Origin: Cereibacter sphaeroides 2.4.1
Lineage (GTDB): Bacteria > Pseudomonadota > Alphaproteobacteria > Rhodobacterales > Rhodobacteraceae
DNA length: 32,000 nucleotides
Direction: 5' to 3'
Assembly (NCBI RefSeq): GCF_000012905.2
Contig: NC_007490.2
Coordinates: 30,001-62,000 of the forward strand
Shown: one piece after another, positions 1 to 32,000 of the stretch
Numbering within the stretch: position 1 is the stretch's first letter
How the letters are laid out: each line of letters starts with the position of its first letter
The notes under the pieces: generated by a model
Told to the model about the DNA's origin: nothing
Seen by the model: only the letters and a program-made list of their open reading frames with translations
The model's database searches: none
Translations under genes and position numbers: made by a program

Positions 1-6
1 AACGCG

Positions 7-159
7 ACGTTGTGTACATAAATGTTGCATCAAGGCCACGATTACTGTACGTTTAGCCTAACAGCGAACGTTCTCTTCAACCTTTGTACGTTAAAGCAAA
101 CGCAACACTTGCATTCGTTCCACCTGCTCCCAAGTCGAGAGTTTATGTACAGAACTGTA
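7..159. repeat. Cluster of TGTAC-core / ACGTT short repeats upstream of ORF 220..1173 (candidate operator or iteron-like array)
   Basis: TGTAC(A/G) at 13-18, 46-51, 85-90 and 146-151. The exact 8-mer TGTACGTT occurs at 46-53 and 85-92. There is an 8-bp palindrome GAACGTTC at 66-73. The region is visibly AT-richer than the rest of the window. Confidence 0.4.
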
Positions 160-219
160 GCCGTCCTTAGTCGCGCGGGACGCACATAGGGACACCGTGA
201 AGCACTGGAGGACGGAGTC

Positions 220-1173
220 ATGGCATATCAGCAGGCGAATTGGATCACCATGCACGGGATCACCTTCGAGGCATCTGCTGCAATCGCTCTCCGTAAACTC
301 GATCCAGCCGCGCGTCAAATCGTCATGGTCAATCTAGCTCGGTTGCGGCTCAGGATCCTGAAGACGCCGCTGAACGCCTCCACCCCCGACGTAGTTGTGC
401 TCGAACACGTCCAGATCCGTGACCTGCGCGTCTGGTATGTCCGCAACGAGACCGACATGCTGGTCAAACGCTTTGAACGCACTATCCTCCGCTATCCTCT
501 TGATACAGTTCACCTGCTTCATCGAGCAGAATTTCCAATAGAGCCTCTCGCTCCTGGCGCCTCTACAACCTACGGGGCTTCTGGCGAACTCGAGCCATAC
601 GATCATGAGACGCCGCTGCTGGCCGAAAGCCCACCAGTGGCCTTCTTGCTGACACTGCGCAATAGCCGGTTGCAGGTCGCACTCGACACGCGAGCAGACA
701 GTGCGCTGGCTTGGCAGGCCGACTGGACCGCACCGCACTGGCCTCATGCGGGAAATGCACTGATGCTCGAGGCCCGGCTGATGCTAGACTTGAGGTTGCA
801 GCACGATACCAGCATTCGCGGCGCGTTCCGGATCTGGCAAAGGGAGGACCATGGGAACGACCTGCCACAACCGCTGCCCGCACCGGCCCGCCAAACAAAA
901 ACCTATGTGACACGCCCCACCGCGCGCAGAGCGCGCCCGCATGACCTGACGGATCGCGTCGCTGCAGGGGACTACAGCCATCTTGCCCAAGTAAGCGCTA
1001 TGATGCAGGCGATAGAGCTTCTGTCCCAAGGGCGGACCGATGGCTGGGCGCTGTGTCTCGACGCTTTAAAGGCCGCTGGGGACGACGTCTACTACGCCCT
1101 CTCGCTGGATGTAACACTGCGCAGGAGCACCCTGCGGCGGCGCTGGCAGGGGAAAGTCGACATCGAATGGTGA
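220..1173 (+). CDS. Hypothetical protein, 317 aa, no family recognised (ORFan-like)
   Basis: ATG at 220 is preceded by GGAGG at 207-211 (8-nt spacing). The frame is uninterrupted for 954 nt. Third-position GC looks lower than in neighbouring genes, and I recognise no motif. Confidence 0.5.
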   Translation: MAYQQANWITMHGITFEASAAIALRKLDPAARQIVMVNLARLRLRILKTPLNASTPDVVVLEHVQIRDLRVWYVRNETDMLVKRFERTILRYPLDTVHLLHRAEFPIEPLAPGASTTYGASGELEPYDHETPLLAESPPVAFLLTLRNSRLQVALDTRADSALAWQADWTAPHWPHAGNALMLEARLMLDLRLQHDTSIRGAFRIWQREDHGNDLPQPLPAPARQTKTYVTRPTARRARPHDLTDRVAAGDYSHLAQVSAMMQAIELLSQGRTDGWALCLDALKAAGDDVYYALSLDVTLRRSTLRRRWQGKVDIEW

Positions 1174-1189
1174 GTACGCGACGCGAGCT

Positions 1190-1609
1190 CGTCGTTATGC
1201 AGGCACAAGCACGCCAAGTGGGGAGACCTCGTCCGGAGCAGACTTTGCAAGCTGCCCCGTCCACCTACTACGATCCCTTGGCAAAGTATGCTGATCTGGC
1301 CCGGTTGCCTCGGTGCGACGTTCTGCGGCCCGAGAGCAAGCGCGTGTTCGAGAAGACTTGGCGGGTCTAAGGGGTTCGCGAGATCTGGCGTCAGTTGGAT
1401 CGCGAAGGCTTCGATGTCGACCGTTGCACCGTCGCCAGGCTGATGAAGGGCATGGTATTTAAGGCGTTATCCGCCGCAGGCCGCATAAAACGACGGTGCC
1501 GGACAAGAAGGTTCCATGCCCATTGGACAAGGTGAGCCGTCAGTTCCGCGTGCCGGCTCCCAACATGCTCTGGGTCAGCGATTTCACCTACGTCGCCATC
1601 TAATGGCTT
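1190..1609 (+). pseudogene. IS3-family transposase OrfB fragment (N-terminal half), decayed and truncated by the IS66 insertion
   Basis: Translation gives APSTYYD..., KRVFEKTWRV*GVREIWRQLDREGFDVDRCTVARLM and, after a frameshift near 1450, VIRRRPHKTTVPDKKVPCPLDKVSRQFRVPAPNMLWVSDFTYVA. These are classic IS3 OrfB motifs. There is an in-frame TAA at 1368-1370 where Tyr is expected. Homology stops at 1609, where the IS66 IRL begins. Confidence 0.75.
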
Positions 1610-1700
1610 GTGTGCGCCGCCTATGGCCCATTGATTTCCCGGGTTCCGGATCGGGATGGGAGGGGCGAGCCTCGTTCTGAGGCTTCAGAAGGAGGCGACG

Positions 1701-2106
1701 ATGCCGGATGGTGGTGAAGGGTTCGACGGCCGGATCGAGGTGATCCGGCGCACTCGTGGCTATCGGCGCTGGCCGGACGAGGTGAAGGCCACGGATCGTG
1801 GCGGAGAGCTTCCGCCTGGGCGTTCGTGTGGCAGAAATGGCGCGGCGGCACGGGGTTCTTGCGCACCAGCTTTCGGCTTGGCGGCGGCAAGCCCGGAAGG
1901 GGCTGCTCGCTCTGCCCGAGAACGCGGTGGAGGGTCTGGAGGCTGCCTTAGTGCCCCTGACGGTGGAGCCGGAGGTTGGCGCCGGACTGGATGGCCTGTC
2001 GGGCGTGGTCACCATCGAGATCGGCGTCGTCGTCCTGCGAGTTCCGGGTAATGTGCCGGCCGAACGGGCGGCGGCGCTGGTGCGGGCGCTGCGAGAGGCG
2101 GCATGA
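1701..2106 (+). pseudogene. tnpA: IS66 tnpA (orf1), frameshifted
   Basis: AGGAGG at 1689-1694 precedes ATG 1701 (MPDGGEGFDGRIEVIRRTRGYRRWPDEVKA). The frame then shifts near 1790 to ...RIVAESFRLGVRVAEMARRHGVLAHQLSAWRRQARKG. The stop overlaps the tnpB ATG (ATGA at 2103-2106). Confidence 0.7.
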
Positions 2107-2408
2107 TCATCGCCGGACAGCGGCTGCCGATCGTGGTGGCAACCCGGCCCGTCGACTTCCGCTGTGGCCATCAGGCGCTGGCGCTGATCGTGCAGGACCA
2201 GCTGAAGCTTGATCCGAACTAGGGCGTGACGGTGATCTTCCGCTCGGAGCGCGGTGACAGGCTGAAGATTTTGGTGTGGGACGGCAGTGGCCTGGTGCTG
2301 ATCTACAAGCGGCTCGAGCAGGGAAACTTCGCTTGGCCGAAGATCCAGGACGGGGTCATGCGTCTGTTCCGGGCGCAATATGAGGCGCTGTTCGAGGGGC
2401 TGGAGTAG
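2103..2408 (+). pseudogene. tnpB: IS66 tnpB (orf2) with in-frame amber stop
   Basis: MIIAGQRLPIVVATRPVDFRCGHQALALIVQDQLKLDPN is followed by TAG (2220-2222), then GVTVIFRSERGDRLKILVWDGSGLVLIYKRLEQGNFAWP in the same frame. This is the hallmark IS66 Orf2 sequence. Confidence 0.8.
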
Positions 2409-2519
2409 CGTCGGGTGGTGGCGCAGCGGGTGGCCCCACCGGCTGCGGCGGGGTGACTCAGGCGGCCCTTTCCGACCTTGTTTTATTGGGTTCACGGCCC
2501 GGATCGGGTAGAAGGGCAC

Positions 2520-4093
2520 ATGTCGTAGCCCGTCGATCTCAGCCGCTTTCCCGATCTTCCGCCCGAGGTGGTGAAGGCGTTTGAAGCCGCGAAGTTCGAA
2601 CTCTCGGTGGAGCGCGCCGCGCGCCTGCACGAGCAGGCGGTGGTGGCCGAGAAGGATGCCTTCATCGCCGACCTCAAGGAGCTGATCGGGAAGCTGGAGG
2701 GCCAGATCGCGCAGTACCGGCAGGCGAAGTTCGGGCCCAAATCCGAGAAGCTCGATCCGGCCCAGCTGGAACTGGCACTGGAGGATCTGGAAACCGCCAA
2801 AGCCGAGACCGAGGCGCGCATCGCCGCGGTCGAGGAGAGGATCGCGGCCAGCGCTCCCGATGCGGAGTAGACGCCCCGCGCGCCCCGCAGGGCTCGTGCC
2901 CTGCCGGACCACCTGCCGCGGGTCGAACGGGTGATCGAGCCCGAGAGCATCGCCTGCCCGTGCGGCTGCGGGGACATGGCCCGGATCGGCGAGGACCGCA
3001 CAGAGCGGCTCGACGTCATCCCGGCGCGCTATCAGGTCATCGTCACGATCCGCCCGAAATACGCCTGCCCGAAGGGGCGGATTGGCGTCGTCCAGGCCAA
3101 GGCTCCGGCGCATCTGCTGGAAGGCAGCTGGCCGACGGAGGCGCTGCTTGCCCATGTCGCCGTGGCCAAGCATTCCGAGCACATGCCGCTCAACCGGCAG
3201 GCCGTGGTCATGGCGCGGCTTGGCGTGCCGATCGACCGCTCGGTGCTGGCAGACTGGATGGGGCGGACGGGTGCGCTGATCGCGCCGGTGGTCGAGCGGA
3301 TGGCGGAACTGCTGAAGGCGCGCAGCTCGCGGCTCAACATGGACGAAACCACCGCTCCGGTGCTGGATCCGGGGCGCGGCAAGACCAGGACCGGCTATCT
3401 CTGGGCCATGCTGCGGGATGACCGGGGATGGGCGGCCTCTGCCACCCGGGCTGGTCTTCCACTACCGCCCGGCCACAGCGGTGAGTTCGCCGACGAGATC
3501 CTCGACGGCTTCCACGGCACCATTCAGGTTGACGCCTATGGTGGCTACAGCCACCTGGCCATGGCCGGCCGGATGGGCGGTCAGCCGTTGAAGCTGGCGT
3601 TCTGCTGGGCCCACGGTCGGAGAAAGCTGATCAAGGCCAAGCCGAAGATGGGCTCGCCCATCTTCGGCTTGGCGCTCCTGCGCATCGCGCTGCTGGATCA
3701 GTTCTTCGCCTGGCTTGCCGCCCGGGTCTCGCGCGAGTCGGACCTCGGCGATGCCATGGCCTACATGCTCCGCCGCCAGGCCGGCTTCCGACTGTTTTTG
3801 GAAGACGGCCACGTCGACATCGACTCCAACCTAGTCGAGAACGCCATCCGCAGCCCGGCCATGAACGGCCGCAACGCACTCTTCGCGGGCCACGACGAGG
3901 GCGGACGGTCCTGGGCGCGTTCGCGAGCCTGATCGGCACCTGCAAGATGAATGGCGTCGAGCCTCACGCCTACCTGCTCGACCTGTTCACCCGGCTCGCC
4001 CACAGCCACCTCGACAAGGACATCGACGCGCTGATGCCTTGGGCCTACATCCCGGCGGCCAACACCAAGGCCCCCTCACAACCGGCGAAATGA
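2520..4093 (+). pseudogene. tnpC: IS66 tnpC (DDE transposase), multiply disrupted
   Basis: There are in-frame TAG codons at codon 3 (2526-2528) and at 2868-2870. Compensating frameshifts lie around 3425-3470 (expected ...PPGLVFHYRPGHSGEF). An apparent internal deletion lies near 3665, and a frameshift near 3925 precedes the conserved C-terminus IGTCKMNGVEPHAYLLDLFTRLA...DALMPW (stop 4091-4093). Conserved motifs present are CPCGCG, MDETTAPVLDPGRGKTRTGYLW and IDSNLVENAIR. Confidence 0.8.
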
Positions 4094-4550
4094 CCTCATC
4101 CGTGAGGACCCAGTGAGCTCATATGAGTTCCGACAATCAGCGGACGCCGGCGCCCTTGCCGGGCGACCGCAAGCCAGAATTCAATGGGCCAGAGACGCCG
4201 CTTACGGCTCACCCGCTACCGTTGCACAATCAAAGGCGCGTTGACACCTTTCCCGCTTCGGGTCCGAACAGAGGACTGAGTGAGGAAGCTGCGTGTTAGG
4301 CCGGAGGTGTCGCTGGAGAACAATGCATCTGCGTAATCGGCGGCCATGTGAGGATCGTGTATGGGCCCGGGGAGGGCCGCGAGCTGTGGGCACTGTTGCG
4401 CTAGGTCAGTGATCGCGATGACCTAGTCGCCGCCGTCGCGCTCCAGGTCGGCTCATTGTCGAAACAGCATCATGTTGGCGACCACCGCTCCGAGAAAGGG
4501 CCCGCGTGCACCCGAGTGACATCGGACGAAGGCGCAGTGCGGCACATGTA

Positions 4551-4566
4551 GTTCACAGCTGTGAAC
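4551..4566. promoter_or_regulatory. parS: parS-like centromere site 1 (16-bp perfect palindrome GTTCACAGCTGTGAAC)
   Basis: It fits the published repABC parS consensus GTTNNCNGCNGNNAAC exactly and lies about 50 bp downstream of the repC stop. Confidence 0.7.
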
Positions 4567-4587
4567 TCTGCTGGATAGGCCTCCAAC

Positions 4588-4619
4588 GGCGTGATGTTCA
4601 CAGCTGTGAACATCACGCC
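4588..4619. promoter_or_regulatory. parS: parS-like centromere site 2 (same 16-mer at 4596-4611) embedded in a 32-bp perfect palindrome overlapping the repC stop codon
   Basis: GGCGTGATGTTCACAGCTGTGAACATCACGCC is a perfect palindrome. Its core is identical to site 1. The repC stop codon (4613-4615, minus strand) lies inside the right arm. Confidence 0.7.
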
Positions 4620-5836
4620 GCATCTCGTCGGGATATTAACGCCATAATCATCGGCCCGCAGGAAAACTCGCCCGCCGCGGCCTTCGTTGTGAGCGCGCGG
4701 AGGTATCCGCCGGGCGATCTGATTTCTGCAAAGCGCTCGAGCATGGCGACAACAACAATCGATGCCTGCTCTGGCCCCATAAAGCGCTGAGCTTCTTCCC
4801 AAGCGGACGCGCTGATCCCCATGGCCGGCCGCACATGGGACGCGGCGCTATAAAGTTGATGCCAGTGCCTGACTTCGCCTTGGTAGAAGGTCTTGAGCGA
4901 TGGACAGCCAGCAATCACCAAATGGAGCGGGATCTTTGGCAAGCGTTTTGTCTCCGCTTCCTCCCCGCCAGCAACAGATGTATCCCTTTCAATATGTGGC
5001 GCGCCGGCCGCCGGCCCGCCTTTTTCTAAGGCCGGTTCAAGATCTATGGTTTCTTTATTTGAATTATGAAGGCGGCGCTCATAATGGGCATCATTGGTGA
5101 TCATTTCTTCTGTTTCAGGGCCATCAATGATGTCGCGTGCCTGATCAAGGCGTGCTTCAAGGTCTTCTCGATATGCCGAAAGCTCTTCGAGAGTGAGCTT
5201 GCGGCGCAAGGCGCGCGCGGTCAGGACGGCTTTGTCGCGAAGCTGATCCCAGAGGCCAAGGCTTGGCTGGAGCTCCTCGCCGAACTCCGCTAGAGATGCG
5301 AGATCACGCCGCATGAGGCTCACGACCTCCCGCAGTCGGCGTACACGTTCTTCGGCCTCACGCACCGCCTCTGCAGCCCGTGCTACCTCTTCGGAACGGC
5401 GGTAAAGCGGCGAGAGATCAAAGCCGAAGGCCACTCGCTCTTCGCCGTGCTTGCGTACATACCTCTTCCCATTAGGGCTATCTCGGCGCATGAGCAAGCC
5501 AGCGTCCACCAGACGGGCAATGTGCCTGCGCATCGTAGAGCAAGGCATGCCATTCAGCCGCTCACAGATCGCCTTGTTGGATGGGAAGATGACCATGTCA
5601 GCGTTCCTGCCAAGTGCATCATCGGGAAAGAAGCTAAGAAGTCCCTGCAGTACAGTTAGATCGCGCTCGGAAATACCAAAGGTGGCCTGCGCCTTGGAGA
5701 GCTCGCGAAGGAGCTCCCACTTGCTGACGGGCTTGCCAGGAGCAGCCGCCTCAGGCTGCTGGACTACGCGCATATGAGCGAGCGAGATCGGCCGCATAAA
5801 CGGCGAAATCGGTGTGTACTCCATGATGTCGTTCAC
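4613..5836 (-). CDS. repC: Replication initiator RepC
   Basis: Characteristic RepC sequence is present: DLTVLQGLLSFFPDD...VIFPSNKAICERLNGMPCSTMRRHIARLVDAGLLMRRDSPNGKRYVRK. It is the third gene of the repA-repB-repC order. The first codon of the ORF is GTG (5836); an ATG at 5824 (MEYTPISPF...) is an alternative start. Confidence 0.93.
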   Translation of the reverse strand: MNDIMEYTPISPFMRPISLAHMRVVQQPEAAAPGKPVSKWELLRELSKAQATFGISERDLTVLQGLLSFFPDDALGRNADMVIFPSNKAICERLNGMPCSTMRRHIARLVDAGLLMRRDSPNGKRYVRKHGEERVAFGFDLSPLYRRSEEVARAAEAVREAEERVRRLREVVSLMRRDLASLAEFGEELQPSLGLWDQLRDKAVLTARALRRKLTLEELSAYREDLEARLDQARDIIDGPETEEMITNDAHYERRLHNSNKETIDLEPALEKGGPAAGAPHIERDTSVAGGEEAETKRLPKIPLHLVIAGCPSLKTFYQGEVRHWHQLYSAASHVRPAMGISASAWEEAQRFMGPEQASIVVVAMLERFAEIRSPGGYLRALTTKAAAGEFSCGPMIMALISRRDAA

Positions 5837-5909
5837 GAAGGCATAGAAAAGCCGTTCCGCAAATCACATAAGACTTGCGGTTTGCGCGCTGGCCCACTAC
5901 CTTGAAAGT

Positions 5910-5970
5910 GCTAAGATCAAAGTTGGGGTCTCGTGGAGCGCAAGCTTTGCGGGACCTTTTCTTTAGCCTG
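5910..5970 (+). ncRNA. Candidate repABC counter-transcribed RNA (ctRNA / incA-type antisense regulator)
   Basis: It lies in the 170-bp repB-repC spacer on the strand opposite repABC. A candidate promoter is CTTGCG (5874-5879)-N17-CTACCT (5897-5902). A terminator-like hairpin (GGTC..CGCAA-GCT-TTGCG..GACC, about 5926-5959) is followed by TTTTCTTT (5960-5967). The predicted length of about 60 nt matches known ctRNAs. The boundaries are estimates. Confidence 0.35.
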
Positions 5971-6006
5971 TACCGTGCCTCCTTTTTGTTGCTGCTCTGC
6001 CTCTCA

Positions 6007-7005
6007 TCATGTCTCGCGCCTCCAGCGATCATGAAGCTGATCGAGGACGTCTTGCGCATTGGCGTCGAGCCACTGCGCAAAGGCATCGTCCACATCCGTA
6101 AGTTCCAGCCGTAGCGCTCGGGCTGACCTCTTAATGGCGCCCGCAGGCGCGCCTTCGATCAGAAGGGGTTTCGGTCTCGGCTTCTTGGCGGGAGAATTAC
6201 CGTTGGTCTTTCTCACATAGCGTACAACGGCTTCAAAAGCCGTGACCGAAGGATCAACCTGGGGCTCTCCTTCGGCCTGTTCGCGTGCAGCCGCTTGGCC
6301 ACGGGCATCACTCGCCACCCGGCAAAGCTCCTCCATATCCATGCCGGCATCGGGGAGTTCCTTTGCCAGCGACTCCCATCTTGGGCGCCCAATGCCGTGA
6401 GCCGGTCCGATCGCATGGGCCAAGGCAGTCCCGATCGCCTTGGCAACCGAGATCGACATCGACACCGCAGAACGGGTCGCATTCAGCACTTCGGCAATCT
6501 GAGCCTGCGAACCAAAGCCGCTGTCGAGAAGCTCCTGTGCGAAGAGGGCGCGCTCAATGTAGCTCAGGTCACGCCTTCCAGTATTCTCGGAAACTTGGGC
6601 GCGCAGCGCGGCTGTATCGTCCAAAATCGCGATAAGCGCTCGGACCTTCTTGACCTTGTCGGAGGCACGAATGGCCTCGAGACGGCGGCGTCCATAGACG
6701 AGGAGATAGCGATCCGTTTCGGTCGGGTGGCGCCTCACAAGGATGGGGACGGTCTGGCCGTTCTGCTCGATTGACGCGCGCAGATCATGCACATCCTTGG
6801 GGTCCAGGCGATCCGAATACCTCTCGTCCTGGATCTCGACCGGATCGAGTTCCCAGACATGGTGAGCATCAACAGCATCGCGCGCCGAGCGCAGCGCCCG
6901 ATTACTTGACATCATGCTGCCCGGGGCAGGGGGCGTACCCGCCGCTGCGAGACTGTCCAGCATGGACATGCGCTTCTTCTTGCTGTCGGTCATCAGCGCC
7001 CCCAC
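6007..7005 (-). CDS. repB: Partition protein RepB (ParB family)
   Basis: ParB-box-like sequence VPILVRRHPTETDRYLLVYGRRRLEAIR, located between repA and repC. The more likely start is the ATG at 6993-6991 (MTDSKKKR), which shares one nucleotide with the repA TGA stop (TGATG). Confidence 0.9.
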   Translation of the reverse strand: MGALMTDSKKKRMSMLDSLAAAGTPPAPGSMMSSNRALRSARDAVDAHHVWELDPVEIQDERYSDRLDPKDVHDLRASIEQNGQTVPILVRRHPTETDRYLLVYGRRRLEAIRASDKVKKVRALIAILDDTAALRAQVSENTGRRDLSYIERALFAQELLDSGFGSQAQIAEVLNATRSAVSMSISVAKAIGTALAHAIGPAHGIGRPRWESLAKELPDAGMDMEELCRVASDARGQAAAREQAEGEPQVDPSVTAFEAVVRYVRKTNGNSPAKKPRPKPLLIEGAPAGAIKRSARALRLELTDVDDAFAQWLDANAQDVLDQLHDRWRRET

Positions 7006-8177
7006 GTCATCTGGATAAGCTGGGCAATCTCGTCGTTGACAGCGTTCAGGCTTTCGATTGCCCGGTCATAGGTCGTCCGTGTGAAGGCGCTGCGTTCGAC
7101 CTCGTAAAGGGTCTGTTTGGTCAAGCCGGCATCCGATATGGCCGTCGACTTGAGCATCGGCGCGTTCAAGACCTTGTCGCCATACATCGTCCGCAAGAAG
7201 GCGACGATGCGGTTCTGTGGTGCGTCTGTCGGCTCATAACGGGTCAAGAGGTACCGCATCCAGTCATGCGACATGTCGGCACCACTGTCGGCGATGACGT
7301 CCATCAGGTCGGCCGTCATTCTGAGGAACTGGCTCATCGACATCACGTCGAGCATCTCTGGATGGATTGTTACGAGAACGCCTGTCGCGGCCGACAGTGC
7401 TGACATGGTCAAGAATCCGAGCTGCGGAGGACAGTCGATGACGACCACGTCATACCGCTCGTCGACCTGCGCCAGCGCCTCTTTCACACGGAAGAAGAAC
7501 AAACCAGCGTTGCCGCGAGAAAGCGCCCGCGGCGTCTCATGCTCGAACTCCATCAGTTCGAGATTTCCAGGAATCAGATCGAGGTTTGGGATGTATGTCT
7601 TTCGGATCACCTCTGTGATCGGGACGGGGTGTTCATAACGGATCGCATCATAGAGCGTGCCGCCGTCCAGCAGATCAAATTCAGGCTGAACCCCATGCAA
7701 GGCCGTCAAAGAAGCCTGCGGATCAAGGTCGATCGCTAGGACACGGTAGCCCTTGAGGGCCAACCTTTGAGCGAGATGCGCCGAGGAGGTCGTCTTTCCC
7801 GAGCCACCCTTGAAGTTCATCACGCCGATGATCTGCAGATGGTCACCGGCGCGACGACCGGGCAGATAATCTCCCGCCTTTCGAGCCGTTTTCTCTAGCA
7901 GAATTCTCAAGTTATGGATATCTTCAGCCGAATAATGTCGCCGGTTCCCCGAGGAAACTTCTGGCGACGGCCCCTTGCCATCAAGGTGGAGCTTTCTGAG
8001 GTAAGAGTCGTTAACGCCCAGCAGAGCAGCGGCCTCTCCAGAAGTGAATTTGCGCATAGACTTGGATGCATCGGGAGGGAACAGGCTCTCACGCTGCGAA
8101 TGCAGTTGTGCCGCCAACAGCTCCGAGTGCTGACGGATCACAGCGTTCAGTTCTTCCTGTGTATCCACTCTGCTCAT
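6993..8177 (-). CDS. repA: Partition ATPase RepA (ParA family)
   Basis: Deviant Walker A MNFKGGSGKTTSSAHLA, then AIDLDPQASLT. At 394 aa the size is typical of RepA, and it is the first gene of the cassette. Confidence 0.93.
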   Translation of the reverse strand: MSRVDTQEELNAVIRQHSELLAAQLHSQRESLFPPDASKSMRKFTSGEAAALLGVNDSYLRKLHLDGKGPSPEVSSGNRRHYSAEDIHNLRILLEKTARKAGDYLPGRRAGDHLQIIGVMNFKGGSGKTTSSAHLAQRLALKGYRVLAIDLDPQASLTALHGVQPEFDLLDGGTLYDAIRYEHPVPITEVIRKTYIPNLDLIPGNLELMEFEHETPRALSRGNAGLFFFRVKEALAQVDERYDVVVIDCPPQLGFLTMSALSAATGVLVTIHPEMLDVMSMSQFLRMTADLMDVIADSGADMSHDWMRYLLTRYEPTDAPQNRIVAFLRTMYGDKVLNAPMLKSTAISDAGLTKQTLYEVERSAFTRTTYDRAIESLNAVNDEIAQLIQMTWGR

Positions 8178-8219
8178 CTGCCCTCGCGCGCCCGCGGCGT
8201 GTTCACGGATTTCGGCGTT

Positions 8220-8241
8220 TAGTCACCCTTTTCCGTGACTA
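8220..8241. promoter_or_regulatory. Inverted repeat TAGTCAC-N8-GTGACTA upstream of repA (candidate RepA/RepB operator)
   Basis: The perfect 7-bp arms start 43 nt upstream of the repA start. Further AGTCA/TGACT copies are at 8252-8256, 8299-8303 and 8360-8364 within the 214-bp repA-vapB divergent spacer. Confidence 0.35.
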
Positions 8242-8391
8242 TTGCCGTGGGAGTCAGATTCGTGCAAGCTCTTTCTAAATCTGGTGTCAGCCGCTGCTTG
8301 ACTCACAAGCATAGGACGCCTTCGAGGACAGGCTTGCCCAAGCATCCAGTTGGATATACAGTCAGGGACGTTTATCACATAGGAGGTCACG

Positions 8392-8619
8392 ATGCAGGTC
8401 GCAAAATGGGGCAACTCGCTGGCCGTCCGCTTGCCCGCGGAGCTTGTTCGGGAACTGGGTCTCAAGGAAGGCGATCAGATCGACTTGGTCAAGGACGACC
8501 ACCAGGTCCGAGTCCGTCGCCTTGCTCGTGCGGATGAGGTGCTGATGGGTCTGCGCCGTTTCCGGGGCGCGTTGCCGGCTGCAGAGCGCCTTAGCCGCAA
8601 CGACGCGCATGAGCGCTGA
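8392..8619 (+). CDS. vapB: AbrB/SpoVT-fold antitoxin (VapB-like)
   Basis: The N-terminus MQVAKWGNSLAVRLPAELVRELGLKEGDQIDL is the AbrB/MazE looped-hinge motif. AGGAGG at 8381-8386. It overlaps the downstream PIN gene by 11 nt. Confidence 0.85.
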   Translation: MQVAKWGNSLAVRLPAELVRELGLKEGDQIDLVKDDHQVRVRRLARADEVLMGLRRFRGALPAAERLSRNDAHER

Positions 8620-9004
8620 GTTCGCGGACACGAACGTCATCCTTTACCTGCTCGATAACGGACCGAAGGCTGACTGTGCCGAGGAAATTCTGGGTCATAG
8701 GCCCCGGATCAGCGTTCAGGTCCTGAACGAGACGCTGGTGAATTGCCGCCGCAAAGCCGGCCTCAGTTGGGAGGAAGCAGGAGCGTTTCTCGAAGGAGTG
8801 CGCGCCCTGTGTCCCGTCGAAAGCCTGACCATTCAGACCCATGACGTCGGCCGCGCCTTGGCGGAACGCTACGGCTTCTCGATCTACGACTCGATTATCG
8901 TCGCCAGCGCTTTGGTCGCGGGGTGCACCACCCTGTGGAGCGAGGACATGCAAGATGGCCTGCTGGTTGAAGGCCAGCTTCGCATCGTCAACCCCTTTGC
9001 ATGA
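8609..9004 (+). CDS. vapC: PIN-domain toxin (VapC-like)
   Basis: 131 aa. Acidic PIN residues sit in DTNVILY, ..YDSIIVASA.. and ..SEDMQDG.. contexts, and it is paired with the upstream antitoxin. Confidence 0.85.
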   Translation: MSAEFADTNVILYLLDNGPKADCAEEILGHRPRISVQVLNETLVNCRRKAGLSWEEAGAFLEGVRALCPVESLTIQTHDVGRALAERYGFSIYDSIIVASALVAGCTTLWSEDMQDGLLVEGQLRIVNPFA

Positions 9005-9083
9005 GCGGGCCGCCTGTGATCCTGGCACTGGCCACAATCTCGTACTCCTTCCATATTGTGAAGGATTTGCAGGGGTTGTTCGG

Positions 9084-9968
9084 CTAGTCAACCAGCCCCA
9101 GCCTCTCAGCCCTCTCCAGCAGCATTTTCACGGATGATGCCTGCCACTTGGTTCTCCCACGTGGGGTGCGTTCACGCATGGCCTCGAGGCGTTTGCAGAT
9201 GTCCTGCAGGGTGATGTTCGGGTCTGCGCCTTTGATGGCGGCGATGATTGCGGGCAGTCGGTCGTCAGTTTCGCGGCGGCCGGCGCGGCCGAGGACGGTT
9301 TCGGGCAGGAAGCCGTCGCGGACATAGGCGTTGACGGCTCGCAGGAGCCGGCTCTGGGTCCAGCGCCGGGCCTCGGGCAGGGGGGCGTTGAGGATGCGCA
9401 GCACGTCTTCCCATGCCATGGCGGGGCGCAGGCGGCGGACGTGGGGCACCCAGTCCTGCGCTGTCTGGTTCAGGCGCTCCATGTAGCCGTCCTGTCGCGC
9501 GAGGCGGATCTTGCGCAGCGCTGCCGGATCGCGGGCGCGCAGGCCCGGGTTGCCGCCGATCCGGCCTTCGGTGCGGGCGCTGGCGAGGCCTGCCTTCGTG
9601 CGCTCGCGGATCAGGGCACGCTCGAACTCGGCCGTGGCGCCGAGGACCTGGAGGGTGAACTTGCCCTGGGGTGAGGCTGTGTCGATCGGGTCTGTCAGCG
9701 AACGGAAGAAGGCGCCCCTAGCCTCGAGGCGTTCGATGACCTCGAGGAGATGGGAGAGCGAGCGCGCGAGGCGGTCGATGCGGACGACGACGAGGGTATC
9801 GCCGCGGCCGATGCGCTCGAGCACCCGCGTCAGCACGGGGCGGGCACGGTTTCCGCCGGAGGCCTGTTCCTGGTGGATCTCGCTGCAGCCTGCGGCCTTG
9901 AGGGCCTGGGACTGGGGCAGGGGGGTCTGGTCCTCGGTGGAGACGCGGGCGTAGCCGATGAGGGGCAT
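9084..9968 (-). CDS. Serine recombinase / resolvase with extended C-terminal region (294 aa)
   Basis: The N-terminus MPLIGYARVSTEDQ carries the catalytic Ser motif. Also present: DTLVVVRIDRLARS and FERALIRERTKAGL. Confidence 0.9.
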   Translation of the reverse strand: MPLIGYARVSTEDQTPLPQSQALKAAGCSEIHQEQASGGNRARPVLTRVLERIGRGDTLVVVRIDRLARSLSHLLEVIERLEARGAFFRSLTDPIDTASPQGKFTLQVLGATAEFERALIRERTKAGLASARTEGRIGGNPGLRARDPAALRKIRLARQDGYMERLNQTAQDWVPHVRRLRPAMAWEDVLRILNAPLPEARRWTQSRLLRAVNAYVRDGFLPETVLGRAGRRETDDRLPAIIAAIKGADPNITLQDICKRLEAMRERTPRGRTKWQASSVKMLLERAERLGLVD

Positions 9969-10164
9969 GGGGGGGGTGGTTTCCAGTTTCGGATGCTGCG
10001 AGTAAACGACCGTTTATAAACAGATGCAATGGTGCTCGCTTGAGCGCTGCTGAGCAGAAAGCCATTTGTTGACTGACGTTAAGCACGATCAGAGGGGGTT
10101 TCAGACCGTCGCGCATGTGCATAAAACAGAATGCGGAAAGCTGGCTGGAAGAAGTGGTGGGTAA

Positions 10165-10178
10165 AGCGCATATGCGCT
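10165..10178. repeat. 14-bp perfect palindrome AGCGCATATGCGCT in the AT-rich region upstream of the resolvase
   Basis: Read directly from the sequence. It is followed by an imperfect palindrome TTTTGCGCGTAAAA (10182-10195) and an AT-rich tract (10196-10230). Confidence 0.6.
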
Positions 10179-10680
10179 GTATTTTGCGCGTAAAAGAACT
10201 AACTATCTGTTTTTAAATTTATAATTTAGGCCGTCTTTTCTGACGTTGAACAGGCTGAGGGGGTGGCCAAGGTCGATCAGGGATCCTGCGAAGGCCGAAC
10301 GAAAGGGAGCCCGGCGATCCAGAGATAGGGCGGCGCGCCCTCGGTCGGTCGCGCAGACAGTCATCCATCACTCATGCGCCTGAAAAATCGCACTCTGAGA
10401 GGTTTGCAGCCAAGGCTCTATTCGCCGTGTGCAAACTGCCCGCTGCGTGTACACATGCAAATCAATCCCGTACGAATGCATGGGCGACCGGATCGCGTCG
10501 GTGTGCTATGCACGAAGGCTATCGGAAATTCTCATGAACATGTCGCACATCCTGCAGCACGACGAACTTGCGCCTTCCCTTCGCAGGAGGGTTCGCGGGC
10601 AGGTCGCAATCAGCAAGCCCGCTTCCTGTCCGCTGGGTCGTGGATCGGCAAGCTTGCAGCCCGACCCGTGCAAGCGCGTG

Positions 10681-11274
10681 ATGCCCCTTTCCCGCGATCT
10701 TCGCGAGAAGACGGGCATGCTCCACAACCGGGCCGAAACGCTCCTCGGCTTGCCAAGCGGCATCATGGGCTGGGCCGATTACGTGGATTGGCTTCGGCAT
10801 TTTCTAGCCTTGTACGATCCGATCGAACGTAGGATTGTGGCCTTTGGAGGCTGGAGCGGGTTGGCATCCTTCGACCCTGACCCGGGCCATTCGCGGCGCC
10901 TGATCCAGGATCTGCACGCCCTTGGCATCGACACCGACCGCATCCCGCGAGCACCGGCCGAATACTGCCCGCCGCTCACGAACTTCGCCCGGGCGCTCGG
11001 CGCCCGCTATGTGCTCGAGGGCTCTGCGCTTGGCGGCAGGGTCATCCTGCATCATCTGAAGAAGCGCATCGGCGACGAAATCGGGAATGCGACTGCCTTC
11101 TTTGGCGGCCCGTCCCACGGGACCGCGACGCACTGGCGTGCCTTCCAGGCTGCGCTGGACCGGTTCGGTGCGGCACATCCCGACAAGAGGGCGGATGTGC
11201 TGGCCGGCGCCGCCGCGACCTTCACGGCGCTCCTCGAATGGTTCACCCCTTTTGTGGCAGCCCGGCGGGTATGA
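10681..11274 (+). CDS. bphO: Heme oxygenase (biliverdin-producing, BphO-type)
   Basis: MPLSRDLREKTGMLHNRAETLL carries the proximal His context. The 197-aa length is typical of the family, and the gene sits immediately upstream of a bacteriophytochrome. The ORF-track start at 10429 is an upstream open-frame extension. Confidence 0.8.
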   Translation: MPLSRDLREKTGMLHNRAETLLGLPSGIMGWADYVDWLRHFLALYDPIERRIVAFGGWSGLASFDPDPGHSRRLIQDLHALGIDTDRIPRAPAEYCPPLTNFARALGARYVLEGSALGGRVILHHLKKRIGDEIGNATAFFGGPSHGTATHWRAFQAALDRFGAAHPDKRADVLAGAAATFTALLEWFTPFVAARRV

Positions 11275-11341
11275 CCGCCCTCCGCCGCCATGCAGGTCTT
11301 TGCCGCACGTTTGCCAGAACTTCGTTGTGCGGGGGTGCCTC

Positions 11342-14137
11342 ATGACGATCTCTGGGGGCACCTTCGACCCTTCGATCTGCGAGATGGAACCGATCGCCAC
11401 GCCCGGCGCGATCCAGCCGCACGGAGCGCTGATGACCGCGCGGGCCGACAGCGGCCGCGTCGCCCATGCCAGCGTCAACTTGGGCGAGATCCTCGGCCTG
11501 CCCGCGGCCTCGGTTCTGGGGGCGCCCATCGGAGAGGTGATCGGGCGCGTCAACGAGATCTTGCTGCGCGAGGCGCGTCGTAGCGGCTCCGAGACGCCGG
11601 AAACAATCGGGTCCTTCCGCAGAAGCGACGGACAGCTGCTGCATCTCCATGCGTTCCAGTCGGGCGACTACATGTGCCTCGACATCGAGCCGGTGCGCGA
11701 TGAGGATGGCCGGCTCCCTCCGGGAGCCAGGCAATCGGTTATCGAGACCTTCTCCAGCGCCATGACGCAGGTGGAACTCTGCGAGCTCGCGGTTCACGGG
11801 CTGCAGCTGGTGCTGGGCTATGACCGGGTGATGGCCTATCGCTTCGGCGCTGACGGACATGGCGAGGTTATCGCCGAGCGGCGCCGGCAGGATCTCGAGC
11901 CTTACCTGGGCTTGCACTACCCGGCATCGGACATTCCGCAAATCGCGCGCGCGCTCTACCTGCGCCAGAGGGTGGGTGCCATTGCGGATGCGTGCTACCG
12001 GCCGGTTCCGTTGCTCGGCCATCCCGAGCTCGACGACGGCAAGCCCCTCGACCTGACGCACAGTTCGCTGCGCAGCGTCTCGCCGGTCCATCTCGACTAC
12101 ATGCAGAACATGAACACGGCGGCCAGCCTGACCATCGGGCTGGCCGACGGCGACAGGCTGTGGGGGATGCTGGTCTGCCACAACACGACCCCCCGTATTG
12201 CCGGCCCCGAGTGGCGTGCGGCGGCGGGCATGATCGGGCAAGTGGTCTCGCTGCTCCTGAGCCGGCTGGGCGAGGTCGAGAATGCCGCCGAGACACTGGC
12301 CCGGCAGTCGACGCTCTCGACGCTGGTCGAACGGCTATCGACCGGTGATACGCTGGCTGCGGCATTTGTCGCGGCAGATCAGCTGATCCTCGATCTGGTC
12401 GGAGCCAGTGCCGCGGTCGTGCGGCTGGCTGGACAGGAATTGCACTTCGGGCGGACGCCGCCGGTCGATGCGATGCAGAAGGTCCTGGACAGTCTGGGTC
12501 GCCCCTCGCCCCTGGAGGTGCTGTCCCTCGACGACGTCACCCTGCGCCATCCCGAGCTGCCAGAGCTGCTGGCGGCCGGAAGCGGCATCCTGCTGCTCCC
12601 CCTGACATCCGGGGACGGAGATCTGATCGCCTGGTTCCGCCCTGAGCATGTGCAGACGATCACCTGGGGTGGCAATCCGGCCGAACATGGCACTTGGAAC
12701 CCGGCAACGCAGCGGATGAGACCGCGCGCCTCGTTCGACGCCTGGAAGGAGACAGTCACCGGCCGCTCGCTTCCCTGGACCTCCGCCGAGCGAAATTGCG
12801 CGCGCGAGCTGGGTGAGGCGATCGCCGCCGAGATGGCGCAGCGAACTCGGGCCGAACTCGCGCGGCTGCGCCATTACGACCCGCTGACCGGCCTTGCGAA
12901 CCGCAGCTACCTTCAGGAGCGCCTGGCGCAGGACGGCCAGTCGGCGGCGGCCTTGCTCTTCATCGACCTCGACCGGTTCAAGGCCGTGAACGACTCGATG
13001 GGGCACGGCGTGGGCGACGGGCTGCTGATCGAAGTGGCACGCAGCCTCGTGGCAACCGTGCGTCCCCATGATCTGGTGGTCCGGCTCGGCGGTGACGAGT
13101 TTGTTGTGCTCTGTCACCGACTGGACGCGGCCGGGATCGTCAGCCTCGCCGAGCGGCTGCGGCAAGTGCTCGAGCAGCCCTTCGAGGTTGCTGGCCGCAA
13201 ATGCCACATCTCCGCCAGCATCGGAATCGCAATGGCGGACAGCATCGGCGATCTGGATCTGGTGCGGGCGGCCGACATCGCGATGTATGCCGCCAAGAAG
13301 AACGGTGGCAACCGGGGCGAGCTGTTCCGCCCCTCGCTGTACGAGGAGACGACGCAGCTCGTCGAACTCGACAACGACATGCGCGGAGCAATCGAAAGCG
13401 AACAGTTTCACCTCGTGTATCAGCCGATCTTCGCCCTCAACCCGGAGACAGAGAGGCTGGTGGGGTTCGAGGCTCTGCTGCGCTGGGACCATCCGCTCCA
13501 CGGTGCCCTGCAGCCCGGCATCTTCATCCCGCTCGCGGAAAGACTTGGGCACATCCATGCAATGGGCAACTGGGTCCTGCGTCGCGCGATCCTGCAGCTG
13601 CAAGCCTTCCGATCCGCCGGCCCGGAGCTGGATCTGAAGATGAACGTGAACGTGTCGCCCCTACAGCTGGCAAGGCCGGACTTTCTGGCGCGTCTCGCCG
13701 ACTTGCTGGCGCAGGTGCCCGACCTCCCGCGCCACGCACTTTGCCTCGAGATCACCGAGACGTCCCTGAGCGACGAGGCCGTCTCCGAGGCCTTGATCTC
13801 GATCCGGGCGCTCGGGGTGCGGATCGCCATCGACGATTTCGGCACAGGCTTCTCGTCGTTGGCCTGCCTGCGCCGACTGCCGGTGGATGTTGCGAAGCTG
13901 GACCGGGCCTTTCTCGGCGGCGGTCATACCGCGGCCCAGGACCATAGGTTCTTTGCCGCGGTCACCGGGCTGGTCCATGCGGCGGATCTGAAGGTGGTGC
14001 AGGAGGGCATCGAGACACTCGATCAGCTTGCCCTCGTTCGCGCGGCCGGGGCTGATTTCGCTCAGGGCTTCCACCTCGCCGCCCCACTCTCCATCGCCGC
14101 CGCGCTTGGCCTGATCGCGGCATCACGAAAGGAATGA
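11342..14137 (+). CDS. bphG: Bacteriophytochrome with GGDEF-EAL output (PAS-GAF-PHY-GGDEF-EAL; BphG1-like)
   Basis: The N-terminus MTISGGTFDPSICEMEPIATPGAIQPHGALM carries the biliverdin-binding Cys context. GAF motifs are YPASDIPQIARALY and SVSPVHLDYMQNM. The GGDEF motif is intact (RLGGDEFVVL). EAL motifs are intact (FEALLRW, DDFGTGFSSL, KLDRAF). Residues upstream of 11342 in the ORF track overlap bphO and show no phytochrome similarity. Confidence 0.9.
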   Translation: MTISGGTFDPSICEMEPIATPGAIQPHGALMTARADSGRVAHASVNLGEILGLPAASVLGAPIGEVIGRVNEILLREARRSGSETPETIGSFRRSDGQLLHLHAFQSGDYMCLDIEPVRDEDGRLPPGARQSVIETFSSAMTQVELCELAVHGLQLVLGYDRVMAYRFGADGHGEVIAERRRQDLEPYLGLHYPASDIPQIARALYLRQRVGAIADACYRPVPLLGHPELDDGKPLDLTHSSLRSVSPVHLDYMQNMNTAASLTIGLADGDRLWGMLVCHNTTPRIAGPEWRAAAGMIGQVVSLLLSRLGEVENAAETLARQSTLSTLVERLSTGDTLAAAFVAADQLILDLVGASAAVVRLAGQELHFGRTPPVDAMQKVLDSLGRPSPLEVLSLDDVTLRHPELPELLAAGSGILLLPLTSGDGDLIAWFRPEHVQTITWGGNPAEHGTWNPATQRMRPRASFDAWKETVTGRSLPWTSAERNCARELGEAIAAEMAQRTRAELARLRHYDPLTGLANRSYLQERLAQDGQSAAALLFIDLDRFKAVNDSMGHGVGDGLLIEVARSLVATVRPHDLVVRLGGDEFVVLCHRLDAAGIVSLAERLRQVLEQPFEVAGRKCHISASIGIAMADSIGDLDLVRAADIAMYAAKKNGGNRGELFRPSLYEETTQLVELDNDMRGAIESEQFHLVYQPIFALNPETERLVGFEALLRWDHPLHGALQPGIFIPLAERLGHIHAMGNWVLRRAILQLQAFRSAGPELDLKMNVNVSPLQLARPDFLARLADLLAQVPDLPRHALCLEITETSLSDEAVSEALISIRALGVRIAIDDFGTGFSSLACLRRLPVDVAKLDRAFLGGGHTAAQDHRFFAAVTGLVHAADLKVVQEGIETLDQLALVRAAGADFAQGFHLAAPLSIAAALGLIAASRKE

Positions 14138-14189
14138 CGCGGACCGGCGTGACGTGCCCCAAGGGTGTGGTTCGCTGTCAATGTTAATG

Positions 14190-14560
14190 CGTCGTAGATC
14201 TTGGCGCCACGGTTGAGGAGGCCGGCGTAGCGGGTGTAATTGGCAAGCCGGAAATCTCACTGCCAGTGGCGCCGGGAGTCGGCAGTGAAGCGATGAACGC
14301 GGGAGCCTTGTGGTTTAGTGGTGGCGCCAGGTCTCGACCACGATCCGGGCCGCGGCCAGGCTGTAGAAGATCTCGCCGGTCAGCAGCTCTTCGCGGAGCT
14401 TGGAGTTGAAGCTCTCGCAGTAGCAGTCCTCCACTGGCTGCCGGGCCGGACGAAAGCAGTACGGGCACCGACAGTGGGGTAGGCCGCGCACCTTCAGAGC
14501 ATGCGCCGCAGGCTCTGTCAGGCGCTTTCCCTGCACAATCGGCAACACCCCACTGGCAAG
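14190..14560 (-). pseudogene. IS3-family transposase C-terminal fragment
   Basis: Minus-strand translation is ...[59 protein letters not shown]. It aligns with the conserved ...ENGYxESFNxKLRDExLNxEIFxxLxEAxxVIExWRxHYNTxRPHSSLGYRPPAP. An in-frame TAA (14315-14317) replaces Tyr. No N-terminal part is present. Confidence 0.7.
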
Positions 14561-14598
14561 TTCTTCTCGCTGGTGTCATATTAAGTCCGGGCTGCGGC

Positions 14599-15153
14599 AT
14601 GCAGCAGAACCTGAAGGTTTCCATGAACGCAAGGACCGACAGCATCCGCGATCTGGCCGTGCCGCTGGGATCCGACGTCTTCCTGCGTTCGCTGCTTCGG
14701 GAACTGGCCGGCACGCTTGAGAAGGTCGTTGGCCTCGACGAAGCGTCTGGATACATCAGCGTTGTCGGCAGCGCGATGGGCGAGCATATCGATGGCGCCT
14801 ACCGCGGTGCTCTGCAGGTTGAAACGCTTAGCCGAGATCAGGTCGGCGCGGTGCTGGTGGATCTGAAGCGGCGTATCGAGGGCGATTTCTACATCCTCGA
14901 AGAGCGCGAAGAGCGTATCGTATTCGGCAACCGGCGCTGCCCCTTCCGCGAGCATGTGCTGGGTCGTCCATCGCTCTGCATGATGACCTCGAACGTCTTT
15001 GGCTCGATCGCGGCCGAGAATCTCGGCTATGCGAGGGTTGATATCGAGCAGTCGATCGCAGCGGGCGACGTGGGCTGCCGCGTGGTGGTATATTTTACCC
15101 CGAAGGAGACACCCGAACCTAACGCACGCGAGTATTTTAGGCGACAGGAGTGA
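14599..15153 (+). CDS. Small soluble Cys-motif protein resembling the MetOD1 (methanogen output domain 1) / V4R-type domain, stand-alone
   Basis: Motifs are [64 protein letters not shown] and DVGCRVVVY. The likely true start is ATG 14623, preceded by GAAGG at 14613-14617. The stop TGA (15151-15153) overlaps the kinase ATG. The family assignment is from memory of the motif, not from a search. Confidence 0.6.
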
Positions 15154-16187
15154 TGGCGGCAGGGATCGAGCAGTCGCTTCTGGATTTCCTTCAGGAGCCG
15201 GTCTTCCTTCTGACGCCGCAGGGCCGGATCATGCGTGCCAATGCTGCCGCCCTGCGCCTCATCGGCGGTGACCGCAGTGGCGAGGATCTGGGTTCCTTTC
15301 TTGAGACGCCGTCCAATGAGTTTCGGGCATGGCTGAGGTGCTGCTCGGGAACATCGAGCCCAATGGCAGGCCAGTTGCTGTTCCGCCAGCCGGAGGCGGG
15401 ACCCCGGCGCCTGCGGATGCAGGGGGCGAGGCTGCGCGAGGCGGGCGGGCATGTTATGATAGCGGTACGATGCACGGCCCCCGACTCCGACCGCTTCTCG
15501 GTACTCAAGAAGGAGGTGGCACAGCTGAATGCGGAGGCGCATGCGCGCCGCCAGCGCCAGTCGCTTCTGGAAGAGGCACTACACCGCAACATGATCATGC
15601 TGCGCGAACTCAACCACCGGGTGAAGAACAACATCCAGCTCATGGTCGGGCTCTTTTCGGCTGCCATCCGCGAGACCGGATCCGAGGAGGTGAGGGATGT
15701 GCTTCAGGCGGCCAACCAGCGCCTCCTTGCGGTCGGCGCGGCGCAGGCGCTGATGTACGAGACACAGCAAGTTTCGATGGTCTCTTCCGCCGCGTTCCTG
15801 GAGGCTCTGGCAAGCACCCTGTCGGTCACCCTTGGCCCCGAGGTGCGCCTCGAGGTTTCAGCTACCGAGGGGAGGCTGTCCAGTGAGGCCACCTTCCCGC
15901 TGGCGCTGATCGTGAACGAACTGGTGACGAACGCGGTCAAGCACGGGCTTCGCGGTGGGACAGGGGCGGTCCGCATCGTGTTGGATAGACAGGGGCATGA
16001 ATTCACGCTGATCGTGCAGGATGACGGCCCCGGGATTGTGACGGCTGGCTCGTGGCGCCGCTCCTCAGGACTGGGCATCGTGAAGGGACTGTGTCGCCAG
16101 CTTGGAGCCGAGCTACGAATCGAAAAACAAGATGGGGCGCGCATTATCGTGCGGTTCACCGATAGCGGGAACGAATTCCTTACATGA
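15153..16187 (+). CDS. Soluble sensor histidine kinase, PAS + HisKA_2/HWE-type dimerisation domain + HATPase
   Basis: The H-box is LRELNHRVKNNIQLMVGLF. The N-box is LIVNELVTNAVKHG and the G-box is VQDDGPGI...SGLGIVKGL. An N-terminal PAS-like region is present (FLLTPQGRIMRANAAALRLIG). No hydrophobic TM segment is visible. The ATG overlaps the upstream stop (TGATG). Confidence 0.85.
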   Translation: MAAGIEQSLLDFLQEPVFLLTPQGRIMRANAAALRLIGGDRSGEDLGSFLETPSNEFRAWLRCCSGTSSPMAGQLLFRQPEAGPRRLRMQGARLREAGGHVMIAVRCTAPDSDRFSVLKKEVAQLNAEAHARRQRQSLLEEALHRNMIMLRELNHRVKNNIQLMVGLFSAAIRETGSEEVRDVLQAANQRLLAVGAAQALMYETQQVSMVSSAAFLEALASTLSVTLGPEVRLEVSATEGRLSSEATFPLALIVNELVTNAVKHGLRGGTGAVRIVLDRQGHEFTLIVQDDGPGIVTAGSWRRSSGLGIVKGLCRQLGAELRIEKQDGARIIVRFTDSGNEFLT

Positions 16188-16648
16188 CCCTTTATAGCGT
16201 CGCGCCGCCTCAGGCTCCGGAAGACGCCAGCAAATTGGCGGCGACGTTGGAAAACGTGGGCGCAGGTCGGAAGCCGCCTGCCCGCATCCTCGTGGTCGAG
16301 GACGAGTGGCTAGTCGCCTGCGAGATCGAGGCCGCGCTCGCAGACGAGGGATTGGAAGTCGTCGGCATCGCCGCTAGCGCTGAGGAGGCACTCCAAATGG
16401 CCGAGGTTCATATGCCCGAACTGGTCTTGATGGACATCCGGATCCGTGGCAACGGCGACGGAATCTACGCGGCCCTCGAGATCAGCCGTCGCTTTGGCCT
16501 ACGGTCCCTCTTCGTGTCCGCCAATGACGATCCCGGAACCCGCGAGCGTGCTCAGGCGGCTCATCCGCTAGGCTGGTTGCCGAAGCCCTTTTCGACAATG
16601 CAGCTCGTTTCGGCCGTCGAAGAGGCGCTGCGGGGCCTTCGACCCTGA
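16184..16648 (+). CDS. Single-domain response regulator (receiver only) with an N-terminal extension of about 30 aa
   Basis: ILVVEDE acidic pocket, LVLMDIRI phospho-acceptor Asp context, and LPKPF conserved Lys. No output domain. ATGA overlap with the kinase stop (16184-16187). Confidence 0.85.
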   Translation: MTLYSVAPPQAPEDASKLAATLENVGAGRKPPARILVVEDEWLVACEIEAALADEGLEVVGIAASAEEALQMAEVHMPELVLMDIRIRGNGDGIYAALEISRRFGLRSLFVSANDDPGTRERAQAAHPLGWLPKPFSTMQLVSAVEEALRGLRP

Positions 16649-16730
16649 CGGTGATAATTGTCACACAGAAGTGAGCCGGGTTCGCAGTTACCCCGCGGAC
16701 TTGGCCAAGGGGGGTCCGAACTAGGCCGCA

Positions 16731-16850
16731 TTGCAGACAAATAGAGCTTCGAATTCCTCGTGGATTCGGTGGCAGAAGGCGGAATGCAGTCGCTTCGAGT
16801 TGTAGACCTGCTCCATGAACACAAACAAGCGGCAGCCAATCGGGGCGCGA
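16731..16850 (-). pseudogene. IS3-family transposase extreme C-terminal fragment
   Basis: Minus-strand translation is RLFVFMEQVYNSKRLHSAFCHRIHEEFEALF...*. It matches the conserved IS3 tail (..IEvFYNrkRlHSaLGYxSPxeFE). The stop is at 16731-16733. It is cut off upstream by the IS5-like fragment. Confidence 0.55.
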
Positions 16851-16952
16851 ATACGGAGACCTAAACACAGGTCTCTAGGCTCAGGACCCGTTGATCTGCT
16901 TGCGCCGCGCCGGCCGGCGTGATTCGCGGCCCTCGATCAACGGGGGGCCACG

Positions 16953-17200
16953 ATGAGCAATCTCTTCTGGTGACGGAAGCGCAGATGGAGCGGCTGCCGC
17001 CGTTCTTTCCGAGGAGCCATGGCAGGCCGCGGGTCGATGATCGAAGAGTGTTGAGCGGCATAATCTTCATCAACCGCAATGGCTTACGATGGTGCGATGC
17101 CCCCAAGGAATACGGTCCGGCCAAGACCCTGTACAACCGCTGGAAGCGTTGGAGCGACAATGGTGTCTTCGCACGGATCATGATGGGTCTGGGCGAAACA
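16953..17200 (+). pseudogene. IS5-family (IS427/IS1031-like, DUF4096-type N-terminus) transposase fragment, frameshifted and truncated
   Basis: MSNLFW then TGA (16971-16973). With a 1-nt shift the reading continues (L)VTEAQMERLPPFFPRSHGRPRVDDRRVLSGIIFINRNGLRWCDAPKEYGPAKTLYNRWKRWSDNGVFARIMMGL. Similarity is lost after about 17200. Confidence 0.7.
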
Positions 17201-17657
17201 CCTGAGCCTTTCTTCGGGCAGACCTTCTTCACCTGTGGATATCGTAACGTTGTGCGCGCGGGGGGCCGGCCTCTCTGGTTTTGGGTAGCGGCGAGGAACA
17301 TCGTGGGAGGCGCTGGTGACAGCCGAACCCGGCCTTGTCGAGAGCGTCTTGGTCGGTGCCCGATCGGAACCAATGGGGTTTCCGCCCTTCGCCTGCTGGC
17401 GCGATCGCTGCAGCACGGCCGAGCTCCTCCGCTTATCACTGCCCTATTCACGAGCTCGAGGTCTGCCAAGGACGGCAAATCCAAGTGGCAGCCGCTTGGA
17501 ATCGCGGCGCACATGGTTTAAAGGCGGGGCATTCGTCAGGACCCGGGTGCGATCCCCGGGTGGCTCCTCCGGCCGCCGATCCGCCGGACCACCGTTCAAA
17601 ACAGACGGAACGTTACCGGCGGGCCAAGGGCCACTGCCGGTCCAGAACGGATTATTC

Positions 17658-19148
17658 ATGATTTCTTTGACCACCTACCGCCAGGAGTGGCTGGGCAACC
17701 TGCGGGGCGACCTGCTTTCGGGCATTGTCGTGGCGCTTGCCCTCATCCCCGAGGCCATCGCCTTCTCTATCATCGCCGGGGTCGATCCGAAGGTGGGGCT
17801 CTACGCCTCCTTCTCGATCGCCGTCATCACCGCCATCGCGGGCGGACGGCCAGGGATGATCTCGGCCGCCACCGCCGCGACCGCCGTGCTGATGGTGACC
17901 CTCGTGCGCGATCACGGGCTGGAATATCTGCTGGCGGCGACCGTGCTGGCGGGGCTGATCCAGACCAGCGCGGGCTTCCTGCGGCTGGGCTTCGTCATGC
18001 GCTACGTTTCGCGCTCGGTGATGACGGGCTTCGTCAATGCGCTGGCGATCCTGATCTTCCTGGCGCAGCTGCCCGAACTCGATCCCCGGACCGTGCCGCC
18101 ACTGACCTACCTGCTGGTGGCGGGCGGGCTTGCGATCATCTACCTGTTCCCGCGGATCACCCGCGCCGTGCCCTCGCCGCTCGTCACCATCGTCGTGCTG
18201 ACGGCGCTGACCTTCGCGCTGGGGCTCGATGTGCGGACGGTGGGCGACATGGGCGCGCTGCCCGACACGCTGCCCATGTTCCTGATCCCCGACATCCCCC
18301 TGACCTTCGAGACGCTGCAGATCATCCTGCCCTATTCCATCGCCGTCGCGGTGGTGGGGCTTCTGGAAAGCCTGATGACGCAGAACATCGTGGACGACCT
18401 GACCGACACGCGCTCGAACCGCAACCAGGAGTGCATCGGCCAGGGTCTGGCCAACACCGCCACCGGCTTCATCGGCGGCATGGCGGGCTGCGCCATGATC
18501 GGCCAGTCGATCATCAACGTGAAGTCGGGCGGGCGCGGGCGACTGTCGTCCTTTGCCGCCGGGGTCTACCTGCTGTTCATGGTGGTCGTGCTGGGCGATC
18601 TGGTCAGCCGGATCCCGATGGCGGCGCTGGTGGCGATCATGATCATGGTCTCGATCGGCACCTTCTCGTGGTCGTCAGTGAAGTCGCTGCGCACCCATCC
18701 GCGCTCGTCCTCGGTGGTGATGCTGGCGACGGTGGCGACCGTGGTCTGGACCCACAATCTGGCCATCGGCGTTCTGGTGGGCGTCCTGCTGTCGGGGATC
18801 TTCTTCGCGGCCAAGATCGCGCAGCTGTTCGGTGTGACATCAGAGCTGTCTAAGGACGGGCGCGAACGGATCTATAGGGTCGAGGGCCAGCTGTTCTATG
18901 CCTCGGTCGAGGATTTCATGGCGGCCTTCGACTTCCGTGAGGCACTCGACCGCGTGGTGATCGACGTGAGCCGCGCCCATATCTGGGACATCTCGTCGGT
19001 TCAGGCGCTGGACATGGCGGTGCTGAAGTTCCGCCGCGAAGGTGCCGAGGTGCGGATCGTTGGTATGAACGAGGCCTCGGAAACCATGGTGGACCGGCTG
19101 GCCATCCATGACAAGCCGGGCGCGATGGACCGGCTGGTGGCGCATTGA
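17658..19148 (+). CDS. SulP-family anion transporter with C-terminal STAS domain
   Basis: [42 protein letters not shown] is the canonical SulP N-terminus. It has multiple TM segments and a C-terminal STAS-like region ([15 protein letters not shown]...[11 protein letters not shown]). The 114 residues upstream in the ORF track show no transporter similarity. Confidence 0.9.
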
Positions 19149-19159
19149 GAGAGGATGAG

Positions 19160-20008
19160 ATGACGGACAGGATTTTGGCGCTGGTGGACGGTTCGGACTT
19201 CTCGCGCAGCGTCTGCCTGCATGCGGCTTGGATCGCGCAGAGGCTCGAGCTTCCAGTGGACCTCCTGCATGTGCTGGGCCGACGAGAGGCGGCGGACCGG
19301 GGTGACCGTTCCGGTGCGCTCTCGCTGGGGGCGCGGACCGCGCTGCTCGAGGAACTGGCCGCGCTCGATGCAGCGCGGGCGCGGCTGGCGCAGGCAAAGG
19401 GGCGGGCGATCCTCGAGGATGCGCAGGCGATCCTGGCCGCCGAGAGCGTCGAGGCGACGCCCCATCTGCGGCAGGGAGACCTGATCGACACGGTGGCCGA
19501 GATCGAGCCCTCCATCCGGGCGCTGGTGGTCGGCAAGAGGGGCGAGGCGGCAGGCTTCGCCAGCGACCATCTCGGCTCGAACCTCGAGCGCATCCTGCGG
19601 GCGACGACGGTGCCGGTCTTCATCGCGACCGCAGACTACCGGCCGGTGCGCAAGGTGTTGGTGGCCTATGACGGCGGCGCCAGCGCGCGTGTGGCGATCG
19701 ACCGGATGGCGGCGAGCCCGGTATTCCGCGGCCTTGCGATCACGCTGACCTGCGCGGGCAACGCGGACGAGGCCAGCCGCAAGCTCGAGCGCGCCCGCGG
19801 CACGCTTCTGGCCGCCGGAGTCGAGGTCGAGACCTGCATTGTTCCCGGAGAGCCCGAGGTGGCGCTGCAAGCAAAGATCGAGGCCGAGGGCTTTGACCTG
19901 CTGGTGATGGGCGCCTATGGCCACAGCCGGATCCGCAGCCTGATCATCGGCTCGACCACCACCGCCCTGATCCGCGCCTGCACCATCCCCATGCTGGTCT
20001 ACCGGTAG
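19160..20008 (+). CDS. Universal stress protein, tandem Usp domains
   Basis: MTDRILALVDGS... and a second domain VLVAYDGGASA...LLVMGAYGHSRIRSLIIGSTTTALIRACTIPMLVY. GAGAGG lies upstream of ATG 19160, which is 11 nt after the SulP stop. Confidence 0.85.
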   Translation: MTDRILALVDGSDFSRSVCLHAAWIAQRLELPVDLLHVLGRREAADRGDRSGALSLGARTALLEELAALDAARARLAQAKGRAILEDAQAILAAESVEATPHLRQGDLIDTVAEIEPSIRALVVGKRGEAAGFASDHLGSNLERILRATTVPVFIATADYRPVRKVLVAYDGGASARVAIDRMAASPVFRGLAITLTCAGNADEASRKLERARGTLLAAGVEVETCIVPGEPEVALQAKIEAEGFDLLVMGAYGHSRIRSLIIGSTTTALIRACTIPMLVYR

Positions 20009-20014
20009 TCCGGG

Positions 20015-20350
20015 ATGGAGGAAGATTTTGCCGTCCGCTACGGCCCGCGCCTGCGCGCCGAACTTGCCGAACTGAGAGCCGCGTCCGAGGGCGCGCTCGA
20101 GGCCCGGCGCCCGGTGGAGTTGGATCAGCAGAGCGTCGGTCGGCTTTCGCGGATGGATGCGCTGCAGGGTCAGGCGATGGCGCAGGCGGTGGATGTCCGC
20201 CGCGCCGCCCGCCAGCGTGTGGTGGAAGCCGCGCTGTCGCGACTGGAAAGCGGCGAATTCGGCTGGTGCGAGGCCTGTGGCGAGCATATCGGCGTGAAGC
20301 GGCTGGACCTAGACCCAACGCTCGTGCGTTGCGTGGGCTGCGCGCGCTGA
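20015..20350 (+). CDS. DksA/TraR-family C4 zinc-finger protein
   Basis: The C-terminus CEACGEHIGVKRLDLDPTLVRCVGCA is CxxC-N17-CxxC. Upstream is a coiled-coil-like region with the LSRMDALQGQAM motif. It starts 6 nt after the USP stop. Confidence 0.8.
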   Translation: MEEDFAVRYGPRLRAELAELRAASEGALEARRPVELDQQSVGRLSRMDALQGQAMAQAVDVRRAARQRVVEAALSRLESGEFGWCEACGEHIGVKRLDLDPTLVRCVGCAR

Positions 20351-20381
20351 AAGGCGCGTCGGTTCCAAGGATATTCTCGAA

Positions 20382-21632
20382 ATGATGACGACAAGGACGC
20401 CGTCCCTCAGCGAGCTCACGGGGCGGCAGGCCAGCTGGATTGCCGGCGGGCTGGTGATGACACTGGCGACCATGCCGGGCCAGACCAACTTCATCGCGCA
20501 GTTCAATGCGGTGCTGCGGGCCGAGTTCGGCCTGAGCAGCGGCCTGTTCGGCGGCCTCTACACGCTCGCGACCCTGACCAGCGCTACGGGGCTGATCTTC
20601 GCCGGGGCCCTGGCCGACCGGATCGCGCCGCGGAAGCTGGCCTTGGCGATCATGGCCGGGCTCGCGGCGACGGCCCTTCTCATGTCTCAGGTCCAGAACC
20701 TGCCGCTGCTGGTGGTGGCGCTGGCCCTGCTGCGCTTCTTCGGGCAGGGGATGCTGATGCATGTGGCGCTGACCGCCATGGCGCGCTGGTTCGACAGGTT
20801 TCGCGGGCGGGCCCTGTCCTTCGCGATGTTCGGCATCACGCTGGGGGATTCAATCCTACCCTTCATGCTGACCGTCTCGATCACGGCCTTCGGCTGGCGG
20901 ACCGTCTGGATCGGCACGGCCTGCACGCTGGCCCTGGCGTTGATGCCGCTGGTGTTCCTCCTGCTGCGCCGCTCGCCGGAAGGAGGGGCCGTCCCGGCAG
21001 GAGGCCCTGCGCCGGCGGCGACCGGTCTCGAGTGGCGCCGCGCGCGCGTGCTGCGGGATCCGCTGTTCTGGGCGATCCTGCCGGGCATCATGGCGATGCC
21101 CGGGATCGGGACGCTCTTCATCTTCCATCAGGCCAATCTGGTGGAGGCGAAAGGCTGGGATCTGACCACCTTCACCGCCTTCTTCCCCGTTCTGGCGGTG
21201 ACGGTTGCGGCCTCGTCGCTCGCCGCAGGCGTTCTCGTCGACCGGCTGGGCGCCTGGCGGCTGATGCCCGTCCTGCTCCTGCCACTTTCGGCCGCCTGCC
21301 TCGTGGTGGCGGCCCTGACCCCGGTCTGGTCCATCCCGCTAATCTTCCTCGGCTTCGGTCTAACCCAAGGCGTGATGAACCCCGTCATGGGCGCCGTATG
21401 GGTGGAACTCTACGGCAGCGCCCACATCGGCGCCGTGCGGTCGCTGGCCACCGCGGCGCTTGTCGCGGCCTCGGCAATCGGGCCTGGCCTCGCGGGCTGG
21501 CTGCTCGACGCCGGCATCCCCCTTGAGCGGCAGGCGGTGTGCTACGCCGCGTTCTGCCTTGCCTGCACAGCGATCTACGCGCTCCTCCAACCGCGGCTCC
21601 GCCGACGAACGGTTGCGAGCGCTACTGGCTGA
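20382..21632 (+). CDS. MFS transporter (416 aa)
   Basis: About 12 hydrophobic segments. An MFS loop-like motif (GALADRIAPRK) lies between the predicted TM2 and TM3. Confidence 0.8.
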   Translation: MMTTRTPSLSELTGRQASWIAGGLVMTLATMPGQTNFIAQFNAVLRAEFGLSSGLFGGLYTLATLTSATGLIFAGALADRIAPRKLALAIMAGLAATALLMSQVQNLPLLVVALALLRFFGQGMLMHVALTAMARWFDRFRGRALSFAMFGITLGDSILPFMLTVSITAFGWRTVWIGTACTLALALMPLVFLLLRRSPEGGAVPAGGPAPAATGLEWRRARVLRDPLFWAILPGIMAMPGIGTLFIFHQANLVEAKGWDLTTFTAFFPVLAVTVAASSLAAGVLVDRLGAWRLMPVLLLPLSAACLVVAALTPVWSIPLIFLGFGLTQGVMNPVMGAVWVELYGSAHIGAVRSLATAALVAASAIGPGLAGWLLDAGIPLERQAVCYAAFCLACTAIYALLQPRLRRRTVASATG

Positions 21633-21768
21633 CCGGACACGTACGCGCGAGACAGGATGTCTTTGCACCCCACTAGTCCGGGAACGAGGATCTGATCGCG
21701 GTTGCGGGGCGCGTGGGCGCCGCGAGCCCTTCGCCGGCTGATCCAGATCAAGGCCAGGTGATCCATCG

Positions 21769-21786
21769 CATGCGCATAAACGCATG
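21769..21786. promoter_or_regulatory. Inverted repeat CATGCG-N6-CGCATG upstream of arsR (candidate ArsR operator)
   Basis: Perfect 6-bp arms lie 17 nt upstream of ATG 21803. TGATCCA direct repeats are at 21739-21745, 21759-21765 and 21804-21810. The 10-mer TGATCCAGAT occurs at 21739-21748 and 21804-21813. Confidence 0.35.
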
Positions 21787-21802
21787 AGACGGAGTCGCCG
21801 CC

Positions 21803-22087
21803 ATGATCCAGATACTCTCGGCGCTTGCCGAACCTACCCGCCTTGCAGCCCTCAGTCTCCTGTGGGACGGCAGCGAGCATTGCGTGTGCGAGTTGATGAC
21901 GCGTCTCGGCGCCACGCAAAGCCGGATGTCGCGGCACATGCAGGTGCTGAAGCAGGCGGGCCTGGTCACCGACCGTCGCGATGCTCAATGGGTGCGCTAC
22001 CGGCTGAACCCTGAGATGGCACCGGCCGTGCGCACCGTCCTTGCCGCCGTCATGGCATCGCTGGCCGAGGATCGGAAAGCGGCATGA
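21803..22087 (+). CDS. arsR: ArsR/SmtB-family metalloregulator with CVC arsenite-binding motif
   Basis: LAEPTRLAALSLLWDGSEHCVCELMTRLGATQSRMSRHMQVLKQAGLV. GGAG at 21791-21794. ATGA overlap with the next gene. Confidence 0.9.
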   Translation: MIQILSALAEPTRLAALSLLWDGSEHCVCELMTRLGATQSRMSRHMQVLKQAGLVTDRRDAQWVRYRLNPEMAPAVRTVLAAVMASLAEDRKAA

Positions 22088-23142
22088 GCGTGCAGTCCAC
22101 CCCTACCCCCCGCGCGGCCTCGCCCCTGATCTGGACGGCCGGCGTTCTGGCCGCCGTCATGCTCTGGTGGCTCGTCTATCGCCAGCTTGTCCCGGCCTCC
22201 GAGACGATCGTGGCGCTTCTTCCGGTCGAACGGCACAGCCACACCGGCGAGGCGCTGGCCTTCTTCTTCTACGACGTGCCCAAGGTGATGCTGCTTCTGG
22301 CACTGATCGTCTTTGCCATGGGAGTCGTGCGCAGCTTCTTCAGCCCCGAGCGCACCCGCGCGCTGCTGGCGGGCAAGCGCGAGGGCGTGGGCAATGTTAT
22401 GGCCGCCAGCCTCGGGGTGGTGACGCCGTTCTGTTCCTGCTCGGCGGTGCCGCTGTTCATCGGCCTCGTCTCGGCCGGGGTGCCGCTGGGGGTGACGTTT
22501 TCCTTCCTGATCTCGGCGCCGATGGTGAACGAGGTGGCGCTGGTGCTGCTGTTCGGCCTTGTCGGCTGGGAGGTCGCGCTGACCTATTTCGGGTTCGGCC
22601 TGCTGATCGCCATCGTTGCGGGCTGGGTGATCGGCCGGCTGAATCTGGAGGGCTGGCTGCAGGACTGGGTGCGCGACATCCATTCCGGCGCCGCGACCCC
22701 GGCGGCCGTGGACGGGGCGCGGCTGACGCTGGTCGACCGCTACCGGCTGGGGCTTGAAGCGGTGCGCGAAATCTTCGGCCGGGTGTGGAAATGGATCATC
22801 CTCGGCATCGGGATGGGCGCGCTGATCCACGGCTATGTGCCCGAGGACCTGATGGTGCGCATCATGGGGGCGGAGGCCTGGTGGTCGGTGCCGGCCGCGG
22901 TCATCATGGGCATCCCGATGTACACCAACGCCGCCGGCGTGATCCCGATCGTCGAGGCACTGCTGGGCAAGGGCGCGGCGCTCGGCACGGTGCTGGCCTT
23001 CATGATGTCGGTGATCGCGCTCTCGTTGCCCGAGATGATCATCCTGCGTCAGGTGCTGACGCTCCGGCTGATCGCGGTCTTCGTGGGGGTGGTGGGCGCC
23101 GGCATCCTCGCCGTGGGCTTCCTGTTCAACCTGCTGTTCTGA
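22084..23142 (+). CDS. arsP: Permease of the ArsP / COG0701 type (putative organoarsenical efflux permease)
   Basis: A multi-TM protein carrying the vicinal-cysteine motif TPFCSCSAVPLF characteristic of this family. It is translationally coupled to arsR. Confidence 0.7.
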   Translation: MSVQSTPTPRAASPLIWTAGVLAAVMLWWLVYRQLVPASETIVALLPVERHSHTGEALAFFFYDVPKVMLLLALIVFAMGVVRSFFSPERTRALLAGKREGVGNVMAASLGVVTPFCSCSAVPLFIGLVSAGVPLGVTFSFLISAPMVNEVALVLLFGLVGWEVALTYFGFGLLIAIVAGWVIGRLNLEGWLQDWVRDIHSGAATPAAVDGARLTLVDRYRLGLEAVREIFGRVWKWIILGIGMGALIHGYVPEDLMVRIMGAEAWWSVPAAVIMGIPMYTNAAGVIPIVEALLGKGAALGTVLAFMMSVIALSLPEMIILRQVLTLRLIAVFVGVVGAGILAVGFLFNLLF

Positions 23143-23154
23143 AAGGGCTTTCCA

Positions 23155-23385
23155 ATGGATATTAAGGTGCTCGGCCCCGGTTGCGTGAAATGTCGCGCGA
23201 CCGTCGAGGTGATCGAGGAGGCGGCGAAGGCCCAAGGCGTGCCGGTGACCGTGACCAAGGTCGAGGGCATGCGTGAGATCGTGGGCTATGGCGTCATGTC
23301 CACCCCCGGCGTCGTGGTCGAGGGGAGGGTGGTCCACACCGGCTCGGTCCCCACGCGCGATCAGGTGAAGGAGTGGCTGAAATGA
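23155..23385 (+). CDS. Small thioredoxin-fold protein (redox-active disulfide protein 2-like)
   Basis: 76 aa. MDIKVLGPGCVKCRATVE has a CxxC motif. The protein ends ...STPGVVVEGRVVHTGSVPTRDQVKEWL. This family is a common partner of ArsP-type permeases. Confidence 0.75.
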   Translation: MDIKVLGPGCVKCRATVEVIEEAAKAQGVPVTVTKVEGMREIVGYGVMSTPGVVVEGRVVHTGSVPTRDQVKEWLK

Positions 23386-23699
23386 CCGCCCGCGAGTTGC
23401 CCGAGGCGCGCCAGCTTTGCCCGACCTCGACCCGAAAAGCGCTGGCTTCGGGCGCGCTGCTCGTCGACGTGCGCGAGGCCGACGAGCAGGCCGCCGTGGG
23501 CTTTGCCGAGGCCGAGGTCCTGTCGATCCCGCTCAGCCAGTTCGAGGCGCGCTGTGCCGAGGTGCTACGCGAGCGCGAGGTGGTGGTGGCCTGGCGCTTC
23601 CGGGTTGATCACGACGATCTGCGGAACGTCCGGCTCCCGAAGGCGTGCGATCATCGCGTGGGCCAGCTTGCGGACCCGAAATACTGGCTGCCGTTGTAA
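23382..23699 (+). pseudogene. Rhodanese-like domain gene, truncated (homology ends near 23595)
   Basis: The ATG at 23382 overlaps the upstream stop (ATGA). LLVDVREADEQAAVGFAEAEVLSIPLSQFEARCAEVLREREVVVA resembles the first half of single-domain rhodaneses. The active-site Cys loop is absent, and the remaining open frame reads through unrelated sequence. Confidence 0.45.
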
Positions 23700-23925
23700 A
23701 GTGGCCACCGCGCCGGCCGCCGATCGCGCGTCTCGATCCGGCGCCAGCGCTGCAAGCCTTCCGGGCGCGGCTGCTTCTTGTGCTGGGCGACGAAGTCACG
23801 ATTGACCACATATGGCTCGTCGGCCAGATCCCGGCGCAGGGCAACACGAGCCACTGGCTGATTGCGCGCAGGGAGGATCCGGGCAATCTCAACGTGTTCC
23901 CGGTCCGGCGTGGCAACTGAGGAAT
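23590..23925 (-). pseudogene. Phospholipase D / cardiolipin-synthase-like family gene fragment, frameshifted
   Basis: Minus-strand frames give ...HVEIARILPARNQ...RRIETRDRRPARWPLYNGSQYFGS and, after a frameshift, VRKLAHAMIARLREPDVPQIVVINPEAPG. These resemble the (E/N)xQYFxS...RLxEPDGPEIVxxNP region of PLD-family proteins. No start or end of a gene is present. Confidence 0.35.
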
Positions 23926-23929
23926 CATG

Positions 23930-24378
23930 CCGCGCGGGCTTTACACAACCGAAACGTGCGCAACCTACTGGCCGAGGCGCTGCCGCCGAGGTCTACGGTG
24001 CCTCCCGATAGCACGATCCTGCCGCGCTGGCGGGAGGCGGACCACCATCGTCAGGCGGGCACTACGAACGTGCTCGTTTTGGGCGAACGCTATGGCATGG
24101 GCTCGTCGCGCGACTGGGCGACCGAGGGGCCGGCGCTTCTTGGCGTGCACGCGGTCCTAGCGGTCGGCTTCGACCGGATCCACCGTGCGAACTTGATCGT
24201 CATTGGCATCCCGCCGGTGAAGCTGCCGCCGGGGATCACGCCGGAAGGCCTGGGCCTACGGGGCACGGACGAGATCGAGGTGGTGATGACCTGCCCGATG
24301 GTGACGATCCACCGGTGCGATGGACGTGTGGACGCCCTGTGCGTCAGGCTGGCTGCCGAGACATCACTCGTGGCGTAG
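23930..24378 (+). pseudogene. Aconitate hydratase C-terminal (swivel domain) fragment
   Basis: NRNVRNLLA...VLVLGERYGMGSSRDWATEGPALLGVHAVLAVGFDRIHRANLIVIGIPPVKLPPG aligns with the canonical AcnA sequence ...[47 protein letters not shown]. More than 700 N-terminal residues are missing. Confidence 0.6.
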
Positions 24379-25010
24379 ACGCTGAGCGACGGCGGCCTTC
24401 GGCCTCTGGGTCTCCGGCGCAGCATCGCGCGTGGCGGGGCTACCTGACGCCCCGGCTCCGGGCGAATTCCGCGCGAGGCGTGGCATGATGCGGGCGTGCG
24501 CGGGGCGGGCCGCGGCCCTGACCGCCCGCGATCCGCTGCTGTTTCCGTCGCGACCGCAGGGGAAGGGATGCCGGGCACCAACGCCGGACGACGCGCGGAC
24601 CGAAACGAAGCGCCAGTCACGATCCCTGTTGCGTGATATCCGTAGCAGGTTCTGTCTTCCCTTGAGAGGCCGGGCGTACTTTGCAGCGGTAGCCGACCGC
24701 CAACCCGGCAGCAACATTCTGATCAGGAACATTTATCAACTTAAGGATTAGTTTTATCCTAGTAAGATCGCCTCGATTGCAGCATGGTCGAGGTCTACCT
24801 TGGATCCCGGTTTCATCCCGGGTGGCTATTCCGGCCGCCAATCCGCCGGAGCGACGTTCCCCGATTCCGACCTCCCGATCCGGGCGGCTGCTGGCAAGGA
24901 GTGGAAAGAAAGCGATGCCACGCCATACCCGTCAGACGGACGTTCTGCGTCCGCCACAAGTGCTGCCGAGTCAGGCCCCCGCTCAGGACCCCTCACCTCG
25001 GGTCGAGCGC

Positions 25011-26138
25011 ATGCGCGTTCTCTTCACGTTGGGCGACCCTTACCTGCCGCAGCGCTCGGGCGGCGCCCAGTCCAGCACAGACCAGCTGGTGCGCGCGCTG
25101 CTCGCCGAGGGGCATTCGGCCGCCGTGCTCTCTGGCCTCGAGGGCGGCGGCTGGGTCGAACTTTACAGCCGGCTCCAGCGCCGCGTCCTGCGGCGGCATT
25201 ATGCGGTCGACCGCGCGCGGGGCTACCCCGTCTTTCGCACCTGGGATCCGCGCGACGCGGGCGAGGTGATCCGCCGCTTCCGCCCGCATGTGGCGGTGGT
25301 CCAGAACGACAATACCGGGCGCGCTCTCGCCCTCGCCCGCTCCTTTGAGGCCGAGGGCATCGCGGTCGTCTTCTACTTCCGCAACGTAGACTTCGAAGAC
25401 ATCGGCGGCGATCCGGCCTCGGTGCGATCTGCCGCCTATATCGCCAATTCGCGCTTCACCGCCACTAGTTGCCGGACGGCCTTCGGCATCCGCCCGCGGG
25501 TCATCCCGCCCTTGGTCGAATCGGCTCTTTACCGCACGGAAAGCAGCCGCGAGAACGTCACCTTCATCAATCCGGTGCCGGTGAAGGGGCTTGAGATCGC
25601 CCTTGGCGTGGCAGGCCACTGCCCCGACATCCCCTTCGTCTTTCAGGAGAGTTGGCCGCTCAGCCCCGAGCGGCGTGCGGCGCTGGAGGCGCGCCTGGCG
25701 GATCTGCCTAACGTGCGGCCGCAGGGCCGCACCGCCGACATGAAGGCAGTCTACGGCAAGGCGCGATTTGTCCTCGCCCCGAGCCTCTGGCAGGAGGCGT
25801 GGGGACGGGTGGCAACCGAGGCGCAATTCTGCGGCCTGCCCGTTATCGGCTCCAGTCGCGGCGGCCTGCCCGAGGCGATTGGCCCCGGCGGGCTGATCGT
25901 GGATGCCGAGGCGCCCCTCGCGGCCTGGGTTGCGGCGGTGCGCAGGCTCTGGGACGATCCGGCGGAGTACGAGCGGCTTGCAATTCAGGCGAGAGCCCAT
26001 GCAGGGCGCCCCGAGATCCAGGGGCGCCAGCAGCTCGCCGCGTTTCTCGACGTGCTGCGCGCGACGGTCTCGCGCGGCGTGAGCCGGGCAAGCGCGCGGA
26101 CCGCTCACCTGCTCGCCATGGCGCTTCTGCTCGTGTGA
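25011..26138 (+). CDS. Glycosyltransferase (GT-B fold, family 4/1-like)
   Basis: MRVLFTLGDPYLPQRSGGAQSSTDQLVRALLAEGH is a typical N-terminus. The C-terminal region E(A)WGRVATEAQFCGLPVIGSSRGGLPEAI is an EX7E-like motif. Alternative starts are ATG 24915 and the ORF-track start 24777. Confidence 0.75.
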   Translation: MRVLFTLGDPYLPQRSGGAQSSTDQLVRALLAEGHSAAVLSGLEGGGWVELYSRLQRRVLRRHYAVDRARGYPVFRTWDPRDAGEVIRRFRPHVAVVQNDNTGRALALARSFEAEGIAVVFYFRNVDFEDIGGDPASVRSAAYIANSRFTATSCRTAFGIRPRVIPPLVESALYRTESSRENVTFINPVPVKGLEIALGVAGHCPDIPFVFQESWPLSPERRAALEARLADLPNVRPQGRTADMKAVYGKARFVLAPSLWQEAWGRVATEAQFCGLPVIGSSRGGLPEAIGPGGLIVDAEAPLAAWVAAVRRLWDDPAEYERLAIQARAHAGRPEIQGRQQLAAFLDVLRATVSRGVSRASARTAHLLAMALLLV

Positions 26139-26189
26139 CGACGGCGGTCGGCGGCCCTAACAGACGAGAAGATCGAGGAAGACGAGCCG

Positions 26190-26360
26190 CGGCTGTGTTT
26201 CAGTCACGATCACGTTCTGCAAAGCAGGCTGTTGTCGGCCGAGAGTACGACGAGCGTATGCGCCCCCTGCGCCTGCAGGCCGGTCCGGCAGCCGCCGCCT
26301 TCGGTATCGCCGGGATTGATCACGCCATGGGTGATCGAGTTGGCCAGCGGCAGGATGTTG
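26190..26360 (-). pseudogene. Possible SGNH/GDSL-hydrolase N-terminal fragment
   Basis: One minus-strand frame reads KVLNILPLANSITHGVINPGDTEGGGCRTGLQAQG, which resembles the block-I motif (I)xPLGDSIT(x)G...GGYR. The flanking frames are broken. Confidence 0.25.
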
Positions 26361-26602
26361 AGCACCTTTTAGGCAGTAACCGTCCGCGAGAGCGGCGACC
26401 ACGGGACGGCGCGGTCCTTCGTAGTAAAACGTGTCGCCCTCGCCCGCCCCAATGAAATGCCCAATTGCGGACTGTAGCGGAAATGCGTGGCAAGCGTGAA
26501 ATGCTTCCTTGGAATGCGGCGGCCGGGGCGGTCCACTGGCTCATCGGCTCAAGTAACACCAAGGCACTCGTCTCATCCGGCCGGGCGCTCGGCCGGCACT
26601 GG

Positions 26603-27781
26603 TCAGGAACGAGGTCCGCGCCGGAATACCGCCGCAGGCGGCACCGTCGCGGCGGCGAGCCATCGTCGCAGTCCGGTCAGGCGCCGCAGCAGCGGCTCAT
26701 CCACCGCACTGGTGAACAGCAAGGCGAGAAGTAGCGTCCCGGCGAAATAGCCGAAGGCGAGCGGCAGCTCGGGCGTACCGTGCAGATGCGCCGAGGCCAC
26801 CACCGTGTAAAGCGGCGGCACATGCACGAGATAAAGGCCGAACGATATCCGTCCGAGAAAGAGCGGCACGGGGGTCGCGAAGATCCGTGCCATTGCGGGC
26901 AGTGTCAGCACCGCGTAAAGCAGAAGACCCGCCGCCAGCACCGGGACAAGGCCCCTCGGGCGGCCGACGTGCCATTGTTCGGGGACGTCCGGCAGATCGA
27001 GGCGCAGGTGCGCCCCTTCGCCCGGTGAGCCGAGCAGGACCGCCCCCACCAGCGCGGCCAGCGGAACGGCCGACGGCACGGGCAGCAGCACCTCGCGCCG
27101 TTGCGCCTCGTAGAGCGCGGCCCCGAGGACGAAGGCGAGGTAGGAGTCGGGCAACCATGCGACAATCGCCAGCCCGGAGGCGGCCAGCATGTAGAGGCGG
27201 ATCCTGCCCTGCGCTAGGAAATAGAGCAGGAAGATCCCGAGCGAGCCGACAAGCTCGATCTGCATCGTCCAGAGCACGTTGTTGAACCGCGAATAGCCGC
27301 GGAGGAAAGTGGCGGCGAGACCATCGGCCACAGCATACCACGCGGGCTTGATCGGCTCCTGATAGGTGAAGTTCAGCCAGCGCGACGGCTCGGCGAGCGT
27401 CTGCTGCAGGGCGCGCGCGCTGTCCGGAAAGGCGGTTAGCCAGATCCAAGCCAGCAGGCAGCTTGCCGTCACCGGCAGGGCGAGGCGCAGGTAGCGGGTG
27501 ACACTGTTCGCGATCAGCGCCTCCCTGCGCCGGTCCGCCGCGGCGGCCATGACGAAGCCCGAGAGGACGAAGAACACGGCCACCGCAAAGCGTCCGTTCC
27601 AGAGCATGTGGAGCGGCGTGTCGGCCAGTGCGGTGAGGCTCGTGCCCATCGAGGGCGCAAAGTTCGGATGCATCAGGCAGAGGTAGTGATATAGGACCAC
27701 GATGACTGCGGCCACGCCCCGGAGACCGTCAAATGCCGCAATCCGGGTCGCCGGCAAAGCCGATACGGCCATGGAAGCCAT
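26603..27781 (-). CDS. Acyltransferase family 3 (OafA/YrhL-like membrane O-acyltransferase)
   Basis: RIAAFDGLRGVAAVIVVLYHY is the N-terminal signature. About 10 TM segments follow, with FFVLSGFV in between. Confidence 0.85.
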   Translation of the reverse strand: MASMAVSALPATRIAAFDGLRGVAAVIVVLYHYLCLMHPNFAPSMGTSLTALADTPLHMLWNGRFAVAVFFVLSGFVMAAAADRRREALIANSVTRYLRLALPVTASCLLAWIWLTAFPDSARALQQTLAEPSRWLNFTYQEPIKPAWYAVADGLAATFLRGYSRFNNVLWTMQIELVGSLGIFLLYFLAQGRIRLYMLAASGLAIVAWLPDSYLAFVLGAALYEAQRREVLLPVPSAVPLAALVGAVLLGSPGEGAHLRLDLPDVPEQWHVGRPRGLVPVLAAGLLLYAVLTLPAMARIFATPVPLFLGRISFGLYLVHVPPLYTVVASAHLHGTPELPLAFGYFAGTLLLALLFTSAVDEPLLRRLTGLRRWLAAATVPPAAVFRRGPRS

Positions 27782-28152
27782 GAAAATGCTCCGTTGAAAA
27801 CACTGGTGGGTCGAGGGAGATGATCGGGCGCCAGGAGCGCCCAGACCTCGAAACAGGGTTTAGGTAGAGCCTTTCGGAGCGATGTCCACCGAGTTTGGAG
27901 CCGTCACCTGATCAAGGATGAACCGATCCGGTTTGACGCCTCCTTTTGCAGGTGTACTTCTAGGGCCATGAACGGCAGATGCAGTCACAGCAGTGCGGAA
28001 ACCTGCCGGCGCCGGACATGCCGCCAGGGACCACTGCGCCGACGGGTTTCGATACATCCTCGCCCCGACGCTGCCGTTCACGCCGAGCTGGCGGCAGGGC
28101 GTGGGTCCCTTGGCCTGGTTCCCTGCCCGCAGGTCTCGTCACAAAAGCTTCG

Positions 28153-28198
28153 CTTGACGCGTGCCTGCATTATTCCATAAGTCCCGAATTATGGAATA
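28153..28198 (+). promoter_or_regulatory. Candidate promoter plus operator of the ArsR-ArsC fusion gene
   Basis: CTTGAC (28153-28158) matches the alphaproteobacterial -35 consensus. A perfect 10-bp inverted repeat TATTCCATAA (28171-28180)-N8-TTATGGAATA (28189-28198) covers the expected -10 position and the ATG at 28191. No Shine-Dalgarno sequence lies upstream of the ATG. Confidence 0.5.
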
Positions 28199-29003
28199 TG
28201 AAGCTGCCACCCGTCACTTTGCCGCTCTCGGCCATCCCGGCCGCCTCTCCGTCGTCCGGCTGCTTTTGCGGCATGCGCCGCGGGGTGTACGGCCGACCGA
28301 GATCGCGGGGACGCTCGGGATGAAGTCGAACACTCTCTCGCACCATCTGGCCGAACTGGAGGGGGCGGGCCTGATCGGCTCGGCGCGCGAGGGACGCTCG
28401 CTGTTCTACACCGTGCGGCTGCCCGAACTGGCGGCGCTGATTGCCTACCTCGGCCAGGACTGCGGCCGGGGGCGCCCCGACCTGATGCCCACGCATCCAA
28501 CGGAGATCGACATGGACCGCCCCTTCAACGTGCTTTTCATCTGCTCGGGCAATTCCGCCCGCTCGATCTTTGCCGAGGCAATCCTGCGCAGCCTCGGCGG
28601 CACCCGCTTCCGCGCCTTCTCGGCGGGGACGCGGCCGAACAGCGTGCTCAACCCCTTCGCGATCGAGGTACTGGAGCGCAACGGGCTCGATACCTCGGGC
28701 CTGCGTTCGAAGCATGTCGCGGAGTTCGAGGGGCCGGAGGCTCCGCGGATGGATTTCGTCTTCACCGTCTGCGATCAGGCGGCGTCTGACGAATGCGCGC
28801 CCTGGCCGGGGCAGCCGCTGACCGCCCATTGGGGGATGCCCGACCCGGCGAAGGCCGAGGGCACGGATGCCGAGAAGGGCCTTGCCTTCGCCAAGGCCTT
28901 CGGCGAGCTGCATCGCCGGATCTCGGCTTTCACCCAGCTGCCCTTCGACCAGCTGGAGCGGCTGGCCCTGCAGCAGCACCTCGACCGGCTGGGAGAGGCC
29001 TGA
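28191..29003 (+). CDS. Fusion protein: ArsR-type HTH domain + LMW-PTP-type (thioredoxin-coupled) arsenate reductase ArsC
   Basis: The N-terminal half is [17 protein letters not shown]...[38 protein letters not shown] (ArsR HTH, no CVC site). The C-terminal half has [12 protein letters not shown] (CX5R P-loop) and [12 protein letters not shown] (Cys pair at the spacing seen in S. aureus-type ArsC). Confidence 0.85.
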
Positions 29004-30010
29004 TGGCGCGGATCGCGATCAACGGCCTCGGGCGGATGGGGAAACTCTTGCTGCGCGAACTGATCGACCGCGGCATGGGCGACGGGATCATGCTTCTGAA
29101 CGATGCTGAGGGCGATCCGGCGCAGCACGCGCTGCTGATGGAGTTCGACAGCGTTCACGGCCGCTGGACGACGCCGGTGACGCATGACGCCGAGAGCCTG
29201 ACGCTCGCCGGCCACCGCATCCCGCTGCGGCGCGAACGGCGGATCGAGGATCTGCCGCTGGGCGAGCTGGGTGTCGATCTGGTGGTTGACTGCACCGGCG
29301 TCTTCAAGACCGCCGCGAAAATCGCGCCCTATTTCGAGGCGGTGAAGAAGGTCGTGGTCTCGGCGCCGGTGAAGGATGGCGGGGCGCTGAACCTGGTCTA
29401 TGGGATCAATCACCAGCTCTACGACGGCAGCCAGCGGCTGGTGACGGCGGCCTCCTGCACGACGAACTGCCTCGCGCCGGTGGTGAAGGTGATCCACGAG
29501 AGGTTGGGCATCCGGCATGGCTCGATCACCACGATCCATGACGTGACCAATACCCAAACCATCGTGGACCGGCCGGCGAAGAACATGCGCCGCGCCCGCT
29601 CGGCGCTGGCGAACCTGATCCCGACCTCGACCGGCTCGGCCACCGCGATCGGGCTGATCTACCCCGAGCTGAAGGGCCGGCTGAACGGCCATGCGGTGCG
29701 GGTGCCGCTGCTGAATGCCTCGCTGACCGACTGCGTCTTCGAGGTCGAGCGCCCGACCACGGCCGAGGAGGTCAACGCCCTCTTCGCCGAAGCCGCTGCC
29801 GGGCCGCTGAAAGGCATCCTCGGCTATGAGGAGCGGCCGCTGGTCTCGTCGGATTTCCTGAATGATCCCCGGTCGGCGGTGGTCGATGCGGCCTCGACCA
29901 TGGTGGTGGGCGGCACGCAGGTGAAGATCTACGCCTGGTATGACAACGAATGGGGCTATGCCTGCCGGATGGCCGACATCACCCGGCTGGTGGCGGAGAG
30001 CCTGACATGA
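29003..30010 (+). CDS. gap: Glyceraldehyde-3-phosphate dehydrogenase (ars-associated type)
   Basis: [14 protein letters not shown] (NAD-binding site), [10 protein letters not shown] (catalytic Cys) and WYDNEWGY. The ATG overlaps the upstream stop (TGATG at 29001-29005). Confidence 0.9.
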
Positions 30011-30053
30011 GCCGCCCATTCCCCGGCGTCCGGCCTGCCGAGCGGTCCGGATC

Positions 30054-31292
30054 ATGAGCCTCGCCACCTCGTCGGGCCTTCGGGCCTATGCCGCCGTCAC
30101 CGCCGCCTACTGGGCCTTCATGCTCAGCGACGGCGCGCTGCGGATGCTGGTACTGCTGCATTTCAACGGCCTGGGCTTCTCGCCGGTGCAGCTGGCCTGG
30201 CTTTTCCTGCTTTATGAACTTGCCGGGATCGTGACCAACCTGTCGGCTGGCTGGCTGGCCGCGCGGTTCGGGCTGACCTCGACGCTTTACGCAGGCCTCG
30301 GGCTGCAGATCGGGGCGCTTGGCGCGCTGGCGATGCTGGACCCGGCGTGGAGCATTCCCGCCTCGGTCGCCTTCGTCATGGCGGTGCAGGGGGTGTCGGG
30401 CGTGGCCAAGGATCTGGCCAAGATGTCCTCGAAAAGTGCGGTCAAGGTGCTGGCGCCGGCGGGTGACGGGCTGTTCCGGTGGGTGGCGCTGCTGACGGGA
30501 TCGAAGAACGCGGTGAAGGGGGCGGGCTTCTTCCTCGGCGCCGCCTTGCTGGCGCTGGCGGGCTTTCAGGCGGCGGTCTGGGGGATGGCGGCGGTGCTGG
30601 CGGCGATCCTGCTGGCGGTGGTGCTCTGGATGCCCGAGGGCCTGCCCTGCGGCGTGAAGGGCACGAAATTCGCCTCGGTCTGGTCGCGCGATCCCGCCGT
30701 CATCCGGCTGTCGCTGGCGCGGATGTTCCTGTTCGGCGCGCGCGACGTGTGGTTCGTGGTGGGCATCCCGGTCTATTTCCAGTCCGTCCTGTCGGACGGC
30801 ACCGCCGAGGGCCGGCGCGAGGCCTTCTTCCTGATCGGCGGCTTCATGGCGCTCTGGATCATCGGCTACGGCGCGGTGCAGGGGATGGCGCCCCGGCTGA
30901 TCCGCGGAGACGCCGCAGCCCAGGCCCGCCGCTGGGCCGGGTGGCTGGTGCCGATCCCCTTCGCGCTCGCGGCGCTGGCACTGGCGGCGGGCGGACCGGC
31001 CCTGTGGCTGACGCTGACGCTGGTGGCGGGGCTTCTGCTCTTCGGCTTCGTCTTCGCGGTGAACTCGTCGCTGCACTCCTACCTGATCCTCGCCGTCTCG
31101 AAGGCCGAGCGGGTGACGATGGACGTGGGCTTCTACTACATGGCGAACGCCGCGGGTCGCCTGATCGGCACGCTGCTCTCGGGCCTCAGCTACCAGTGGG
31201 GCGGCCTGCCGCTCTGCCTTGCCACCGCGGGCGCCATGGCCGCCGGAAGCTGGCTCGCGGCGCGACGGTTCGGGGGAGCGGAACAGGCCTGA
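30054..31292 (+). CDS. arsJ: ArsJ-type MFS permease (1-arseno-3-phosphoglycerate efflux)
   Basis: YWAFMLSDGALRMLVLLHFNGLGFSPVQLAWLFLLYELAGIVTNLSAGWLAARFG is the ArsJ-like N-terminus. It sits directly downstream of the gapdh gene in an ars context. Confidence 0.75.
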   Translation: MSLATSSGLRAYAAVTAAYWAFMLSDGALRMLVLLHFNGLGFSPVQLAWLFLLYELAGIVTNLSAGWLAARFGLTSTLYAGLGLQIGALGALAMLDPAWSIPASVAFVMAVQGVSGVAKDLAKMSSKSAVKVLAPAGDGLFRWVALLTGSKNAVKGAGFFLGAALLALAGFQAAVWGMAAVLAAILLAVVLWMPEGLPCGVKGTKFASVWSRDPAVIRLSLARMFLFGARDVWFVVGIPVYFQSVLSDGTAEGRREAFFLIGGFMALWIIGYGAVQGMAPRLIRGDAAAQARRWAGWLVPIPFALAALALAAGGPALWLTLTLVAGLLLFGFVFAVNSSLHSYLILAVSKAERVTMDVGFYYMANAAGRLIGTLLSGLSYQWGGLPLCLATAGAMAAGSWLAARRFGGAEQA

Positions 31293-31674
31293 CGGTTCAA
31301 CTCCGCCCTGGCGGCAGCAGAGTCGGTGCTGTCGCAGAGGTCGCTCGAGCGTCGCAGACGGTGCACTAGTACGGCCGATATGCAGAAAGCGCGATGTCAC
31401 ACACCGGCCAGTCGAATGCCGTCATCTGCCGGACCTCCATTGCCAAGCGGCTTTGACTTGTGTCGATCGCTCTCCTTGCGATTGGGTTCTTTCGATTTGC
31501 GGTTATTGAGGGTTTCTGAGGATGCATGCCACAGCTGCGACGGTCGGCAAGACCGCTCTTCGTGCCGGCGTCTGGCATCATGCTGCGCAGGGCACGACGG
31601 GCAGGAAAGACACTGGTCGCTTAGCGTGAAGGCCGCTTCGGGTCAGGCATGCCTGCTGCGACCCAGCGCGCAAC

Positions 31675-32000
31675 GTAAGCATCCAGCATAGGCCGCGGTC
31701 ATGTAGCGAGTTGGCGCTCCGATGGCTGCCACTTCCACGGCAGAAGGTCCGGCACCCGTGAGACCGTTGTGTTGGGATATCTCGCCAGGACGTCGGCGAG
31801 CCAAGCCTGTGGGTCGATGTCGTTCATCTTGGCGGTGACGATCAGGGAATACATCAAGGCAGCCCAATCGCCGCCGTGCCCGGAGCCGGTGAAGAGCCAG
31901 GATTTTCGTCCCAATGCGATACCGCGCAGTGCGCGCTCGGCCGCGTTGTTATCGGGCATGTTGCCATCGGCGCCCCGCGAACGCTCGGCAGATTTTACCC
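31675..32000 (-). mobile_element. End of a second, different IS66-family element (runs off the window)
   Basis: GTAAGC terminus at 31675-31680, 24 bp outside the transposase stop. The internal sequence encodes an IS66 TnpC C-terminus on the minus strand. Confidence 0.6.
31699..32000 (-). CDS. tnpC: IS66-family transposase TnpC, C-terminal part (partial, continues beyond the window)
   Basis: DNNAAERALRGIALGRKSWLFTGSGHGGDWAALMYSLIVTAKMNDIDPQAWLADVLARYP...LLPW is the conserved IS66 tail. The frame stays open from 31959 to the window edge. Confidence 0.8.
   Translation of the reverse strand, partial: VKSAERSRGADGNMPDNNAAERALRGIALGRKSWLFTGSGHGGDWAALMYSLIVTAKMNDIDPQAWLADVLARYPNTTVSRVPDLLPWKWQPSERQLAT

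Follow-up and report, generated by a model that had tools for sequence, protein, structure and literature searches.

The window analyzed here is a 32,000-nt stretch of a Cereibacter sphaeroides 2.4.1 plasmid. It contains three + strand genes in the order MetOD1, PAS-HisKA_2 kinase and receiver-only regulator (ORFs 14599..15153, 184 aa; 15150/15153..16187; 16184..16648), with the following features:

14553..14581, + strand: predicted operon promoter, RpoH-type (sigma-32 family), CTGGCAAGTTCTTCTCGCTGGTGTCATAT, an exact match to a published prediction
14623..15153, + strand: stand-alone MetOD1-family protein, 176 aa (Pfam PF18546, AlphaFold2, Foldseek, conservation of start and ribosome-binding site)
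15151..15155, + strand: MetOD1/kinase stop-start overlap TGATG (read from the sequence; the tight junction is found family-wide)
15153..16187, + strand: soluble HisKA_2-class sensor histidine kinase, 344 aa (Pfam, motifs, hydropathy)
15153..15572, + strand: PAS-N, the ~140-aa N-terminal PAS-like module of the kinase with a C-terminal helical linker (Pfam PAS, phmmer/profile HMM)
16184..16187, + strand: kinase/regulator start-stop overlap ATGA (read from the sequence)
16184..16648, + strand: receiver-only response regulator, 154 aa (Pfam Response_reg, residue check)

At the first junction, TGA 15151-15153 and ATG 15153-15155 have an A in common, and at the second the regulator ATG (16184-16186) overlaps the kinase TGA (16185-16187). 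The kinase contains PAS (E 9.4e-6), HisKA_2 (55.8 bits) and HATPase_c (42.5 bits) domains. Its HisKA_2 domain has the H-box His155 and its HATPase domain the N-box (255-265), G1 (290-294, DDGPG at 290) and G2 (306-308, GLG) motifs, which places it in the HisKA_2/HWE class. The regulator matches Response_reg (57.7 bits, residues 35-146) and no other Pfam domain, and has Asp40, the phospho-acceptor Asp84, Ser112 and Lys134, as in single-domain (REC-only) response regulators. Catalytic residues are therefore intact in both kinase and receiver. No 19-residue Kyte–Doolittle window reaches 1.6 in MetOD1, kinase or regulator, so all three proteins lack a membrane segment. The initial annotation had described three tightly coupled ORFs on one strand, joined by TGATG and ATGA, and had called the PAS-HisKA_2 kinase soluble and the regulator receiver-only, without an effector domain; coordinates, overlaps, domain content and hydropathy all agree with this description, as does the family-wide MetOD1/PAS-N junction described below.

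A soluble PAS-containing HisKA_2-class kinase with a receiver-only regulator is also found in LovK-LovR and in the PhyK/PhyR network. The best NCBIfam similarities were to PhyK for the kinase (89 bits, cut-off 750) and to the PhyR receiver for the regulator (80 bits, cut-off 240). Assignment as a PhyK/PhyR general stress response pair was rejected, because these scores are far below the equivalog cut-offs and the regulator lacks a sigma-like domain. The C. sphaeroides system differs from both known systems in having neither a LOV nor a sigma-like domain, and in its extra, obligatory MetOD1 subunit.

RefSeq places the start of the MetOD1 gene at 14599 (184 aa), whereas the second in-frame ATG, at 14623, gives a product of 176 aa. 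Homologs are ~175–176 aa long. Rhodobacter sp. CZR27 and C. azotoformans both keep ATG 14623 together with its GAAGG-type ribosome-binding site, but do not conserve ATG 14599, which identifies ATG 14623 as the true start. Of the 176–184 aa given initially for this product, the lower value is thus retained and the upper one is not.

The small protein is a bona fide member of the MetOD1 family. Its match to Pfam PF18546 covers positions 2–141 of the 142-position profile (E 2.2e-17, 63.9 bits, gathering cut-off 23.8 bits). The assignment is not new, since the RefSeq name of the gene is already 'methanogen output domain 1-containing protein'. MetOD1 was described in methanogens, mostly C-terminal in response regulators, hence 'output domain', with the stand-alone architecture already listed for archaea (Galperin et al. 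2018, PMC5847659). In the Pfam scan the C. sphaeroides protein is free-standing, without a second domain, as are the 120 homologs listed; it does not lie C-terminal to a receiver, the position from which the name derives, and family membership still holds because the stand-alone form is a listed architecture. It resembles methanogen MetOD1 in its whole-profile match, three cysteines, and HNOB/V4R-like secondary structure and fold. It differs in belonging to a multi-phylum bacterial clade that is free-standing, operon-leading and paired with the PAS-N module of a kinase or phosphatase, a placement that argues for an input role.

Galperin et al. (PMC5847659) related MetOD1 to HNOB, V4R and ATC hydrolase, with a shared three-Cys cluster. 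Pfam returned MetOD1 as the sole family at E ≤ 0.1, with no match to V4R (PF02830), HNOB (PF07700) or ATC hydrolase. A profile search of PDB sequences gave only chance matches (E ≥ 0.02), so there is no sequence-detectable relative with a solved structure. The AlphaFold2 model (pLDDT 86, pTM 0.83) was matched by Foldseek to TRAPPC3/Bet3 and to the sensor domains of MopR, PoxR and DmpR (TM 0.55–0.65), and weakly to sGC; the modeled protein thus has a V4R/Bet3/H-NOX-type fold. The MetOD1/V4R resemblance noted initially is upheld for MetOD1 and for the modeled fold, and fails for the V4R profile; the relationship to V4R is at the fold or superfamily level only.

Among the structural neighbors, Bet3/TRAPPC3, including Asgard archaeal TRAPPC3 (7YH3, 1WC8), gave the best matches (E 1e-5 to 1e-3, TM ≤ 0.65) and shares an alpha/beta-plait fold with a hydrophobic channel. 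These are, however, eukaryotic and Asgard vesicle-tethering subunits, without a signaling context or the cysteine triad. The V4R-type domains of MopR, PoxR and DmpR (5KBE, 5FRW, 6IY8; TM 0.55–0.62) are N-terminal ligand-sensing modules of phenol-responsive sigma-54 activators, and like MetOD1 they have a cysteine cluster. The cysteine cluster of MopR, PoxR and DmpR binds zinc, as is also found in the Galperin comparison. Unlike MetOD1, these domains are joined covalently to an AAA+ output; the structural alignments show only 9–14% sequence similarity, MetOD1 lacks their V4R match, and its cysteine spacing differs, with one Cys contributed by the CPF loop.

The cysteines of MetOD1, which had been picked out initially as conserved-looking, are C106, C119 and C152 (176-aa numbering). 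All three are invariant in 20/20 close homologs. Among 150 representatives of 50%-identity clusters, C106 is present in 95%, C119 in 98.5% and C152 in 99%, and 107 of the 113 full-length representatives have all three. The CPF and CMMTSNVFG motifs are near-invariant alongside the triad. Cys106, Cys119 and Cys152 probably lie close together in space, and by analogy with the proteins compared by Galperin et al. they may form a zinc site. The invariant columns of the 20 close homologs include no His and no YxSxR heme-binding motif, and H-NOX-style heme ligation is unlikely because no His is invariant.

One genome scan for MetOD1 gave at least 598 loci. A HisKA_2 kinase gene directly follows MetOD1 in 50/50 alphaproteobacterial-type loci, and the full MetOD1-kinase-regulator order is present in about 48 of these 50. 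The three genes are therefore co-conserved, the outcome for which a neighborhood comparison had been proposed with the initial annotation. About 46 alphaproteobacterial loci have an orthologous regulator gene 40–250 nt 3' of the kinase gene. In a Pfam scan of ten non-alphaproteobacterial loci, the gene after MetOD1 encoded soluble multi-PAS/GAF sensor domains in every case; nine of these partners qualify as complete HisKA kinases, of which six are hybrid, and the tenth ORF has PAS and GAF domains only. In Streptomyces, the MetOD1 gene (58% identity) overlaps by 4 nt the gene of a SpoIIE/PP2C phosphatase, which is headed by PAS-N (98 bits).

The feature common to these partners is PAS-N. A combined phmmer and profile HMM search found it in 69/72 loci, once per protein, at the extreme N-terminus of the product of the gene after MetOD1. 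Scores were 65–163 bits, except at one locus (42 bits); the other PAS domains of these proteins scored ≤ 17 bits. Within the loci, 73 PAS-N matches adjoin MetOD1 and 4 weak ones lie elsewhere; a tblastn search of 72,556 plasmids gave 10 matches, all 10 adjoining a MetOD1 gene. In 67 of 68 loci, drawn from many phyla, PAS-N has its first codon at -8 to +38 nt from the MetOD1 stop (median 10 nt), and in 22 of the 68 an in-frame start codon overlaps that stop. On this sequence evidence the arrangement is far beyond chance. MetOD1 and the PAS-N enzyme come from one tightly coupled transcript. The pair occurs in at least nine bacterial phyla. Cys64 of PAS-N was considered as a thiol-chemistry partner and rejected as not essential, since just 57% of sequences have Cys at this position and most of the remainder have Ala.

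When 3,146 ORFs taken from 80 loci were clustered all against all, no conserved neighbors beyond MetOD1, kinase and regulator emerged, antisense shadow ORFs alone recurring. A rival reading, hinted at initially, links the triad to the adjoining bacteriophytochrome BphG1 and heme oxygenase (HO), for instance by way of biliverdin, heme or light sensing with c-di-GMP output. Tetrapyrrole binders are represented in the fold superfamily, heme-binding H-NOX being one. The order HO-BphG-MetOD1-kinase-regulator also occurs on a Rhodobacter sp. CZR27 plasmid, where it is kept despite divergence of HO and BphG to 61–62% identity. The triad proteins of the two plasmids are, however, 86–94% identical, indicating that the triad and HO/BphG have different histories, and the block of ~90% DNA identity spans only ~14504–16651, that is, the promoter and the three genes. 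MetOD1 has a separate RpoH-type promoter and is set off by a 460-nt gap on its 5' side. In the 80 genome loci fetched, the stretches up to 6 kb from MetOD1 contain no BphG1 or heme oxygenase homolog; these loci include C. azotoformans, with an 85% identical MetOD1. The adjacency to which the initial annotation drew attention is therefore lineage-specific, being confined to C. sphaeroides and Rhodobacter sp. CZR27, and we consider a functional tie of this kind very unlikely. The conserved unit is MetOD1 plus PAS-N rather than a triad beside a phytochrome.

Mean pairwise identity across phyla, calculated for the same loci, is 68% for MetOD1 and 31% for PAS-N. Recent horizontal transfer was rejected as the cause of the high MetOD1 identity, because the adjoining PAS-N has diverged to 31%. 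Small-molecule sensor domains do not typically evolve this slowly, and the slow rate could instead mean an enzymatic or structural role.

Distant MetOD1 domains are also found in fused bacterial proteins. They occupy the N-terminus of HisKA and HisKA_2 kinases, some of which also have PAS/GAF domains, and a MetOD1-like domain is N-terminal in a sigma-54 activator of Methylobacter. The PAS domain beside MetOD1 in such fusions resembles PAS-N weakly (E about 1e-5). This N-terminal position suggests that MetOD1 is most likely an input domain. Further, the MetOD1/PAS-N pair is kept while the output varies (HisKA_2, multi-PAS/GAF HisKA, PP2C), suggesting that the pair together constitutes the input. 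The occurrence of a conserved three-Cys protein before a PAS-N enzyme in at least nine phyla points to a probable uncharacterized stand-alone sensor. We hypothesize that MetOD1 is a stand-alone cytoplasmic input module, or co-sensor, that acts through PAS-N on the downstream enzyme, and assign this reading a probability of roughly 0.6. The initial view that the system has no recognizable input was too pessimistic in light of the retained pair and the N-terminal fusions, and the 'output domain' label that it carried over is probably misleading for this bacterial clade.

An output role would make the locus a split version of archaeal REC-MetOD1, in which the phosphorylated receiver-only protein would bind the free MetOD1 and switch its effector or enzymatic activity. 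Such a role would account for a regulator that has no effector domain of its own and for the co-conservation of all three genes in Alphaproteobacteria. REC-MetOD1 and REC-PAS-MetOD1 architectures exist in archaea (PMC5847659), where a C-terminal position is usually read as output, and in M. acetivorans the kinase MA4377 has the REC-MetOD1 protein MA2445 as a candidate phosphorylation target. However, the pair persists without a separate receiver gene, with hybrid kinases, and also with a PP2C phosphatase partner where no two-component element is involved. MetOD1 always precedes and couples to PAS-N and not to the receiver, whose gene lies 40–250 nt further 3' in most loci, and the fusions place MetOD1 N-terminal to kinase and sigma-54 AAA+ modules, the position of a sensor. 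Galperin et al. (PMC5847659) themselves caution that REC-associated domains of this kind may be inputs. We regard the output role as quite unlikely.

MetOD1 could instead be an enzyme, for instance a C–S-cleaving metal-dependent hydrolase related to ATC hydrolase, or a cofactor carrier that loads PAS-N, with PAS-N reading the product or cargo and not the conformation of MetOD1 itself. Galperin et al. (PMC5847659) noted the ATC hydrolase similarity and suggested a related enzymatic activity. The near-invariance of the cysteine triad and of the CPF and CMMTSNVFG motifs speaks for this proposal, and conservation at the level seen (mean identity 68% across phyla) typifies enzymes more than ligand sensors. 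In addition, relatives by fold hold covalent or enclosed lipid or tetrapyrrole, Bet3-palmitate being among the Foldseek matches. Nevertheless, the ATC hydrolase profile gave no match at E ≤ 0.1 and no co-conserved metabolic genes were found near MetOD1 in the 80 loci. The tight, often overlapping coupling to a signaling protein and the N-terminal fusion to kinases and activators are more in keeping with a regulatory subunit than with a free enzyme. An enzyme or carrier is thus an unlikely alternative to the co-sensor reading.

If MetOD1 is such a co-sensor, it would bind PAS-N and switch the downstream catalytic domain via the helical linker after PAS-N, the cue being the state of the cysteine/metal site or a ligand in the hydrophobic pocket. 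In C. sphaeroides, the kinase would autophosphorylate at His155, with phosphotransfer to Asp84 of the regulator, which may act by protein–protein contact, or as a phosphate shuttle or sink, like single-domain regulators of alphaproteobacterial HWE/HisKA_2 kinases.

The proposed scheme would work like H-NOX/HnoK, with different sensor chemistry. Stand-alone H-NOX proteins regulate kinases of the same operon (PMC4436077), with the sensor controlling the kinase in trans and one or more response regulators acting downstream. As in H-NOX/HnoK systems, for instance that of Silicibacter sp. TrichCH4B, a small stand-alone cytoplasmic protein of the same broad fold superfamily shares an operon with a soluble kinase; for MetOD1 this linkage, conserved across phyla, is known from the genes. 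MetOD1 differs from H-NOX in lacking an HNOB match, the proximal His and YxSxR, and in having a three-Cys cluster instead, and a specific PAS module at the N-terminus defines its partner. Our search of the literature on MetOD1, on V4R with histidine kinases and on RSP_4189-4194 found no functional study of the bacterial system, in line with the initial statement that the arrangement lacks functional characterization.

The contrast between 68% identity for MetOD1 and 31% for PAS-N speaks for a cue or partner that is universal and invariant, and against a niche-specific chemical. Such a cue or partner could be a metal, a widespread cofactor, thiol redox state or a core component of the cell. Extending this reasoning, MetOD1 plus PAS-N may be an unrecognized pan-bacterial two-protein sensory cassette with a reach like that of H-NOX/NosP, which reads a universal intracellular cue through a three-Cys metal/redox center; we put this forward tentatively, at somewhat below even odds. 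Under the same reading, the universal cue would hold the sensor at ~60–70% identity from Actinomycetota to Planctomycetota, and the cassette would plug into histidine kinases and PP2C partner-switching phosphatases, with fused forms in sigma-54 activators and anti-sigma-type kinases. 'Methanogen output domain' would then be a misnomer for an ancient input domain.

For most cytoplasmic HWE/HisKA_2 kinases and many multi-PAS kinases, the signal is not known. Should MetOD1 prove to be the sensing subunit, a defined, purifiable input protein would become available for kinases and phosphatases of hundreds of species, along with a defined docking domain and a cysteine/metal site open to testing. MetOD1 would join the short list of stand-alone cytoplasmic kinase co-sensors (H-NOX, NosP), and the archaeal 'output' domain would have to be read differently. 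The system is tractable, as it is plasmid-borne in a model bacterium amenable to genetics, is known to be transcribed under RpoHI, and has a small, soluble sensor candidate with a high-confidence predicted structure.

The MetOD1 gene, RSP_4193, has been published as part of the RpoHI (heat-shock sigma) regulon, in which neither the kinase nor the regulator gene is listed. The concern raised initially that the small ORF might not be expressed can therefore be set aside. The promoter at 14553..14581 was predicted for RSP_4193 by Dufour et al. 2012 (PMC3441632, Table S2), who placed the gene in the group 'differential expression RpoHI, ChIP-chip RpoHI/II'. Between 14050 and 17400, a sigma-70 scan gave no promoter-like site, an Rfam scan gave no match at E ≤ 1, and the terminator-like sites from an intrinsic terminator scan were uninformative. 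Two scans of other taxa with four regular expressions revealed no enrichment of RpoH-type promoters before MetOD1 relative to control windows. The RpoH-type promoter is conserved within the Cereibacter/Rhodobacter clade only, with both hexamer regions kept in Rhodobacter sp. CZR27 and C. azotoformans.

The triad comprises the following forward-strand features:

14623..15153 (+), MetOD1 gene
15153..16187 (+), HisKA_2 kinase gene
15153..15572 (+), codons of PAS-N, the ~140-aa N-terminal PAS-like module of the kinase
16184..16648 (+), receiver-only regulator gene

The three ORFs and their overlaps (TGATG at 15151-15155 and ATGA at 16184-16187, both exact in the sequence) are as the initial annotation described them, and Pfam searches bore out the proposed domains. 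The first product matched the full-length MetOD1 profile (PF18546, E 2.2e-17, 63.9 bits, cut-off 23.8), the second, described as a soluble kinase, contained PAS, HisKA_2 and HATPase_c domains, and the third contained a receiver domain alone; a membrane segment was absent from all three proteins. Catalytic residues are intact in the kinase (His155 plus the N, G1 and G2 boxes) and in the receiver (Asp40, Asp84, Ser112 and Lys134). RefSeq already names the genes 'methanogen output domain 1-containing protein', 'histidine kinase dimerization/phosphoacceptor domain-containing protein' and 'response regulator', so the domain assignment is not new. A length of 176-184 aa had been proposed for the MetOD1 protein. 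In an alignment of upstream regions, Rhodobacter sp. CZR27 and C. azotoformans retain the ATG at 14623 with its GAAGG-type ribosome-binding site, the ATG at 14599 that would give 184 aa is not conserved, and homologs are ~175-176 aa long. The protein thus has 176 aa.

Scanning a single genome of each species yielded at least 598 MetOD1 loci, of which the best 80 were compared. In Alphaproteobacteria the three genes are co-conserved: a HisKA_2 kinase directly follows MetOD1 in every alphaproteobacterial-type locus, and a receiver-only regulator lies 40-250 nt past the kinase in ~48 of 50. Ten non-alphaproteobacterial loci were scanned with Pfam, and in each the next gene encodes soluble sensor domains of multi-PAS/GAF type; nine of these genes code for complete HisKA-class kinases, of which six are hybrid, and the tenth ORF contains PAS and GAF only. 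Clustering the complete set of 3,146 ORFs from these loci revealed no other conserved neighbor. Conserved clusters of long 'shadow' ORFs, antisense to real genes, were discarded as spurious; the window itself has many such ORFs on its minus strand, 14184-14756 (-) among them, a pattern typical of high-GC DNA.

The N-terminal ~140 residues of the kinase from C. sphaeroides match one place per downstream protein, always the extreme N-terminus, despite several other PAS domains in these proteins. With a PAS-N profile, 69 of 72 loci (six of them outside the training set) gave a match at this N-terminal copy, and the remaining three are interrupted by the ends of contigs. Scores were 65-163 bits in all matched loci but one (42 bits), compared with at most 17 bits for other PAS domains, and elsewhere in the loci there were only four weak matches (18-31 bits). 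In a tblastn search of 72,556 plasmids, all 10 PAS-N matches directly adjoin a MetOD1 gene. In 67 of 68 loci, the distance from the MetOD1 stop to the first PAS-N codon is -8 to +38 nt (median 10 nt), and in 22 loci an in-frame start codon overlaps the stop. The genetic pairing is obligate and the attached outputs are interchangeable. Because PAS-N is constant next to MetOD1 while these outputs differ, the conserved unit, as judged from sequence, is MetOD1 plus PAS-N, to which a variable output is joined.

Another output is found on a Streptomyces sp. Caat 7-52 plasmid (3998-6105), where a MetOD1 gene (58% identity) overlaps a SpoIIE/PP2C phosphatase gene by 4 nt. The N-terminus of this phosphatase, an independent sequence, is PAS-N (98 bits), and STAS-domain and RsbA-like anti-sigma partner-switching genes lie nearby; the input pair thus appears to be wired into a partner-switching pathway. 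A Priestia megaterium plasmid (2772-6134) carries a stand-alone distant MetOD1 gene (205 aa, 39% identity) that adjoins a divergently oriented STAS-domain gene, with an RNA polymerase sigma factor gene near and no kinase adjacent. In eight examples from more remote family members, MetOD1 forms the N-terminus of a HisKA or HisKA_2 kinase that may or may not also contain PAS/GAF, and a MetOD1-like domain is N-terminal in a sigma-54 activator on a Methylobacter sp. YRD-M1 plasmid (748-4392). Other proteins are HATPase_c_2-MetOD1 fusions, with an anti-sigma-type kinase domain, some continuing into a REC and/or GerE DNA-binding domain; P0204, P0219, P0224, P0249, P0261 and P0270 are of this type, a further uncharacterized MetOD1 architecture. 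That MetOD1 is a trans-acting output of the receiver is less well supported; in kinases and enhancer-binding proteins, N-terminal MetOD1 occupies a sensor position.

At 90% identity the MetOD1 family forms more than 7,700 clusters, and at 50% it forms 593. The best 80 of the at least 598 loci span several orders of Alphaproteobacteria, plus, at 62-73% identity, Planctomycetota, Gemmatimonadota, Acidobacteriota, Verrucomicrobiota, Nitrospiraceae, Rhodothermaceae and one gammaproteobacterium. Across the same 63-67 loci, mean pairwise identity is 68% for MetOD1 versus 31% for PAS-N, which rules out recent horizontal transfer as the cause of the high MetOD1 identity. MetOD1 itself is under unusually strong constraint, which hints at the reading of an invariant cue or at contact with a conserved cellular component.

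The AlphaFold2 model of MetOD1 (20 homologs) was confident (pLDDT 86.3, pTM 0.83). Among PDB structures, Foldseek matched it to Bet3/TRAPPC3 subunits and to the phenol-sensing domains of MopR, PoxR and DmpR (TM 0.55-0.65), and weakly to an H-NOX-containing soluble guanylate cyclase. The MetOD1 profile had no match among PDB sequences, and thus no sequence-detectable relative with a solved structure. MetOD1 was defined in methanogen response regulators and is related to HNOB, V4R and ATC hydrolase, and its three conserved cysteines are common to PoxR and MopR (Galperin et al. 2018, PMC5847659). The matches of the predicted fold agree with these family relations. C106 (in an invariant CPF), C119 and C152 (in GxxGC) are invariant among close homologs and 95-99% conserved among 150 representatives of the 50%-identity clusters. 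The corresponding cysteine cluster in MopR and PoxR binds metal, and the MetOD1 cysteines most plausibly form a candidate metal site, structural or sensing. H-NOX-type heme ligation is unlikely, because the close-homolog alignment contains neither an invariant histidine nor the YxSxR motif. An enzymatic or cofactor-carrying role of MetOD1 likewise has less support than a sensor role. On the same strand ahead of the Methylobacter activator gene lie genes for a carbonic anhydrase, a zinc-ribbon protein and a ZIP metal transporter, a possible hint of metal (zinc) sensing in the family.

RSP_4193, formerly annotated as 'sigma-54 dependent transcriptional regulator', belongs to the RpoHI regulon, being induced on RpoHI expression and giving a ChIP-chip signal (Dufour et al. 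2012, PMC3441632). Its predicted promoter, CTGGCAAGTTCTTCTCGCTGGTGTCATAT, exactly matches window positions 14553-14581, 42 nt 5' of the ATG at 14623, and RSP_4193 is therefore the MetOD1 gene, with RpoHI-dependent transcription; it alone of the triad is in the regulon tables (PMC3441632). Both promoter elements are kept in CZR27 and C. azotoformans, and in scans of other taxa the motif is not enriched over control windows. The published regulon also includes RSP_4198 ('adaptations to atypical conditions') and RSP_4199. Judged by gene order, they probably correspond to the universal stress protein and TraR/DksA zinc-finger genes at ~19145-20350 (+), 3' of a SulP transporter; if so, several heat-shock-sigma targets share this stretch with the MetOD1 gene. 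Kinases of the triad's class serve in the general stress response of Alphaproteobacteria. This class, the RpoHI regulon and the partner-switching genes in Streptomyces and Priestia together suggest a role in stress signaling.

We propose that MetOD1 docks on PAS-N and would control kinase autophosphorylation via the helical linker that ends PAS-N, which in turn would set phosphorylation of the receiver-only regulator. MetOD1 would thus be analogous to stand-alone H-NOX proteins, which control their own operon-encoded kinases (PMC4436077). Stand-alone co-sensors as a concept, like the domain family and the kinase class, were known before; the searched literature yielded no account of the MetOD1/PAS-N cassette, nor of its phylogenetic reach, exchangeable outputs or extreme conservation. 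The cassette is directly testable and of solid interest to signal-transduction specialists.

According to RefSeq, a biliverdin-producing heme oxygenase (HO) and then a phytochrome-GGDEF-EAL protein (BphG1) lie 5' of the triad. This adjacency, noted in the initial annotation, recurs in one relative only: the order HO-BphG-MetOD1-kinase-regulator is present on a Rhodobacter sp. CZR27 plasmid (1812-8148), and in the best 80 loci, including C. azotoformans, the 6 kb around MetOD1 on either side contain no BphG1 or HO homolog. HO and BphG of CZR27 are 61-62% identical to the window proteins, versus 94% for MetOD1, 88% for the kinase and 86% for the regulator, and the DNA shared at ~90% identity, window ~14504-16651, covers the promoter and three genes. 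This very uneven divergence suggests that the triad block was exchanged or homogenized apart from the phytochrome pair. A functional tie of the triad to BphG1 is thus less well supported than control by MetOD1 through PAS-N; the phytochrome is not part of the module's general biology, and a lineage-specific link is conceivable. Directly 3' of the regulator gene, 16919-17521 (+) encodes an N-terminal fragment of an IS4/IS5-family transposase (DUF4096, 74.9 bits, Pfam), which with the CZR27-shared block marks the right-hand edge of the module. On the other side, 14000-14215 (+), the BphG1 3' end plus ~78 nt beyond, shares 90.7% identity with the end of an EAL-domain gene carried by a ~105-kb plasmid of the same strain, presumably a paralogous phytochrome gene.
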